Below are positions 1-64,000 of a DNA stretch of 64,000 nucleotides, in pieces. The translations under genes and the position numbers were made by a program. How positions within the stretch are numbered: position 1 is the stretch's first letter; every line of letters begins with the position of its first letter. The notes beneath the pieces were generated by a model. It did no database searches. It saw nothing but the letters and a program-made list of their open reading frames with translations, and had not been told where the DNA came from. This DNA is from a virus (lineage: Duplodnaviria; Caudoviricetes): IMG/VR virus record IMGVR_UViG_3300005546_000002, positions 31,867 through 95,866 of that record; one strand, written 5' to 3'.

Positions 1-1045
1 CTTTTAACTGCCAAGCGTTCTCTCCTATAGCATCGCGCTTATCAGTAAAACCAGAAGGGAATCGAAACAGCGTAAGATAGTCAGCGAACGCTACATCTAA
101 CCCGTATTTCATTTTATGCCGACGACACATTGCTCGGAATTCAGCTACACCAATCCCCGGCTTGTCGCACATCGCGTAACGCATGCCCCACTGATCGAAC
201 GAGCGAAGCGCTCCGTAAACCGCCCCTTGATCGTACTGACCACTTCGCATCCGAAACGTATCAACCGGCCCTTCTTTTCCAAGATTTTTAGCGGCCAATC
301 GCTTCCCCGGAGCCTCGCCACACCATATTATCAGATTCTCCTTCCCGCGCTTCGCGATATTATGCGCCATATTAGTCATCAAAGTTGTTTTTCCTATAGA
401 GACGCGAGCAGCAATCACAGTCAATTCTTGCCGTTGCAATCCCAACGTGCGCCCGTCGAACCCGTAGTAACCCGTTGCTATTCCGGTGATCCGATCTCCG
501 CTGTCCCGCGCAAGATTCGCCTCATATATTGCTTCTTCTGCGTAATGCAAGAGCGGCTTGGGCTCCGCTAGATCGGGCTCCGTCATCGCCAAGCTGCTCA
601 TCCTTGCCTCTGCCTTACTTCCCAACTCAGGATCGTCCGGGTCTTCAAAGTTCTCAGCTATAATCTGGTTCGCCGCCGTAATCCTCTTCCGGGCCTGCGA
701 CCGCCGCTTGATTACCTTACAATACGGCTCAATAAAATCCGTGGCCGGAACTCCGTCTATTAACTTAGAGATGTACGTCGCACCGCCAATTTGCTCAAAC
801 TCCCCGCGCTTACGCAACTCGTCCTCAAGCGACGTTAACTCAATAGGAATCCCATGCTCGAATAACCATATCGACGCGTCGTAAATCCGGCGATGAGAGT
901 CAAGAAAGAAGTCGTCTCGCGCAAGCAGCGCCTTAGCCTCTTCGCAGACCTCGTTTCGAAGCAACAGCGCTCCTAGTACCGCCCGCTCCATATCAGGCGC
1001 AGCGGGCAAACCTTTGTCAAAAAAGGGATCATCGCTATGCGCCAT
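1..1045 (-). CDS. dnaB: Replicative DNA helicase DnaB (3' end outside window)
   Basis: Not in the ORF track. Manual translation from ATG 1045 stays open to the edge: N-domain DMERAVLGALL/DDFFLDSHRRIY/IGGATYISKL, Walker A AARVSIGKT, Walker B DVAFADYL. Confidence 0.95.
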   Translation of the reverse strand, partial: MAHSDDPFFDKGLPAAPDMERAVLGALLLRNEVCEEAKALLARDDFFLDSHRRIYDASIWLFEHGIPIELTSLEDELRKRGEFEQIGGATYISKLIDGVPATDFIEPYCKVIKRRSQARKRITAANQIIAENFEDPDDPELGSKAEARMSSLAMTEPDLAEPKPLLHYAEEAIYEANLARDSGDRITGIATGYYGFDGRTLGLQRQELTVIAARVSIGKTTLMTNMAHNIAKRGKENLIIWCGEAPGKRLAAKNLGKEGPVDTFRMRSGQYDQGAVYGALRSFDQWGMRYAMCDKPGIGVAEFRAMCRRHKMKYGLDVAFADYLTLFRFPSGFTDKRDAIGENAWQLK

Positions 1046-1643
1046 TATTCCGCCCTCTTATCTCAGAGAAGATATCCGAATATTGCTCAGCCCCTTCATT
1101 TCCGGTGCTCAGGCTTTGCCTCTCTCTCTTTGCTCTCCGCGCCGTTTCCATAAATCGTTCCACGTGGGCCGCGTCCCTACAGATCAGCTCTATATCGTCT
1201 TGGTGGTTATTCTGCGCCCAAGGATCAAGCGAGGCTCCGAGGCTCGCCAGCTTCAGGTCTTCTACTGACCGTCCCGCTCGTATCAACTGCCTGCCAATCG
1301 CGTTCGCTCGCTTCTTATCCAACTGAGCGCCCGGATGCTTGCAGACATCCTTCCAGTATTCAAATACCTCTTTGATATCCGAAGACCCGTTGCTGGAAGC
1401 TCGTGACTCAAGAGCGTCCAGGTCAACCTTCAAGAGCGGGTCGTGAAATAGATTATCAGCGACAGGAGTCACGTTGACGCGACTTTCGAACAGAGGAAGG
1501 AGCGCCGTTGCTATGTCTTCTTGTTTGACCTGAAACTTCTGAATACAGTCGCAGCAAGCCCCGGAGAAGAAGCAATCTAACTGCGCTTCTGATTCCACGT
1601 CCCATTGACGACGACAGATAACGCAGGTAAAGACGTGGTTCAT
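1035..1643 (-). CDS. Phage replication initiator / replisome organiser-like protein
   Basis: C-terminal IKEVFEYWK...LDKKR...DDIELICRD..HVERF pattern; N-terminal Cys cluster; directly upstream of dnaB; ATG 1643 chosen as start. Confidence 0.7.
   Translation of the reverse strand: MNHVFTCVICRRQWDVESEAQLDCFFSGACCDCIQKFQVKQEDIATALLPLFESRVNVTPVADNLFHDPLLKVDLDALESRASSNGSSDIKEVFEYWKDVCKHPGAQLDKKRANAIGRQLIRAGRSVEDLKLASLGASLDPWAQNNHQDDIELICRDAAHVERFMETARRAKRERQSLSTGNEGAEQYSDIFSEIRGRNNGA
1468..1483. repeat. 16-bp palindrome copy 1 (variant, in CDS)
   Basis: GTCACGTTGACGCGAC. Confidence 0.9.
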
Positions 1644-1921
1644 TTCTTTGGTCCGAAGTCTTTTTCTGAGTAAGTATCTGGCGCGTCGAGTGGTATTCCC
1701 AAGATGCGCCGCACTTCCGGGGTGTCGGTGAACGCAAACTTCGGCGGGCAAATTGAACGGCTAATTAGATTAGCCTGTAGTACGCCCTCTGCTTCGTCGC
1801 TTCGGTCAGTCACCTGCATCCACATGCGTTCCCGTGTGATGCGAATACCTCTCGGTCCTATCGCTGGCTCGATCTTTGTTCCATCATAATCTTTATCGAC
1901 CATCGGTTTCTCCAAAATCAA
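1640..1921 (-). CDS. Hypothetical protein
   Basis: Stop overlaps the initiator start (ATGA); start uncertain. Confidence 0.55.
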   Translation of the reverse strand: MILEKPMVDKDYDGTKIEPAIGPRGIRITRERMWMQVTDRSDEAEGVLQANLISRSICPPKFAFTDTPEVRRILGIPLDAPDTYSEKDFGPKK

Positions 1922-2171
1922 AAAGACTCGAAAGCGCTTTCTTCGGGCGTGCTAGCACGGCGTTTGACGACGATAGGGAGATTACCGACTTGTAGTGGGA
2001 ACCAAGGCAGGTAACTCTCCGTGCATCGCGACGCCCGAAGAAAACAATTTCAAGTCTCTTCCCACTCAAGCTCTTTTGGGCTCCCTTCCCCGTTTCAAAC
2101 GAATCACGCTGAGTCGTCAAGTCTAAACGTGATGGAAAAGATTCTACTCTGAAACAACAAGTAAAGTCAAG

Positions 2172-2471
2172 TCAAGGATGAATTCCTTGGCTCCATTGAC
2201 GCCGCAATTCGTCTTCATGATCTCCGGTTTCATGTTCGGCCCGGATACAGCGGGTCTGAGAAATGCTTAGAGCGTTACACAGCTTAATGCCATACACGCT
2301 CTCAGAGAATCTCCGAAACGATTCGAGCGAGCATTCCCAGCGTCCTATAGGCAAGCCGGTTTGCGTGTCGATTACGTTATCTACCGGCGCTCGAAAGACC
2401 TGCTTGGACTGAACGTAATAAACCAGCCCGTCTTTTTCCGTGATCACGCCGTACACCGGCCCGCTGCTCAT
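2172..2471 (-). CDS. Hypothetical protein
   Basis: GGAGG RBS; coupled to upstream ORF. Confidence 0.65.
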   Translation of the reverse strand: MSSGPVYGVITEKDGLVYYVQSKQVFRAPVDNVIDTQTGLPIGRWECSLESFRRFSESVYGIKLCNALSISQTRCIRAEHETGDHEDELRRQWSQGIHP

Positions 2472-2641
2472 GCAACCTCCAACCGAACCGGAGTTATCCG
2501 AGTATGGAGCGGAAAGGACTCGGCATGCGCCCGAACAGCCTTCTCGCCCTCGTGAAACGAACTACGGTCGCCTTCGCATTGCTCACAGTGAACCGCATTC
2601 GCTTCCGATTGTTTGCATTCAACGAAGATTGCTTTGCTCAT
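2468..2641 (-). CDS. Small hypothetical protein (57 aa, MSKAIFVECKQ...)
   Basis: Manual translation; AAGGGAGAA RBS downstream of promoter 2673-2701. Confidence 0.65.
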   Translation of the reverse strand: MSKAIFVECKQSEANAVHCEQCEGDRSSFHEGEKAVRAHAESFPLHTRITPVRLEVA

Positions 2642-2672
2642 ATCTTTCTCCCTTTCTTTGTCGTCAAGAGAG

Positions 2673-2701
2673 AGTATAGCCGAACCCAGTTAGGATGTCA
2701 A
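2673..2701 (-). promoter_or_regulatory. Sigma70-type promoter, class I
   Basis: AATAATTC-TTGACA-N17-TATACT. Confidence 0.85.
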
Positions 2702-2716
2702 GAATTATTTTTCACC

Positions 2717-2732
2717 GTCACGTTAACGTGAC
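2717..2732. repeat. 16-bp palindrome copy 2
   Basis: GTCACGTTAACGTGAC. Confidence 0.95.
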
Positions 2733-2763
2733 TTTCCCGCGACTGTGGGGATTAGAAGAGGTT

Positions 2764-2835
2764 AGGCGGTTCGAGTTTTGCAAGTCTTGTTCAGAGATAT
2801 GCAGGAAGCCTTTGGGAAGGCAGCCCGAACCGCCT
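2764..2835 (-). ncRNA. Candidate structured RNA (three-way junction)
   Basis: Closing stem AGGCGGTTCG/CGAACCGCCT encloses two hairpins; downstream of promoter 2877-2905. Confidence 0.4.
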
Positions 2836-2876
2836 TTGGATTATGCTCTTGACCGGACGCATGATCCGACCTGAAA

Positions 2877-2905
2877 ATTATACCTGACTCGCCGTCCGAA
2901 CGCAA
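2877..2905 (-). promoter_or_regulatory. Leftward promoter
   Basis: TTGCGT-N17-TATAAT. Confidence 0.7.
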
Positions 2906-2919
2906 GGTAATTTTTAGGC

Positions 2920-2948
2920 TTGACCTAACCCGCTTACTCGGGTATAGT
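2920..2948 (+). promoter_or_regulatory. Rightward promoter
   Basis: TTGACC-N17-TATAGT. Confidence 0.75.
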
Positions 2949-2951
2949 TAC

Positions 2952-3335
2952 CGCCGTTCAGAGGTATCGTGGGAAGAATCAACAAACAACCACATAGCAA
3001 CGAACCACGGCGAACGGCGTAGCGCCTATCGGTACCCGTGCGGTCTCTTTTCAATCTGCGCGCCCCTCAGTTACTCGCGCAACGTGCGTTGGCTAGAGCT
3101 TGCGCCAATAAACTCAGATGCAGCCGCGAAATCGAATAATAGCGGGAAACACGGATATGCCACCGCGCTGCTGTTGCGTAGCGGTCTGAGCCTGCTTCAT
3201 CGAAGCGCACGATAAACATTCGGGCCGGTCGCAATCGGGCTCCGCGATCAAGCCGTATCGGTGACAAGGCGAACGTCAAAACCGGGCCGACAGAACTCGG
3301 GTTGTTACGGTAGAGCTACTGGCTAGCTCTCCGTC
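2952..3335 (+). ncRNA. Candidate ~380-nt structured non-coding RNA
   Basis: Follows a promoter; no convincing + strand ORF; many nested stems and a terminal hairpin. Confidence 0.45.
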
Positions 3336-3346
3336 TGCCAAGCCTC

Positions 3347-3375
3347 TTGAATCTGGGTTGCTACCCTGATAAGCT
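3347..3375 (+). promoter_or_regulatory. Promoter for a leaderless mRNA
   Basis: TTGAAT-N17-TAAGCT with TG extension; ATG 7 nt after the -10. Confidence 0.55.
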
Positions 3376-3382
3376 CTCGCGA

Positions 3383-3832
3383 ATGGAAGCCTACCGAATA
3401 TGGAACGGATCGGACGGAGCCGCTACAACCGAATTCTATAACCGACTCAAGCAACGCGGTCCAGCCGGAGAAATAGCCGTCGCCCTCTTCCGGGCGAATA
3501 AGAACTCCGCTCGGGCTAAGGTCTACCGGGGCGGAATCCGGGGCAAGGGCTCCTATAGGAGTATGGCCTACGAGCGCAAGGACTGGTCCTTAGAGCAACT
3601 TTGTATAGCCCTTGAGCAACACTCTGGGATTCTAGGTATCATCTGGGGATGGAGCTTAGATACGTCTCAGCCGATCCATAATCAGGTTCTCTATCTTGAT
3701 ATCCCGGATATCGGACAAGTCAGCTTCCATACAAAGACCCGGCTGCGCGGGCCTGAGTATCCCGGACGGTGGGACGGAACTCGATTGAGCACCGAACGTA
3801 TTTGTCGGCTTTGTGAAATCACGTTGACGTGA
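3383..3832 (+). CDS. Conserved phage protein with VLYLD.P..GQVSFH...WDG motif (WDGH-domain-like)
   Basis: Motif recognition; stop codon lies inside palindrome 3818-3833. Confidence 0.7.
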   Translation: MEAYRIWNGSDGAATTEFYNRLKQRGPAGEIAVALFRANKNSARAKVYRGGIRGKGSYRSMAYERKDWSLEQLCIALEQHSGILGIIWGWSLDTSQPIHNQVLYLDIPDIGQVSFHTKTRLRGPEYPGRWDGTRLSTERICRLCEITLT

Positions 3833-3833
3833 C
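3818..3833. repeat. 16-bp palindrome copy 3 (holds both stops of convergent genes)
   Basis: ATCACGTTGACGTGAC. Confidence 0.95.
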
Positions 3834-4088
3834 TTTCTTCGCTCCAATCTTTTCCTTGTAGATAAACTCCACGCATGGCGGACCCGTTCTGTAGACCACC
3901 CGGTCCTTCTTCTCGTTCAGGTATCGCACCTTCTTACCCGTTCGTTCGATCTTACCCTGTCGCGCTAGGGCGGCAAGGTAACGTCCGATATTGTACTGAG
4001 AAATGCCAGTAGCCGCTACAACGTCTATCACTGTGCAGCCCGAGCCGAACTCTTTCACCGCCTGTAGCACTCGTTTAATCTCCGACAT
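3819..4088 (-). CDS. Winged helix-turn-helix DNA-binding protein
   Basis: TVIDVVAATGISQYNIGRYLAALARQGKIERTG; AGGAG RBS. Confidence 0.8.
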   Translation of the reverse strand: MSEIKRVLQAVKEFGSGCTVIDVVAATGISQYNIGRYLAALARQGKIERTGKKVRYLNEKKDRVVYRTGPPCVEFIYKEKIGAKKVTST

Positions 4089-4161
4089 AATCTCTCCTAA
4101 AGAAAAAGGCCCGGACTCCGCTGAGCCCGAGCCGCGAACATCAGTCTGTTTTTGTTAGGAC

Positions 4162-5739
4162 TCAGCTCTTTTTGGCCTTCTTGCCTTTCTTGGAGCCTTT
4201 CTTTGCGTTCTTTGCTGCCCCGCCGCCTTTGGTCGGCTTCGGGTGAGCCACGATACCGCGCTCCGCGTTGTCTTCCTGCTCCGACTTGTCCGCCTTTTCG
4301 AGCAACGCCTGTGCTTCCTGTTCCAGAACAGCCGCTCTCTCAAGGTCTTCCGGCGTGTTGCCCTCGCGCAGCACATTCGCCGAACGAAGTTTGTTTGCCG
4401 CCTGCGCTCTCCATTCCTTGCGATCTTCCTTGTTCTTGTCGTACTTCTTCTTGTTCGTCTGAGCCAGTTCGGCCTTCCACGCATTCACGTCCTCGCGAAT
4501 CGACTTTGCCGACGCCCCCTCGTGAATCGCCTTCTGGAACTGTTCGCGATCCTCCGCCGAGATACCCTCTAGCACCGTCTCGATGTCCGCGAGGCGCTTT
4601 TCATTGTCGCGCAGTGTCTTACCCGCTGCTCGAATCTCAGCCTTGATATCCGACAGTTTCTTCGGGGTCTCGCCGTCCAGCATCGCCAAGAACTTATTGC
4701 GATCTTCCGGCTTGACGATCTTCTGAGTGTTGAGAGCCTCCTGCACTGCCGTTCGATTGCCCTCTTTCTTCAAGAAAGCGTCGGCCTCTGCCTTTACATC
4801 CTTGATCGACACGCCAGAAGCGACTTTCTCTCGGAACCGATCTCGATGATCTTCGGGAATGGTCTCAAGCAGCTTATCCAACGCATCCGCCGCCGCCTGA
4901 ACCTCTTTGTACTTCTTGACCGCACCCTTGATCCCGGCTATCGGGACGCCCTGAGCGAACAATTCCGCAAACTGCGCTTGATCCGCTGGCGGAACATCGC
5001 CCATCAGCGTCTTGAACGCATCTTTCCGCTCGCGCTCCGCCTTCTGCGCAGCATACTTCGGCTGCGTGTAGCACTTCAGAGCCTCATCGAATTGAGCGAC
5101 GGCTTCTTTCTTCGCAGCGGGCACATAATCCTTGATCGCCTCTTTCGGCTCCGGGGCTCGGAACGAAAAAGAAAAGTGAAACGCGGGCTGCTTTTCTTCC
5201 GGCACGCCCGGCGCAGCGGCCTCGCCTGTCTTTGCAATCTCAGACAGATACGTTTTCTTTGCCGTCTTGAATTCGGCGACGGTCAGCGGTCTGCGCTCGC
5301 CGTTTGTCCCAATCGTACCCTCTGCAGCCATCGCGAGCAACGCTGCCTGATCTTTCGGCTGATCCTTCAGGTTCGCTACCTCGTAATGGATGTCAAAGGC
5401 GATTTCGGGATTCCAAAGGTCTTTCGGAACGTTGTCCACGACATACAGGACGTTCTTCAACCGCTGGAACTTCATCCCGAAAATGTCGTAGACCTGAGAA
5501 GCCATCTCACCGACTTTTAGCTCCGAAGCCCGGACGAACGTCCCGATCACGAACGGACGGGACTTGTCAATGAACTCGTACCCCTTTGCGATCCGTTCGC
5601 CTTCCTGTTTCACCAAATCCGGGGTAAGCTCGACACCTTCGTCAAACTCATACCCCTTATCGGTGATGCTCCCAAACTGCAATCTGTATTCGCTCGGTGC
5701 CAGCGCGTGCGAGCCCCGAGTCGTTATAGCCTGCGTCAT
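4162..5739 (-). CDS. LmbU/ParB-HTH-like DNA-binding protein with four helical repeats and Lys-rich tail
   Basis: FVIGTFV...GMKFQRLKNVLYVV...IAFDIHYEVANL...Q..LL resembles the LmbU pattern (WxIGDW...YQTLRNxxWVA...LSFxHHxEVAxL); repeats L..(I/V)..EDR..F.....G.S...I; tail AKKGSKKGKKAKKS. Confidence 0.6.
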   Translation of the reverse strand: MTQAITTRGSHALAPSEYRLQFGSITDKGYEFDEGVELTPDLVKQEGERIAKGYEFIDKSRPFVIGTFVRASELKVGEMASQVYDIFGMKFQRLKNVLYVVDNVPKDLWNPEIAFDIHYEVANLKDQPKDQAALLAMAAEGTIGTNGERRPLTVAEFKTAKKTYLSEIAKTGEAAAPGVPEEKQPAFHFSFSFRAPEPKEAIKDYVPAAKKEAVAQFDEALKCYTQPKYAAQKAERERKDAFKTLMGDVPPADQAQFAELFAQGVPIAGIKGAVKKYKEVQAAADALDKLLETIPEDHRDRFREKVASGVSIKDVKAEADAFLKKEGNRTAVQEALNTQKIVKPEDRNKFLAMLDGETPKKLSDIKAEIRAAGKTLRDNEKRLADIETVLEGISAEDREQFQKAIHEGASAKSIREDVNAWKAELAQTNKKKYDKNKEDRKEWRAQAANKLRSANVLREGNTPEDLERAAVLEQEAQALLEKADKSEQEDNAERGIVAHPKPTKGGGAAKNAKKGSKKGKKAKKS

Positions 5740-5763
5740 GAGTAATCTCCCTATCTTCCAGCA

Positions 5764-5779
5764 ATCACGTCAACGTGAC
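5764..5779. repeat. 16-bp palindrome copy 4
   Basis: ATCACGTCAACGTGAC. Confidence 0.95.
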
Positions 5780-6195
5780 TCTGTACTTTTCGATCCGTAT
5801 CTTAATCGGGTCATCAATCGAACTCCGTCAAGATGCGGGCATTGTTGTTTGATGGAGAACTTCGGACACTGACAACTGCTTAGGTCCTCTGGAATCTCGT
5901 ACCATTCTCCACCCGATCCCAGAACCCGCCAACCGTTTTCCGTCTTCTCCGTGCGAAGCAACCGCACGAGAATCCCTAGCGGGCTCTCTGTTTTCAAATA
6001 CTCGCATAAGGTTTTGTAATTCGCTTCCTCTGATGCGGCCAACCGATGTTGTCGCTCTGCGTCTTTTGTATTATCGACCTTGATCTTATGTTTTGATTCG
6101 TTCTCTAAAAATTCGGCCAGCAACAAGTCAAGCAATCCCCGCTGGCGCTCCGAGTGTTTTACAAGCTGCTGGATTCTGTTTTCGACCTTGCTCAT
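5770..6195 (-). CDS. SWIM zinc-finger protein
   Basis: YEI...CQCPKF....CPH (CxC-xn-CxH). Confidence 0.8.
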   Translation of the reverse strand: MSKVENRIQQLVKHSERQRGLLDLLLAEFLENESKHKIKVDNTKDAERQHRLAASEEANYKTLCEYLKTESPLGILVRLLRTEKTENGWRVLGSGGEWYEIPEDLSSCQCPKFSIKQQCPHLDGVRLMTRLRYGSKSTESR

Positions 6196-6401
6196 CTAAC
6201 CCTCTTCTTCTTACGCGGTAGGTCCTTTGGAGCAATTCTGTCGAACTCTCTCAGCGCCGACTCTCGTAGCGGCTCGGAGAGTCGGGCGGCTCCCAGCGCT
6301 CGGTCAAACTTTCCTCGGAGCAGGCTGAGATGTATCCGGCTTGAAGCCCTGCGAGCCTGACTTAACAACGACCGAACGTTATGACTTGTAGTTGTAAGCA
6401 T
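6192..6401 (-). CDS. Small basic hypothetical protein
   Basis: RBS and class I promoter upstream. Confidence 0.6.
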   Translation of the reverse strand: MLTTTSHNVRSLLSQARRASSRIHLSLLRGKFDRALGAARLSEPLRESALREFDRIAPKDLPRKKKRVR

Positions 6402-6440
6402 TTAGCTTTCCTTCTCCCCTTTTGTCGTTCAACAGAACCG

Positions 6441-6469
6441 AGTATCGTTGATTTCAATTTTAATGTCAA
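6441..6469 (-). promoter_or_regulatory. Sigma70-type promoter, class I
   Basis: AATAATTC-TTGACA-N17-GATACT. Confidence 0.75.
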
Positions 6470-6479
6470 GAATTATTTT

Positions 6480-6495
6480 GTCACGTTGACGTGAC
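6480..6495. repeat. 16-bp palindrome copy 5
   Basis: GTCACGTTGACGTGAC. Confidence 0.95.
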
Positions 6496-6555
6496 TTTTG
6501 ACCCGGATTTCCGGTAACTTGTCAAAGAAAAAGAATTACAGGCGGAAAATTATTT

Positions 6556-7155
6556 TTAGGAGGGAGGGAGATCGGGCAGTACGATTCTGCCAATCTTGCT
6601 AAATATCTGAACGAATTTCGCCGGGTCCGCGCCGAAATATACGAACGTCTGTCCGCGCTTCGCCTGTCCGCCAACGGTCCCATCGTGCTTGATAAACTTG
6701 ATTCGATCCCGCGCAAGACAGACCGGATATCTGACCCAGAGGTTCTCATACCACCTATAGCCATGAGTCGAGTTAATCAGCAAGATGCCCTGCTTGAAGT
6801 GTCCAGCCTCGTATTCAGCGGCCATCTTTTGCGACCATAGAGCCTGATTGCTTCCCGCCTCCGACTTACCATAGGGCGGATTGCAGAAGACGGTTGCTCG
6901 AAGATTCCAGCTCGCCTCTAGCCCTTTCTGCGAATAGTAGCTTTGGGCTTTAATCCATTCTTGAGGCGCTCTATCGCTCGCAGGATCAAGGCCGATCTCG
7001 CCCAGAACCTCTCGCACCATCTCGATTATATACGGAGGCGTGTACCATGACTGCGATTCATGGCTCGTAAGGACAGACATCGGCTGGCCCATTACAGGCC
7101 GCTCCAACGCAGCTAGCAGCTCGATGTTCTTCTGTATCTGCGCTCGGTTTTCCAT
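6556..7155 (-). CDS. Phage DNA N6-adenine methyltransferase (Dam-like)
   Basis: WYTPP, LDPAS, VFCNPPY, RIKF motifs; start MENRAQ. Confidence 0.9.
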   Translation of the reverse strand: MENRAQIQKNIELLAALERPVMGQPMSVLTSHESQSWYTPPYIIEMVREVLGEIGLDPASDRAPQEWIKAQSYYSQKGLEASWNLRATVFCNPPYGKSEAGSNQALWSQKMAAEYEAGHFKQGILLINSTHGYRWYENLWVRYPVCLARDRIKFIKHDGTVGGQAKRGQTFVYFGADPAKFVQIFSKIGRIVLPDLPPS

Positions 7156-7426
7156 CACGCTATCGATTCTGCAAGTAGGTCGGCGAGTAGGTCGGCGAGC
7201 TTGCCAATTACCTTGGCAGCGCATGAAAAACAAAGCGGGACAGGGCCAATTTCTACGCATACGGGCTGACCGCAGGGTAACGACTCTCTTTCCAAGCCGG
7301 GACAGGTTACGTCGATGAACTCAGAAGGCGAAAGAGAGATATTGCCCGTTGAATGATGCACGGATACCGGCTCTGTGGCGATACGTCTAAAAGCATCTTC
7401 CCATCGCTGCGTTTTACTCATTTCGA

Positions 7427-7765
7427 TCACGCAAAATACGCTCTCGCGTTCCCTTCTTCCCGGAGCCGTTTGAACTCTGTTTCCGACTCTATCCATTGCT
7501 CTAGAGTGCCCTGTAATGACGTTTTAAGCGCGTTTAAGCGCTTTTCCAGCCATTCCCTAGTACATGCCTTGCCTTGTTCGAGAAAACGGGCTGTAGCGCA
7601 GAATTCCACGAAGTCGGCTCTAATTCGCTCGCGAGCCTCTTCCGAGGTTACAAGCCAACAGGGGATCACCGTGTTCTTCTTCGCCGCTTCTTCTCTGGCG
7701 AGGCTGAACGCTGCCATGTTTAGCAACGTAAATTCCGCCCGTTCTTCGTCGGTTAAACCCGTCAT
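7427..7765 (-). CDS. Hypothetical protein
   Basis: Coupled ORF in the early operon. Confidence 0.6.
   Translation of the reverse strand: MTGLTDEERAEFTLLNMAAFSLAREEAAKKNTVIPCWLVTSEEARERIRADFVEFCATARFLEQGKACTREWLEKRLNALKTSLQGTLEQWIESETEFKRLREEGNARAYFA
7501..7600 (+). repeat. Second dispersed element, copy A
   Basis: CTAGA-N14-CGTTTTAAG-N4-TTTAAG. Confidence 0.55.
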
Positions 7766-8007
7766 TGTCCGTCCTTTGTTTTCAGAAGTCGCTCGATGCT
7801 TCGCGTGAACGCTGATTCAGTATAAACCTCTTGAGGCCTATTAGGGAACCGGGCGCATATCAGCTCTTCCTCGCCGTCATGATACGTGCATTCCTTCTCC
7901 CATGCTTCCTCTAATAAGTCCTGCGATTGAGAAGACAACGGTTCAAGCTGCTCAACGTCTATTACAAGACAACAGACGCTGTATTGTTCTGCAAATTCAA
8001 CTCTCAT
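7762..8007 (-). CDS. Hypothetical protein
   Basis: GAGGGG RBS; ATGA overlap. Confidence 0.6.
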   Translation of the reverse strand: MRVEFAEQYSVCCLVIDVEQLEPLSSQSQDLLEEAWEKECTYHDGEEELICARFPNRPQEVYTESAFTRSIERLLKTKDGQ

Positions 8008-8036
8008 TTTCCCCTCTTTTCTGTTCCCGCTTTATC

Positions 8037-8294
8037 CTACCATTCCCCAGAATCGTCGTCGCGTTGCGACAACGACGGGAGCTTGCGTAGCGAATGCCGG
8101 ACTACACCCGAGCTAAACCTTTGCTGGCGCTCTATCCGCGCTTGTTTTTCAATACACTTTTTGCATGAAGGATCGGCGATAAAGTAACGTTCATCGAACG
8201 CGCTTACCTCGCGTTCTAAGCCGTTCGCCAGCTTGAGAGTTTTCTTATGCTGGCCGCATGTATGCCTCAGCTTGTTATACTCGTTATCGTCCAT
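8037..8294 (-). CDS. Hypothetical protein (Cys/His motifs)
   Basis: Overlaps the upstream stop. Confidence 0.6.
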   Translation of the reverse strand: MDDNEYNKLRHTCGQHKKTLKLANGLEREVSAFDERYFIADPSCKKCIEKQARIERQQRFSSGVVRHSLRKLPSLSQRDDDSGEW

Positions 8295-10182
8295 TTCTGT
8301 TCCCCGCCCACCATTCCTCGCATTCGAGAAGATACGGAGCCCATCTCAGATAGTCCGCTCTCGTTCGAGGGTCGGCAAAAAACTGCTTGAAGTCGCCGGG
8401 CGCGTAAGCATTAACGTGCAAGAGCGCAGTCTTTGGCACAGCAATACTACAAGCAATAGCGTCGTCACCCTCCACCATTGAATAGCGGTTGTTTAATCGC
8501 TCTCGCTTCCATTTGTAGAAGCAGCGCCCGCCCGTAGCCTTCACTACCGTAGCCAGCGTCCCCGGACCCGGATTACCATAAGGCCGATGCCGAGTCACGT
8601 CAACGTGATGCCGAATCCGCCAGTTATTATGACACCATCTATTGTACCGCTCCGCCTCAACTTGCTCCCAGTAAACCTCTTGACCGACCGTGACAGAGCC
8701 TGCCTTGATCGACCTGTTCAGTTCCTCGCGGTAAGCTTCAAAGTCCGGCGCATCCCCGGCAACCAGAGCCCGCGACTGATCGTAAATCAGTTCAACCGCC
8801 TGAGCAAACCCTTCATTGCTCCATAGCTGCCAAGGCGGGTGAGGATGAAATACCGGCGAACGATCCAACAACCCTTGGAGAACTAGCACCAGTCGGTTAT
8901 GCTCGTCAATCTGGTCCTTGACGTGTTCGGATATGTCGTCGTAATAGACGCTCTCCGGCGACCAGAAAATATACTTGTCGTGACTACCGAAATAATGCGG
9001 CTCCCAGCCACGTTTCTTTTTAGGCGTCCGCTTCCACTCTGCTAGTTCTTCTTCGTACCTCTTCCGCGCCTTCCGCTCGTCATCGAAGATTTGCAGATGC
9101 TCGCCCTCGCTGATCAATTTGTCCACCCTACCACCAAACATCTTGGCGTACACTCCGCTACCAAGCTCCGAGCGCTCGATATCAGGGAACAGCTTAGAGC
9201 CGAACTCTATGCCCGTGCTTAAGCGAAATACCTGTTCGCCGTTTCTGATATACAGAAAGGTCAGCTCATCGGCTTCCGAGGCGAAGAGGATGTTAATGAA
9301 ATCGCGGAACGTAACGCCCTCTCGGTGCTTCTCGTTTCTCCGAACCTGAAAGGCAAGGACACATCGCGGGAAGGGCAGTAATCGCTCTAGATTCTCGGGT
9401 TCTATAACCCATTTATCGAACGCTTGAATATCCTTGAACGTCATACCGCCCGTTCGGTACTCGGCTAAACACTCTTCGTCCATATAGGCCCGCCGCTGGA
9501 AGAGCCTTACGCGCTCGCCAATCGGGGCTGGTTCGCCCTCTTTGACTTGCTCGACCTGCTCTATCAGACCGGCGTACAGTTCCACATGAAACACCCGCGC
9601 TTTGATTACCTTAATCGCCGGTTGAAGCTCCGCCAGCGCCCCCTCCATAGCCAATATCGGCGCTTGAAGCCATGCGGCCATCGCCTCGTTATGTCTCTTG
9701 ATCCTATCGAACAACTCTGGCAAGGTCTTCTCTTTGGCGAGAATCAACGCCTCTTTGTACTCATTTACGGGCTGAGAGCCGCTACGAATCGCTAGCGCCT
9801 GCGTCTCGCTCCCGTCGCTTAAGCTCTGTCTCGGGCTGATCGCTAGGCTGCGCGTAATCTCCTGAACCTCCGCCATTAACGCTCGGGCTTTCCCGCGATG
9901 CTTTTCTACCTTACGCGCTATATACTCTTCCGCGTCCGGCGCAGCCTTACAGACCTGATAGAATTTATTGAAATGAACCCTTGTAGTATAAACTCCGCCG
10001 TAGGTCTCAGCCGGTCCGTCGAATTCCGCGTAGTTAGACCCTAGATGGACTATGCAGCCTAACCACGGCTTCTTGTCGTCGTGCTCCTGAATCCAGAACC
10101 ACTGACCAACCATCAGCTCGCCGTCTTCGTTCTCTATGGTCGGCAAGACCCTCCGGCTTAACTGGGAATTCGTTTCACTCAT
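8284..10182 (-). CDS. Large hypothetical phage protein (coiled-coil N-part)
   Basis: Long ORF; ATG 10182 lies 4 nt from a palindrome; a second palindrome is inside the CDS. Confidence 0.85.
   Translation of the reverse strand: MSETNSQLSRRVLPTIENEDGELMVGQWFWIQEHDDKKPWLGCIVHLGSNYAEFDGPAETYGGVYTTRVHFNKFYQVCKAAPDAEEYIARKVEKHRGKARALMAEVQEITRSLAISPRQSLSDGSETQALAIRSGSQPVNEYKEALILAKEKTLPELFDRIKRHNEAMAAWLQAPILAMEGALAELQPAIKVIKARVFHVELYAGLIEQVEQVKEGEPAPIGERVRLFQRRAYMDEECLAEYRTGGMTFKDIQAFDKWVIEPENLERLLPFPRCVLAFQVRRNEKHREGVTFRDFINILFASEADELTFLYIRNGEQVFRLSTGIEFGSKLFPDIERSELGSGVYAKMFGGRVDKLISEGEHLQIFDDERKARKRYEEELAEWKRTPKKKRGWEPHYFGSHDKYIFWSPESVYYDDISEHVKDQIDEHNRLVLVLQGLLDRSPVFHPHPPWQLWSNEGFAQAVELIYDQSRALVAGDAPDFEAYREELNRSIKAGSVTVGQEVYWEQVEAERYNRWCHNNWRIRHHVDVTRHRPYGNPGPGTLATVVKATGGRCFYKWKRERLNNRYSMVEGDDAIACSIAVPKTALLHVNAYAPGDFKQFFADPRTRADYLRWAPYLLECEEWWAGNRNGR
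8594..8609. repeat. 16-bp palindrome copy 6 (in CDS)
   Basis: GTCACGTCAACGTGAT. Confidence 0.95.
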
Positions 10183-10186
10183 GATA

Positions 10187-10202
10187 ATCACGTCAACGTG
10201 AC
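10187..10202. repeat. 16-bp palindrome copy 7
   Basis: ATCACGTCAACGTGAC. Confidence 0.95.
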
Positions 10203-10305
10203 TTCTCAAACTTCCGGCTCCATACCACAAGGATAACCGCCAAGACGACTAGCCCTAGCGCCTTCGCAGCGCTGAGAATCAGGCTCGCAAGCTCTAGATC
10301 AATCC

Positions 10306-10800
10306 TCATGGCTCCATCACCCAAAGCAGCGTAGGCCACGCCTCGTAGATATCCATCTGACAGTAGCGACCCTGCTTGATCTTCTCGATGCTCTCGCGGT
10401 AGCTTGCCAGTTCCGGCCAGCGAGCTAGTTGGTCCTTAGTGGCGTTGCGGATTCGGGCCGGAGCGCCCTTGACGTTCGTATCCCACGAGCGGTAGTTCGG
10501 GCCGTTCAGTTCTTTCGCCGTCTTGTAGATTTCCGCTCTGGCAGGATTATCGGAGTCGTCCGGGGCGGTCGCCTTCAGGACATATCGCACACCGTCGATC
10601 CTTGCCGTCCGTTGTGGTCGAACTCCGTCAGGCGAACGCATACATCCATGGTTCGTTCCTCCACAGGAACATCTACAAACGTCCTCTCTCGCTTCCCAGC
10701 ATGCCTCGGAACAGGTCGTTTCTGTTAGGTAGGCCAATAGCGAAGCCATAGAGACTCCGTTTGCGATTTGTTTTTGAATTGGATTTAGCTTTGTCGTCAT
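10306..10800 (-). CDS. Zn-binding protein (CxxACxxAxxxxCxCxCGGxNHG)
   Basis: Cys/His motif; leaderless start after promoter. Confidence 0.75.
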   Translation of the reverse strand: MTTKLNPIQKQIANGVSMASLLAYLTETTCSEACWEAREDVCRCSCGGTNHGCMRSPDGVRPQRTARIDGVRYVLKATAPDDSDNPARAEIYKTAKELNGPNYRSWDTNVKGAPARIRNATKDQLARWPELASYRESIEKIKQGRYCQMDIYEAWPTLLWVMEP

Positions 10801-10806
10801 AATCGT

Positions 10807-10835
10807 ATTATCGGTTATCCTAGATAGAATGTCAA
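10807..10835 (-). promoter_or_regulatory. Class I promoter (leaderless)
   Basis: AATAACTC-TTGACA-N17-GATAAT; ATG 6 nt downstream. Confidence 0.8.
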
Positions 10836-10841
10836 GAGTTA

Positions 10842-12170
10842 TTATCTAACAACCTTATAAACCTTTGCGCCCGGCGCTTTGATCGGCTTCGACGGATCAC
10901 CTTTCCAGTAAGGGAGAATCAGAATCCGCTTGTGCGTGTTCTCGCTTGGGTACCACTGTTCCCTGTAATGCATGCCAACCAGCCATTGAAAGTTCCACTC
11001 CACCGGCTGACGCGGTTCTCCGCCCTTTCCCGCCTCTTCTTGCGCCTTGAGATACAACCGCCTCAAGTACACGGTGCTGATCTTCGGAATGCTTTGCTTT
11101 GCGCGCTCGGCCTGTCTTCGGATATGACGGGCTGGCGGAGTATCGGCCACTTTAATGACGGGCTGGCGCATAAACTCGTTCAGCGCCCAAGCCTCTATCA
11201 TCGTCACCGACCGCACCGTAGATTCCGCCATCAGCCTGCCAGATTCCGCGTACTCTTCTAACTCAGGTCGTTTTAGTGCGAAAGTCGTCCATTCAACACG
11301 AGGCTCCGGCGACTCCGGTACCTCCACTACTATTAGTCGGGCAATTGCGCCTAGCCATTTATTTTCCGGCGCGCCCTTTGCGCTTGTATACATTTTTACC
11401 GGAAACATAAGCATCGCGCGCATCTTACAGTTAAAGTAATCCTGATGCCCCGTTTCTATCTCCTGTATCTTCCCAATAGTAGGGATAAGACAAGGCAGCG
11501 GTTTATCAATAACCCAGAACTGCGGCTCCGGTATCTTCTCAAGTGCCTCGTCCCAGGTAATAGCGTCTTCCTGAAACGCCGGAGCGGTCGATGCCGCGGC
11601 TTGCCAAAGGTCTTGATGCCAGAGGGTTACTTGAATCTGATTCTGCGTATACGCTTCCACCGCCTTCATCATACATCCTTGCTGCACCGATTCCATTAAC
11701 TCGGTATGACCCTCCAACTCCGGGGAGTAAGGACCGTATCTTACTAGCGCTGTAGATTTCAGATTGTAAAATAGCTTGTGATAGAATTCCAGCGCGTCCG
11801 TGACTCCCCATTTCCGCTCTTTACCGAAAGCGTAGTACACAGCCGTACCACTCCTGCTCGCCGCCCCTTGGTTCACAGCAACGAATCCAGCCCAGTGTTT
11901 TAAGGGAATAGCAAGCCAGATGTCTCGATGATTCGCTAAGACCGGATGCGGTATGATTAACTCCCGAATTCCCAACGCCGTACAATACTCAAAGTAGATA
12001 GACAGGAGAACTATGTTTTCCTTTCCATCCTCAACATCACCAATCTGTGCGTAGTTATAGCCAACTGGATTCGCCTTCGCCAGCTCCAAGAACTCGCCAA
12101 TCAGATGACCGTAGCTCGTACCCGCAGCGGCTTCCAAGAATCCCTCCGTGTTGTATAGTCGGATAAACAT
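10842..12170 (-). CDS. Hypothetical phage protein with C-terminal W.V..H.R.QWY...I.PYWKG motif
   Basis: Long ORF; ATG 12170 lies 4 nt from a palindrome. Confidence 0.8.
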   Translation of the reverse strand: MFIRLYNTEGFLEAAAGTSYGHLIGEFLELAKANPVGYNYAQIGDVEDGKENIVLLSIYFEYCTALGIRELIIPHPVLANHRDIWLAIPLKHWAGFVAVNQGAASRSGTAVYYAFGKERKWGVTDALEFYHKLFYNLKSTALVRYGPYSPELEGHTELMESVQQGCMMKAVEAYTQNQIQVTLWHQDLWQAAASTAPAFQEDAITWDEALEKIPEPQFWVIDKPLPCLIPTIGKIQEIETGHQDYFNCKMRAMLMFPVKMYTSAKGAPENKWLGAIARLIVVEVPESPEPRVEWTTFALKRPELEEYAESGRLMAESTVRSVTMIEAWALNEFMRQPVIKVADTPPARHIRRQAERAKQSIPKISTVYLRRLYLKAQEEAGKGGEPRQPVEWNFQWLVGMHYREQWYPSENTHKRILILPYWKGDPSKPIKAPGAKVYKVVR

Positions 12171-12174
12171 AAAA

Positions 12175-12190
12175 GTCACGTCAACGTGAT
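12175..12190. repeat. 16-bp palindrome copy 8
   Basis: GTCACGTCAACGTGAT. Confidence 0.95.
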
Positions 12191-12456
12191 TTGTAGACCA
12201 GATTCCCGCAGCGAAAACTAAGAATGTTCTCAAGGCGGATAATGCGATACCCCCGCTGCTCGACATCGAAGACGACTATCAGCCCCTTGCTCTTGGGGTC
12301 AAAGCGCAGTCCCTTCCCGGTTATGTAGCGCCCGACTCCCGTTCTCGCCACCATCTCCCTGATAGACCCGTCCTGTTTTCTAAACCGTACAGAGAAGAAC
12401 CGACCATTAGTCGCCTCGATCAAGGTTCGTAACCGCTCCGCTCTACTTGGGCGCAT
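12181..12456 (-). CDS. SH3/WYL-like beta-barrel protein
   Basis: FSVRFRKQDGSIREM...VVFDVEQRGYR pattern. Confidence 0.7.
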   Translation of the reverse strand: MRPSRAERLRTLIEATNGRFFSVRFRKQDGSIREMVARTGVGRYITGKGLRFDPKSKGLIVVFDVEQRGYRIIRLENILSFRCGNLVYKSR

Positions 12457-12970
12457 CGCAGAGAGTCGGGCTCTAACCGCTACACAGACCTTGCATTGAC
12501 ACTCCCACCATTTGCGACGATGTAGGTCGGCTGTCTGATGCGCCCGCGCTCGTTACAACGACTCCATCATTGTAAACCGTCGACGTCGCATTTGCTTTCA
12601 ACGCCAGGTCGAAAACCTTGTCTAATAGCAGCTTGATTTCTTGTTCTGGATTCATTGCACCATCAACCTTTCGACTCTACCACTCCACCTAACCCTAACC
12701 ACCCTGCAACCATGCTTCCCCAGTTCAACCTTGAACTGCCCCAAGGTCAGCCGCTCAGGAAAGCAAAGCTCCCGGTTACAGGATAGACAGTAGAGCCAGA
12801 TCATTGATTGCCTTCGGCTCTCAACCGAACAACCATGCCAAACCGCTTTCGCCATGATTGCAACCTAAGCACATCCTCAATGTGATCTAACGCTCTTGCT
12901 TTCTGAATCTTAGTCATCAAGCGAGCTTTGCGCTTTCTATCCAGTCGGCGTTGTTGATAGCGATAAGAAT

Positions 12971-13339
12971 TCATTGATTGCCTTTGGCTTTGGCGACTGC
13001 ATTAGCAAGCAGCTCTATAGCTTCATTCGTGCTGAAGCTATCTTCATCGTCTAACACACCGCCGTTAAGTTCTCTGAGACGAATCCGATCCGCATCAATG
13101 CAGGCTATAGCCTTGATACATGCGTCCAGCATCTCAGGAGCAGCGGCTATCAGGTTTGCGTTTGCTTTTGCGGGCTTCTCAACGCCGGTTATATATGCCT
13201 CAGCTACTAACACCCCGCCGTCAGCGTCGGAAATTACGCCGTAGCTGTTCTCATCTGCGCGGCGCCCTGTTCCCTCAATTACACGCCACGGCCCCGCTGT
13301 ATGCCTCGCCTTGTTCTCTTGCTCACTTGCTTTGCTCAT
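12971..13339 (-). CDS. Conserved phage protein (HTxGPW...ANAxLIAAAP)
   Basis: Motifs HTAGPWRV and ANANLIAAAPEML. Confidence 0.75.
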   Translation of the reverse strand: MSKASEQENKARHTAGPWRVIEGTGRRADENSYGVISDADGGVLVAEAYITGVEKPAKANANLIAAAPEMLDACIKAIACIDADRIRLRELNGGVLDDEDSFSTNEAIELLANAVAKAKGNQ

Positions 13340-13367
13340 CTCGTCCCTCGCTTTTCTAATGGCTGCG

Positions 13368-15847
13368 TTACGGAAAGTCATAGTTTCTCTTTTGCCATGA
13401 AACCACAGAGACGTGGTCAACTACGGAGAACATCTCTATCTCCAACTCATGCACAATGCGGTCAATGTCGTCTTCGCCGAGATCGTCGGCGACTGTCACT
13501 TCAACCCGCATAAGAAATTTCACTTTCTTCATCCTCCTTAGATCGTCCAACCGAGCCGCCAATAAAGCTGTTCAACTTGATCGCAAAGGCGATCCCGCTG
13601 GCGCTTGCCTCGAATTTTCTCGTCGTTAGTGTTGATGATCAGCCCATTGATTTCGTCAAGCTCGACTCCTTCCAGTCTCTCAGAATCGACCAGCGCGAGA
13701 CGGACTGGTGGAATTTCGCCTATCGTGACGGCAGTAATTAGCACCTTCATGGTATTCATTCTCCTTGTGTCAGCTTCCGCTCCAAGTCTTTAGTAGACAA
13801 GCGCGTCCCGCAGAACGGACAGAAATAGACCCGGATGATAGTATTTGCGGAATCATACCAGAGATACCATCCCGGTCCTTGCCATTGATTATAACCGGCT
13901 CCGATTACGAGTCTGTAGTGCAGCGCGATCTCTTCGGTTACGTACCAAATACCCATCGGATCGTCGCCCTTGATATCCTTAAATGCCTCGCAACACAACT
14001 CGCGCGGAGCAATCTCTTCTTCGCCGTTATCGTGTTCCGTCTTTACGCTCATTCTTTAACCTCACATCAGTTTCTCGAACTCTATCCGGGTCTGCTCCAA
14101 GTTCCAGCCTTTCTCGGACGCCTTGAAGCCAAACTCGACTGCCATCCAAAGATTCGGATCGATCTCGCGGCTTTCTTCTCCTAGCACTCGATCTATCCGA
14201 CTGCGCTCGACCAGTCGGGCTCGTATGGGCATCGACCCGGATTTCTCTTCTTCGCTGTTTAGCGCCCGGACTCGCCGTTCGGCCTCTTCTTTTTCCCTGT
14301 TCCCGTAGTAGCCATCCGGCAAGTCGTACCAAGACTCATGTTGCAACTGCTGGTATTGAATTACGTAGGATACTTCCCTGCTCATTACCCGTACCTCCGT
14401 TCCCCGTCAATCTCCGTACTCAAAGTGTGTTATCACGCGAGGCTCGCCTTCGGCAGAAACGCCGTCGAGTCGTACAACGGCTCCTACAGGATAACTCGCC
14501 AAGAAGCCGATGTCTTGCTGCGGTAAAGCTTTGAGGACTTCCAACGCTTGTTCTGCGCTGTCCGCTGCTACAATAGCGATTATCCCCCCGCTAAAGCTTG
14601 CATCGCCGTGTGCCTGATATACGTTCATACCCATACCTCCGTCCCTGTCAAACACAGGATCGAATACGCCAAGCTCTTCTCTCGGTCGTTCATCTGCTTC
14701 CAGATACCTTGCGACCGCTCTTGAAGAACAGGATCAAGACTCCGATGCGCTCCGCATAGAGCCCTGAGATAGTTCGTTACCTTGATTGCGAATTCTAGTT
14801 CCATTATTCTATCCTCCCCGGCTCTCGCTCGTGTTCGCATCGCTGAATCTCGCAGGCCAGTGGTTTCTCGCTTCCGCATAAACTACAAAGCAAGGATACC
14901 CCATGCGGGCTAATCAAGCAGCTTCCAACACAGCGATGCGTCTCGGTGTCTTCGCCCTCATAACTGCAATGCGCTATGCGAACCATCTCAAGCAACGCGT
15001 CGTCTATCACTAGCGGAGCATTAAGCTGAACCTGTTTGGGCATTACGACCTCTCCAAGTATTCGCGCTCTTCCTCCGCGACCGCATTAGCTAACTCGACC
15101 AGCGCGGCCTGTACTTCCGCCGCGTTATCTTCGTTCCAAGACAAACCCGCAGCTTCATAGGCCGACTTGAAATAGTGCGTCAATGTACCGCGCCGCTTGT
15201 TTCTTTTGCTCTGTGAATAGACTCATTGCGCCTTCTCTCCTTCGCGACGTTCAGCGTCGGCAATCGCGACCCTGACCATCCCCCATGCTTCGTGCTCGTC
15301 ATCCCCCAGACAATCGGGCCCATGAACCGCGCTCGTCGGCTGATTCATTCGCTGAAATACTGTATCGACCGCTTTGAGCGCTGCGAGTGATTTATCGTAA
15401 GAATTGACCGCAGTAACTATCAGCCGCGCTCTGAGCTTTGTTTGTTCTTCCGTTTCCGCATAGACAATGACCGGCGCATTGGTATCCGTCGTGACGTGCT
15501 GATAGAACCCCTTACTCGGCCAATTGTCTTTTGGCTCGCCCTGAAGTGCCCATGCCTGCTCAGTTTCCTTGTTCATAACGCCCTCTCGCCGACTCGCGCT
15601 CAAACACCGGAGCGCTGTCTTGATCCGTGTATTCCGAGACGTACAACACATGCGCGTTCTGCCGCGCATACCTCATACACTCGCGCTCGGGAGCAACCAT
15701 CAGCCGTACACCGGCCCCGTCGATCGCGCAATACTCGGAATTCGGCTCGTCTTCGCCGTAACGTTCCGGGTGCGTAGCTCTCTCGTCGCTTTCCTGATCT
15801 TGCATCGCTAATACCCCAGTTGGATCGAAGTCGAGATACGTGTCCAT
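13368..15847 (-). other. Cluster of about ten small, coupled early hypothetical genes
   Basis: Tightly packed minus-strand ORFs, e.g. 13538-13759, 13756-14052, 14062-14385, 14804-15043, 15223-15576, 15560-15847. Confidence 0.65.
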
Positions 15848-15848
15848 G

Positions 15849-16115
15849 TTACTCTCCTCCTTTCTCAACAGGATACCAACGCCGCGCAACGACGTGGGCT
15901 TCGTAGCGGACTGGGCCAAATGCCGCTTCGCGTCCAAGGTACTCTTCAAAGCGAATCAAGCCTTTGTGAGCCAAGCCGAATAGCCGGTCGCGAAGGGTTG
16001 TCTCGTAACCGCTGTGGTGTCCAAGAGACTCGGCTATTTCGTGAGTGGAACTTCCAGGAAGGCTTTGGACGGCCTTCAGAGCCTCGTTTTGGTTCTGGGT
16101 TAGTTTGCGTGTCAT
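15849..16115 (-). CDS. Winged HTH protein
   Basis: LTQNQNEAL...STHEIAESLG...LRDRLFGLAHKGLI; first gene after promoter. Confidence 0.75.
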   Translation of the reverse strand: MTRKLTQNQNEALKAVQSLPGSSTHEIAESLGHHSGYETTLRDRLFGLAHKGLIRFEEYLGREAAFGPVRYEAHVVARRWYPVEKGGE

Positions 16116-16151
16116 TTTCGTTTCTCCCTTTTTCTCTCGTCGTCAAGAGGG

Positions 16152-16180
16152 AGTTTAGTTGATCTCAAAATGAATGTCAA
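16152..16180 (-). promoter_or_regulatory. Class I promoter
   Basis: AATAACTC-TTGACA-N17-TAAACT. Confidence 0.8.
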
Positions 16181-16252
16181 GAGTTATTATTCCAATCCGT
16201 AAGTTTTTTTTCAGACAGGGGGGCCAACCACGAGAACCGCTGTTACCGCTTT

Positions 16253-16352
16253 GCGTTTTAAGCGAACTTTGGGAGCCAGAACATAGCAAAACATAGGTCA
16301 ATACCGAAACTACGCTTAAATCGCCTTAAAACGCCAGCAATCGCTATTCTAG
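16253..16352 (-). repeat. Second dispersed element, copy C
   Basis: CTAGA-N14-CGTTTTAAG-N4-TTTAAG-N52-CTTAAAACGC. Confidence 0.7.
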
Positions 16353-16596
16353 GGCTATTATCTAAGTCCAACTCTGCGTATCATCTTGACGAATCCACAA
16401 CATTGACGATAAGGCAGAGCCCAAGACAGTCGCTCGGCAAGCGGAAGCGGAATACCCCAAGCCGCTAGTTCGTCTCTCGCTCGGAGCCGTACCAAGACAA
16501 GGCCCGGTATCCTCCAAGAGAGCGCCTTCATAGCAGCGCTAGCAGCGCGGAGCTTATCAAGCGCCGACCTTAACTCGCCGAATTGTGACTTATTCA

Positions 16597-17073
16597 TTAA
16601 ACCGGACCGCCGCTTGATCTTTCATGTCTCCTAACCCGCGCTTCAATAAGCTTCTGCTCAACTGCTGCTTCGTAGGCTCCCTGCTCTGACGCATACCCTC
16701 TTCCAGTCAGACTCGTCGCACCAGTGGAAAGAATGTAGAAGTGCCACCGACCGAGTAGACACCGAGTCTGAAACCCTAACTCAATATACTCGGTGCCTCT
16801 ATAAGACATGCGCTTATCCCATTCGACTTCCACTGGATCGCGAGTCTCGCCAACGATCCGATCCTCAAAGAACGCTGGAAGCTCCGGGGCCGTGACAAAC
16901 TTCTTACAATCGCACCGCTGCCATCTGAAATGATACCCGGCCTCTCCGCAGCGCCATCGCAGGAGCTTGTCTAGTAGCCTATCCAGACTCCGAGCCGGGA
17001 TCAACCTGAACACGAACATGGTTATTGCGATAGTTAGAAGAACAACGCTGAATCTCATATCATACCTTCCCAA
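16597..17073 (-). CDS. Hypothetical protein with N-terminal TM helix
   Basis: FSVVLLTIAITMFVF. Confidence 0.6.
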   Translation of the reverse strand: MGRYDMRFSVVLLTIAITMFVFRLIPARSLDRLLDKLLRWRCGEAGYHFRWQRCDCKKFVTAPELPAFFEDRIVGETRDPVEVEWDKRMSYRGTEYIELGFQTRCLLGRWHFYILSTGATSLTGRGYASEQGAYEAAVEQKLIEARVRRHERSSGGPV

Positions 17074-17822
17074 AGTTTTACGCTTGCCTCTGCCTGTTCA
17101 AGCTCCCTCGCTTTTACCTCTCTCATCTTTTGTGCTGCCGCGAGCTTGTGCTGTGTCCATCTCTTTTTGTACTCAGGATCAAGCTCGATCTGATACTTGA
17201 CCGCAGCCTCTATGACCCAATCCAGAGAACGAGCGTGCGACATAGCCTTTTCGATTACCTTCTCGCGAATAATCTCTAACGCTTCCTCCGCAGAAGTCGC
17301 CGGATATACCTCAGTATCGTAGCCGCTCCCGTCGCGATACTGATTCAGCTTCCAATTTAGATTACCCTTGCTGTCCCCAAACAGGGACAGTAGTTTGATC
17401 CCATCAGCGCCGCCCTCTGCTCGCTCCACCACAGTAGCTACCTCCGGTACTCTATTGTAACGGAAAACCGCGTAGTGCGTTATCTTCCCGTCCAAAAACT
17501 GTTCGAGCCGCTCAAGCTGCGGGAACTTCCGGCACTTCTCAAAGAACGCGGCTTCGTGGCGTTGGAAATTTGATATCTGCGCCGACATCTCCGCTTCGCG
17601 TGCTCTTAGCCGGTCGATCTCCTGTAGGATATCCTGTATCTCAGCCTCATACTGTTCGGTCGGAGGCTCGTCGTATACCCGATCAACGATCATCGGATGC
17701 CGGGCATCTAAGATATCATCGTCTTCTTCGTCTTTGTAGCCGTTGACATAGGCAACAATCGGCCTTCCGTCGTTCGCGGTCCCGATTACCCCCACCGCTC
17801 TACCGTCCTCTAGATATTTCAT
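17055..17822 (-). CDS. Hypothetical phage protein (coiled coil)
   Basis: AAGGAG RBS; 255 aa. Confidence 0.8.
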   Translation of the reverse strand: MKYLEDGRAVGVIGTANDGRPIVAYVNGYKDEEDDDILDARHPMIVDRVYDEPPTEQYEAEIQDILQEIDRLRAREAEMSAQISNFQRHEAAFFEKCRKFPQLERLEQFLDGKITHYAVFRYNRVPEVATVVERAEGGADGIKLLSLFGDSKGNLNWKLNQYRDGSGYDTEVYPATSAEEALEIIREKVIEKAMSHARSLDWVIEAAVKYQIELDPEYKKRWTQHKLAAAQKMREVKARELEQAEASVKLWEGMI

Positions 17823-18044
17823 ATCGCTCCTTCTCTTTCAAACTCCACAAGCTCAACTTCCCGTCCGTCCATTCGAGCTTCTTCAGCCGTTCCAGCTTTG
17901 TCTGCCCGTTGTAGGTAGTAACCGTAACGCTCTGACCGGGCCGGAGGTTTTGCAGGTCCGTCCAGCATCCCCAAGACCCGTCGCTGAGCCGTTTGTATGT
18001 ACAACTCGCTTCTGCATTCATGCGCATCCCTGCATGTCGGTTAC

Positions 18045-18953
18045 TCAAATCTCGGCCTCCTGAGTCACGTTGACGTGACTTTCTAGCGAGTCGATTAGCG
18101 CCCGGTTAGCAGCCATCCGTTCTCCGTTCTCTGTTCGGCATCTTCCTCCGAGTCCGTATAGCCTCATGTTCAACCTCGCCATCTGTACCGCCGTATGATT
18201 GATATCGACCCCGTAGAATTCAACCCAGTGGATATCTATCAGCCAACGAGGTATCTGACTCGCAGCCGCTAGAAGTAACACGCCGGAGCCGCAACAAGGA
18301 TCGCAGATTCGGAAAGGTTCGATCTTGTCGCGCATCAACGGCCAGATGAAGCGAACGAATTGCGAGAGCGGAGCTTCTTCAAGGTCCGGTACCCCGGCTA
18401 TCATCCCGAGACTCAGCACCAACGCTTGAAGAACCGGATCAGCTTCTATGATAGGCTTCGAACGCCTTGAGAACTCCTGCGCGATATCTCCGAGCGACAT
18501 CTGAGCCATCATCAAAGCGATAGGCTGCGGGGTATAAAACTGGTCCTTATTCCAACGAGAGCCTTCCAGTAGGCTCATATAGATCGCCCCGAGAATATCA
18601 GGATAGCTTTCATCGACGGAACAAAGCAGGAGCGCAAAGGCTTCAGCGAACGACCTATAGCAATGAGAGCTTATCTTGTCCAGTTTCGCCTCGCGCCAGC
18701 GCCTCATCGAGTCCTCATCAGAGACGAACTCTTGACGTTTGACGAAGCCCGGAAGGTCGTCCAAACAGAGATTACAGACATCAAGCCAGAGCCGAAATAC
18801 GTCAAGAGTAGAGCGGCTATTATCAGCGCGTTCGAGCAGCTTTAAGATCGCCCGCGAATAGTCGGTAGGCGGTCCGGCTTTGACCGGCGCTTCAGCCGCC
18901 TCAATCTCCGCTATCAGCGCTTTGTTTCTCTTGATTGCTTCGCTGTTATCCAT
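18045..18953 (-). CDS. N-6 DNA methylase (HsdM-like) family protein lacking the NPPF/Y motif
   Basis: DILGAIY, QFYTP, ICDPCCGSGVLL, FYGVDI...MARLNM. Confidence 0.85.
   Translation of the reverse strand: MDNSEAIKRNKALIAEIEAAEAPVKAGPPTDYSRAILKLLERADNSRSTLDVFRLWLDVCNLCLDDLPGFVKRQEFVSDEDSMRRWREAKLDKISSHCYRSFAEAFALLLCSVDESYPDILGAIYMSLLEGSRWNKDQFYTPQPIALMMAQMSLGDIAQEFSRRSKPIIEADPVLQALVLSLGMIAGVPDLEEAPLSQFVRFIWPLMRDKIEPFRICDPCCGSGVLLLAAASQIPRWLIDIHWVEFYGVDINHTAVQMARLNMRLYGLGGRCRTENGERMAANRALIDSLESHVNVTQEAEI
18064..18079. repeat. 16-bp palindrome copy 9 (3' end of methylase)
   Basis: GTCACGTTGACGTGAC. Confidence 0.95.
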
Positions 18954-19366
18954 TACCATAGCTCCCGCAATATACGATCCGCCCAGATAACGATAGCCCG
19001 CGCTTCTGCGCATTGAGCCTTTGGTGTATCAGCCCGACATGCTAAGTCCATATTCGCGCTTCTGATCCTCTGAGCCTGATCTTGAATAGCAGAGGTCCGC
19101 GAAATATAGTTAGCCGACTTCCGCGACGGAGAGAGCGGATGACATTCACTGTGGTAGTTCCCCTGCCTGTGAGTAAAATCCATCGAAGCAATCCAGTCCC
19201 CAGTAGGCAGTTGAAGAACGTAGATAGCCGCCTTCGCTTTTCGACTTTCATAGACAAGCCGCTCGACTGCGGGGTGATCATGAGAATAAACGCCATGCTC
19301 ATTCGGCTCCGGCTCAATCTGAGACAACAGAGCCTTGTTCCTTGCTATCGCCTCTTTGTTATTCAT
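18953..19366 (-). CDS. Hypothetical protein
   Basis: TAATG overlap with the methylase; shares its N-terminal helix. Confidence 0.75.
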   Translation of the reverse strand: MNNKEAIARNKALLSQIEPEPNEHGVYSHDHPAVERLVYESRKAKAAIYVLQLPTGDWIASMDFTHRQGNYHSECHPLSPSRKSANYISRTSAIQDQAQRIRSANMDLACRADTPKAQCAEARAIVIWADRILRELW

Positions 19367-19704
19367 ACATCCTCGCCAAAATGAGCAGTTCTTCGCTGTT
19401 CGTAACTAAGAAGATCAAGGTCGGCCTCGGGGTGACCACAGTCACAAACGCAATACACGATCTCAGTACAAGCACATTCTTCATGTCCCGGCTTGGTTTG
19501 GGAGAACGAAAGAGGACATTCAGAATGTCGATCAAGATACTCACATTCGATAGAAACCCAATCCTCGCCGTTCGCTCTCTCGTTGCCTGTCATGCCAGAA
19601 TCCATAGCGTTAATTTCCACAAGACAGCTAGGAATACTCCGACCGTCCCGGCGATAACAAGATAGACAAGCACGTACAATCCAAAGCCGAACCACTTCGG
19701 CCAT
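19363..19704 (-). CDS. Cys-rich hypothetical protein
   Basis: Multiple Cys/His; start uncertain. Confidence 0.5.
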   Translation of the reverse strand: MAEVVRLWIVRACLSCYRRDGRSIPSCLVEINAMDSGMTGNERANGEDWVSIECEYLDRHSECPLSFSQTKPGHEECACTEIVYCVCDCGHPEADLDLLSYEQRRTAHFGEDV

Positions 19705-19889
19705 TCTACCGCTGACTTCTTAGGTTTATTTTCTTGCTCCATTTATTTCTCCGCCTAGATTAGCTCATCAAGCATTAAATCGAGCACGCGCCAATATTCC
19801 TGCTCACAACCGTCATGAGCACAATGCTCCGACTTGCAGTTGCATTGCTTGCTGTCCGGGCGCTTTTGATCTTGTTCCATCGTAACCCT

Positions 19890-19918
19890 ATCTTACCTGA
19901 TTGAATTCTGAATGTCAA
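19890..19918 (-). promoter_or_regulatory. Class I promoter (leftward of divergent pair)
   Basis: AAAATAACTC-TTGACA-N17-TAAGAT. Confidence 0.8.
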
Positions 19919-19946
19919 GAGTTATTTTCAGGTTGTAATAAAGCCC

Positions 19947-19962
19947 GTCACGTTGACGTGAC
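19947..19962. repeat. 16-bp palindrome copy 10 (centre of divergent promoters)
   Basis: GTCACGTTGACGTGAC. Confidence 0.95.
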
Positions 19963-19991
19963 TTTCTTTTCCCTTAGATAGAAAATAACTC

Positions 19992-20019
19992 TTGACATTC
20001 TATTTCTATCGGCTATAAT
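19992..20019 (+). promoter_or_regulatory. Class I promoter (rightward of divergent pair)
   Basis: AAAATAACTC-TTGACA-N16-TATAAT. Confidence 0.85.
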
Positions 20020-20047
20020 AGAGGATGACGAATGAAGGGAGAACGAA

Positions 20048-20299
20048 ATGGATCAAAAAAGAGTCAGCCCAAAAGACAGACGATTTGCCGTTATCGCGCT
20101 TGGGGTGCAAATAGGCAAGTCGGGGCGTAAGGATACTTCTCTCTGTCTCGAAGAGATTGCAAGCGAAGCGATCGCTACAAAATCAACTTTACTTATTCAC
20201 AGTGTCCTTACTGCGGTCGGCGAACAGGCATGGAAAAAATTCGTTAGTGACGTAGAAGAAGTCGCTCAGCGACACCGGAGGCTCGTAGATGCCAAATAA
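20048..20299 (+). CDS. Small hypothetical protein
   Basis: AAGGGAGAA RBS; overlaps the ATPase start. Confidence 0.7.
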   Translation: MDQKRVSPKDRRFAVIALGVQIGKSGRKDTSLCLEEIASEAIATKSTLLIHSVLTAVGEQAWKKFVSDVEEVAQRHRRLVDAK

Positions 20300-21776
20300 T
20301 CAAAAACTACCAACCTTTGAAGTAGACAAGCAAGGGCTCGCCAAGATACTTGAGCGCCGGGGCAAGGCGTTCGTTATCACCGAGCTATGGCAGAACGCGG
20401 TTGACGAAGATAACGTTACGCGGATTGTTATAGACCTGAAGCGCATCGGTAAATACCATGCACAGCTTTCGGTTGCCGATGATGCCCCATTAGGATTCAC
20501 GGACCTCAAACATGCTTATACGCTGTTCGCCGAGTCCTACAAGAAAGGCAACGCGCTCAAGCGCGGTCGATTCGATCTTGGAGAGAAGCTAGTTATCGCG
20601 CTCTGCAACTACGCCCATATAATCACAACGAAAGGAACGGTCGTGTTCGAAAACGGCGGACGCAGACACTCCGCTGTGACGACAGACGGCGGAACCGAAT
20701 TCGTGGGCAGGCTCCCGATGACCGAAGAGGAATACGAGGCTTGCTGTCGGGAGATCAGACGACTGATCGTTCCGATGAACGTCACTACGATCTTCAACGG
20801 CGAAGAGCTTACACGGCGCGTCTGCCTCGCGTCCTTTCCAGCCCGGTTGCTGACCGAGATCGCAGACGAAAGCGGGGTCCTGCGACGAACGCCCAGAGAC
20901 ACGACGGTCGAACTCTATCTACCGCGTCCGAGCGAGAAGGCGACTATCTACGAGATGGGCGTTCCGATTGTCGAAAGCGGAGATCAGTACCACGTAAACA
21001 TCCTACAGCGAGTCCCGCTGAATATGGATCGAGACAACGTTACGCCGGGCTATCTACGGGACATCCGGGCGCTCGCGCTCAACAACGCCTCAGACTTCAT
21101 GACAGCCGAAGAGATCAAAGCGCCTTGGGTTGATGACGCGCTGGAAGACGACCTGACCGAAACGGAGGCGCTCAAAACCGTGGTCACGAAGCGCTACGGA
21201 GAAGACGCCGTAGTCTACGACCTGTCCGACCCCGAAGCGAACAAGATCGCCGTATCACAAGGCCGACAGGTAATCCACGGCGGATCGTTCAGCCGAACCG
21301 CGTGGAGTAAAATCAGAGAAACAGAAGTCGTTAGACCAGCCGGGAAGGTAACCCCTAGCGCAAAGGCATGGTCAGGGGAAGGACAGGCAGACGCGGAGCC
21401 GTTCACAGACTGGATTCCAGAAGAGAAATGGACGACCGGGATGCAGGAGATAGCAAGACTCGGGCGCTATCTCGGTCAAGCTCTGTTCAAGATAGACATC
21501 GCGGTTCAGTTCTGTTCGAGCGTCGATATGCTCGCTTCAGCGGCCTACGGAAACCGCTGTTTGTCGTTCAACAAGCTCCGTCTTGGAGGCGACTGGTTTG
21601 AGCAAGACCCGTTAAGCGAACCCGTTCTTGCGCTGCTGATCCACGAGCTTGCGCACGAACTAAGCCATGACCACCTAAGCAAAGAGTATCATCACGCACT
21701 TTGCAGTCTCGGGGCTCGTATTGCGGGCCTCGCCCTTGATAGACGACTGTTACAAGCCATGAAAGGACACTTATGA
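20289..21776 (+). CDS. GHKL (HSP90/MORC-like) ATPase fused to an HExxH zincin-like domain
   Basis: ELWQNAVD, VADDAPLGF, RGRFDLGEK; C-terminal LLIHELAHE...H..EYH. Confidence 0.8.
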   Translation: MPNNQKLPTFEVDKQGLAKILERRGKAFVITELWQNAVDEDNVTRIVIDLKRIGKYHAQLSVADDAPLGFTDLKHAYTLFAESYKKGNALKRGRFDLGEKLVIALCNYAHIITTKGTVVFENGGRRHSAVTTDGGTEFVGRLPMTEEEYEACCREIRRLIVPMNVTTIFNGEELTRRVCLASFPARLLTEIADESGVLRRTPRDTTVELYLPRPSEKATIYEMGVPIVESGDQYHVNILQRVPLNMDRDNVTPGYLRDIRALALNNASDFMTAEEIKAPWVDDALEDDLTETEALKTVVTKRYGEDAVVYDLSDPEANKIAVSQGRQVIHGGSFSRTAWSKIRETEVVRPAGKVTPSAKAWSGEGQADAEPFTDWIPEEKWTTGMQEIARLGRYLGQALFKIDIAVQFCSSVDMLASAAYGNRCLSFNKLRLGGDWFEQDPLSEPVLALLIHELAHELSHDHLSKEYHHALCSLGARIAGLALDRRLLQAMKGHL

Positions 21777-21784
21777 GACTCATA

Positions 21785-21826
21785 AAAGAACAGGACGGCT
21801 ATTGCGGGCCGTCCTGTTCTTCAAAA
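21785..21826. terminator. Intrinsic terminator hairpin between convergent units
   Basis: AAGAACAGGACGGC-N8-GCCGTCCTGTTCTT, perfect 14-bp stem. Confidence 0.85.
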
Positions 21827-21842
21827 GTCGCGTTGACGTGAT
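21827..21842. repeat. 16-bp palindrome copy 11 (variant)
   Basis: GTCGCGTTGACGTGAT. Confidence 0.9.
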
Positions 21843-21844
21843 TC

Positions 21845-22426
21845 TCAGCAAAGCGCCCCGTCGCCTATCTCCCTGTCCTTGATCCCTGCAACGTAGGTCG
21901 CCCCGTAGTTTCCGATCTCCCACCGGGCAAGATCGCCTACTCTGCGAAGCCAGTTTAGTTCGGGAGTAGCGTTCCCTCGACTTACAGCGGCTACGCAGAG
22001 CGTTATCGCACCCTCACGACCGGGCTCCATCATCCCACAAGCAAACTTCTGATAGAACGGGACGTAGAACGGAGCCGGAACCAAAGTAATTCTTATCTGG
22101 TCGGGACGTATGCGCAACAGCCCCGGGTACCTCGTAGTGCAGGGGGGCCAACGAGTATCGTGAATCACATGATACGCCTCATCAAGCCACGTCGCCAGCT
22201 TATCAGGGAACTCGTTGTAATACCGAATGAACTCGCTGCGAACATACTCAGGCACGCCCTCTTCTGTCATCCACCTAAGCGCCCGGTTCAGCCGCTTCTC
22301 AATCCGCTTCTGCTTGCGCGGACGTTCGTCAAATCCATGCGCCTGATAATGAATCCCGAGCGGCGTCTGTTTCCAGAGCGCCGCTTCATCGGGATCGCCA
22401 AACAATGCGAAGATCGGATTGTCCAT
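21845..22426 (-). CDS. Hypothetical protein
   Basis: Last gene of the late operon. Confidence 0.75.
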   Translation of the reverse strand: MDNPIFALFGDPDEAALWKQTPLGIHYQAHGFDERPRKQKRIEKRLNRALRWMTEEGVPEYVRSEFIRYYNEFPDKLATWLDEAYHVIHDTRWPPCTTRYPGLLRIRPDQIRITLVPAPFYVPFYQKFACGMMEPGREGAITLCVAAVSRGNATPELNWLRRVGDLARWEIGNYGATYVAGIKDREIGDGALC

Positions 22427-22427
22427 A

Positions 22428-22901
22428 CTACATTCCGTGATCGCGCCGCCACTGTTTTAGTTCTTTTCCGCTGAGTCCGGCAGGCGGTTCTTCCGGCTGA
22501 GAAGCAGCGGGGGCATCAGCGGACGGCGTACCCTGTTGACCTGATTCGCTCCCGCCCGGTTCTTGTGATCCGGCGTCCTGAAACTCCGCCTTGCCGCGCT
22601 GGTCATCAGAAGCCCGTTTCTGATTCTCTAGAACCCGATGGAATCGCTGATCGATCTCATACAGGTTCGTCCCCGCTGGGGCCTCGATATAGAATAGCGC
22701 CCCGTCGCGGAAGTTACTCGCCGTCCACGAATCCCCGTTATCATCTGGCACTTTGACAAACCCCGTTCGCCTTATCCAGACCGGGGCTTCGCTACTCTCT
22801 GGACCGGCCTCCAGATAGGAGCCCCGGTCGAAACTTCCGTCAGGTTGAACCGGACTCGCCGGTGCTAATATGCACAATCCATTCTGATATGTCCAAAACA
22901 T
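22428..22901 (-). CDS. Hypothetical protein
   Basis: GAGGAG RBS. Confidence 0.75.
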   Translation of the reverse strand: MFWTYQNGLCILAPASPVQPDGSFDRGSYLEAGPESSEAPVWIRRTGFVKVPDDNGDSWTASNFRDGALFYIEAPAGTNLYEIDQRFHRVLENQKRASDDQRGKAEFQDAGSQEPGGSESGQQGTPSADAPAASQPEEPPAGLSGKELKQWRRDHGM

Positions 22902-22914
22902 AGATTCTCTCCTC

Positions 22915-23418
22915 TCAGTTTTTTAGTGAATACCCTACCGCTACGCCTATCATCAGCACGAGCGGTACTCCGATGCTCGCGATCTTCTTCCAAAACCCAG
23001 CCCGAGCCTGCCAGATCGCAATCTGCTTCTTAGCGTCATCGAGACTCGCCTGATAGCTCTTCAACTCCTTCTCGGAAATCGTCTCAATCTTATCGCCCGC
23101 TGCGTTAGCCGCCTTCAGCGCCGTGATAGTCCGCTCCTGAGCCGTTATCTGAGCATCCAGCGCCGCAATCAACTCTTTCCCTTGCGCATCGAGCTTTTGC
23201 AGAGCCGCTACCTTCGCTGTCAGGTAGTCAAGCTCTTCGCCTTGTCGCAGGCAATTCTCCAATAGCAGCCGGGTCTGTCGGGCTGTCCTGTCATCTTGGG
23301 CAGGGAGGGTACCCGCGAGCAGCGAGCTTGCGGCATAACTCTGCGCGAAGCTCAGCATCAGACAAACTACTACCAGCCGCTTCAGCCTCTTGTTTACGCT
23401 TTGCATGTTCGGCTTCAA
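22915..23418 (-). CDS. Membrane-anchored coiled-coil lysis accessory (spanin-like)
   Basis: Signal-like N-terminus, coiled coil, C-terminal TM; overlaps upstream gene; start uncertain. Confidence 0.55.
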   Translation of the reverse strand: MKPNMQSVNKRLKRLVVVCLMLSFAQSYAASSLLAGTLPAQDDRTARQTRLLLENCLRQGEELDYLTAKVAALQKLDAQGKELIAALDAQITAQERTITALKAANAAGDKIETISEKELKSYQASLDDAKKQIAIWQARAGFWKKIASIGVPLVLMIGVAVGYSLKN

Positions 23419-23743
23419 TCCTTTCCAGTTCTTTAACGGTCTGCGCTTTGTCGCCTCTCTTCGACTCGGCTACCTGTTTGAACGTATCAGCTCTCGCGTT
23501 AGCGTCTGCTGCGTCTAGCAAAGCCTTCTGTTTCTCGCTCTGTAGTTGCTGTTTCTCGGTTTCAAGTTGCGCTCGTTCGGCCTCTCGTTCTGTCTCCCGC
23601 TTCTGATACGCCGCGTCCTTGAAGTGATTCACCATCCCGATAGTCCCGCCGATCAGTAGGGCGACAATTACCAGAGCGCCGACAGCAACCCCCACCTTGA
23701 CCAGTATCGAACTCGATCTCCAACCCTCAACGAGATTTCGCAT
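23291..23743 (-). CDS. i-spanin-like protein
   Basis: N-terminal TM, coiled coil, C-terminal Cys; directly after the endolysin. Confidence 0.6.
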   Translation of the reverse strand: MRNLVEGWRSSSILVKVGVAVGALVIVALLIGGTIGMVNHFKDAAYQKRETEREAERAQLETEKQQLQSEKQKALLDAADANARADTFKQVAESKRGDKAQTVKELERIEAEHAKRKQEAEAAGSSLSDAELRAELCRKLAARGYPPCPR

Positions 23744-23751
23744 CGTCTCTC

Positions 23752-24681
23752 CTATTTCTTCGCAGCAAATTTTACATCGAGCTTGCTCGGGTCGGACGCA
23801 ATCTGCGCTTCGATCTGCTTTTCTTTGTGCTGATTATGATAGATAAACCACCATGTGATAAATCCTAAGACCAATAACACCGTAGCGAACAGCATCACCG
23901 GCCAAGCCTTCTCTAAGAACCCGCCTATTGCTGCGAAGACTCCGCCGCTTATCCCTCCGGTTGCCAGTTTGTTTCCGACGCTACTCAACCCCGTACTGGC
24001 AATCTCTTTGACCTTCTCATTGCCCGTAATGCTAGTAACCAACGACGAATGCTGTTCCGTTGTAGCGACCGCCTGCGCAACCGGAGCTTCTGGAACCTCG
24101 GCTACATCCCCATTAGCGATCATATCGGATTCCAACGAGTCAGTAAGCGCCTCTTCGAACTTCTCCGCGTACCCGGCTATCAACGCCGCCTTATCCATCG
24201 CGTTGATAATCTTCCTCGCATGAAGATAATCGGCTTTCCCGTCGCTGATATAATCACCGAGCTTCTTGCCCGTAAACAGCCCTTCGCGCATCCCCATAGA
24301 CAATACCTGATAAGCGATGTCCGGCTTCATCGCCATATCAGGAGAATGCACAAGATCAATCCCCGTCAGGTCAGCAAACTTCTTGTAGTTCTTCTTCCAT
24401 GTGAGCTGGACAAAGCCCCGGCCATAATATACCTGCCCCGTCTCCGGGTCCTTCTTACCATAAGCCTTACCCCGACCTCTGCCGTATTCCGCTATCGGCT
24501 CGTATGTCCCGGCTGTTTCATGCTTGCAAGTTGCCAGTGCATAAGCGATCCATCGAAGATCGGTCATCTCGCTATCCGATTCAACTGCGTCCATTAGAGC
24601 GGTCAGCGCATCGACCTGTCGCTGAGATAGCTTTCCGAGTCTCCTTACCCCGTCGAATAGTTTGTCGCGATCAAACTTCAT
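23752..24681 (-). CDS. Endolysin, glycoside hydrolase family 19, with C-terminal TM helices
   Basis: IAYALATCKHET, YYGRGFVQLTWKKNY, ARKIIN. Confidence 0.9.
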   Translation of the reverse strand: MKFDRDKLFDGVRRLGKLSQRQVDALTALMDAVESDSEMTDLRWIAYALATCKHETAGTYEPIAEYGRGRGKAYGKKDPETGQVYYGRGFVQLTWKKNYKKFADLTGIDLVHSPDMAMKPDIAYQVLSMGMREGLFTGKKLGDYISDGKADYLHARKIINAMDKAALIAGYAEKFEEALTDSLESDMIANGDVAEVPEAPVAQAVATTEQHSSLVTSITGNEKVKEIASTGLSSVGNKLATGGISGGVFAAIGGFLEKAWPVMLFATVLLVLGFITWWFIYHNQHKEKQIEAQIASDPSKLDVKFAAKK

Positions 24682-24704
24682 TTATTTATTTATTCTCCAC
24701 AAAA

Positions 24705-24720
24705 GTCACGTTGACGCGAC
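24705..24720. repeat. 16-bp palindrome copy 12 (variant)
   Basis: GTCACGTTGACGCGAC. Confidence 0.9.
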
Positions 24721-25341
24721 TTAGGGTTTTATCGATCTATAGAGCGTATAGAGCCCCACTAGCGTGAGAAGTATCCAGCTAATCATCTCGCGAGCAGAAA
24801 GAGCGCCCTGCTTCTGTCCCGATGTGTTAGACAGCGCGGCGGCCACGCTCGATTGCTCTCTGCGTAGCGCCTTCAACTCAGATACCATTTCAGCCATCAT
24901 CGGTGACTCGACCGTTGCTTTGCCCCGGCCCTCAGACAATGACAGCTCCACTGCCGATAACCGTTTGTTGACCTCTGCCATAGAATTCGCGAGCGATGTT
25001 TGTGCCGCCCCTGCTGTCGTTGCCACCTGCGCCCGAAGCGTCTCCGCTGTAGTCGTCGCTGTCGCCGCGATCTTGTTTACATCTTCGCGGTCTACCCGGC
25101 GAATCGAGTCAATGCGCTGTGATTCCTTCTTGCTGAGCTTCGCTTGCGCGCGCGCAAAATCATCAATTCTACTCGACAGCGCATCGATTTTGGATCCAAA
25201 GAACTGTTCTGACGCAAGGCGCAAATCATCTTGGCGTTTATTCGCGGCCTCTGTAAGGGCGATGACGTTCGCAGTTGGATCGATCACGGGACCGCCCCAA
25301 GCGTCTACGCCTTGACCGCTCTGCTTTCTCCGCTTCGCCAT
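24721..25341 (-). CDS. Coiled-coil membrane protein (holin-like position)
   Basis: C-terminal TM; upstream of the endolysin. Confidence 0.55.
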   Translation of the reverse strand: MAKRRKQSGQGVDAWGGPVIDPTANVIALTEAANKRQDDLRLASEQFFGSKIDALSSRIDDFARAQAKLSKKESQRIDSIRRVDREDVNKIAATATTTAETLRAQVATTAGAAQTSLANSMAEVNKRLSAVELSLSEGRGKATVESPMMAEMVSELKALRREQSSVAAALSNTSGQKQGALSAREMISWILLTLVGLYTLYRSIKP

Positions 25342-25361
25342 TCACATCGGCTCCTGATTCG

Positions 25362-25649
25362 TTACAACTTCGTGTCGAGCCACTTTCTGCGCTTGTCGTT
25401 CAGTGCGCGCTGGCGCTTGATGCAATCTTCCATCGCGGCGTCAAGATCAGCACAGATCGCTTCCTGTTCGGCAAGGTGAAATTGACCGTCTTCCTTTATC
25501 AACGTGTTACCCTTGAGATGCCCGCCGCCTAGTTCTATGACTTCCTTGCCTAACTCCGCTGCAACTTCAAAAGCGCTAAGCATAGAGTAGGCGTCGGCAT
25601 TGAAGTTAGAGTCGTTCAGCCGAATCTTGTTGATTACCTGGGGAGACAT
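25362..25649 (-). CDS. Hypothetical protein
   Basis: Abuts the upstream stop. Confidence 0.65.
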   Translation of the reverse strand: MSPQVINKIRLNDSNFNADAYSMLSAFEVAAELGKEVIELGGGHLKGNTLIKEDGQFHLAEQEAICADLDAAMEDCIKRQRALNDKRRKWLDTKL

Positions 25650-26096
25650 TTACTCTGTTCCTTTCGGAAGCGGCGGCAGTTTCCAACCTCTATCCGCTAG
25701 CTTCTCACGTGTTGTTTGTAGCCAGACTTCATACTCTCGTAATCGGAGTTCCAGCTTGTCATGCTCCGTTTGAAGTCTAATCCTGTCCTCTTTTTCCTGA
25801 AGCTCGATGCGAGCCACGTCCTTTTGCGTTTGGCCTAATTCGCCAGCCTTGCCGCCAAGCATCACGCCGGACGATGTAAGAAAATTCGCTCCCGTACCTA
25901 GTAGCGTGACCATCGCGAAGATTGCCATAAGCCACGTTACACGGCGGTTCGTCGAGCCGTTGCCATTCTCCGCTTTCGGCTGCGTAGCCTGTATTTCTAG
26001 CGTCCGAAAGCAGGATGTTTGCGCCAGCGCCAAGTTGTGAAGTATCTCGCGCGTCGAGAACTCATCTTCGGAAACTTGCTGGGTCTGACGTGCCAT
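25650..26096 (-). CDS. Single-TM coiled-coil protein (holin-like)
   Basis: WLMAIFAMVTLLG TM; start uncertain. Confidence 0.55.
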   Translation of the reverse strand: MARQTQQVSEDEFSTREILHNLALAQTSCFRTLEIQATQPKAENGNGSTNRRVTWLMAIFAMVTLLGTGANFLTSSGVMLGGKAGELGQTQKDVARIELQEKEDRIRLQTEHDKLELRLREYEVWLQTTREKLADRGWKLPPLPKGTE

Positions 26097-26568
26097 GTTG
26101 TTTTCGTTACGTTCGTCGCTCGTACAAGGTTCGGTTACGCTGATAGGTGCGTCACTCAGTCTTCTACTTCCATACGGACTTGCTACCGTCGCCATTGATC
26201 ATCCCTGTCTATCCCAGAACTTTAGGTTTTTCCAGAGGCGCGTGTGAGGGCTTATCACCCTTTCTTCTTTAACGATCCCGCTCGTGCTTACCGGCTCGAA
26301 TCATAGCAAGAACTTCTTAATAGCTTCTTTCTCTAGATACTCAGCCCGCGCTTTATCAATCGACTCCTGCGTTGGCGGATAGCCGGGAATGAACGCGCTA
26401 GTCTGAACCAACTCGCGTTGCTTCTTTGCGATCTGCTGCATAGTATCAAGTTTCATCTCTTCACCTTAATCCGCGTAGTTAGTTTTGCAAAGCCTACAAT
26501 TCATTTACCTTGAATGCTACTATAATCACACTCGTTGCGCAAGCCTAAAATCGCAGTATTTACCGCCC

Positions 26569-26669
26569 CTAGAATACCCCGTAATCGCGTTCTAAGGCGT
26601 TTTAAGGCACTTTCGGGACTTAGGCCAAGGCTTTACCTGCGTGCGGCTCCGAAAGTGCCTAAAATCGCG
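26569..26669 (+). repeat. Second dispersed element, copy B
   Basis: CTAGA-N14-CGTTCTAAG-N4-TTTAAG; stem AGGCACTTTCGG/CCGAAAGTGCCT. Confidence 0.7.
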
Positions 26670-26673
26670 TTTT

Positions 26674-26689
26674 ATCACGTCAACGTGAC
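26674..26689. repeat. 16-bp palindrome copy 13
   Basis: ATCACGTCAACGTGAC. Confidence 0.95.
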
Positions 26690-27082
26690 TTATACTCGCT
26701 GGCCGGAGGCGAAGAAGTCTCGCAGACCATGCGGCTCCGCTACTTCGACCGCGTATCTCCAACAAGCGTCTACGATATTCTGTCCGTCTCCGCTGTGAGC
26801 CGCTGCTGCTAGGTATTCTTGATAGAAACTCCCCGGCACACTAATAATCTTTGGAGCCAAGCCGGGAACCCGAATAGCCGTCTTGAGCAGCAATTGCTCG
26901 TCTTCCGGCAAAGCGGTCTCTTCTTCCGTTAGCTGCTGGCGGCGCAATCTCTCGTTCAAGAACGGCCAGAACTCCAACCGGGCTCGCTCGTGAAACACCT
27001 GCAACTCGACTACCGCGAGCATCCAGTAAACGCCTTCGATAACGATCCCGCTATATAACGTATGATCTCGTTCGACCGCCAT
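26690..27082 (-). CDS. Hypothetical tail-associated protein
   Basis: AAGGGG RBS; follows the tail fibre. Confidence 0.65.
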   Translation of the reverse strand: MAVERDHTLYSGIVIEGVYWMLAVVELQVFHERARLEFWPFLNERLRRQQLTEEETALPEDEQLLLKTAIRVPGLAPKIISVPGSFYQEYLAAAAHSGDGQNIVDACWRYAVEVAEPHGLRDFFASGQRV

Positions 27083-27113
27083 GAATTCCCCTTCTAGTCG
27101 TCGCTTACCTGCA

Positions 27114-27881
27114 TTATAGCACCGCGTCGTACAACGTTAGATTAGCGGAGGCGTCCGAGTAACAGACCGTGATATTCTGAATGTAGACGGTCCCGCTTGA
27201 TTGCTGTTTGATCTGCAAGTACAGAATATCCCCCCAATCGCAGGGCGAAGTCATATCGATAGACTTAGTAGCTGAAAACGTAGGATAGGTTGCTGTGTTT
27301 TCCGTTGCTGAGCTCCCAACTACTACCACAGTCCCGTTCCTTAGCTTTCGAACAACCTGCACTTCTGCGATACCTGCGCTCCGCGATAACTCGCACTTGA
27401 TCCGATACTTCCCCGGCCTCGTAACCTGAAACGGATTCGAGACATCCACGAAGCTCGTACTCGCCGTAGAGAACTCCGCTGGGCGACTAAGTATCTGGGT
27501 GTTGCCGGGCTCCACGGGCCGGAAGCCCATGAAGTAATCTGAGTCCGTGACATGCGAAGATAGGTCTACAAACTTCCCGGCTATCCATCGATTCCCGCCC
27601 CTATCAACTACAAGCGATACCGGATCGGAAGCTGCGGGAGCAGCATAGCGATGCCCATATTGCTGTATCAACCTGTGCGTCTTCGTCCCTACAGCCGCAG
27701 CGCTCTCCCACGGCTGCTGAACAGTTGGATTACCAGACCCGGACCACGCAGCCGGAATCTTCGCTTTCCAGACCCCAAAGATATCCAGCCCGCTCTTTTT
27801 CTGAGCGATGTCCAGTATGCGACCGAAGAGGCCGAACACCGAACTCTTGACCGGCACATTTGGTAAGTTAGGTTGTGACAT
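27114..27881 (-). CDS. Tail fibre / receptor-binding protein
   Basis: Position; beta-sandwich-like C-terminus. Confidence 0.6.
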   Translation of the reverse strand: MSQPNLPNVPVKSSVFGLFGRILDIAQKKSGLDIFGVWKAKIPAAWSGSGNPTVQQPWESAAAVGTKTHRLIQQYGHRYAAPAASDPVSLVVDRGGNRWIAGKFVDLSSHVTDSDYFMGFRPVEPGNTQILSRPAEFSTASTSFVDVSNPFQVTRPGKYRIKCELSRSAGIAEVQVVRKLRNGTVVVVGSSATENTATYPTFSATKSIDMTSPCDWGDILYLQIKQQSSGTVYIQNITVCYSDASANLTLYDAVL

Positions 27882-29745
27882 CTACCACGCTCAAAAACTG
27901 ATGCTCCATCAACTCGGGGCCGAACCTTAATGTCCATTCATCTTCAACAAAGTCCGCATCAATCCCAAGTCCGGGGATTACCAATCGCAGCTTATCCCTG
28001 CTTTCATGTATCGGCCTCGGCAACGTCTTGACCCTCAGCCGCTGCGCCCATCGCGCCGTCTCGTCAGAAACTATTTGCTGTCCGATAGCACCCGCAGTCG
28101 TATTATCCGGGGCGTCAGTTTGAACCAATACCGGCTTCGTCGGGAGAAAGACCGTACTGGTCGCGCTCCGTGCCTTGTCGTTCGTGACTATCGCTTGCAC
28201 ATCAGCAACATCCGGGTTGCCGTTAAACACGATTGCTTGATTAACTACCTTTCGCTGCTCTATCGCTAGCGTCGTATCATCAGCCGCGCTAATCACGCTC
28301 GTCTCATCGGCTACCAACGTCTCTACTACAGCGCGGTTGATATCCAATACCTGTTGCTCGATAACCGCCGAACCAAAGCCCGTGAATCGTATCGGACGAT
28401 AGTTAATCGCATTAAGCAGATAATTTATCGCATCGAGCGCCGGAGAGCCTACCTCGAAATCAATATCCGCTGAGGCCGTCAATGTCGTAGTCTGAACAGA
28501 CCAAGCTACCGTATCGAACCCGGCAAGCCTCGCTATCGCCAATACTCCTTTTGAAGTCGAGGTATCAGATGTTAAGAAGTTCCCGCCCGACTGCAAGGTA
28601 ATTCTCGATCCTAGCTTATAATCAGCGAGCGCTCGCGCTTGATCTTGCATGGTCAACACGTCGGTTATCCCAGTCGTCGTATACTGGCGATCTAGCGTAG
28701 GTAACAACGCGGTTATTTGCGGCCATTCCGCATACCCGCTACCGTCCGTTCCCGCTGTCGGCATCCTTACCCCATACCAGATTCTTATCCGGTCCCCTCT
28801 GTCCCTGTCGGTTAGAATCTCGTTCCGCTGATTCGCTCCCGCCTGAAATTCATCACGAATCGCTTTCGGACTCGGTACTCGGCTTAACATCCCGATCTCG
28901 TCTATCGAGCCCGGAAAATAATCACCACCCTGATCCCTGCCAATCTCTATTGCGAGATTTGAGAAGTTCAACGTCTTCGATACAACGCTCTTATACACCC
29001 GTTTGGCATCGACGTACATCAACACCGCGCTCCCGTCGTAAATTCCTATTACATGATGAGCCTTCCCATCATTCACCGCAACGTCGCTTGTGTATATAAT
29101 AGGAGTCGAAGGCGCGTCGGTAAAATAAAGCACCATCTCTAGCTTACCAGTAGTACTTACTCGAAACTGAAACACGCTCTGGCTCGTAAAGTTCTCTCGG
29201 CTGATAATAACCTTACTCGCCGCCGCCGCCGAAGTCAGCGAAACCCAAGCGGACAAAAACAAGGTAGATACATCCATCCAAGCCGCATCCGCGATGCTTA
29301 GATACCCGCTCGATCCGTCAAGTATGATCGAGTTATTCGCCGTATCCCCGGGCACCAGCGAACCCGCTCCGTAGGTAATTCCACTGTGGGTCGTAAAGGT
29401 TCGACCGTTGCCGGTCAAATCAACAAAGTTTCCACTCGTCTCGCCTAACCGCAGATGGAAGAGTCGATTCTGCGCCAAGATAGTGTCAGCGAAGCTCCGT
29501 AGTGGCGCTGGATGCTGGGTATCACGAAGCGTTTCCAGGAATCGCACTTGAGCCCCGCCCTGAATTGGCTGATCTTCTCTGTGAGATACGCTTCCGTCAG
29601 ACATCAGCCCGATCAAATCGTATAGCTTTACGAGATCGCTATCCAGCAACTCGGCTCGAACACGGATCAGCAACGGCATATCTAGCCCCTGTAGAGCCCG
29701 ATCTACCGCCGCCACCGTGTACCCGTTTACCGATTTACTTAACAT
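27868..29745 (-). CDS. Tail tip protein with LamG/concanavalin-like insert
   Basis: VNDGKAHHVIGIYDG..LMYVD...FPGSIDE LamG signature. Confidence 0.8.
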   Translation of the reverse strand: MLSKSVNGYTVAAVDRALQGLDMPLLIRVRAELLDSDLVKLYDLIGLMSDGSVSHREDQPIQGGAQVRFLETLRDTQHPAPLRSFADTILAQNRLFHLRLGETSGNFVDLTGNGRTFTTHSGITYGAGSLVPGDTANNSIILDGSSGYLSIADAAWMDVSTLFLSAWVSLTSAAAASKVIISRENFTSQSVFQFRVSTTGKLEMVLYFTDAPSTPIIYTSDVAVNDGKAHHVIGIYDGSAVLMYVDAKRVYKSVVSKTLNFSNLAIEIGRDQGGDYFPGSIDEIGMLSRVPSPKAIRDEFQAGANQRNEILTDRDRGDRIRIWYGVRMPTAGTDGSGYAEWPQITALLPTLDRQYTTTGITDVLTMQDQARALADYKLGSRITLQSGGNFLTSDTSTSKGVLAIARLAGFDTVAWSVQTTTLTASADIDFEVGSPALDAINYLLNAINYRPIRFTGFGSAVIEQQVLDINRAVVETLVADETSVISAADDTTLAIEQRKVVNQAIVFNGNPDVADVQAIVTNDKARSATSTVFLPTKPVLVQTDAPDNTTAGAIGQQIVSDETARWAQRLRVKTLPRPIHESRDKLRLVIPGLGIDADFVEDEWTLRFGPELMEHQFLSVVDVTT

Positions 29746-29746
29746 A

Positions 29747-29762
29747 GTCACGTCAACGTGAC
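29747..29762. repeat. 16-bp palindrome copy 14
   Basis: GTCACGTCAACGTGAC. Confidence 0.95.
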
Positions 29763-30440
29763 TTACGCCACGCTCTCCCTGAAGTCCAGTACCTGAAACC
29801 CTAAGACGGTCACAGCCGCAGCCCCTCCGTAGTTTTCATCAACCGGCTGAATTCTCCCAAACCACTTATTACCCAGCCCGGTACGTAGACAGCAATACAG
29901 CCGAGAAAGAAACATTGATCGAATAGTCTCCCTGTCCGCGCTCCCAAACGGGACTACTATTGGTATCTGTACGCCTAGCTCTTCAATACCGGACAAGCCA
30001 ACAACTGGAGCTAGCGCGTTGCCCAATACTCGCGCGAGCGATGCTAGTCCATAATCACGAGCATGAGCACCCGTCTCTGCGAGCTTCGCGGACAACACTG
30101 CGTTTTGAACCGGATCGTACTTAGTAACAGAGTGTAGCCACGCGCTCACCAGATGTACGGACCCATTCGCTGTCGCGCTCGCAGCCGTGTTCCCACTCGC
30201 GTCCACAGCTACCATCTGATAAGTATATGGAACGTCCGAGGCCACCGCGAAATCATCGTATATCGCGCCAGCGGTACTCCAAGCTATCGGATCAGCGATC
30301 TTAACCGCCAACCCGCCGTATTCACCAATCGCAGACCTGTACAGCCGATTATGATCTCCGGTCCCCGAGTTATGATACGCGATGCGTAGTTTCGAAGCCG
30401 ACGTTGCGGTTATGCTGTCTATTACCGGAGAAGATGGCAT
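29763..30440 (-). CDS. Minor tail protein (Fn3-like)
   Basis: YDDFAVASDVPYTYQMVAVDASGN; resembles the C-terminus of the upstream protein. Confidence 0.7.
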   Translation of the reverse strand: MPSSPVIDSITATSASKLRIAYHNSGTGDHNRLYRSAIGEYGGLAVKIADPIAWSTAGAIYDDFAVASDVPYTYQMVAVDASGNTAASATANGSVHLVSAWLHSVTKYDPVQNAVLSAKLAETGAHARDYGLASLARVLGNALAPVVGLSGIEELGVQIPIVVPFGSADRETIRSMFLSRLYCCLRTGLGNKWFGRIQPVDENYGGAAAVTVLGFQVLDFRESVA

Positions 30441-32660
30441 CTACAATCCCTCGCTGTATCTCGTCTGTTCGACCTCGAAAGTGACGATATGCAATTCATG
30501 GTCGTCAACAACCTTTGGTCTGCTCATCCGCCCGAAGATTCGATTACCGAGATTGTCTCTCGCGCAGCAGACATTCCCGCTCTGAGCCCGCCAGATAATA
30601 AACAGGTCGGTCAGCGTAGACTCCTGCGCGAACGGTATCGCCACAGAGACGGCCATTCGCTCCCATACGGCCTGCCCGTAGACGATAACCGGAGCCGATC
30701 TGCCAATCATCTGAAAGACCCCGGCTGCTTCATTATAACCATGAGTCGCCGAATCGGCTAGACTCAGGAGACTAACCGGATTCCCCAGCGCATTGCTACT
30801 CGCGTTACTCCTATGGACCGCATGAACCGCAAGGTTATCTAATGTCAATACCTGCGCGCTCGAATCAGCTCCGTCAGTAAACAGCCCGGCGCTGTTATAT
30901 GCGCGTGGGAAATATACGTACTGGACGCCTGATTTAACGTTATAGTCAGCAAAGCTCCCGTCTTCAAGTATCAGCCGACCAACTCTCAACGCCAGTGCCT
31001 TCGCTTGACCGCTTATCCGCCGCCATACCTCATTGTAGCTTACACTGTCGCTATTGGTAATCCGCGTCAAGATATGCAACAAGCCTAGAGAATAGAGAGC
31101 AGTCGGGGTCGCCGGACCGGTATAAGCGGGGGTAAACGTCTCGCTGTCTTCCGTGCTCCATAAGCCATACGAATTCTTAACACTGAGATAAAGCGTAACA
31201 GCGATTCCGTTCGCAAACGAATAAGGAGATTCAACGAACGACAAAACCGACCCGGCTACCTCTTCCGAATTATACGCCTCAACGCCGCCGATAACCACGC
31301 GCATACGGCGGGCAACGAACGCATCAGCGGCGGTAAAGGTAATCGTAGGCTGTGGATTTGACGGCGGGCTCCCCGCGAGCGGAGCCGTGATATTTGGCGC
31401 AGCCGGAAGAGCAGCGACAATAAATGCCCGCGCAGCCGAGTAAGCGGACTCCAACGATACCCCTCTAGTCTTAACCTTCAGATATACAGTCGTACCCACC
31501 GCCAGCGCTGAAAAGTCAATTGACGTGCCTTGAACAGCCGTCGATGTCGGCCCGACTGTCGTAGGACTCGTAAAAGCAATGTCCGTTGCCCATTGGAGGG
31601 TAAACTGAGTTTGGGGATTACCCGATCCCCCTTGATGCGCCCAAGCAATCGGAACAACAACCGCTTTGTTATACGCGACTCCCGCTGCGGGCAGGCTAAT
31701 AACTGGCGGACCCGGAGTAGTTTCCGCGATGATAGCAAACGTCGTATCGCTTGTATCATAATCAGCACTATACAACGTTCCATCGAAAGCACGAACACGA
31801 ATCAGATTTCCAGAACCTACAACGTTCGGCACCGTCCAAGCCTTGGATGTTACACCGGCGCTACTCAATCCTATGGTAGTCCACGTCCCACCATTATTCG
31901 TGCTATAACTGTATTCATACTGCAACGCGCTTTGAGCGACAGTCGGACTCGCCGCTGCCGTACAGTCGAGGGTAACGGAGGCTCCTACTACTAGGCTTTG
32001 CCCCCCATTCGGGTACACCACAGTCGAAATCGTTGGCCCCGGATACTGCTTGATCCCAAAAATGATATTCGCGTAAAGCCCGCTGATCCCAGTAAACGAG
32101 TTAGACCGAATGCCCGTACTACCGCTGTTCAGGAAGACGCTAACTCCCAGCGCAACGCTCGCATAACTCGAATTGGCCTCGCCAGCTAAGAGCATGTCGG
32201 TCGTGATCGTAGTTGGATTCGCAAACCCCTGCGTCCCAACCCAAAGCGCGATCACCATAGAGTTTGGGTCTGTGGTAATCGGACCAACCGAGAACGCTGT
32301 TCCAACTCCTACATTGCCGTTTGAACCAGTCACGGGCGAAGTCAGCGCCGCGCCCGACAGCACTAACACCACTGCCTTGAAATCATCCAACACCTGATCC
32401 GCACTGACCGTAATCGGATCAGCAACCACTCCTGCTTTCCAGTACGCTCTCGCTCTCGTCTGAACACCTGAAGCCGACTCCGCTTGATCTTCTATCGAAT
32501 TCCATCCTGTAGCGGTAAAGGTCGTAGCGGACCCTGTAATATCCGCCGTCCCTACCAGCAGTAGTAAAAGGTCCGCAACGGTATTAGCCGGGGGATCGAA
32601 CGTTAGGATGTTCGTATTCCTCTGGCTCCCGACCGCGTATCCTTGTCCAAGTGTTATCAT
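30441..32660 (-). CDS. Minor tail protein with Ig/Fn3-like domains
   Basis: YPNGGQ...WTVP...IRVRAFDG; FADYNVKSGVQYVY; follows tape measure. Confidence 0.75.
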   Translation of the reverse strand: MITLGQGYAVGSQRNTNILTFDPPANTVADLLLLLVGTADITGSATTFTATGWNSIEDQAESASGVQTRARAYWKAGVVADPITVSADQVLDDFKAVVLVLSGAALTSPVTGSNGNVGVGTAFSVGPITTDPNSMVIALWVGTQGFANPTTITTDMLLAGEANSSYASVALGVSVFLNSGSTGIRSNSFTGISGLYANIIFGIKQYPGPTISTVVYPNGGQSLVVGASVTLDCTAAASPTVAQSALQYEYSYSTNNGGTWTTIGLSSAGVTSKAWTVPNVVGSGNLIRVRAFDGTLYSADYDTSDTTFAIIAETTPGPPVISLPAAGVAYNKAVVVPIAWAHQGGSGNPQTQFTLQWATDIAFTSPTTVGPTSTAVQGTSIDFSALAVGTTVYLKVKTRGVSLESAYSAARAFIVAALPAAPNITAPLAGSPPSNPQPTITFTAADAFVARRMRVVIGGVEAYNSEEVAGSVLSFVESPYSFANGIAVTLYLSVKNSYGLWSTEDSETFTPAYTGPATPTALYSLGLLHILTRITNSDSVSYNEVWRRISGQAKALALRVGRLILEDGSFADYNVKSGVQYVYFPRAYNSAGLFTDGADSSAQVLTLDNLAVHAVHRSNASSNALGNPVSLLSLADSATHGYNEAAGVFQMIGRSAPVIVYGQAVWERMAVSVAIPFAQESTLTDLFIIWRAQSGNVCCARDNLGNRIFGRMSRPKVVDDHELHIVTFEVEQTRYSEGL

Positions 32661-32663
32661 AGA

Positions 32664-32679
32664 ATCACGTCAACGTGAC
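32664..32679. repeat. 16-bp palindrome copy 15
   Basis: ATCACGTCAACGTGAC. Confidence 0.95.
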
Positions 32680-32681
32680 TT

Positions 32682-35600
32682 TTAGTCGTACTGACCTAAT
32701 ACCCCGGCAAGCTCCGGATACAGGGTTAACAACGCGCTGATCTTCGTCCACTCTTCTACGCTGATTCCGCCGCTACCGATGCTCACCGCTACCCCGCCTA
32801 ACTGGATCGTAAGCCCACCCGTTGGCACCACGGACGTAGCGGACATAGGCGCATAAGTAGAAGACGCGCTCATCGTTGTAGCTCCGACTGACTGCGCTCC
32901 TGTATCTGGCGGCATCGTGATATTGACCCCAAACGACCCTAGTGCGAATCCGAGATTCTTGATAGCCGCCCGGAATATCTCTACCGCGCTCGATAGATGC
33001 GCCGCCCCTGTCTTCATATTCTCTTCGAATGTGACGCTCAGAGCGATAAACTTCGCGGACTGCTCAATCATGTTGTTCATCAAAATCAGCGCCAATTCAA
33101 AGTCTTTCGCTAGGGCCGCAAACGTCTCCCCGGCTATCTGTTTGTAGTCCCTCAACGCTCCTAATGCCTCTACTGCCGCCTTGATCGCCGCGAAGATCGA
33201 CATACTCGCCTCGGCAATAGCCTGTGCTCGGTTTAACGCCTCTGTGTCTAGCGTAGAAGCCAATTCGGTCATCAACGATAGCGCCCTCTTAATCGAATCG
33301 AACAGATTCCTGAAGTCATTCTCTGACGGAACTGGGGCATCCACCATACTTCGAATCGCCTCCACTGAGGACTTCCAGAGATCAACGCCGGGAGCTACCT
33401 TCTCGGCAAAGAATTCAATCTGCTTGACTACGAACTTATCAAAGAACTGTGCTAGGTCCGCCAGTCTAACAACTATCTGCTTAAGACTCGCCTGCCAGTC
33501 GTCAAACGCCCCTTCTGGAATAGGCCGGAGATCGAACATATCCTTGATCCCCGTTGTGATATTCGAAAGAATCTCAGCGGGAGCCGTTAGCTGCTCTCCG
33601 AACTTTCGAACAGAGCGCAAGAACTTCCGAGTAAAGTCATCAGCGAGATTACCGAACGCTACCAGTACGCGCCCGAAGTCAGCAAAGAACTTTGTAATCG
33701 AGGACTCGCTAACCCCTAAGTATTTCGCTATCGCAGTCAGCGCCGTAGGAGCCAAAGCAATCGCCTCGCTCATCACCTTCATATCTTCCGCAAACACTTT
33801 GATCTTGTCCGACGCATCAACCATCCAATTCTTTGCATGCTCCGCGAACGCCTTCATCAACTTATCAAGGTCTTCGAAGAACGCCTTAAACGCGTCCTTT
33901 GGGACCCTTGTGTAGAAAATGATAGCCTCTAAGAGCTGACGGGCCTTGTCTGCGGTTGCCAGAACAGACTGCTTCGTTGCCTCAAATGCTTGCTCTACTG
34001 CTTGCTGGGAAAGCTTGATATCGTCCTTAGCCTTTTGTAACGCAGCGGCCTCTTGAGCTTTTTGGAGCTGAGTCTTGCCGCCGCCAAGCAGACCGCCAAT
34101 CACCCCCGCAACGCCGCCGATCACCGCTCCCCACGGTCCGTACTTTAATCCAGACAGCGCGCCAGTTATACCGCCCGCCAACGCGCCTATAGCTTTACTG
34201 CCGGTCGCGTTTGCTGTCTGCAACCCGGTGATAAATGCCGTAATGCCCGCAAGCGCAATGCCGAACGCTCTATTGATACCCTTTCCGTCTTCTTCCGAAC
34301 TCTTCGCTAGCTCATGTAGGCTATCCGTTACTCCAATAGTCGCATCGATTTCAGCCTGCTGAGCCCTCTCAAGATCGCTAGTTGAGTTTTTCGCGCCTTG
34401 CGCTGCGGAAGAAATCCCCTTGAAGAACGATTCAATCTCACCAAGCACGCCCGCCAATCCATCTGGAATCGACGCAAATATTTTATGAAGCCCCTTGAGC
34501 AATCCGTCGATCTGGTCGATCCACTTCGTGATCTCGCTAGTGGACTTTCGCAGAGCATCCCCAAACTTACCCGGTATCGAATCAATGACCTGAAACAGCC
34601 CGGCCACCTGATGCTCTGCCCCCACAGCCATTTTGTTGAATATCTCGTCTAGGGCTCCGGGGAGCCGATCCATACTCCGCTTCGCGTTCGCTACCACGAG
34701 ATCAAAGATTGCCAGCATCTCCGGTGGTAACGTTCCTCGCATCTTCGCCATCTCGGTTAGAATGCGAGTGTTAATTTGATCCTGTGTTAAGCCCAGTCGC
34801 TCGCCCTCGCGCGTGACAATCTGAATCACGCCCTCATAGGCTTTCGCCGCCTCATCCTTCATCTTCATCTCTTGAAAGAGCGGGCTCGACGCAATATCTT
34901 CCTTGAGCCTCTTTACTGATTCTCTCAGCGCGTCAAGCGCCGGGGTCAACGACGGAACCAGTCTCTGCGCTACCTGAAAGGTCTTCCCCAGACTATCAAC
35001 CCACGTATCAGACCATTGCTCCACGTCCTTCGCGCTCTGATTGACCGGCTCTTTGATATCTCGGAAGTTCTGAGCAATGATCTTGATATCAACACCCGCG
35101 CGCTCCGCAACGGCCCGAATCTTATCTCCCCAAGCAGACCAGTCGCCGATAGCGACATCTATTACCTGCTTATGCCCGGCCATCGCCGTTACCGATGCCG
35201 CTAACGCTTCTGCCTGCCCCTTCTGAATTACATCCTGAATAGCATGAAACACAGCGGACGCTCGCTCAAGCGCCGCTTTAGTATCCGGCGAAAGCAATTT
35301 TTTCCAAACATCTTCCGATATCTGAACCTTCGAATCGATCGCTTTCAGCCAGTCGTTAACGAGATCGAGCTGAGCCTTCATTATCTTCTCAGTCTCGTCT
35401 TTAATCTGCTTTCCTTTTTTCTTCGCTGCTCCCGCAACATCGTCCATCCCTTCGATCATTCTCGCGTTAGACCCCGCCCAGTCTTGAGCCGTCTTCGAAA
35501 ACGATGCGCGAGCATCCTCCGACATCGAATGCCAAGTTTCAGCGCTTATCGGCTTGCCCTTAACAACCCCCTGAATATAGGCATTGACCAGCTTCAACCC

Positions 35601-37847
35601 CGCTTCTTCCATCGACTGATGCTGGGTCGCGCTCGCCTTCTTAAACTCCTGTCCGGCATTCGCCGCCGCTAGCGCAAAGCTCTTCGTAAACTCCCCGGAC
35701 GCGTGAGAGGCAATGTCCTTCATGTCCCCGGCTACCCTGCCTAATAACCCTTTCAGCGCCCCCTGAATTGCCTTACCGGAATCAACGGTCGTAGCAGCCA
35801 AACTGCCCACCGCTACGGCGAACCCGGCTATATCGTTATTCGCAAGCGCAATCGCCGCCGCCCCCGCGTCCTTGATAGAGTAAAAGGCTTGCTTTACCCC
35901 CTGAGCCATCAAAAGAGCACCAGAGACTACGATATCAAACGCCATGATCGCGGAACGAGCAAAGACCTGGAAAATATCAACAACGGCTCCGATATACATC
36001 GCTATTTCAATAAAGTTCAGCCGGAGCGCCTGACTACTAGTCGAGCCTATCGCGGTAATGCGATTGAAGTTCAACGCCACGGTAGCCGCTAATGCCCCTA
36101 CAGCCAGCCCGAGCCCAGCGACAGCCAGCGCAACAGGACCACCTAATAGAAACACCAGCCCACCGAGCGCCACGGACACCGCACCTACGGCTCCGACTGC
36201 TGCGAAGAACGCGGCGACTGCCGCTATTATCACCGGAGGCAGTTTGCCGATAAACAGCACCACTTCCGGGAGTATCCCGTTCAACGTCTGTAGCCCTGAA
36301 GCCAGCCCCGGTCCGAGCGAATTTACTAACTCTAATCCCAGCGCTTGGAAACTGTTCGCAAGAATGCTCGCCTGAGCCCCGAGCGTCCCCATCACGCGAT
36401 CAAAGTCTTGTTGAGTCGGCTTAAGCTTCCCAGCCATCACGTCGTTCAGTTCCACAAGTCGATCCTTGTAGTCCTGAGCTGCCGTAGTGGTCAGCATAAT
36501 AACGCCGATGCCGCCCCTCATAGCAGGCACCAGCTTTAGTATCTCGGCCGTATTTCCGCCGACCGCCTTTGAGATATCCTCTAGTACCCCGGACAGCCCC
36601 TTGGAAGCCAAACCAGCCTGCGAGAAGTCATGAACAAGGTCGATCCCGGTCGCCTTAGATAGCCGTGCTACCTCTTCCGCTGCCTGCTTCGACGGATTAG
36701 CAATCTTAACGATAGCCCCCTGAAGCAAAGTCGCCGCCTGCGCCGCTGAGAGCCCCGCGCTGGTCAGCGACGACAACGCAGCCGAAGCATCAACCAAAGA
36801 GATACCCATCGCGTGAGCTATAGAAAACACCCGCCCGGTCACCGCCGTAAACTGTTCGAGGGTCTGCCCGCCCCTTGCAGCCGCAAGGTGCAGGATATCC
36901 ATTGTCTGCGCGGCCTGCGCAGCCGGAATCTGGAATGTATGCATCGCCACGGCGAGCGCCCGCGTGGTCTGTTCCGCGTCCGCTCCGGTCGCCACAGCCG
37001 ACTTCAACGACGCCTCTACAACGAGATTCGCATCGGCGAAATGGAACCCGAAGTTAGCCGCCTGCATATACGACTTGCCTATTTGATCCATCGCTACGGG
37101 CGTAGACAACCCGAGTCGTATCACCGACTGTTGCAGGTTCGCGAACTCCGCCGCTGACATCGAGGTATTACCCGCGACATGAACAAGCTCTTGCTGTAGA
37201 TCACTCCCTGATTTTATAAGTACCCCAAACGCAGCGCCGACCGCCGCTAACGCCGTTCCGCCCATCACTAGCCCGGTACTCATCGAGCGAATGCTCGACC
37301 CTAAGTTCGTCGTCTCCGTTTGCGCCCTCTTAGCAGCGGCTTCCGCCTCCTTCATTGCCGCCGCTTCTTGTTTAAGAGCATCACCAGCCTTCTTAGCATC
37401 GTTCGCTAGCTGAGCTTTATCAGCGCTCAGCCCGCGAGCCGCCGCTGATAGTTGCCTATAGTCTTCCTTGAGCGTCTTAACCTGAGCGCTATTGGACCCG
37501 AACTTAGCCGTAGCATCAGCGATCTTTTGCGCCATCTCCGCCATCTGAGATCGCGTATCCAACAACTCTTTCTGAAATGAGTCTGCCTCTGCTTTAGCCG
37601 ACGCTAGCGCGGCCTTTAGCCCGCCAAGATTTCCCTGTAGCTGCTGAACGCCTACCGCTGCCTGTTGCGCTTGAGCGCTCATACTAGCGCCGAAGCTCCC
37701 GCCAGCCTGCGATAGCGCAGCGGTCATCTGCTGTGCCGTCTCAGAGACGATCTTTCGGGCCTGTTCCGACTTCGCCTGAAGGTCGGATAGATCGCCTGTG
37801 AAGAACGTCTTTAGCTCGGCAATTTCCGTTAAGGCTTCGCTGCTCAT
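32682..37847 (-). CDS. Tape measure protein
   Basis: About 1720 aa, Ala/Gly-rich helical, TP901-type core, TM stretches. Confidence 0.95.
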   Translation of the reverse strand: MSSEALTEIAELKTFFTGDLSDLQAKSEQARKIVSETAQQMTAALSQAGGSFGASMSAQAQQAAVGVQQLQGNLGGLKAALASAKAEADSFQKELLDTRSQMAEMAQKIADATAKFGSNSAQVKTLKEDYRQLSAAARGLSADKAQLANDAKKAGDALKQEAAAMKEAEAAAKRAQTETTNLGSSIRSMSTGLVMGGTALAAVGAAFGVLIKSGSDLQQELVHVAGNTSMSAAEFANLQQSVIRLGLSTPVAMDQIGKSYMQAANFGFHFADANLVVEASLKSAVATGADAEQTTRALAVAMHTFQIPAAQAAQTMDILHLAAARGGQTLEQFTAVTGRVFSIAHAMGISLVDASAALSSLTSAGLSAAQAATLLQGAIVKIANPSKQAAEEVARLSKATGIDLVHDFSQAGLASKGLSGVLEDISKAVGGNTAEILKLVPAMRGGIGVIMLTTTAAQDYKDRLVELNDVMAGKLKPTQQDFDRVMGTLGAQASILANSFQALGLELVNSLGPGLASGLQTLNGILPEVVLFIGKLPPVIIAAVAAFFAAVGAVGAVSVALGGLVFLLGGPVALAVAGLGLAVGALAATVALNFNRITAIGSTSSQALRLNFIEIAMYIGAVVDIFQVFARSAIMAFDIVVSGALLMAQGVKQAFYSIKDAGAAAIALANNDIAGFAVAVGSLAATTVDSGKAIQGALKGLLGRVAGDMKDIASHASGEFTKSFALAAANAGQEFKKASATQHQSMEEAGLKLVNAYIQGVVKGKPISAETWHSMSEDARASFSKTAQDWAGSNARMIEGMDDVAGAAKKKGKQIKDETEKIMKAQLDLVNDWLKAIDSKVQISEDVWKKLLSPDTKAALERASAVFHAIQDVIQKGQAEALAASVTAMAGHKQVIDVAIGDWSAWGDKIRAVAERAGVDIKIIAQNFRDIKEPVNQSAKDVEQWSDTWVDSLGKTFQVAQRLVPSLTPALDALRESVKRLKEDIASSPLFQEMKMKDEAAKAYEGVIQIVTREGERLGLTQDQINTRILTEMAKMRGTLPPEMLAIFDLVVANAKRSMDRLPGALDEIFNKMAVGAEHQVAGLFQVIDSIPGKFGDALRKSTSEITKWIDQIDGLLKGLHKIFASIPDGLAGVLGEIESFFKGISSAAQGAKNSTSDLERAQQAEIDATIGVTDSLHELAKSSEEDGKGINRAFGIALAGITAFITGLQTANATGSKAIGALAGGITGALSGLKYGPWGAVIGGVAGVIGGLLGGGKTQLQKAQEAAALQKAKDDIKLSQQAVEQAFEATKQSVLATADKARQLLEAIIFYTRVPKDAFKAFFEDLDKLMKAFAEHAKNWMVDASDKIKVFAEDMKVMSEAIALAPTALTAIAKYLGVSESSITKFFADFGRVLVAFGNLADDFTRKFLRSVRKFGEQLTAPAEILSNITTGIKDMFDLRPIPEGAFDDWQASLKQIVVRLADLAQFFDKFVVKQIEFFAEKVAPGVDLWKSSVEAIRSMVDAPVPSENDFRNLFDSIKRALSLMTELASTLDTEALNRAQAIAEASMSIFAAIKAAVEALGALRDYKQIAGETFAALAKDFELALILMNNMIEQSAKFIALSVTFEENMKTGAAHLSSAVEIFRAAIKNLGFALGSFGVNITMPPDTGAQSVGATTMSASSTYAPMSATSVVPTGGLTIQLGGVAVSIGSGGISVEEWTKISALLTLYPELAGVLGQYD

Positions 37848-37858
37848 AAACAAAGAGA

Positions 37859-37874
37859 GTCACGTTGACGTGAC
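37859..37874. repeat. 16-bp palindrome copy 16
   Basis: GTCACGTTGACGTGAC. Confidence 0.95.
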
Positions 37875-37877
37875 TCC

Positions 37878-38126
37878 CTATCTCCCGGTCTTTCTCCTGA
37901 TTTCCGCTTTGCGCCTCATCTGGTCTTCAGCCCTTGACCGCGCTCGCATATAGGTCATCAGCCGTCGCTTTGTCTCCAGCGACGTATCGTCATATTCTTG
38001 CTCCGTCCAGCCAGTTTCGAGGATTATCTGAACGTCCGGGAGCCAGCTTGGAGCGTCCTCCATTCGGACCAGCCCCGGAGCCTGCATCATCTGGCTGATC
38101 CACCGTTCTTCCTCGTCACTTTTCCC
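37878..38126 (-). CDS. Tail assembly chaperone, -1 frameshift extension
   Basis: Reached by slippage at G GGA AAA (38126-38120). Confidence 0.75.
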   Translation of the reverse strand, partial: GKSDEEERWISQMMQAPGLVRMEDAPSWLPDVQIILETGWTEQEYDDTSLETKRRLMTYMRARSRAEDQMRRKAEIRRKTGR

Positions 38127-38806
38127 CGGCCAATTACCTCCATGAGCCACCCGCGAAGATCGCCAGCGAACGTATCAGGAGGCTCTTCACCTTCCGCACA
38201 CGGCTTATTGAAGTCCAGCTTCTTCCCCCGCCAGCCAATCGTGTGATCGTCTACTACGAGGGAGAAGAACTCCGCTCTCAGCAACTCGTAGGCGGACGGC
38301 ATCTTGAGCAGCCGGTCGATCTCGGCTCGAATCGCCTCATGCTTATCCTTCCATTCCTGTTCCAGCTCGGCTATCTGACGTTCGAATCCGATCCGCGCCG
38401 CATCCGCCGCCTCAATCGCTTGCTCCGGCGTCCTGTCCCCGTCCTCATAATCCGAGTCCTTTACAGCATCGAGCTTCCGCTGTAGCCGCTCAATCTCGCG
38501 ACTGGGCTTGCACCGGGATAGCTGCTGCTGCTGGAACTCAACAAGAGCCGGTAGTTGTACGATCTCGTTGAATCGCCTGTTGATCACATTCAGATGCCCG
38601 GACCGCAATGCCCTGATCCTGATATCAAACCGAATCTTTCTCTCCGGCTGGCTCTTATCCGGCGTCCACCACTGGGTCACTATCTCCCCGGCGTACTGAT
38701 CCAAACTGAACAACCCGGCAGTATCTCCAGCCTCTATCGATCCAGGCCCCGCCGACCCCGACCCCGCAATCGTGTTCTCGACATCGGCCTCTAGATTCTC
38801 GTCCAT
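38087..38806 (-). CDS. Tail assembly chaperone
   Basis: Between tail tube and tape measure; slippery site near the 3' end. Confidence 0.75.
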   Translation of the reverse strand: MDENLEADVENTIAGSGSAGPGSIEAGDTAGLFSLDQYAGEIVTQWWTPDKSQPERKIRFDIRIRALRSGHLNVINRRFNEIVQLPALVEFQQQQLSRCKPSREIERLQRKLDAVKDSDYEDGDRTPEQAIEAADAARIGFERQIAELEQEWKDKHEAIRAEIDRLLKMPSAYELLRAEFFSLVVDDHTIGWRGKKLDFNKPCAEGEEPPDTFAGDLRGWLMEVIGRGKVTRKNGGSAR

Positions 38807-38824
38807 AACATCTCCCTTTCGATG

Positions 38825-38847
38825 AAAAAGGGGAGCCGCCGCTCCCC
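38825..38847 (-). terminator. Intrinsic terminator
   Basis: GGGGAGC-GGCG-GCTCCCC-TTTTT. Confidence 0.8.
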
Positions 38848-38886
38848 GGATTCTCCACAGAGGACCTCGTTTTGCGCACGCACCGA

Positions 38887-39189
38887 TTAAGATGCCTTTG
38901 GCTCTTCCTTTTTCCTGAACCCCATCTTATGAAATACCAGAGCCTCGCTTATCAGCTTCATATGCGGTTCGATATGTTCCTCTTCGGTCGGAGCATCGAC
39001 CAGCGATTGCCGAATCTCTTCCTCTGTCCGGGCTGCGTAATGCGACATCGGGAAGTTGAAGACATAGCCGTCTTCGTACTTCGCACGGTTCGGAAACTCA
39101 TCAAGCGGCTTCGTGACCGGCGCTGTTGTTTTCCCCGCTTCTTCCACCGCCTTTGCTGTCGCTGGTTTTACTTTCTCTTTGTCTTCCAC
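38887..39189 (-). CDS. Hypothetical protein
   Basis: GGAGG RBS, GTG start. Confidence 0.7.
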   Translation of the reverse strand: MEDKEKVKPATAKAVEEAGKTTAPVTKPLDEFPNRAKYEDGYVFNFPMSHYAARTEEEIRQSLVDAPTEEEHIEPHMKLISEALVFHKMGFRKKEEPKAS

Positions 39190-39206
39190 CTTACCCTCCG
39201 TCGAAA

Positions 39207-39222
39207 GTCACGTTGACGTGAC
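39207..39222. repeat. 16-bp palindrome copy 17
   Basis: GTCACGTTGACGTGAC. Confidence 0.95.
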
Positions 39223-40508
39223 TATAACGTTGCTGCTTCGTTGATTACCGTAAACTGACAGCCGTTCAACGTAGCCGTCTTCATCATCCACAGCGGGATA
39301 TCCAACACGTCCAAGCCCTCCATATCCGCTCTCTTAGGCCACCCGCTCGCAGCCACAGCCATGTCCGCTTGGAATAGATAGTTCACCGGAGCCACTCCCG
39401 GAGTTCCAGTCGCCGGAGTCGCCGTACCGCCCGTCAGCCCCGTGCTATCCGTTGTAACCTGCGCGACATTTCCGAGGTAGGTCGGGAAGGTAATCGTATA
39501 GACACCTGTTGTCAGCGATACCGTTACGTCCTTCGCGCCCCGAACCACCAGCGCGTTTATCAACGCCTGTAGCGCTGCCGCTGAGATATTCCACGCCAAT
39601 CCAGTTAACGACTTGCCCAGTATCCCCAGAACCCATGTCCCGGATGTGCCGGTCATCGTAACCGTTTGAACCTCCGCCGTCCCCGCCGCTATCTGATCGC
39701 CGAAGACTGAATAACGCAGGTAGGCTATGGTGTTCCCGCTCACACGGGTCAACCAAGCCCACCCGTCGGCGTCCGCTCCAAGTTGAATTTGCCCGTCTGC
39801 CGTCCCCGGCTTCTTGCGAATCACAGCGTCATAAGCTCCGGCGAGTGCGCTGTTCATCGGATGGATAACCCCCCAACGGTCCGCCAGATTTAGGTCCCAG
39901 ACGAACCCGCGCCCGAGCGCCGCGCCCGAGTCCAGCCCAGAGAGCGACGCGGCGATAATCAGATCAGACTTGAGCGGATCAGGGGTCTTCTGCGCAGTCA
40001 CAGTCGGAGAACCTGCGAGAGTCAGACCGTCTTGAACGCTATCGCGAATCAACTGGCCTTTTCCCGCGCCGTCGAACACCGTTTCGTTCAACGTCGCGTG
40101 GAAATGAAGGGAATTCAGAAAGCAATCTATCGCTCTCTGGAATCTTACGGAGTCACCGAAGTCGTTGGAGAAATACCGGGGCTGGGTCGTTCCCGGCGTG
40201 TATACCCGCTGCTTCCCCGTTACCCCCACGGTCGTCGGAGAGACGGTCCCGAACATCGCCTCAAGCGCGTAACAAACGCTTACGAAGTCTATCGCCTCGC
40301 CAGACATCACGATATCCGAATCCACCGTTCCGTGCTGAACGGCTGTTGGGAACTCTTCGCCGACCGTCCCAATAGCCCGCACAGGGCCAGCAGCGGAAGG
40401 CACGTAGCTAACATCCGGGAACTGCTTGTCCGGGGTTACCCCATAGCCTAGTCCGCTCGTTTGAAACCCGAAGTAACTCTTGTCGCTTATCTTTGCCTGA
40501 TCAGCCAT
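39222..40508 (-). CDS. Major tail (tube) protein with inserted domain
   Basis: Position; AEVQTVT...YTITF insert typical of tail proteins. Confidence 0.85.
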   Translation of the reverse strand: MADQAKISDKSYFGFQTSGLGYGVTPDKQFPDVSYVPSAAGPVRAIGTVGEEFPTAVQHGTVDSDIVMSGEAIDFVSVCYALEAMFGTVSPTTVGVTGKQRVYTPGTTQPRYFSNDFGDSVRFQRAIDCFLNSLHFHATLNETVFDGAGKGQLIRDSVQDGLTLAGSPTVTAQKTPDPLKSDLIIAASLSGLDSGAALGRGFVWDLNLADRWGVIHPMNSALAGAYDAVIRKKPGTADGQIQLGADADGWAWLTRVSGNTIAYLRYSVFGDQIAAGTAEVQTVTMTGTSGTWVLGILGKSLTGLAWNISAAALQALINALVVRGAKDVTVSLTTGVYTITFPTYLGNVAQVTTDSTGLTGGTATPATGTPGVAPVNYLFQADMAVAASGWPKRADMEGLDVLDIPLWMMKTATLNGCQFTVINEAATL

Positions 40509-40515
40509 GTCTCTC

Positions 40516-40971
40516 CTACGATGCGGACAACCTTGCCGCTATGCTGTAGAGCCCGCCCAGATACCGAAACGGTTTCCCGGAACCCTGCGGGGCCAGCTTA
40601 ATAGAACGACGAAACGCGCAGGTTTGGATATACCCGCCGCCCGTAACCGACCCGTTAAACCCGTGGAGCCGCTGAAAGATTCTCGCAGAGATAGGAACCA
40701 ATCGCTCAAAGGACTCCCACTCGTCAATCCCGAATACCTGATACTCCGCTGGGGACCAAACGATAGTATCACCGTTGCCGTACAACACCCGGCCAGCCGC
40801 TTGAAGATTGAACACAACACAAGGATAGAGCGCTTCCCGCTCCGCTGCTGTAGTAGCCTGCGGCAAGTCCGTATCATGAAGCCCCTGAACACCCAATGCC
40901 CGAAACGTTGGGTCATCCCAAAGCCTGTCCATGAAAGCCGCTGCAACAACATCAGTGTACTCGCTTGCCAT
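40516..40971 (-). CDS. Tail terminator (DUF3168-like)
   Basis: LYPCVVF...YQVFGID; synteny. Confidence 0.75.
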   Translation of the reverse strand: MASEYTDVVAAAFMDRLWDDPTFRALGVQGLHDTDLPQATTAAEREALYPCVVFNLQAAGRVLYGNGDTIVWSPAEYQVFGIDEWESFERLVPISARIFQRLHGFNGSVTGGGYIQTCAFRRSIKLAPQGSGKPFRYLGGLYSIAARLSAS

Positions 40972-40987
40972 ATCACGTTAACGTGAC
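40972..40987. repeat. 16-bp palindrome copy 18
   Basis: ATCACGTTAACGTGAC. Confidence 0.95.
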
Positions 40988-40990
40988 TTT

Positions 40991-41353
40991 CTATCCGAAC
41001 ACCTGCGCTTGATCTTCCACAAGCTGATCACGCACGTCCCTGCAAGACTGTGAGAAATAAGGATTGGCCGGAACGAACGTCCCAGACTGCGTATGATGCC
41101 CGCCGTTCACCCACCTTGCATAAGCTTTTCCAGCACTCTCATCGCCGTAACTACGGAGCAACAACTTCGTCGGCTCCAAGAGTTCAGCAACCGAAGAACT
41201 CGCAAGCGCTCCTGTTAGCCGGGGAACCAGCGACTGTAACCGCTGGTCGCCGAGATCGCGAGCTTTAACATAAGCTCCCTGTACGCGCTTAATCGCCGCA
41301 GCGACTACCTGCGCCGTTCGATCTCGGACTACCACGGTGCGACCCCAAGCCAT
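40991..41353 (-). CDS. HK97 gp10-like neck protein
   Basis: VPRLTGALASS...YARWVNGGH...VPANPYF. Confidence 0.8.
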   Translation of the reverse strand: MAWGRTVVVRDRTAQVVAAAIKRVQGAYVKARDLGDQRLQSLVPRLTGALASSSVAELLEPTKLLLRSYGDESAGKAYARWVNGGHHTQSGTFVPANPYFSQSCRDVRDQLVEDQAQVFG

Positions 41354-41725
41354 TTATGTAACCTCTTCCGCTGCCATCACCCTTAAGATTTCATCCGAGG
41401 CGTATCGCGGGCCGATCATCCTGAACACCCGGTTATCGAGCGTTGCTACCCGAACCCTGTCAGTGTTTTTGATGTCGGTCCCGTTTTTGAACATTACGTT
41501 GAATGCCCCTTCTGAGACTATCTGCTCGCCAGCCACTAATTCCATCGGGGTTTTCTGCGAATACAACACCGCCATCTTCACATCGTTCGCAACCACGGGC
41601 CACGCATCGCTCCCCGCTGGTTTCCGCCCCCCTCGACCGTCAGTCGTCAGATTCTGTCGCAGGATCGCCCCTCGATCCCTTAGCCACTTGACCGCCAACG
41701 CTCTTGCGAAAGTTACGTTTCTCAC
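41354..41725 (-). CDS. Head closure (stopper) protein
   Basis: TDGRGG...DIKNTDRV; SPP1 gp16-like. Confidence 0.75.
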   Translation of the reverse strand: MRNVTFARALAVKWLRDRGAILRQNLTTDGRGGRKPAGSDAWPVVANDVKMAVLYSQKTPMELVAGEQIVSEGAFNVMFKNGTDIKNTDRVRVATLDNRVFRMIGPRYASDEILRVMAAEEVT

Positions 41726-42148
41726 TCACGCACCCCTTCTCCCGCAAGCTAATCCAAAGATCGTAGGCCGGTCGTCAACTACAACTACAACACCCGAAAC
41801 AACTGCGTCGATCTCCGACTCTGCGCGACCAGTCAACTGCGATACCAGTTCGTTTAGATCGACCATCTGTCTCTCGTAGGTTTCCGACCCGCCAAACGTC
41901 TCTTTCTTGACCCAGGGAACTACGAAAACCAGCGACGCTGCGGTCAGTAGATCAGCCGCGTTGTCCAGTCGCCTCGCATCGTCGTTCGTCCTGCTCGTCC
42001 ATTCGGGGTCCCGGCGCTTAACCTCTCGAATTACCGCCCCCGCGTATAGTTCGAGATTGATAACCGCATCGGACAAAACCTCTTCGGTTAGCGAAGCGTC
42101 TAGCGAAGCCCTCACGTGCGCGGGTGTAACGGTGATAGTGTTCGGCAT
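41726..42148 (-). CDS. Head-tail adaptor
   Basis: Synteny; helical; VTPAHVRA. Confidence 0.7.
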   Translation of the reverse strand: MPNTITVTPAHVRASLDASLTEEVLSDAVINLELYAGAVIREVKRRDPEWTSRTNDDARRLDNAADLLTAASLVFVVPWVKKETFGGSETYERQMVDLNELVSQLTGRAESEIDAVVSGVVVVVDDRPTIFGLACGRRGA

Positions 42149-42151
42149 AAA

Positions 42152-42167
42152 ATCACGTCAACGTGAC
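42152..42167. repeat. 16-bp palindrome copy 19
   Basis: ATCACGTCAACGTGAC. Confidence 0.95.
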
Positions 42168-42171
42168 TTTT

Positions 42172-42423
42172 TTAGACTTCGACCAAGATACCGTCGCGGA
42201 TCAGCCGGGATACCTCAGCGGTCACAGCGACCTTGACCGGCTTATCCCCGGCTACGAACGCTTCGCCGCCCGGATGAGCAGCGTTCCGTTCGTACAACGC
42301 TACTGGATTCCCGCTGTCCGGCTTAGCCGGGATTGAGGAACGTACCGTTGTAAACTTGACCTTCGACTTCGCTTCGGGCTCGTCTTCTTCTGTCTTTGCT
42401 TTCACGTCTTTGTCAGCCATCAT
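42172..42423 (-). CDS. Small virion-associated protein
   Basis: After major capsid; AGGAG RBS. Confidence 0.65.
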   Translation of the reverse strand: MMADKDVKAKTEEDEPEAKSKVKFTTVRSSIPAKPDSGNPVALYERNAAHPGGEAFVAGDKPVKVAVTAEVSRLIRDGILVEV

Positions 42424-42473
42424 GTCTCCTGTCTTTTTAACTCGTCGTCGTCTTCGCTGTCCGTAGCTAAATA

Positions 42474-43712
42474 CTACGCGTTGACATCCAGAACACGAGC
42501 CGCGTTTACATCGAATTTACTGAACCCTTCAGACTCGGTCATCGCAATCTGCTTGACCTGCCGCGTGATTACATTCTGAACCTCTTCAATCGAAGCTCCG
42601 ATCTCGAACACTCGCTCGATAGCGAATCTTCCGTCCACTCCAACGATCTTGAGATTCGGCGCGTCGTCCGTCCATCCGAGTCCGACATTGTCGGCCAGCC
42701 CCGGATTGATCTGTCTGAATCCCCCGAACCCGCTCGGACCCTGCAGGAACACCAGCGGGACGTTCGCGGACCCGACGTTGAGCAGCATCATCTGAAGCGC
42801 GGTTGCTTCACGTGTCAGCGCGATGTTAATCATATACGGATTCTTGAACTTCATCTTGAACGCCAGCCACCCCCTGAGCGTCAACGTTCCCGCCGCCGCA
42901 GCCGGGTCGAGGGTAGTCAGGTTGTAGGACGTAGCCGCCGTATTCGCGTTTCCGTCACCGCCGACGAGCACGTCGATCACCGCCCCGACCTTATCGACCT
43001 CGGCTTGAACGGCCATTAGCTGAATCGTTAACGCGATTCGGTCAATGCGCTGTCTCCGAAGGCTTTCGTAAGTAGCCTCCAACACGCGCCCGTACTTCTT
43101 TACCCTGATCTCACGATCCGAACCTTGGAGCATCAACCGTGGTATCTCAGCGCCCTCGGCGACCCGCGCCATGTGCTGTTTGGAAGTATCGTTTGTGAGA
43201 TAGAACGCCTGATAAACGCCGGTGTCTATCGGAGTGTTGATTGCAACCAACTCGCTCAGCGGGATAGCCGGAGCTATCTGCTCGGACAGCCGCGCCGTGG
43301 TCGCAAACGCAATTTGGTTGGCCGCCGTACCCGCGCCTGAGTCCTGCGAGGTATACACAGCTCGTTTCATCACCGGAGCCCCGACCGCCGCTCTGCGCCA
43401 CTCGCGAGCGATAAACTCGGGAACAAGACACCGCGCCGACGGGTCGTCCAACATCTCTTTGAACAACGAGGCATAAACCCCGGCCTCCGGCAAAGAGCGC
43501 GTCCTGATATCCGATAACATCAACAGCCGCTGAAAGGCGTCCAGTCCGTCTTTCTGCTCGCGCTCTGGGTATTCGCGTTCCAGATATGCCGACAACGACA
43601 TCCCTTTGTCATATGCCCGCTTATACAACTCAACTCCGTTCTCCGGCTTCAACCCGCGCAGAAACTCCGCTGGTCTGGGATACGCCTGCGCAAGACTCGT
43701 ATTGATCTCCAT
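42474..43712 (-). CDS. Major capsid protein (HK97 fold)
   Basis: RVAEGAEIP...VKKYGRVLEATYESLRR. Confidence 0.92.
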   Translation of the reverse strand: MEINTSLAQAYPRPAEFLRGLKPENGVELYKRAYDKGMSLSAYLEREYPEREQKDGLDAFQRLLMLSDIRTRSLPEAGVYASLFKEMLDDPSARCLVPEFIAREWRRAAVGAPVMKRAVYTSQDSGAGTAANQIAFATTARLSEQIAPAIPLSELVAINTPIDTGVYQAFYLTNDTSKQHMARVAEGAEIPRLMLQGSDREIRVKKYGRVLEATYESLRRQRIDRIALTIQLMAVQAEVDKVGAVIDVLVGGDGNANTAATSYNLTTLDPAAAAGTLTLRGWLAFKMKFKNPYMINIALTREATALQMMLLNVGSANVPLVFLQGPSGFGGFRQINPGLADNVGLGWTDDAPNLKIVGVDGRFAIERVFEIGASIEEVQNVITRQVKQIAMTESEGFSKFDVNAARVLDVNA

Positions 43713-43756
43713 TGTAGGTGCCTCCTAAGTCCTTTTTGTCGAGCCGGAGCCCGAGA

Positions 43757-44173
43757 TTACAGAATTACCTTTACAGCGTTCGTAACACTGTTGTCGATGA
43801 TCCGCCCGCGAGCGAGCACAAGCTCCGCTGCCGTACCGCTCGCAGCCTCGCGAATGTAGCCCTTGGCCGCGATAAGCAACGCTCCGACGATCTTCTTGTT
43901 GTTCGTCAAAGTCGCCCCAGTACCCGCTGGCAAGGTCATCCCGCCCTCGATCTGCACATTACAGACATCGGGCTCGACCTGTACGAGCTTCCCGGCCACG
44001 GCTTCGCCGTCCGCTACAAGTCCAACGATCCCGTCATCAGACAACGTAACCGCGAGTCCTACCTGCGCGGCTCCGCCTACCTTTGTCTTGTCGTAGACGA
44101 TACTGGAATCGAATTTGAAGGTCGCAAACGCCTCGTCGATCCCTTCGAAGTCTATCACTCTCGGATCAGCCAT
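43757..44173 (-). CDS. Capsid decoration/cement protein
   Basis: 138 aa, Gly/Ala/Val-rich, between scaffold and major capsid. Confidence 0.75.
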   Translation of the reverse strand: MADPRVIDFEGIDEAFATFKFDSSIVYDKTKVGGAAQVGLAVTLSDDGIVGLVADGEAVAGKLVQVEPDVCNVQIEGGMTLPAGTGATLTNNKKIVGALLIAAKGYIREAASGTAAELVLARGRIIDNSVTNAVKVIL

Positions 44174-44211
44174 TTCGATACCTCCCGGTTATCTTTCAAA
44201 ACCCAAGCCAA

Positions 44212-44227
44212 GTCACGTTGACGTGAC
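44212..44227. repeat. 16-bp palindrome copy 20
   Basis: GTCACGTTGACGTGAC. Confidence 0.95.
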
Positions 44228-45552
44228 TATCTGTACGCGGCAACCGGCGTGTCATGCCGTTGCTGCGCCGGGCTCTCTGGACTGTCGTCTGCGGTCGAAC
44301 GCCCGCCCGGAAACAGCTTGTCACCCACAACGCCGTACTGCTTCGCCCGCGCCTTCAGATGATCAAGGTCGGCTGTCGCGAGAATCTCGCGCTCGCCCTT
44401 TTCGTCGTAGCTCTCGCCGAACGCTCGCTTACCCTCGGCAACGACCTGATCGATCAGCGACGTGCGATACTTCTCGCCATCAGCCGCCTTCGCTCGCAGC
44501 GCCGGTAACTCCGCGTTCGCGGCCCGCAACGTCCCGATCTCGTCGGTCATCGCGGCGATAGCAATCGGAATCTCTTGAGTTTCCGCGAAGCCTGCTTTGG
44601 TCAACAGCGTTCGTATCGCGTTTTGAAACGCCACATCGTCGGGATGTCGCGGAACAACAGCCGGTGGATCGCCCGCACGAACGTCGGGAGCTTCCTTCTC
44701 TTTTTCCTTATCAGCCATTTCTTTACCCCTCTCTGTCGTGCCGAGCGCATAGACTTGCTTTGCCTCGGGAAGTTTAAGACCGATACCGCGATAGCGATCT
44801 TCCAGAAATCGCGCTTCCTTCGGAGTCAGCCGCCCAAGCGCCGCCTCTGCCTGAGCCTTTAAGATTGCCGCGCCCGGAGTAGCCCCGTCGTAGACGATAC
44901 TCTGCTCAGAGGCATGTGCGTTGATAATCTTGCCAGTACAAACTACGCGAGTAATCACCCCGCCCTCGCTCGTTATCTCGTAGGTCATCCCCGGAATATG
45001 CGGACAGTCCCATCGGTACAGATTCTCCCCGCAGATATCACAGCGACAGCCCGCGAAGACGTTCGGGTCCGTGTTCTGAAAGTAGAATCCAACCGAAGTA
45101 TCCGTAGCGATTCCCGCCCGTACATGCCGAATAAAATCATCGGAGCTGGCGTAGGAACCGGCGTTGAACTTCACGCCGGGCAAAACCAGAAAATCCGCAA
45201 CCGTTCGACCGCCGTTCGCCGTCTGCTCGAACGCGCCGGTCAACGATCTTCCGGGTCCAATCGAGTAACTGGCATGACTGTCTTGAAAGGCTATTCCCGC
45301 CTTCGCATCTTCGGCGAAGTTTTTCAACGAACTTTCGTCCATTCGAGTGTAGTAGCTATCGAGCTGCTCGTTGGACATCTCACAGGGAAAGAAAAACGGA
45401 GGAGTTTCATCGAAAACAGAGGGGTCGAAAGCGCGGTCCGCTTTAGCCAGTCGCAGCAACGTCTCGGTATCCATCGCGCGACTCAGTATCCGCGAGGGAG
45501 CCGCGAACTTCATCCCGTCAGTTGAAATCTCGTAGCCGGTTTGTTCACTCAT
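44227..45552 (-). CDS. Prohead protease-scaffold fusion
   Basis: FQDSH, DTSVGF, CDICG..CPHIPG, EQSIVYDGATPGA; helical C-terminus. Confidence 0.85.
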   Translation of the reverse strand: MSEQTGYEISTDGMKFAAPSRILSRAMDTETLLRLAKADRAFDPSVFDETPPFFFPCEMSNEQLDSYYTRMDESSLKNFAEDAKAGIAFQDSHASYSIGPGRSLTGAFEQTANGGRTVADFLVLPGVKFNAGSYASSDDFIRHVRAGIATDTSVGFYFQNTDPNVFAGCRCDICGENLYRWDCPHIPGMTYEITSEGGVITRVVCTGKIINAHASEQSIVYDGATPGAAILKAQAEAALGRLTPKEARFLEDRYRGIGLKLPEAKQVYALGTTERGKEMADKEKEKEAPDVRAGDPPAVVPRHPDDVAFQNAIRTLLTKAGFAETQEIPIAIAAMTDEIGTLRAANAELPALRAKAADGEKYRTSLIDQVVAEGKRAFGESYDEKGEREILATADLDHLKARAKQYGVVGDKLFPGGRSTADDSPESPAQQRHDTPVAAYR

Positions 45553-45697
45553 CGCTTACGTCTTCACTTGCCTGCTCAAGTAAACTTTCAAGCTCTTGCA
45601 CCGCCCCGTGAATCGCGTTGAAGTTGGCGAATGCTTGACGTTCCTGTCCACGGCGCTCTTCAAGTCGCCGCTCGATTTCTTCGCGGTTAAGAGCCAT
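45545..45697 (-). CDS. Small coiled-coil protein (50 aa, MALNREEIERRLEE...)
   Basis: Manual translation; overlaps both neighbours. Confidence 0.65.
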   Translation of the reverse strand: MALNREEIERRLEERRGQERQAFANFNAIHGAVQELESLLEQASEDVSDE

Positions 45698-46365
45698 TAC
45701 GAAATAGACGCGAACTGCCACTTGCTACCGTCCGAAGCGAACAATTTTCCACGCCCGGTTGCGTGACTCGTAATGCCTATGCTCCCGGCTGGCGCAGTCG
45801 TTGTGGTAGTATTCGCAGTTATTGCAACTTCCAGGGCGACGAACCATTGTTGATTTGAGAAACGTATCTCACCCTTGCTTGGTATCAGAGCGTTATAGCT
45901 CAATGCGGCTGCGTGCGGGTCGTAAAGATCAACGCCAAACTCCGGTCCGCTGCCGCTGTTGCTATTGAGATGCCGAGCTGCAAACATCGCGCGAGGGTTA
46001 ACACGTCCTCCGTCACCACCGATGACCGCAATGATTGCACCGTCAGGCTTGGCCGTTGGATTGCCTACGTCTTCGCCAATCTCGCCTACAACACCACCAG
46101 TAGGATAGAGTGATGCTACCTCGCCGGGTACGTTATACTTGCCGATAAGCCCGGCCACGTAGTTAGCTCGATTAGTCAGCGCCGACTCCGCAAGTGCGTT
46201 CCCCATAATGGGCGCAAGATACTTGGAGCTGGCTAGGGAGTCGCTACCAACACCCGCTCCGAGGTTCAAATCAACCCCGATCGGCTGATACGAGCCAGCG
46301 CCGCTATAGCTCTTAGCAATCTGAACCTCGTTCGTCTTGAGTTCGTCAAAGTTTGTTTCGCCCAT
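45697..46365 (-). CDS. Putative virion (head fibre-like) protein
   Basis: Gly/Ala-rich beta protein; APAGS...GKLF.SDGSKW C-terminus. Confidence 0.6.
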   Translation of the reverse strand: MGETNFDELKTNEVQIAKSYSGAGSYQPIGVDLNLGAGVGSDSLASSKYLAPIMGNALAESALTNRANYVAGLIGKYNVPGEVASLYPTGGVVGEIGEDVGNPTAKPDGAIIAVIGGDGGRVNPRAMFAARHLNSNSGSGPEFGVDLYDPHAAALSYNALIPSKGEIRFSNQQWFVALEVAITANTTTTTAPAGSIGITSHATGRGKLFASDGSKWQFASIS

Positions 46366-46380
46366 CTTCCCGACTCCCTC

Positions 46381-46396
46381 GTCACGTTGACGTGAC
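46381..46396. repeat. 16-bp palindrome copy 21
   Basis: GTCACGTTGACGTGAC. Confidence 0.95.
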
Positions 46397-46436
46397 CTGT
46401 TGATGGTTAAAAGCTAGAATGTAGGTTACATCGCGC

Positions 46437-46465
46437 ATCGTATCAACCATTTCCAGCCGCGTCAA
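46437..46465 (-). promoter_or_regulatory. Class II (late) promoter
   Basis: TTGACG-N17 (ending TGA)-TACGAT. Confidence 0.7.
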
Positions 46466-46623
46466 GCCTAGATTTCAATATTTTTCCATCACGGCCTTGT
46501 TACTTGTTATCACCAGACCGCATCAGCCTAGCCCAGAGCATTCGAATCGCGTCTTTGATTGTTTGCCACATTATTTGATCGCCGCTCCCGATCCAAAGTC
46601 CGTCCCATGATCAGCGCTAGAAC

Positions 46624-46770
46624 TCAATCTATGTTACGGCCCGAAACGAGTTGGAATATCAAGACAATCAGCGCGATAATGAGCAGCAGATGAATCAGCC
46701 CGCCGCCAATACCGCCGATCAACCCGAGTAGCCATAATACGAGAAGGATGACGAGAATTGTCCATAACAT
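46624..46770 (-). CDS. lmo0937-family (DUF5670) small membrane protein
   Basis: MLWTILVILLVLWLLGLIGGIGGGLIHLLLIIALIVLIFQLVSGRNID; GGAGG RBS. Confidence 0.85.
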   Translation of the reverse strand: MLWTILVILLVLWLLGLIGGIGGGLIHLLLIIALIVLIFQLVSGRNID

Positions 46771-46793
46771 CGACCTAACCTCCGTTTTGATTG

Positions 46794-46822
46794 CTTGTAT
46801 CACACAAGAAAAGGCGCGTCAA
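46794..46822 (-). promoter_or_regulatory. Class II promoter
   Basis: TTGACG-N17 (ending TGA)-TACAAG. Confidence 0.6.
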
Positions 46823-46829
46823 CCGTAGA

Positions 46830-46845
46830 ATCACGTCAACGTAAC
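46830..46845. repeat. 16-bp palindrome copy 22 (variant)
   Basis: ATCACGTCAACGTAAC. Confidence 0.85.
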
Positions 46846-46847
46846 TT

Positions 46848-48806
46848 TTAGTCCCGTGCTTTGAATCTTAGGATCAACCGCTGGACATCCGTAAAGGCTG
46901 CTTCCAAGGCTTCGCGGTCCCTAAACGTTGCTTGCCGTGAAACCGCGTCAACAAAGATTGCCGTGATAAGAATCTGCCCGAGAGCCAGCAATCTCGCTTC
47001 GTAACTCACAGAGTTCGACAAAACAAGAGACTGCAACGCCTCGTAGCCGGAATTGATAGTCTGCGTTACGGCCTGTATAAGCGACGTTCCTTCGTAAGCC
47101 GACTCAAACCCTTGGGATGCTCCTAAAAGTGCCTCTAACGCGCTCCCTGCGCCGCGTAGCACCATCTCTCGCGCTTCTACGGTCCCCGTTGTATCAGCGA
47201 GAAGCCCCTTTAGGGACTCGAAGACGCCGTTGCGGAGCGCAGCGACGGTCTGCAGCGATTCGATTGCTGTCTGCGTATCCTGCGTCAACCCGCGATTGGA
47301 TTCGTAAGCCATAGAGCGAGGCGAGTCTACTATCGCCCCGGCTTCGAACGATCCCGTCCGGTCCGCTGTTAGAGCAGCAGTAGCTTCTACTTCGCTGCTT
47401 TGCAACCCGCTCAATTGAGTCAGAGTCTCCACGACTCCGGCGATCAACTGCGCTAGCCCCGTACCGCTCTCGATATTGCCAACTCTCACCGCATCCAATG
47501 CCTGGTTTAATTCGAGGTTAATCATCGCCTCTTGGAAGACAACAGAGGGAGCGAGCGATTCCAGGCCCGCTGTGATCCCGACGTTGATTATCCCCAACGA
47601 CTCGAAAGCTGCTTGTGCTGCTCTGACTACTACGGCCAACGCCTCTACGGCCCCCGACAGAGCGAAAGCGATTCCTAGCCGAGATTCCAGTGCTGCCGTT
47701 TGTCCGCCGAACGCGAAGCCCAGAGACTCGACCGGGAAAGACTGTTCGCTGAGCAACCGGCCAAGCGATTCAAATCCAGTCGTGCGATCAACAAGCAAGC
47801 CCAGCGCCGCCTCTATGCTAATCACAGCCGTATTAGCAATCAACTGAGCCGCGACCTCATAGGGAAGAACCTGATCCTGCGCTAGCCTAAGCTGGCTCTC
47901 AATCGCTCCGACTACCGCAGCGGAAAGCTCCTGAACCGATTCTAGACCACCAGAACGAGTTTGAGCAATACCCTGTCCAGCTTCTACCGGCATCTCGGCA
48001 GAACGCGCTACAGACCCCGCCGCCTCCAATACATTAGCGAACGTCCCGGATAACACCGAGAGCGCTTCCAGTACCGCATCGAAGCTTCGGGCCATCAACT
48101 GACTTGCTTCTACCGCTCCGCTCTTTGTTACTGCTAACCCCTGACCCGCCTCTAGCGAACTCATAACACCGTTGGCTACCATTCCAGCCGACTCTAACGG
48201 GGTCGTCAACGAACCGGATAAGCCGTTCAGCGCCTCTACAGCCACGACATTAGCGAGCGCGATCAACTGCTGGGCTTCGATACCCGCGCTCCGCGCCTGA
48301 GATAACGCTTGCATAGCTTCTATGTTCAGAACAGAGGACAAAGAGACAGGACCACGCGATTCGAGAGCGCCCGAAGTTGTAAGAGAGATGCCGATAAGAC
48401 TTTCAAGGGCGAAGGTCAGAGACTGCGCAATTCCCTGATTAAATTCAAAGCTCTCTGACCTAGTTTGCGTAACCGGCTGTTGAGCTTCCAGATTCGCGAT
48501 GAGAGCGCGAGTAATTACCCCGAGCGCTTCAATAGCTACAACCGTAGACAGAGACAGTCCGGCCCGAGACTCTATTACCCCTGTATGCGCTTGACTGATC
48601 AGTAACCCAGATTCGATATTGCCGGTTCTGGTTTGAGACAGAGGTTGAGAGGATTCTAGATTAACCTGCTTAACAGGGAATAACCCTAGTTGAGATTCAA
48701 GAACAGCGCCTATCGTCTGGAAGACGAATATAGGATCGGTCGGAGGAATCCAGCGCCGCTTCTCAGCCGGGCGTCGATACGGTCGCCGGTAAACATAGAC
48801 ACTCAT
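46848..48806 (-). CDS. 14-residue-repeat fibre-like protein
   Basis: About 40 repeats of (I/L/V)E(S/A)xxx(I/L/V)xxxxxxx. Confidence 0.75.
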   Translation of the reverse strand: MSVYVYRRPYRRPAEKRRWIPPTDPIFVFQTIGAVLESQLGLFPVKQVNLESSQPLSQTRTGNIESGLLISQAHTGVIESRAGLSLSTVVAIEALGVITRALIANLEAQQPVTQTRSESFEFNQGIAQSLTFALESLIGISLTTSGALESRGPVSLSSVLNIEAMQALSQARSAGIEAQQLIALANVVAVEALNGLSGSLTTPLESAGMVANGVMSSLEAGQGLAVTKSGAVEASQLMARSFDAVLEALSVLSGTFANVLEAAGSVARSAEMPVEAGQGIAQTRSGGLESVQELSAAVVGAIESQLRLAQDQVLPYEVAAQLIANTAVISIEAALGLLVDRTTGFESLGRLLSEQSFPVESLGFAFGGQTAALESRLGIAFALSGAVEALAVVVRAAQAAFESLGIINVGITAGLESLAPSVVFQEAMINLELNQALDAVRVGNIESGTGLAQLIAGVVETLTQLSGLQSSEVEATAALTADRTGSFEAGAIVDSPRSMAYESNRGLTQDTQTAIESLQTVAALRNGVFESLKGLLADTTGTVEAREMVLRGAGSALEALLGASQGFESAYEGTSLIQAVTQTINSGYEALQSLVLSNSVSYEARLLALGQILITAIFVDAVSRQATFRDREALEAAFTDVQRLILRFKARD

Positions 48807-48814
48807 CAGAAGCT

Positions 48815-49282
48815 CTATCCAAGCTCTTCAACCCAGAGAGTAGCCCGAATCGTAACTGCGTCTGCGGGCGCGGCGCTCTGTACTACTACGCGTTCGGCGT
48901 TTACGGCCATGAACGCTTCTTCGGGTGCAAACGCCATATCGAAGCCCGCACGGGTGTTCCAAGCGTCTTCGAATAGTACCACCGGAGTACCACCCGTTGC
49001 CTGAGTTGTATTCATCGTCTCAGCGGTAAAGCCTGCCGCAGCCGCAGAAGAATTGACGGGCCTCGGGGTCGGAGCGCTACCGCCTGATCCAGAAGTAGAG
49101 TGCGCGCGCTGGATAGTCAGCGCTAGCTGTTCTTCTTCCGTAGTCGGCTCGGAAGTCTGTGCGATTCTTATTCGCAAAATACGCACGGGCTTGGCTGCGG
49201 CTGGATTCAATTCGAAGAAATCAAAAGCCGCCGCAGGACTCGCAACCCCAGATATAACAACCGTATATACTCGTCCCATCAT
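48815..49282 (-). CDS. Putative virion beta-sandwich protein
   Basis: In structural operon. Confidence 0.65.
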   Translation of the reverse strand: MMGRVYTVVISGVASPAAAFDFFELNPAAAKPVRILRIRIAQTSEPTTEEEQLALTIQRAHSTSGSGGSAPTPRPVNSSAAAAGFTAETMNTTQATGGTPVVLFEDAWNTRAGFDMAFAPEEAFMAVNAERVVVQSAAPADAVTIRATLWVEELG

Positions 49283-50049
49283 CGCCTTAACCTCATGTCT
49301 TGTCCCAATGAACCGCGCCTAGGAAGAAACACCGCTTCAACGGCTGGCGGGACTTCCTTGAATGCAATAAACACGCTCGCCGTGTCATCGGCGGTCCATG
49401 TAGGATCGGAGGTATCGCCTGTGCCGGTAAGAATCCGGAACTCCCCGTTCACGGCGATGTTAGTCACGCCGCTTCCACCAGAAGTCCCCGCTAAGCCGGA
49501 GAATCCTGAATAGCCGGTAGTCTTTGTGAGAGTAGCAGTTGGATTCTCGTGAGCGAGCCCACGAACAAAAAGGTATTCGGCGCTGGGCAGACCAGAAATC
49601 GTCATCGATCCCGGATCAGCCCCGTCATTCGCAAGATCAACAGGGGTACCCGCAACTTGCACCGTACTTCCGGCGCCAATGGAAAACCGCTGAGTCGTGA
49701 ACGCCTTTGCGGTCCGCGCATCGCTAAAGTTCACAGTGATGACATCAACGCCTACTACTAACGCCGTGGTTAATACGGAATAGAACACCGCGACAGTAAC
49801 CCCGGCATTAGCCGCCCCCTGTGCATTACAAAACTCTCGCGCCTTTGTCCACGTATTGCCCTTCGTATCGGTAACAGACGTAAACTCATTCGTGTTGCCA
49901 TCGGCAGTGGCCGCGTTGTCCTTACCAACGATCAGGACCAGAAGATTACCGGCACTGACCGCCTGCATTACACCAGCACTATTTGCTATAGACGACGCGG
50001 AAGTCTTATCACCGACCGCGACATTGTTTCCCAAGTCCGCAAAGGCCAT
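49279..50049 (-). CDS. Putative virion protein (Thr/Gly/Ala-rich beta domain)
   Basis: AGNLLVLIVG...VTDTKGNTWT, similar to the N-terminus of tail protein 30441-32660. Confidence 0.7.
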   Translation of the reverse strand: MAFADLGNNVAVGDKTSASSIANSAGVMQAVSAGNLLVLIVGKDNAATADGNTNEFTSVTDTKGNTWTKAREFCNAQGAANAGVTVAVFYSVLTTALVVGVDVITVNFSDARTAKAFTTQRFSIGAGSTVQVAGTPVDLANDGADPGSMTISGLPSAEYLFVRGLAHENPTATLTKTTGYSGFSGLAGTSGGSGVTNIAVNGEFRILTGTGDTSDPTWTADDTASVFIAFKEVPPAVEAVFLPRRGSLGQDMRLRR

Positions 50050-50058
50050 TTTAGGTCT

Positions 50059-50454
50059 TTACTGCACCGTGAATTCTATTTCCGCCGTAATGTACTGCTG
50101 ACCAGACACCAACTTTTTCGGCTGCACCGCCATCGCTGCTTCCCATACGCCTACGCAATCGGGTGTATAATCCACCGCAACCGTAATCGTCTGACCCGCT
50201 GCTATTGGCACATCGTTTTGAAGCAAGTAGAACGGCGTACAGCCCGCGACGTTGCGATACGTGTAAAGCTGCGTGTGATACAACACAAGATCACGGTTGC
50301 CGTCGTTCGTAACCGTGCCCACAATATGAACCGACTGACCCAGCGTGATCGTTACCGGATCAACTGAAACCGTCGCACTCAGCCCCGCCGGAACCGCGTG
50401 AGCCGAAACAAACAGAACGCAGAGCGTCAAAGATGTGAGCAATAGTCTTTTCAT
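50059..50454 (-). CDS. Signal-peptide Ig-like protein
   Basis: MKRLLLTSLTLCVLFVSAHA; TVTNDG...IAAGQT. Confidence 0.75.
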   Translation of the reverse strand: MKRLLLTSLTLCVLFVSAHAVPAGLSATVSVDPVTITLGQSVHIVGTVTNDGNRDLVLYHTQLYTYRNVAGCTPFYLLQNDVPIAAGQTITVAVDYTPDCVGVWEAAMAVQPKKLVSGQQYITAEIEFTVQ

Positions 50455-50472
50455 TTTCGTCTTCCTTCTTTC

Positions 50473-50488
50473 GTCACGTCAACGTGAC
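50473..50488. repeat. 16-bp palindrome copy 23
   Basis: GTCACGTCAACGTGAC. Confidence 0.95.
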
Positions 50489-50493
50489 TTTGT

Positions 50494-50781
50494 TTATACC
50501 CGCTTCCGAATAGGCAGCTCAATCGTCTGCTCGGTAACGAGTATCTGGACCCCGGAGGCGTCTACGACTTCTACTTCCGCCTCTAAGAGCCCAGCAATTA
50601 CTTCTTCTGACGTAAACTGATATTCGACGTTTGGAGGGGTGACCGTCATCGGCCTAGTTATCAGATCGCCGTCGCCTATCCGGTATCGCAGGGTCGCCGT
50701 AGAATCCGCTAGCCCCGGCAATTCCTCTCCGGCTGTATTCAGACACGTGACGGTCAGGACGGGAGTAGTACCGGCAACCAT
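50494..50781 (-). CDS. BppU N-terminal-like beta protein
   Basis: VEYQFT..E...GLLEAEVEV. Confidence 0.55.
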   Translation of the reverse strand: MVAGTTPVLTVTCLNTAGEELPGLADSTATLRYRIGDGDLITRPMTVTPPNVEYQFTSEEVIAGLLEAEVEVVDASGVQILVTEQTIELPIRKRV

Positions 50782-50783
50782 TC

Positions 50784-51191
50784 TTATTCCTCTGGAACAC
50801 GGCGAACCGTCGATTCAAGCCCGCACTTCGGGCACTGGATACTGTGAACCTCGCCGTCGAACGGAATTGCGGAGATAAGCTCGTCCAATCTCTGCCCGCA
50901 ATACTTCCGAACCTGTAGCTTATTCTCCGGTGCTCGGACAAGCCAGTACTGCTGGCCGCGATAGATCACCGGACCAATCGCTCGCAGAGTATCGGGAGCA
51001 ATCAGAGCCTCGTAGTCTTCCTCGTTCAGAATCGGAGGCTTCATCCTCTGCAACAACGCCTTTACCTGCTCTTCCGACTCTAGCACCGCCCCCGCACAGC
51101 GGTTCTCAATCACGAGCGGCTCCCCCGCCAGCTCTGAAGCCGAGACGACTCCTACGTCGTCTTTCGAAATAGTTACGCTTTCGCTCATCAC
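50784..51191 (-). CDS. Hypothetical protein with Zn ribbon
   Basis: YCG...CPKCG. Confidence 0.65.
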   Translation of the reverse strand: MMSESVTISKDDVGVVSASELAGEPLVIENRCAGAVLESEEQVKALLQRMKPPILNEEDYEALIAPDTLRAIGPVIYRGQQYWLVRAPENKLQVRKYCGQRLDELISAIPFDGEVHSIQCPKCGLESTVRRVPEE

Positions 51192-51201
51192 TATTCTCCT
51201 A

Positions 51202-51945
51202 TTAGACGGTATTGCCGCTCAACTGAGTAGAAAACGTAGACCGCTTGGGCGTATCATTCGCGGCCAACGTCATCTCAACCCAAACACCGATAGCGCTCGC
51301 CGCTGCGAGAACCCCGCCCGGTACGCTCTGCGACACGTTGTCGTCAACGAACGTGACTCCGCCCGGAGCCGTCAATCTATTAGTCACCGTCCCAGTGTCA
51401 TCAACGGCGGTCGCGCAGGCTATTCGAATGATTGCCAGAGGATCGGCGGTCAACTTTACCGCCGCTGTGGTCAATGTCAGAGTTGCGTGAGTGTTCTTCA
51501 GAAAGAACTTCTCATAGAAGATTTTCTGCGAAGCGCCGGACGCCGAATCGTAGAAGAAAATGCGCGTTCGGAGAATCCCGGCCTCCAACGTCGCTACGGT
51601 CACCCCGCCGACGCTCCGCCTGATCGTCACAGTACCCGCCGCCGCTGATGCCAGCAACGCCTTCAAGAACCGCTCAATCACCCCTATGGTCGAGAATATC
51701 ACAGCGGTTACCCCATTGAGCGCCTTCGTCTCCGATACGATCGCTCCCGCCGTGTTCCGTCCGGTGATGGTCAAGTTCATCGTATCAGCGGCATTATCCG
51801 ACAATGCTTCAAGATCGTCGTTCGCCGCCAATTGCGTAAACTCAACCTTCCCGGTCGTGGAAATCGCTCCGCCTTGGGTTGAAACGTCATCTTCGGCGTG
51901 AGACGCCGCCTGAAATGCCTTGAGGTCTGTTGCAGCAATTGACAT
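51202..51945 (-). CDS. Putative virion structural protein
   Basis: GGAGGGG RBS; LAAASAIGVWV C-terminus. Confidence 0.7.
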   Translation of the reverse strand: MSIAATDLKAFQAASHAEDDVSTQGGAISTTGKVEFTQLAANDDLEALSDNAADTMNLTITGRNTAGAIVSETKALNGVTAVIFSTIGVIERFLKALLASAAAGTVTIRRSVGGVTVATLEAGILRTRIFFYDSASGASQKIFYEKFFLKNTHATLTLTTAAVKLTADPLAIIRIACATAVDDTGTVTNRLTAPGGVTFVDDNVSQSVPGGVLAAASAIGVWVEMTLAANDTPKRSTFSTQLSGNTV

Positions 51946-51975
51946 ATCCCCTCCGAGTCCAGTAGATTACAATGG

Positions 51976-52004
51976 ACGGTATCACGAACGGTCTAGCGCG
52001 TCAA
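51976..52004 (-). promoter_or_regulatory. Class II promoter
   Basis: TTGACG-N17 (ending TGA)-TACCGT; shares GTGATTCTACGGTTGACGCGC with the 46822 promoter. Confidence 0.65.
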
Positions 52005-52012
52005 CCGTAGAA

Positions 52013-52291
52013 TCACAGCCTCCGCTGCTTCCTCGCCGGTACCGGCCTCTGTTCTCTCGGTAGCCGAATCGTTCGAGGATCGTAGCGTTTATCGTCACGT
52101 TGACGTGACTTTTCCGACTCGCGTTCGGGTTCTGGTTTCGGTTTGTTAGTCTTAATCACCTTCACGAATATCCCCTTGCAGAGTACAAATAGAAAACCGA
52201 AGTCGGGATGTAACGGATGATCGATTACCTTCCTCTCACACACCGAGCAGGTTGTTAACCCGTTCAACTCGACATACACAGGGACTTCCAT
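52013..52291 (-). CDS. Hypothetical protein
   Basis: CxxC...H; palindrome inside the CDS. Confidence 0.55.
   Translation of the reverse strand: MEVPVYVELNGLTTCSVCERKVIDHPLHPDFGFLFVLCKGIFVKVIKTNKPKPEPERESEKSRQRDDKRYDPRTIRLPREQRPVPARKQRRL
52094..52109. repeat. 16-bp palindrome copy 24 (in CDS)
   Basis: GTCACGTTGACGTGAC. Confidence 0.95.
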
Positions 52292-52980
52292 CAGGCCGCT
52301 TCCTCGCTTTCCGCGCCCAGGGACTGGGCGCTAACTTCGAATATTATGTCGCAGTTGCAGCCGCTTCCGCACTGTCGAGAGCCCGGCTCCGAGAGAGTGC
52401 CGACCGGGACTGCGCCTAGTTCGGTTTCGGCGATACAGTCACCACAAGATTGAGCGCTCGCGCCCAGTACGTTGCGCTCTAGCATCGTTTCTGACGCCAT
52501 CGCTTCTCTTAACCGCGCCGCTGCCCAGTAGGTACTCCGTCCGGCTCTCGCGTAGCTCGCCGCTCGATTCAAGAACTTCTCTCCAAGCAGACTCCGGTCA
52601 ATGTTATCAACCTGAGCCGCGAATCTGTTGAAGTAAGCGAATTCCCTTTGAAGGCGTCCGCCCAGAGAACCCCAACGAGCCGCCGTCATCTGACTCTTCC
52701 CGCCGTTAGCCAAAATAGCGAGCGCCCGGTGTAGATTCTTGATCTCCTGCCCTGATTGAATCGCCCACTCTGCGCTGTTTATCGTTCCGGCAAGGTATTC
52801 GCTGCCTATCTTCCGAAGATTGCTCTGGGCTTGCGAGATTGCCATATCGACCCAGTCTATGATCCGTTGGGGAGCCACGGCCTGTCCGTTAGCCCGCCAG
52901 ATATAGACCCGCTTCGACTCCGACCAGAAGAAGGGAACAACTGGGCGGCGATCTTGCTCTTGAGGATCAGACTGTGGCAT
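52291..52980 (-). CDS. Minor head / MuF-like morphogenesis protein
   Basis: CGDC...PG...CGSGCNC C-terminus; downstream of portal. Confidence 0.8.
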   Translation of the reverse strand: MPQSDPQEQDRRPVVPFFWSESKRVYIWRANGQAVAPQRIIDWVDMAISQAQSNLRKIGSEYLAGTINSAEWAIQSGQEIKNLHRALAILANGGKSQMTAARWGSLGGRLQREFAYFNRFAAQVDNIDRSLLGEKFLNRAASYARAGRSTYWAAARLREAMASETMLERNVLGASAQSCGDCIAETELGAVPVGTLSEPGSRQCGSGCNCDIIFEVSAQSLGAESEEAA

Positions 52981-53180
52981 TAGCTATCCCTGTAGGCCGT
53001 ACTTAATTCGAAGCTTTACCGGACTTGTATCAGCGCCTCGAACAGCTCGCTGATAACAATCTCCGCATACCTTACGTCCGTCTTCAGAAGGACGCTTAAG
53101 ACACGCGGCACATAATCCAGCAGGCCGTTGTTGGCGTAACAAGGCAGGCGCGTTTATCGGGCGTCCTCGATTGCTCATGC

Positions 53181-53495
53181 CTACCCTTTCGACCTGCGCG
53201 GATCAGCCGAGTGCGGTAGCGTCCGCTCTTCCTGAAATTCATTTTGCTGATTGCGAATACGAAGCGAGAAGTTTAGACCTTGCTCAGCATGTAACTTGTT
53301 TAGCATGCTGCTTACCGACCGAACGAAAGCGGCCTTCGTTAACTTTATTACCGTTCCGGCCCTGCCAGCGCGGACGTTCCGTCCGTCAGATGTAAACCTC
53401 TCGTTCGTTACCGTCTGCCCGCTCACCGGATCAGTAAACAGCCAGAGCTTTCGCTTCTTGTCCCAGGTTATCTCGCAGCGTATCAATTTCGGCAT
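53181..53495 (-). CDS. DUF2188-like protein
   Basis: LRIRNQQNEFQEERT.....DP..SKG. Confidence 0.65.
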   Translation of the reverse strand: MPKLIRCEITWDKKRKLWLFTDPVSGQTVTNERFTSDGRNVRAGRAGTVIKLTKAAFVRSVSSMLNKLHAEQGLNFSLRIRNQQNEFQEERTLPHSADPRRSKG

Positions 53496-53505
53496 AAACG
53501 CTCCC

Positions 53506-55116
53506 TTATTCGGTCGGCTCCGCGTCCAACAACCCCGCAGCGTCTTCTACCTCTTCGTTAAACCATTCAACTGCGTCATCGATCTCCGCCTGAGTCGGCG
53601 GTTGGCCGGAAGTGAATAACAAAGCCGTAGCCGCTGCGTTACGCTTCCCCCTCCGCCCTCGCTGACTTCCCGGCTCGGCGTTGATACTGGCAACCTGCCC
53701 ACCAGCCCCGCTCAACGCCGCCCTTGGCTGCGGCTGGTCGGCTTTGTGCTTTACTCCGCTTCTTTCAGCCATCTCGTCTGGACCTATCGAGCCGTTATCA
53801 AAGAGCATCCGGGCATTGCGTATCTTTAGGTACTCAACCTGCGCGTCTCTCAGCAACTCTGCCGCCCGAAGTTCGCCGAATCGGAACTCCACCCGCGCTA
53901 CAATTCCTTGAGCCCGGAGCGCGAGCGTCAATAGCCGCTCTAGAATAAACTCCGACATATGCTGAATGCTCTTGATACCCGCCGCCTGAATCTCCCATTG
54001 CCTGTTGGCGTTCGTGAGATTTCCACTTCCCTGCGCGGCCATCATCAACGGCATCGTTTTCAGCGCCTTGGTCAGCATACGCTCCAACGACTGAATCAGG
54101 TCGCCTACCCCTCCCAGATTCGCCTGCGTCGCAGCCCCTTTTGGAACATTAACCGTCACCATATCGAAATGTACGTAAGCATCATCCGGCTGCAACTTCG
54201 AATACGCAGACCTGATTTCTTCAAACGTCGCCGCAAACCATTCCTTTATCGACTGAGCATCCCCAAGGAGATTCGCGGGCATCAGCTTCTTCATCTTCTC
54301 CGCATCGATTACAAGGTCGAGCCTCGGATACCCTTGCTGCGCTACGACTCTTCGGAGATCATGAAGCAGCCCTATCAAAAACAGCGTGGCGAATATAGCC
54401 GGGTGAATCATTGGCCGACCATGCGGCTTGCCCGGTAGAGGATCAACCGGAGCGTAAACGACTGTCTGCCTATCTAGCGGAGTGAATCCCGGAACGCTAT
54501 TCGTACCGGCGAAGATTCCCTGTTGCTGCCCTAACTGCCAAACCTGCCCGCGCTGAACATCAGCTATTCGTCTGAATCTAACCGTAACCGGATCAGGGGC
54601 CGCTATCTCCAACGGAATTCGCCCGCTCTCGTCCAGCACAAGTTCCGCGAGCATCCCGCCGCGCAGGAACGCAGCAATCGACAGCATATTGATCACGGTA
54701 TCAGCCGGAACAACGTTCGGAGCCGCGTATACCCCGTGAAGCTGCGCGAGGAACGTGTCTATTGCCTTTTGCGCCTTTGTATCAATCGTCTCTTCGCTCG
54801 CTCCGGGCTTCAACGCCTTTACTTTCCAGCCGGGGTTGAATAGCCTCAAGAAGTCCCAGAGCCCCTTGCTTACATCCGGCGACATATCAACGAGCAGCTC
54901 GACCAGCCGCTTGATCGGCATCCGCTCCAACGTCCTTCCGTCGAGCCCATATTCTCTCCATATCTCATCGGGAGCCAGCGGAGCGATTACCCGCATACCA
55001 GAAGTAAACACGTCTTTAATTGAATCGATGCTAGCCCGCCCGCTGGGTAACGCACTTCTCGTTTGAAAGGACGGCACGAGCGCCTCAGACTTAGCTCTCC
55101 TGTGTTTCTTCCCCAT
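53506..55116 (-). CDS. Portal protein
   Basis: 536 aa; DP.PGKPHGRPMI, GYPRLD; synteny. Confidence 0.88.
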   Translation of the reverse strand: MGKKHRRAKSEALVPSFQTRSALPSGRASIDSIKDVFTSGMRVIAPLAPDEIWREYGLDGRTLERMPIKRLVELLVDMSPDVSKGLWDFLRLFNPGWKVKALKPGASEETIDTKAQKAIDTFLAQLHGVYAAPNVVPADTVINMLSIAAFLRGGMLAELVLDESGRIPLEIAAPDPVTVRFRRIADVQRGQVWQLGQQQGIFAGTNSVPGFTPLDRQTVVYAPVDPLPGKPHGRPMIHPAIFATLFLIGLLHDLRRVVAQQGYPRLDLVIDAEKMKKLMPANLLGDAQSIKEWFAATFEEIRSAYSKLQPDDAYVHFDMVTVNVPKGAATQANLGGVGDLIQSLERMLTKALKTMPLMMAAQGSGNLTNANRQWEIQAAGIKSIQHMSEFILERLLTLALRAQGIVARVEFRFGELRAAELLRDAQVEYLKIRNARMLFDNGSIGPDEMAERSGVKHKADQPQPRAALSGAGGQVASINAEPGSQRGRRGKRNAAATALLFTSGQPPTQAEIDDAVEWFNEEVEDAAGLLDAEPTE

Positions 55117-55135
55117 CGGCTTCTCCCTTTAGAGA

Positions 55136-55151
55136 GTCACGTCAACGTGAC
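55136..55151. repeat. 16-bp palindrome copy 25
   Basis: GTCACGTCAACGTGAC. Confidence 0.95.
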
Positions 55152-55541
55152 TTTCATCGCCGTCGCGCAGAGCTGGATTACCTCAGACACTAACCTGAGC
55201 ATTAACGAGTACGGTAAGCTCTCAAACGAGTCTTGATTGATCGACATCGGCTCGAAGTCATTCCGAGATTCGTATAAGTCCCAGGCCGTAATAACCCCTA
55301 CACAGAAGTCGATAGCGCGTACCAGTTTTTCGTCTTTGGCTTGCGCGGCTTCTCTTTGGCCGGTTAGCTTCTTCCAGATCGCTATACACTTTCTCCAAAT
55401 TGATGCGCACAGTCGGCGAATCCTACCATGCTTCATTTCCGGATTGAACACGGAGTTGAGCGCAAGTAGGTCGCCTCTACTGGGGTCAACGGTTACAGTT
55501 AGTATAAGTTCGCTGTTGATACTAATGCGGGTCGTTATCAT
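55137..55541 (-). CDS. Hypothetical protein
   Basis: Stop lies inside a palindrome. Confidence 0.65.
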   Translation of the reverse strand: MITTRISINSELILTVTVDPSRGDLLALNSVFNPEMKHGRIRRLCASIWRKCIAIWKKLTGQREAAQAKDEKLVRAIDFCVGVITAWDLYESRNDFEPMSINQDSFESLPYSLMLRLVSEVIQLCATAMKVTLT

Positions 55542-56684
55542 AGGGTAGAATAGGAATTACCGCTTAGCACTCAATCTCTGTCTGGCGTCCTTCGCAGCTC
55601 TATCAGCCCGGTAACGAAGATCGTCCCGTAGAAGCATATAAGGAACAGAACCGTCTTCATTCGCCCCTTCTCCATCGCCGGATAATCCGGTAGTCTCGAT
55701 AACATAGGAGAAGCTGGGAAAGTACCGGATAGACTAACGTGGTTAAGAAAACAAATCCCCAGAATACCTCAAGCGTTTCTCTCATAACTCGCTCCGTTAA
55801 CTTGGCTTGCTATTCAGCGCGTTAAAGAACGCTTCCGGCTCCCTTACGTTATCGATCAGCTTTCCGTGCCAGTTCAAGGTTATCTCCATCGCCTGATCGT
55901 CGGTGAACCCTGTAGCGATAAGCGCAAGGTAGAACTCCCGACCACGAACTAGCATTGTATGGAGCGCTCGGATCATCGTGGACATCTTTTCCCAAACAGA
56001 GTCGCTATTCAAGTCCTCGCGCTCTAGCATGCGCGCTATATTACTCTGTGTTTTTAGGCACTTATCAACAAGACTGTCGGTGTGTTTTAGTTTCATTTTC
56101 CTTCCCACCAATGTGTAACACCAACGGTCCCGCGCCATTCTCTTGATTCCCAGATACTGCCAAATCTCCTATGCGAGTCTGTTGATGAAAGTAACCTTGC
56201 CTCCGGTTTCGGAAAGTCGTTCGGAGTATACTCCCCATGAACCGGAACCGCAAGTCCAAAATTAGGGAGCCGTTCTGTTACGTCAATCCACATAAAACCA
56301 GCTTTTTCGGGACGGGGAAGAAGCAGCTCAATAAGCTTCTCCCCGCCCCCTCGTCTGCGCGTCTGCTATCCGCGCCGACACCCTGAATAGTTCGAACACC
56401 GTTCAGTCTTCGGCCTATCCACATGAGACGGAAGTCGCTCCGCTGCGTAACAACTCAATCCTAGCCGCCGCTGATATCTCAGCGCCGCAAGACTCAGCGT
56501 TCGAATCAACCGCTCTGCCTCTCTTTGATCGCCATCTCTCAGTGCCCGCCGTAGCCTCTGAGCTGTTTCCACGCATAGCCCATGAGCCTGTTCGACCAGC
56601 GAGTCTATTCGCGCCCCGTTGATCGCTATCGGAGCAACAGCCTCTCTGAGCCGTTCCAACATCTCTGCCGCGTTAGTCATAATA

Positions 56685-56700
56685 GTCACGTCAACGTGGC
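56685..56700. repeat. 16-bp palindrome copy 26 (variant)
   Basis: GTCACGTCAACGTGGC. Confidence 0.9.
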
Positions 56701-57206
56701 TTTGTTCGCATGAAGCCGGATATCACGCCTTGATCATCAACCTCCGCTGTGATGAACCCCCATCCGTCCTTATTCGTTCCAAACAAGCCGTTCAGGAGTC
56801 CAAGTAGACCGACGCGAAGCTCTGTCGTACCATCGTCCGTATACGCCCTCCCCGGCCCCAGCGGCGAACCATCTTTCGGCCACCAGCCAACTTGAATCGT
56901 TGGGTGATCGCCGAGCGCTAGGTTACAGACTACCCGATGATCAACCAACTCGGTTATAGCCTTCCGATCAAGCCCGAGCGCTAGGTTCAAGAATGCTATC
57001 GCATCATCAACCGTAACTACATTCGGGAGCGATCCGCAAGTAACTAGAGCTGGGTCTACTGTCGTTTTCGCCTTCGGGTCAAATTCAAAAGGCGACTTTC
57101 CGCAACAAGGCATTAGCCCACTACCCGGCCCCGGATACATATGAGTCGCCCGAGTCAATTCTGCTTCCTGACCCGCCTCTTCTGCCTGCCCGAATCCTTC
57201 CGACAT
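56691..57206 (-). CDS. Hypothetical phage protein
   Basis: LNLALGLD..AI..L...RV.CN..L.DHPTIQV...VGLLGLLNG; bracketed by palindromes. Confidence 0.7.
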   Translation of the reverse strand: MSEGFGQAEEAGQEAELTRATHMYPGPGSGLMPCCGKSPFEFDPKAKTTVDPALVTCGSLPNVVTVDDAIAFLNLALGLDRKAITELVDHRVVCNLALGDHPTIQVGWWPKDGSPLGPGRAYTDDGTTELRVGLLGLLNGLFGTNKDGWGFITAEVDDQGVISGFMRTKPR

Positions 57207-57222
57207 GTTTGGACCTCTTTCC

Positions 57223-57238
57223 GTCACGCTGACGTGAC
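57223..57238. repeat. 16-bp palindrome copy 27 (variant)
   Basis: GTCACGCTGACGTGAC. Confidence 0.9.
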
Positions 57239-57487
57239 TTACTTCGTTGGGTACCACAACCGCAAAAGACTTCAACCGCGGTCAACTGAATCGCTCGGTT
57301 GAGCGAGAAACCCAAAGTTAACACCGTACGGTTCGTATTTAACAGACTGGCCTTCCTCGATCTTGTATTCTTTGGGCGCGATAATGTAGAAGCCAGGATC
57401 ATCGCCATAGATCAACGTCCGATTTGACTGACGCGTGATCCGCTTCACAGCGAGCGTTTTAATGTCGTTCATCGCTATTCCCGTTTC

Positions 57488-57503
57488 GTCACGTTGACGT
57501 GAC
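57488..57503. repeat. 16-bp palindrome copy 28
   Basis: GTCACGTTGACGTGAC. Confidence 0.95.
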
Positions 57504-57513
57504 TTTCTTTAAC

Positions 57514-58425
57514 TTACTTCTTCGGTACCACGACCGCGAACGCTTTAGTCGTTGACGCGCCGTGGATATCCGTCGCCTTAACCGAACACTCGTAGACGCC
57601 CTTTGCGAAGCTCCTGACCATCAGCGGCCCGGTCGCCTGTGATCCGTCTGAGCAACCCCATTCGATCAACACTGCGTCGCCGTCCGGGTCGCTTACAACG
57701 GCAGCGAACGACAAGTCTCGATTCTTCTTGGTCTTACTCGGCAACACGACCTGAAGACTCGGCGGATGATTAATCGGATCAGGATCAGGAGACTTCTCGA
57801 TAGCCGAAGCCGTAACCTCGACAACCAAATCCTTGTCCGCTTTGATATCGTTGTAGAACGCCTCTGCCTCGACCCTGTACTGTCCCGGTTCGGTGAATTC
57901 GAGATCAATCGTTTGACCCGATACCATCCGGTCGCCCACGCACCACATATAGGTACTCAGCGTCTCCGAATCAACCGAGACGATCTTCAACGTGGTTCTG
58001 AACGGAGCAACCCCGCTCGTAGCCCCTACGACCTCGATGTCGTACTTCGGAGCCTCCGAGGGATTCCCGTCGCAGTCGCAATGGTCTGCGTTCGTCGCCC
58101 GAAAGTTCCAAGAATCAGCCCTGATATCCGCAAAGGCTGAGTGGCGCAGAAAGGAAATGTTCGTATAGAACGAGAAGCCGGGCTGAGAACCGGAGCCCGC
58201 AATATAGAACAGCCCCGGCTCCCAGAACAATACCACGAACTGCCCGGCGAACAGCTTGTCCCCCATCTTCGCCTCGTAGGTTAGCGCCTGCGTGTCGATT
58301 GTTAGGTTAATCCGGGGATCGCGCACGCAAAGCCGCGCCGGGACCTGAGCAGCGACCGCGCATTGCAGAACGCATAAGAGCGCCGCCACGAGTACTGCAT
58401 ATCTTACTGTAGATTTGAGAGTCAT
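57514..58425 (-). CDS. Secreted PKD-domain protein
   Basis: Signal peptide; SGVAPF..., NHPP...SDPDGD...W...G.Y...V.ATD.HGA. Confidence 0.8.
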   Translation of the reverse strand: MTLKSTVRYAVLVAALLCVLQCAVAAQVPARLCVRDPRINLTIDTQALTYEAKMGDKLFAGQFVVLFWEPGLFYIAGSGSQPGFSFYTNISFLRHSAFADIRADSWNFRATNADHCDCDGNPSEAPKYDIEVVGATSGVAPFRTTLKIVSVDSETLSTYMWCVGDRMVSGQTIDLEFTEPGQYRVEAEAFYNDIKADKDLVVEVTASAIEKSPDPDPINHPPSLQVVLPSKTKKNRDLSFAAVVSDPDGDAVLIEWGCSDGSQATGPLMVRSFAKGVYECSVKATDIHGASTTKAFAVVVPKK

Positions 58426-58476
58426 TGTCCTTTTTCTCCTGTGGTGTAATCTTTGTCGTACTTCTTCACGAAAAGA

Positions 58477-58505
58477 CTATTACCCGGTTACAGAAGAAAT
58501 GTCAA
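58477..58505 (-). promoter_or_regulatory. Class I promoter
   Basis: AAATAACTC-TTGACA-N17-TAATAG. Confidence 0.65.
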
Positions 58506-58534
58506 GAGTTATTTCGTCTTACCTTTCGTCTCCC

Positions 58535-58550
58535 GTCACGTTGACGCGAC
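58535..58550. repeat. 16-bp palindrome copy 29 (variant)
   Basis: GTCACGTTGACGCGAC. Confidence 0.9.
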
Positions 58551-58904
58551 TTTCTCAAGAATAACCCTTCATCCTCCCCGAGCGCTTCGTACTCCGGCCC
58601 GATATCCAAGACCTCGCCAATCTCTGCGTTTAGTGCGGTATCAATGTCGGTCATGTACATAACGCTCCCTTTTAGGCCAAGTCGGAACAGTCCGGGCGCT
58701 GGCGGAGCCATTCGTCAAACTCACGAACGAATCTATCGTGCTCTTCGTTTGCCGCTTCCTTAGAGGCAAAAGGGAAGAACTCGAATAGCCCGTTGTCTAG
58801 TTTATATCCCCACTGGAAGGCTCCGTTCTCTTCTTCAACCGCATAATAATGCGTTACGCGATAGAAAGGAAAACCGTAGCCGTCAATATCAAAGCGCTGC
58901 TTGC

Positions 58905-59327
58905 TCATATATCTCGCTCGTTAAAAATCCATACATACTGAATCGAGCATTGCTCTATCCATCCGTAGATTTGCTTATTACTCGGGTCGAGTAACTTCCC
59001 GCCTGTCCAAAATACAATGTGCTGTTCGCCGGGATTGTTTAGGGATGGAACCTGCAACAAGGCGCGACGACCCTGTAGAAGCTGGCGCAAGCTGCCGTGA
59101 GCAGCCCATTCCATTGGCAATCGGACAATCCAGTAGTCCTTATCAATGCTGAGGCCAGCAATCTCAAGTGCTTCCCGGCAGACTGCCCCATGCGTACCGT
59201 GCGCGTCCTCGATTTTCTTCTTGAACACTTCGGGCCACAATTCCTCGTAAGGCTTCTGTACCACCATCGCAATGCAGGCAAGCATGCAATCATAGGTGGA
59301 GTGCTGTTTGCAAATAAGCTGATCCAA
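58905..59327 (-). CDS. Peptidase C39-like protein
   Basis: Q.STYDCMLACIAM...HIVFW....LDP. Confidence 0.75.
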   Translation of the reverse strand: MDQLICKQHSTYDCMLACIAMVVQKPYEELWPEVFKKKIEDAHGTHGAVCREALEIAGLSIDKDYWIVRLPMEWAAHGSLRQLLQGRRALLQVPSLNNPGEQHIVFWTGGKLLDPSNKQIYGWIEQCSIQYVWIFNERDI

Positions 59328-59339
59328 AAGCGTCCCTTT

Positions 59340-60851
59340 CTATTTCGCCAGCTTCAGCTTCGCTGATCCCTGCATGAAGCCGATTCCGCTCAACCCCTGA
59401 TCCTCGCCGAAGAACGTCTCCATAGCCAACGCACAGGCCATAGACAGCGCGACCGTTAGATCAATCTTCTGCCCGTCGCTGCGCTTTACCAGCCGCTTAC
59501 CAGATGTTCCAACCCGCTTCATATCCGCGTTATCAACGTGCTGCCTGAGATCGTTGTTCCCGTCGTGAGCGATCCTGCGATTCATCACCAAGTCGAGTAG
59601 CCCTTTGTCGGCTATCGCCCGCTGCGCCCCCTGATTAAACTCGACCGTCTCAACCACTCGCTGATTCGCCAACCGGGTCATCATCTGGTGAAGCTGATAT
59701 GGATCGTAGGCGCAGCGCAAGATAATCCGCTCCCGACATAGTAGTCTCACTTCCCGTTCGATCTCGTCAAAGTCCAGCGGCTTATCGCCGGGCAACCAGT
59801 CGCGAACATAACCAACCATCAACGCGTCCGCTATCGACGGATGCGGGCCGACTCCTACTATCCCAAACGAGTCGTTCGATACCCCGGCATCAGCCGCCAA
59901 CACCAAAGGCACATGCGGACCCAGTACCTCCATTGATCGACAGTTGTCCCACCAAATGATCGAAGACAGAAATCGCGTCGTATCCTCGATGTCTTCCCAT
60001 TCGGCTTCCAACAGGACGCGCCGCTCCGCCGATGTCAACGACTGACCCCGCGACTGGGTGTAACCGGGCTCAACGTTCCCCGCCATCTCGTTGTCTATAG
60101 TCCGCAGCCGAATCAGGTCGCTATCTCGCTTGAAGCTCGCTAACGGATCGGGCTGATCCGTCAACAGAGGACCGAAGTAATCAAACAGCCAATGCTTCTT
60201 GGGGGTCGTCGTGAGGTACAATTGCGCGGGCTCCCCCTTTGGTCCCGGTATTCTCACGCGACCGTCTAGCACCTTGAGCGCCGCTGGCGTATCGTGCCTT
60301 CTCGCCTCATCGAAGTGAGCAAAGTTTACGTTCGGCCCCTCCCAAGACTTCGGGTCTTCGATTCCCCCACAATGTAAAGTTGATACCATTCCCGTTTCAG
60401 TCCTGAAATGCAGGGAGAATGGACGCTGTGGCTCCCAGTCAGTTCGTAGCCTATACCGCTCGCGCTCCACTAAGGCCATCGGCGGTATCCAATTGCGAAG
60501 CTCTAGCCACATACTCTTCTTGAAATGTTCGAAGTCTGGACTCACGAGGATACCTGTCATCCCGTGCCTGAGTCGCTCTAGGTCTTTAATCGCCCCGGCT
60601 GAACTTTTCCCGCTTCCTTCGCCGCCGGACATGAGAAGGTACCTTTTGGTACTGGTAAAGAACCGCTCTTCATCGGCGTGATGCGGTTTGTACACGTGCC
60701 CAGTTTCAGCATTCACGTACACATCCGGCCAAGGCGAGACCATCGGCGCTTTCTCCGCTTCATCTTGCGGGCCTAGCGCCTCCGCTAGCTTGACTGCAAG
60801 GTCTTCGAACAGCGAGCCGCGTCTATTTTGTAGCCAGTCTTGGGGAAGCAT
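59340..60851 (-). CDS. terL: Terminase large subunit
   Basis: GGEGSGKS, AHFDEA, LTTTP, ADAG...D, YDPYQ, KIDLTVAL. Confidence 0.95.
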   Translation of the reverse strand: MLPQDWLQNRRGSLFEDLAVKLAEALGPQDEAEKAPMVSPWPDVYVNAETGHVYKPHHADEERFFTSTKRYLLMSGGEGSGKSSAGAIKDLERLRHGMTGILVSPDFEHFKKSMWLELRNWIPPMALVERERYRLRTDWEPQRPFSLHFRTETGMVSTLHCGGIEDPKSWEGPNVNFAHFDEARRHDTPAALKVLDGRVRIPGPKGEPAQLYLTTTPKKHWLFDYFGPLLTDQPDPLASFKRDSDLIRLRTIDNEMAGNVEPGYTQSRGQSLTSAERRVLLEAEWEDIEDTTRFLSSIIWWDNCRSMEVLGPHVPLVLAADAGVSNDSFGIVGVGPHPSIADALMVGYVRDWLPGDKPLDFDEIEREVRLLCRERIILRCAYDPYQLHQMMTRLANQRVVETVEFNQGAQRAIADKGLLDLVMNRRIAHDGNNDLRQHVDNADMKRVGTSGKRLVKRSDGQKIDLTVALSMACALAMETFFGEDQGLSGIGFMQGSAKLKLAK

Positions 60852-61046
60852 GATCTTACCGCGCCGCTAAGAAGAGTCCGCCAACAAGCACCACCGCCAG
60901 AGCGAGAGCTGCGGACCATACTTTCGCCGCTTCTTTGAAACCAGAGACCGTCGCCGTCCATAAAAACAATCCAACAAAAACAGCTACGACTAACATAATT
61001 CCAAGCCAGTTTGCTAACGTCAAAGGCATTTCTACGCTCCTATGAA

Positions 61047-61496
61047 CTAAAGACCCTCCGCCGAAATCAATCCAACAGACACATACGAGATACCCTGTCT
61101 ACCTTTGACTGGAACCGGCTCGATAACCCGAACGTCTTTCAAGAACAGTCCGTAGCGCCGCACGCTAAGACATTCTATCAGAGCCTTCGGCTCGTCGTCT
61201 ATCCCCAGCAACCGAGAAGAATCAACCATAGCCGTACAGATCAGGCCGGGCTCGCGAGTTTTCTGAAACTGTTCTGTCTGCTCTATCCGCTCCGTAGACA
61301 AGAACGGAGCCGCATCGCGCAGCCATCCCTTGTCCCAATGCTTCGCCGCGCAGATCGCTATCCGGCGACCCACCAAACACCGAAACCGATTATGCTCCCG
61401 ACTCTCAATAGTCTTCCAGCCGAGCTTTACCCAAGTAGCCCAAGGCTCCCACATGGTAATCACCGGAATCTTCGCTTCTACATCGAATAGGGGCAT
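61047..61496 (-). CDS. ASCH domain protein
   Basis: ITMWEPWATWVKLGWKTIESR...PVPVKGRQG. Confidence 0.88.
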   Translation of the reverse strand: MPLFDVEAKIPVITMWEPWATWVKLGWKTIESREHNRFRCLVGRRIAICAAKHWDKGWLRDAAPFLSTERIEQTEQFQKTREPGLICTAMVDSSRLLGIDDEPKALIECLSVRRYGLFLKDVRVIEPVPVKGRQGISYVSVGLISAEGL

Positions 61497-61764
61497 ATTA
61501 CGATCCTATCAACCCGAACAACAGAATAGCGATAATTAGAGCCTCAACGCCGATCTCTGCTACCCCGCGCGCCGTCTGAAATACTAAACAGATGTGGCAA
61601 TTCGGTTTGTTACAAACGTACCTCAATTCTCTTCCTCCCATTGGAGCGGTACGAGCGCCAGCAACAACGTTTCCCCGTGTAGCTGGCAATACCGACGACC
61701 GTTCCACGGTGCAATATAACAGACCGGATTCAGACAGGGACCGGGCTGATGTATCTGTATCCAA

Positions 61765-62694
61765 TCACAGCGTTGCATCTTCTCGCTCCGTAGTCACGTC
61801 AACGTGACTTTCCTTTGCTTCCGCTTCGATCTCAGCTATTCGGTCGAGAGCCGCATCTACCCCGGACTTAGTTCGAAGCAACGCAACTTTAAGACTCTCG
61901 TCTACGACCTGCTTCAGTGTCTCGATCTTGCGTTCGAGCCCGTGATACCAGCCGCTATCAGGGTTGAACCCTAACGCCCGAATCGTCTCCCTGACTCTAT
62001 CATACCCAGCCATCAACTGGGTCAGCCTCGCGCTCTCTATCTCCAACTCGGTTGCCCGCTCTCTAATCCTTCGCGATACGGAACAGCCTAGTCCTTGATT
62101 CTCCGCCTTCCTCGTCAGCCATTCTTCCCAGAACGCCGCGTTACTCTCTTTCCCTTGATACTCCGGTTGGACCCCTACCCGGCACATCAGGATATACCGA
62201 TACAGCGACTCCGGCATCTCGATCTCGCGATAAGGCGCTTTCTTTTTCGTGATCAGCCGGGCTCCGTTACCTTTCCCTTGAGCCTCCAATAGCCCTACCT
62301 GAGACGGGACTTCGCGGGGATCAATAAGCTTCGCCGGGGTCACGAAGTAGAACTGATTACAGTACGGCAGATACGCGGGCCACTTGTTATCGGCGATGAA
62401 GTCAGAGCGAGACACCTTGATCTCGTAGACCCATGCACAGGGATTAGCCCAGCTTCGATTCATTACCCAAGCATCCATTCGCAGATAGTTACTCGCGCTC
62501 TGAGTCGGTCCGTTCTTACACTCGGGAACGAACACGTCCTTGGAATGACGCTGCTCTAATAACCGCAATAACTCTTCCGCTCCGCGCCGTTCGCGAGGCT
62601 TCGCCCTACGATGACGATCTATCGTCAATTCGTCGGCTATCTCAATGCGTTCGAGCGTCGCCCGATTGAGTTCAATTTGTAGCTGATTATCCAT
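61765..62694 (-). CDS. MmcB-like PD-(D/E)xK nuclease
   Basis: FVPEC...RMDAW...YEIKVSRSDF..D.KW..YL.YCNQFYFV. Confidence 0.85.
   Translation of the reverse strand: MDNQLQIELNRATLERIEIADELTIDRHRRAKPRERRGAEELLRLLEQRHSKDVFVPECKNGPTQSASNYLRMDAWVMNRSWANPCAWVYEIKVSRSDFIADNKWPAYLPYCNQFYFVTPAKLIDPREVPSQVGLLEAQGKGNGARLITKKKAPYREIEMPESLYRYILMCRVGVQPEYQGKESNAAFWEEWLTRKAENQGLGCSVSRRIRERATELEIESARLTQLMAGYDRVRETIRALGFNPDSGWYHGLERKIETLKQVVDESLKVALLRTKSGVDAALDRIAEIEAEAKESHVDVTTEREDATL
61793..61808. repeat. 16-bp palindrome copy 30 (in CDS)
   Basis: GTCACGTCAACGTGAC. Confidence 0.95.
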
Positions 62695-62998
62695 CTACCC
62701 GCACGATGCTCTCAAACCGATCCTTGAACGATTCGTAGAACAGCTCCAAGTCCGCTCTTCCGCGCTTACTCTCTATGCGCACAGCGCCGCGTACTCGAAT
62801 CACCTCTTCCAACTCTCCGATCTTCCCGCGCCCTCCGTCAAAACAGCTATCAGGAATCTCCCCGCGAGAACTCGCCGCTACCCAAGCGATCCCGGCCTCT
62901 TCATCGGCTTCAAAGCAACGACTTAGATGTATATCGTTCAAGTATACGTCTACGATGCCCAGATCGTAACCCAGACTAGAGTTCAACTTTATCTTCAT
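62687..62998 (-). CDS. Hypothetical protein
   Basis: CFEADEEAG motif; coupled. Confidence 0.65.
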   Translation of the reverse strand: MKIKLNSSLGYDLGIVDVYLNDIHLSRCFEADEEAGIAWVAASSRGEIPDSCFDGGRGKIGELEEVIRVRGAVRIESKRGRADLELFYESFKDRFESIVRVDG

Positions 62999-63206
62999 GG
63001 CCTCGCCCTCTTATGACTCTTCCGAGCCTTTCCGCCGCTTCCAATACCTCTTGTTGTGACGCTTTGATCTCTCGCTTTGCATCCTCCAAGTCACGTTGAC
63101 GTGACTTTTTCTCCAGACGCGCGATTTTGACGCTGCTAATCAGCAGCCCTATCGCAAGTAATACTAGAGCTATCGTCGTTAAGATGTTGATCAGATTCTG
63201 AGTCAT
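62976..63206 (-). CDS. Small membrane protein
   Basis: N-terminal TM; palindrome inside the CDS. Confidence 0.6.
   Translation of the reverse strand: MTQNLINILTTIALVLLAIGLLISSVKIARLEKKSRQRDLEDAKREIKASQQEVLEAAERLGRVIRGRGHEDKVEL
63090..63105. repeat. 16-bp palindrome copy 31 (in CDS)
   Basis: GTCACGTTGACGTGAC. Confidence 0.95.
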
Positions 63207-63961
63207 GCCGTTAGCTGCCTCCGCTTCGGAGCGCTCGAATTGACTAAGTTCTCGAACCCCCGTTGCAATTTCGCCTTCGTCTCTTTATCGGTCACATGCT
63301 CGTTGACCAGCGTAAGAATCGCGTTGAACAGCACGTAGGCTTCTGTCGCTGTCATCGTTTCGGCCTGATCCTTCATCCGCTTCGATTCCGATTCGACTAG
63401 CTTGCGCCGTTGCTCTATCAAATCGGTCACCGACTTCCAGACCTCCCAGTCTTCTCCGCCCTTCCTGACCAGTATCTGTAGTACCCGCATCTGGGTCTTA
63501 ATCGACTCCATATCCTGCGCGGTCATCGCGCTCTCGAACTGCGACCAAGCATTTTCCAGTCGCTCCCATATAGTTCCGCCTTCGCCGGAGTCTACTCTCT
63601 TCGCAACGTCCGCTATACGGGCATCTATCAGCGCTATCTCAGGATTGAGCGCCAACTGATTCCGATCTTTCATGCTAGCGGTAAAGTCCGCCCGCATCCG
63701 CTCGGGTAGAATCTTGATATGCCTTGAGAATGCTCCGTGCTTGAAATGCGGGCTCGCTATCCCTCTCGGCGAACCCCCGCCATGTGAATTACACTTCGAA
63801 CTACCCTTGTTAGCCCACTTTTTACAAGTGTTTTTCTTGGCATTACAGAGCAGTTGATTCGACTGTCCGTACCTTGGCGTCCAATCCACGACTTCGTCCG
63901 AGTTGACGGGTTGCCCCGGCTTAGCCTTAGTTTCTTCCGGTTGTTTTACTTCGTCTGCCAA
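63203..63961 (-). CDS. Terminase small subunit-like protein (HGGxS motif)
   Basis: CNAK...C......KCNSHGGGSP......FKHG; upstream of terL. Confidence 0.7.
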   Translation of the reverse strand: MADEVKQPEETKAKPGQPVNSDEVVDWTPRYGQSNQLLCNAKKNTCKKWANKGSSKCNSHGGGSPRGIASPHFKHGAFSRHIKILPERMRADFTASMKDRNQLALNPEIALIDARIADVAKRVDSGEGGTIWERLENAWSQFESAMTAQDMESIKTQMRVLQILVRKGGEDWEVWKSVTDLIEQRRKLVESESKRMKDQAETMTATEAYVLFNAILTLVNEHVTDKETKAKLQRGFENLVNSSAPKRRQLTA

Positions 63962-64000
63962 GCCTTTACCCTCTCTGCTATCTACGCTTCCATCTCGCCG

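Follow-up and report, generated by a model that had tools for sequence, protein, structure and literature searches.

The protein P0001, encoded by a complete, 95,866-bp genome of an uncultured phage with direct terminal repeats, is probably a factor that binds DNA sequence-specifically and acts on the DNA of the phage, a reading to which we give a probability of roughly 0.55 on the basis of its predicted fold and remote sequence similarity. It would be a site-specific dsDNA binder of the ParB/KorB/Noc/LmbU helix-turn-helix (HTH) class, without a CTPase domain and without a ParA partner. P0001 is a new architectural variant of this known DNA-binding class: its combination of a polybasic tail with a rod that varies in length and amplifies the terminal part of the DNA-binding domain is hitherto undescribed. 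It is also a reasonable candidate for the reader of ~45 palindromes dispersed over the genome. Dozens of identical palindromes at gene junctions recur in phage genomes, and the protein that reads them has rarely been identified; P0001 is a concrete, clonable candidate from a class known for dispersed palindromes (ParB, KorB, Noc).

Gene, genome setting and domain architecture

Nucleotide positions are those of the window, the whole 64,000-nt stretch of DNA that was analysed. The open reading frame list and the translation show that the P0001 gene is real, with an ATG start. The original prediction had spanned 4162-5779, of which the gene itself stands, while the end coordinate was revised to 5739, the longer span including the upstream palindrome. 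The features of the locus and of the protein are as follows.

4162..5739, minus strand: gene for P0001, 525 aa; stop codon at 4162-4164 (ORF list and translation)
5747..5751, minus strand: Shine-Dalgarno-like GGGAG, 7 nt 5' of the P0001 ATG (direct sequence reading)
5765..5778, unstranded: palindrome copy TCACGTYRACGTGA, 25 nt upstream of the ATG, overlapping the upstream gene's stop codon (5770-5772)
4108..4133, minus strand: terminator-like hairpin with an 11-bp stem and a T-run, directly 3' of the P0001 gene (consensus scan and sequence, pattern match only)
6441..6494, minus strand: palindrome copy (6481-6494) with the promoter-like TTGACA-17-GATACT (6441-6469) 11 nt further on (consensus scan and sequence, pattern match only)
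5572..5739, minus strand, residues 1-56: disordered N-terminus, then a conserved beta-hairpin (23-32) and the first part of a long helix (AF2 model of residues 1-240, 33-sequence alignment)
5209..5571, minus strand, residues 57-177: predicted ParB/LmbU-type HTH DNA-binding domain (pLDDT mostly >90; VIA-align, Foldseek; weak NF038070 matches)
5029..5208, minus strand, residues 178-237: linker, of low confidence at 173-183, then an invariant segment (FHFSFSFR) and two helices that connect to the repeats (alignments A1 and A2, model)
4459..5028, minus strand, residues 238-427: four tandem helical repeats of ~46 residues (HMM against shuffled controls; pLDDT 80-92; net charge -1)
4255..4458, minus strand, residues 428-495: antiparallel helical hairpin of coiled-coil type (model helices 411-460 and 463-493)
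4165..4254, minus strand, residues 496-525: disordered polybasic tail, 11 K+R and no D/E (translation, charge count)

The gene seems to lie in a short unit with a putative promoter and terminator of its own, and the promoter-like site at 6441-6469, which a second palindrome copy adjoins, is a possible start of a three-gene unit (6401->4162). This unit is located in the early/replication part of the genome, outside the structural module; a replication-initiator-like gene (1035-1751) is found 2.4 kb from the P0001 gene, and an ORF-poor region (2.7-3.3 kb) adjoins it. The genes scanned included no integrase or lysogeny module. P0001 is the sole protein of its DNA-binding-domain type in the phage.

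A first full-length AF2 model, built from 4 sequences, gave pLDDT <50 for the N-terminal 210 residues; refolding of residues 1-240 with 33 sequences gave a mean pLDDT of 86.7. Within the region of residues 1-56, the family alignment (A1) contains an invariant block, LQFGSI..GYEF.

The N-terminal domain and its relatives

Residues ~57-177 are predicted with high confidence to have a ParB-type HTH fold, the recognition helix being placed at residues 91-103. In an exhaustive VIA-align structural search, the top match was a ParB-parS structure (6s6h_B; Z 8.5, rmsd 3.8 over 101 residues), followed by Spo0J (1vz0_A; Z 7.7, rmsd 2.4 over 87 residues), and further matches included SopB (6.5), KorB (6.2-6.5), P1 ParB and VirB (by PDB entry: 3mkw_B 6.5, 8qa8_A 6.5, 1r71_A 6.2, 1zx4_A 5.3, 3vwb_A 5.2), although Z values of 6-8.5 can be reached by chance with all-helical models and do not exclude a common helical arrangement. 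These proteins occupied 8 of the 12 top rows. The same proteins headed the Foldseek results with weak E-values (0.16-1.6), and an ESM Atlas structure search also gave ParB/HTH_ParB clusters; the alpha-domains of Raf1 scored as high as KorB in fold matching. The HTH that had been proposed for the N-terminal part is predicted by the model and the structural searches, and is accompanied by remote sequence similarity.

The LmbU-family pattern originally read at residues ~60-160 is real, whereas membership in that family did not hold. P0001 matches the NCBIfam model NF038070 with an E-value of 0.016 and 15.2 bits (residues 38-156 on profile positions 6-122), missing the curated cut-off of 125 bits, and is, as judged from sequence, a remote relative of the LmbU regulators and not a family member. 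The same model matches a full-length relative, P0009, with an E-value of 1.9e-5, and phmmer connects P0001 to short phage and bacterial intermediates (E 1e-7 to 1e-4), which match NF038070 (LmbU_fam_TF) with E-values of 1e-20 to 1e-27 (72-97 bits). Pfam HTH_ParB (PF17762) matches neither P0001 nor, at E<=1, any other part of the genome; it matches 4 of 33 remote family members weakly (best E 5.5e-4, under the cut-off). Pfam and PHROGs family scans of P0001 returned nothing significant, the phage GenBank collection held no protein or DNA match to the gene, and comparison of the P0001 sequence profile with the PDB gave coiled-coil noise only. The segment GERR (147-150) was considered as a ParB arginine patch and rejected, because it lies after the HTH, in a variable loop that is missing in most homologues.

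The ParB_N CTPase domain (PF02195; GxxRxxA box) was matched neither on P0001 nor in the whole genome, and the search for ParA-type proteins, which covered AAA_31 (PF13614) among the ParA-type models, gave no match in the 96-kb genome. These results extend to the whole genome the earlier observation that a CTPase motif and ParA were not seen. P0001 is accordingly not expected to act as a CTP-gated sliding clamp.

KorB of plasmid RK2 and Noc of Bacillus subtilis have an HTH domain fold in common with P0001 (KorB, Z 6.2-6.5, within the chance-prone range given above; Noc DBD, Foldseek TMt 0.65). Both proteins read dispersed palindromes without a role in segregation, 12 OB operators in the case of KorB and about 70 NBS sites in the case of Noc; the palindromes are 13-16 bp long and scattered over the replicon, and both proteins have a separate C-terminal dimerisation element. 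P0001 differs from them in having no detected N-terminal ParB/CTPase domain, and in a C-terminus where repeat rod, hairpin and polybasic tail take the place of a KorB or ParB C-terminal domain. LmbU from Streptomyces lincolnensis, to whose family P0001 is remotely similar in sequence over the HTH domain, binds the palindrome CGCCGGCG via this domain and forms a homodimer (PMC6510168). LmbU differs from P0001 in its length of 225 residues, in an auto-inhibitory domain at its N-terminus and in the absence of repeats and a basic tail, and it dimerises through Cys12, which has no counterpart in P0001.

Full-length homologues of P0001 are present in metagenome assemblies with 39-50% identity; one of them, P0007, is encoded on a JGI contig of 76,405 bp. 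Conservation within the family is highest in the N-terminal domain, with 55-63% identity in an alignment over residues 1-240, against 42% by BLASTP over 96% of the protein. The family is rare, with about nine clusters among 1.8 billion representative proteins, all uncharacterised. The best structural matches in BFVD were to A0A6J5MDD7 (E 6e-7), and DUF3102 (PF11300) proteins of Leptospira phage LE4 and of a marine virus were matched at E ~0.1; an Atlas feature match also led to a cluster with DUF3102. These phage proteins, likewise uncharacterised, contain the same domain as P0001 but are only ~200 residues long and consist of the domain alone. No relatives of the P0001 locus were found with four queries in viral, metagenome or genome collections, a result that counts neither for nor against a link between the family and the palindromes.

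Repeats, hairpin and polybasic tail

The four repeats are statistically real: an HMM constructed from the four P0001 units alone recovered 4-5 units per homologue (i-E 1e-5 to 1e-11), compared with a best i-E of 0.28 among 200 shuffled sequences. The four repeat strings quoted in the original prediction are all present (residues 242-274, 287-319, 338-369 and 386-418), and the units obtained after one HMM iteration are 238-283, 284-326, 333-376 and 382-427. Repeat number differs between homologues. The likeness of the repeats to the helical end of the ParB-type domain, suggested at the same time, was recovered by hhalign, in which the repeats aligned to the last helices of the DNA-binding domain with a P-value of 2.8e-4 and a score of 22.4 (41 controls, <=12.5); the repeats may derive from these helices, and at least resemble them. 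Foldseek on the repeats gave weak matches to fused three-helix-bundle repeat proteins, and word-index and Atlas searches found no relatives of the repeats outside the P0001 family. Multivalent DNA reading through the repeats, as had been envisaged, is unlikely given their net charge of -1 over 190 residues. Being near-neutral, they look like a spacer rod and not like additional DNA-binding modules.

The coiled coil and the histone-H1-like tail were both recognisable on closer analysis. In the model, helices 411-460 and 463-493 pair confidently into a hairpin, for which a structural search (residues 409-497) gave generic alpha-hairpin matches only (Z 8-9); the hairpin at 428-495 is a possible dimerisation element. 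The protein ends in ...AAKNAKKGSKKGKKAKKS, and its last 30 residues, modelled with pLDDT <40, include 11 K+R and no D/E. In 7 of 9 family members, 10-12 K+R occur within the last 30 residues, so that the basic character of the tail, and not its sequence, is kept across the family. This Lys/Ala/Ser/Gly-rich disordered segment is H1-like in composition only, and no homology with H1 is claimed.

We hypothesize that the HTH domain acts as a dimer in reading a specific and probably palindromic site, by analogy with ParB, KorB, Noc and LmbU, and that the C-terminal hairpin provides dimerisation. The near-neutral rod would keep the polybasic tail some 10-15 nm off, where the tail could grip neighbouring DNA without sequence preference. 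One P0001 molecule might in this way hold two DNA segments.

Dispersed palindromes and their candidate readers

The palindrome core TCACGTCAACGTGA, with four thymines per strand, lies at 5765-5778, 25 nt 5' of the P0001 ATG; its extended form, AAAG-TCACGTYRACGTGA-C, has ~45 copies in the genome. On recounting, the 31 sites reported earlier for the window were all recovered (0.17 expected), and the whole genome contains 45 copies at <=1 mismatch. No other strongly over-represented palindrome was seen. A stop codon is touched or closely followed by 19 of the 45 copies, and 20 of the 45 lie no more than 40 nt 5' of a start codon; about 40% are at stop/start junctions, some of them at the Shine-Dalgarno position, and 11 of the 45 are inside long ORFs, away from gene junctions. 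When the copies are oriented by gene strand, the flank AAAG is conserved on the 5' side only. A palindrome is indeed present just upstream of the P0001 ATG, as first noted, but it is weak evidence of autoregulation, because 20 of the 45 copies are similarly close to some start codon.

As this is the sole strongly over-represented palindrome seen, and P0001 is one of only three HTH candidates recognised so far in a DNA-binding-protein screen that covered part of the genome, AAAG-TCACGTYRACGTGA-C is put forward, with low confidence, as the most likely target of P0001. The binding and bridging of the sites by P0001, as originally proposed, found no support. A somewhat doubtful alternative is that P0001 binds DNA at only a few sites, where it might, for example, regulate its own unit or organise the origin or replication, the palindromes being read by another factor, either a winged-helix protein (3819-4088 or 15849-16115) or one from the host. 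Of the two phage proteins, both named as alternative readers in the original prediction, the 89-aa product of 3819-4088 is clearly winged-helix (FaeA-like, E 9e-7; MarR_2, E 2e-5), and its gene directly follows that of P0001 and ends within a palindrome copy, whereas the product of 15849-16115 has no significant family match; as for P0001, no result ties either of them to the motif. A replication role would fit the nearby initiator-like gene and ORF-poor region, and also P0031, a remote relative of the N-terminal domain whose fusion partner, Phg_2220_C, is a module of proteins that initiate phage replication. On the other hand, the 525 residues of P0001, with their rod and polybasic tail, would be an elaborate design for a local regulator.

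A role at the transcript level, or one that depends on orientation, fits the strand-oriented flank and the position at stop/start junctions better than does a symmetric dimer site, and a role in RNA would need no DNA lattice reader. The palindromes would then act as intercistronic hairpins (6-8-bp stem, UYRA loop) in processing, stability or translational coupling, with P0001 an unrelated DNA-binding factor, which we consider unlikely. A plain hairpin needs no invariant stem, and the stem sequence is kept across the 45 copies and in related phages with proteins only 40-70% identical, an invariance that points to some sequence-specific reader; the 11 copies off gene junctions also speak against this explanation. 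In the sense transcript, ~7 of the single-mismatch copies still form a G-U pair, as against 2 that do not, but this tolerance was rejected as an RNA signature, the 7:2 count not being significant (~p 0.09) and becoming 7:10 once two-mismatch copies are included. Should P0001 fail as the reader, the focus would shift to RNA-level reading of the motif. It is very unlikely that the N-terminal domain no longer binds DNA and that P0001 is a structural or adaptor rod, such as a scaffold or tether whose basic tail contacts nucleic acid or membrane: the net charge of the domain is 0, the protein minus its tail is slightly acidic overall (charge count) and the fold matches are of middling strength, but the domain is the part most conserved in the family, its relatives include the experimentally shown DNA binder LmbU, and the gene is outside the structural module.

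In its most extended form, the preferred reading of P0001 as a sequence-specific DNA-binding factor would make it the chromosome-wide reader of a virulent-type phage, a CTPase-less ParB/LmbU-HTH protein with a duplicated-module rod and a polybasic tail that would occupy the ~45 junction palindromes and bridge or silence them. This is doubtful; if true, KorB, Noc, RacA or stoperator control would have a phage counterpart with a newly built architecture. RacA of Bacillus subtilis combines one N-terminal HTH domain with a long coiled coil and recognises ~25 dispersed 14-bp palindromes, and the repressor of mycobacteriophage L5 binds ~30 short stoperator sites in intergenic gaps, all oriented with transcription. 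Both are functional analogies only, since their folds differ from that of P0001 (MerR-like and lambda-repressor-like, respectively), and no homology is implied.

A motif scan of the collections identified a single nearly identical fragment (L012) and, from related phages, ~18 short fragments with the motif. None of the motif-bearing fragments spans the P0001 gene; one (L059) spans the neighbouring 161-aa gene, and its other neighbours differ.

Gene and genomic surroundings

The window covers bases 31,867–95,866 of a 95,866-bp IMG/VR virus record that carries direct terminal repeats and is rated 100% complete. The original prediction placed an open reading frame at 4162–5779; the reading frame exists, but the gene of P0001, the protein under study, lies on the minus strand at 4162–5739, and the interval up to 5779 takes in a copy of the dispersed palindrome.

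Features around the P0001 gene (window coordinates)
1035–1751: replication-initiator-like gene
3819–3832: palindrome copy
3819–4088: small winged-helix gene (FaeA-like, E = 9e-7), next after the terminator-like hairpin
4108–4133, minus: strong terminator-like hairpin, 11-bp stem with 8 G-C pairs, then TTTTTCTTTA (consensus match only)
4162–5739, minus: P0001 gene, ATG start, 525 aa
7 nt before the P0001 ATG: GGGAG (read from sequence)
5765–5778: palindrome copy (core), 25 nt upstream of the P0001 ATG, overlapping the preceding gene's stop codon
6441–6494, minus: palindrome copy (6481–6494), then, 11 nt on, TTGACA-17-GATACT (consensus match only), upstream of the three-gene unit
6556–7260: Dam-type methyltransferase gene

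P0001 is encoded last in a leftward three-gene unit, after a 69-aa and a 141-aa open reading frame. The 6441–6494 features sit in a true intergenic spacer, of which there are few, and a palindrome-binding protein could act on transcription initiation here. The hairpin sits between the P0001 stop codon and the ATG (4088) of the winged-helix gene, expression of which would be via read-through or from its own start. The 141-aa protein (5770–6195, minus), directly upstream of P0001, had no family match in Pfam or PHROGs; its CQCPKF...CPH stretch resembles, by eye, a SWIM-type zinc finger. Genes resembling DNA methyltransferases number at least four (Dam PF05869, N6_Mtase, phrog_111 and N6_N4_Mtase) and lie at 6556–7260 and 18045–19013 of the window and at 8645–9313 and 13464–14138 of the genome (L070). 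Among the scanned plus-strand genes, none was recognised as an integrase.

Family and domain architecture of P0001

Neither Pfam nor PHROGs yielded a significant family for P0001, and none of 50,697 deposited phage genomes contained a match. Among 1.84 billion representatives, searched exhaustively with phmmer, there were 31 matches: a handful of full-length relatives with 29–50% identity (P0003, P0006–P0009, to which a separate BLASTP search added P0002 and P0004), and about two dozen short proteins (167–330 aa) aligning only to residues ~35–160. P0007 is encoded on a 76-kb JGI contig, and scans of viral, metagenome and genome collections found no loci encoding homologues. The family is rare and uncharacterised. 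Its members are all unnamed or 'hypothetical', and those of full length share an N-terminal domain, an invariant FHFSFSFR segment, helical repeats, long helices and a basic C-terminus.

The NCBIfam LmbU model NF038070 matched the short relatives (E = 1e-20 to 1e-27), P0009 (1.9e-5) and P0001 itself (0.016), all below its cut-off of 125 bits, and some of the same proteins gave sub-threshold matches to Pfam HTH_ParB and a Noc model. LmbU homodimerises, and its HTH domain binds the palindrome CGCCGGCG (PMC6510168). Residues 1–240 of P0001, folded with a 33-sequence alignment, gave a confident model (mean pLDDT 86.7). When this model was compared exhaustively with 48,161 PDB representatives, the matches fell on residues 57–177; the ParB DNA-binding domain on parS ranked first (Z = 8.5, rmsd 3.8 Å over 101 residues), with further matches to Spo0J (Z = 7.7, 2.4 Å over 87 residues), SopB-DNA (6.5), KorB (6.5 and 6.2), P1 ParB (5.3) and VirB (5.2), on a scale where helical models may score up to about 8–13 by chance alone and Raf1 alpha-domains reach 6.5. 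Foldseek ranked the same proteins first, with weak E-values. A structure search of the ESM Atlas returned ParB/HTH_ParB clusters; matches in BFVD were uncharacterised phage proteins of ~200 aa and DUF3102 proteins.

The domain was assigned to the ParB-class HTH because one functional class tops three independent searches, together with the significant LmbU chain and the weak HTH_ParB matches. The proposed LmbU/ParB likeness thus holds as a remote relationship but not as family membership, the LmbU scores lying below 125 bits. Searches of the whole genome found neither a ParB_N (CTPase) domain nor a Pfam HTH_ParB match, and the search for a ParA-type ATPase (PF13614) was likewise negative. In architecture, P0001 is a new variant within the ParB/LmbU HTH class. 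P0031, a remote relative of 323 aa, carries the same LmbU-like domain at its N-terminus, joined to Phg_2220_C (E = 5e-22), which is a module of phage replication-initiation proteins; this hints that the domain is reused as a DNA-targeting head.

All four repeat strings originally quoted occur in P0001. Searched with an HMM built from these units, each full-length homologue yielded four or five (i-E 1e-5 to 1e-11) and 200 shuffled sequences yielded none; unit number is two in P0012 and the 370-residue P0010, four in most members and five in P0003 and P0004. In the model, each unit runs from the end of a long helix through a short helix into the beginning of the following long one (pLDDT 80–92), so that the region forms a chain of three-helix bundles connected by continuous helices. 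The top Foldseek matches of this region, all weak, were the adhesin rods BibA and EbhA and engineered rods in which Protein A modules are fused. On iteration, the repeat HMM also matched the end of the DNA-binding domain (P0001 128–142, P0002 129–159). A profile of 38 repeat units, aligned to a domain profile from 23 short independent relatives only, matched the domain's final two helices in register (score 22.4, P = 2.8e-4), compared with 10.5 for the reversed profile and at most 12.5 for 40 column-shuffled profiles, bearing out the suggested resemblance to the helical end of the ParB domain. The simplest reading of these sequences is that this helical end was duplicated to give the repeats. 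Since their net charge is –1 over 190 residues, the repeats are read as a spacer rod, and a role as extra DNA-reading heads is disfavoured.

Helices 411–460 and 463–493 form a hairpin with only generic alpha-hairpin matches. The predicted basic tail is real: the last 30 residues contain 11 K+R and no acidic residue, and in seven of nine members of the family this stretch retains 10–12 basic residues despite drift in the sequence itself.

The dispersed palindrome and its candidate readers

With at most one mismatch, TCACGTNNACGTGA occurs 31 times in the window (0.17 expected) and 45 times in the genome. Oriented by local gene strand, the logo reads AAAG-TCACGTYRACGTGA-C(T), the 5' flank being better conserved than the 3'. 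The centre reads GTYRAC, the two central bases being CA or TG in 42 of 45 copies (TA 2, AT 1, CG 0), and the CA or TG orientation is unrelated to gene direction (24:18). Of the 45 copies, 20 are followed within 40 nt by a called start codon, and 19 touch a called stop codon or lie shortly after one; the copy preceding the P0001 gene is therefore nothing out of the ordinary.

We consider it somewhat probable (about 0.55–0.6) that P0001 acts on phage DNA as a sequence-specific binding factor. Its assignment as reader of the palindrome is less likely than not. Three points were counted for the assignment: reading dispersed palindromes is an established function of ParB-class domains; within the family the N-terminal domain is conserved best, which would be expected of relatives that share one site; and P0001 is the only protein of its domain type in the phage. 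Against it, the small winged-helix proteins (3819–4088 and 15849–16115) are equally plausible readers. The oriented flank and the location of copies at gene junctions suggest another explanation, in which the motif acts at the transcript level or in an orientation-dependent manner. The observations behind the original prediction of a palindrome-bridging nucleoid protein were thus confirmed and its interpretation partly supported.

A motif scan of the collections found one 99.9%-identical fragment (L012, 6 kb, in another IMG/VR record) and ~18 short soil and groundwater fragments. Two or three sample series supplied the short metagenome fragments with the exact motif (L024, L027, L033, L036, L052, L055, L063, L064 and others). 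None of the motif-bearing fragments covers the P0001 gene. Proteins encoded on the ~18 fragments are 40–70% identical to those of the studied phage, so conservation of the motif extends across a diverged phage clade. A 161-aa protein of unassigned family (3347–3832, plus) converges on the winged-helix gene, and its stop codon falls within a palindrome copy; on the groundwater fragment L059 (528–1007), a homologue with 58% identity likewise ends at a motif copy, with different neighbours.
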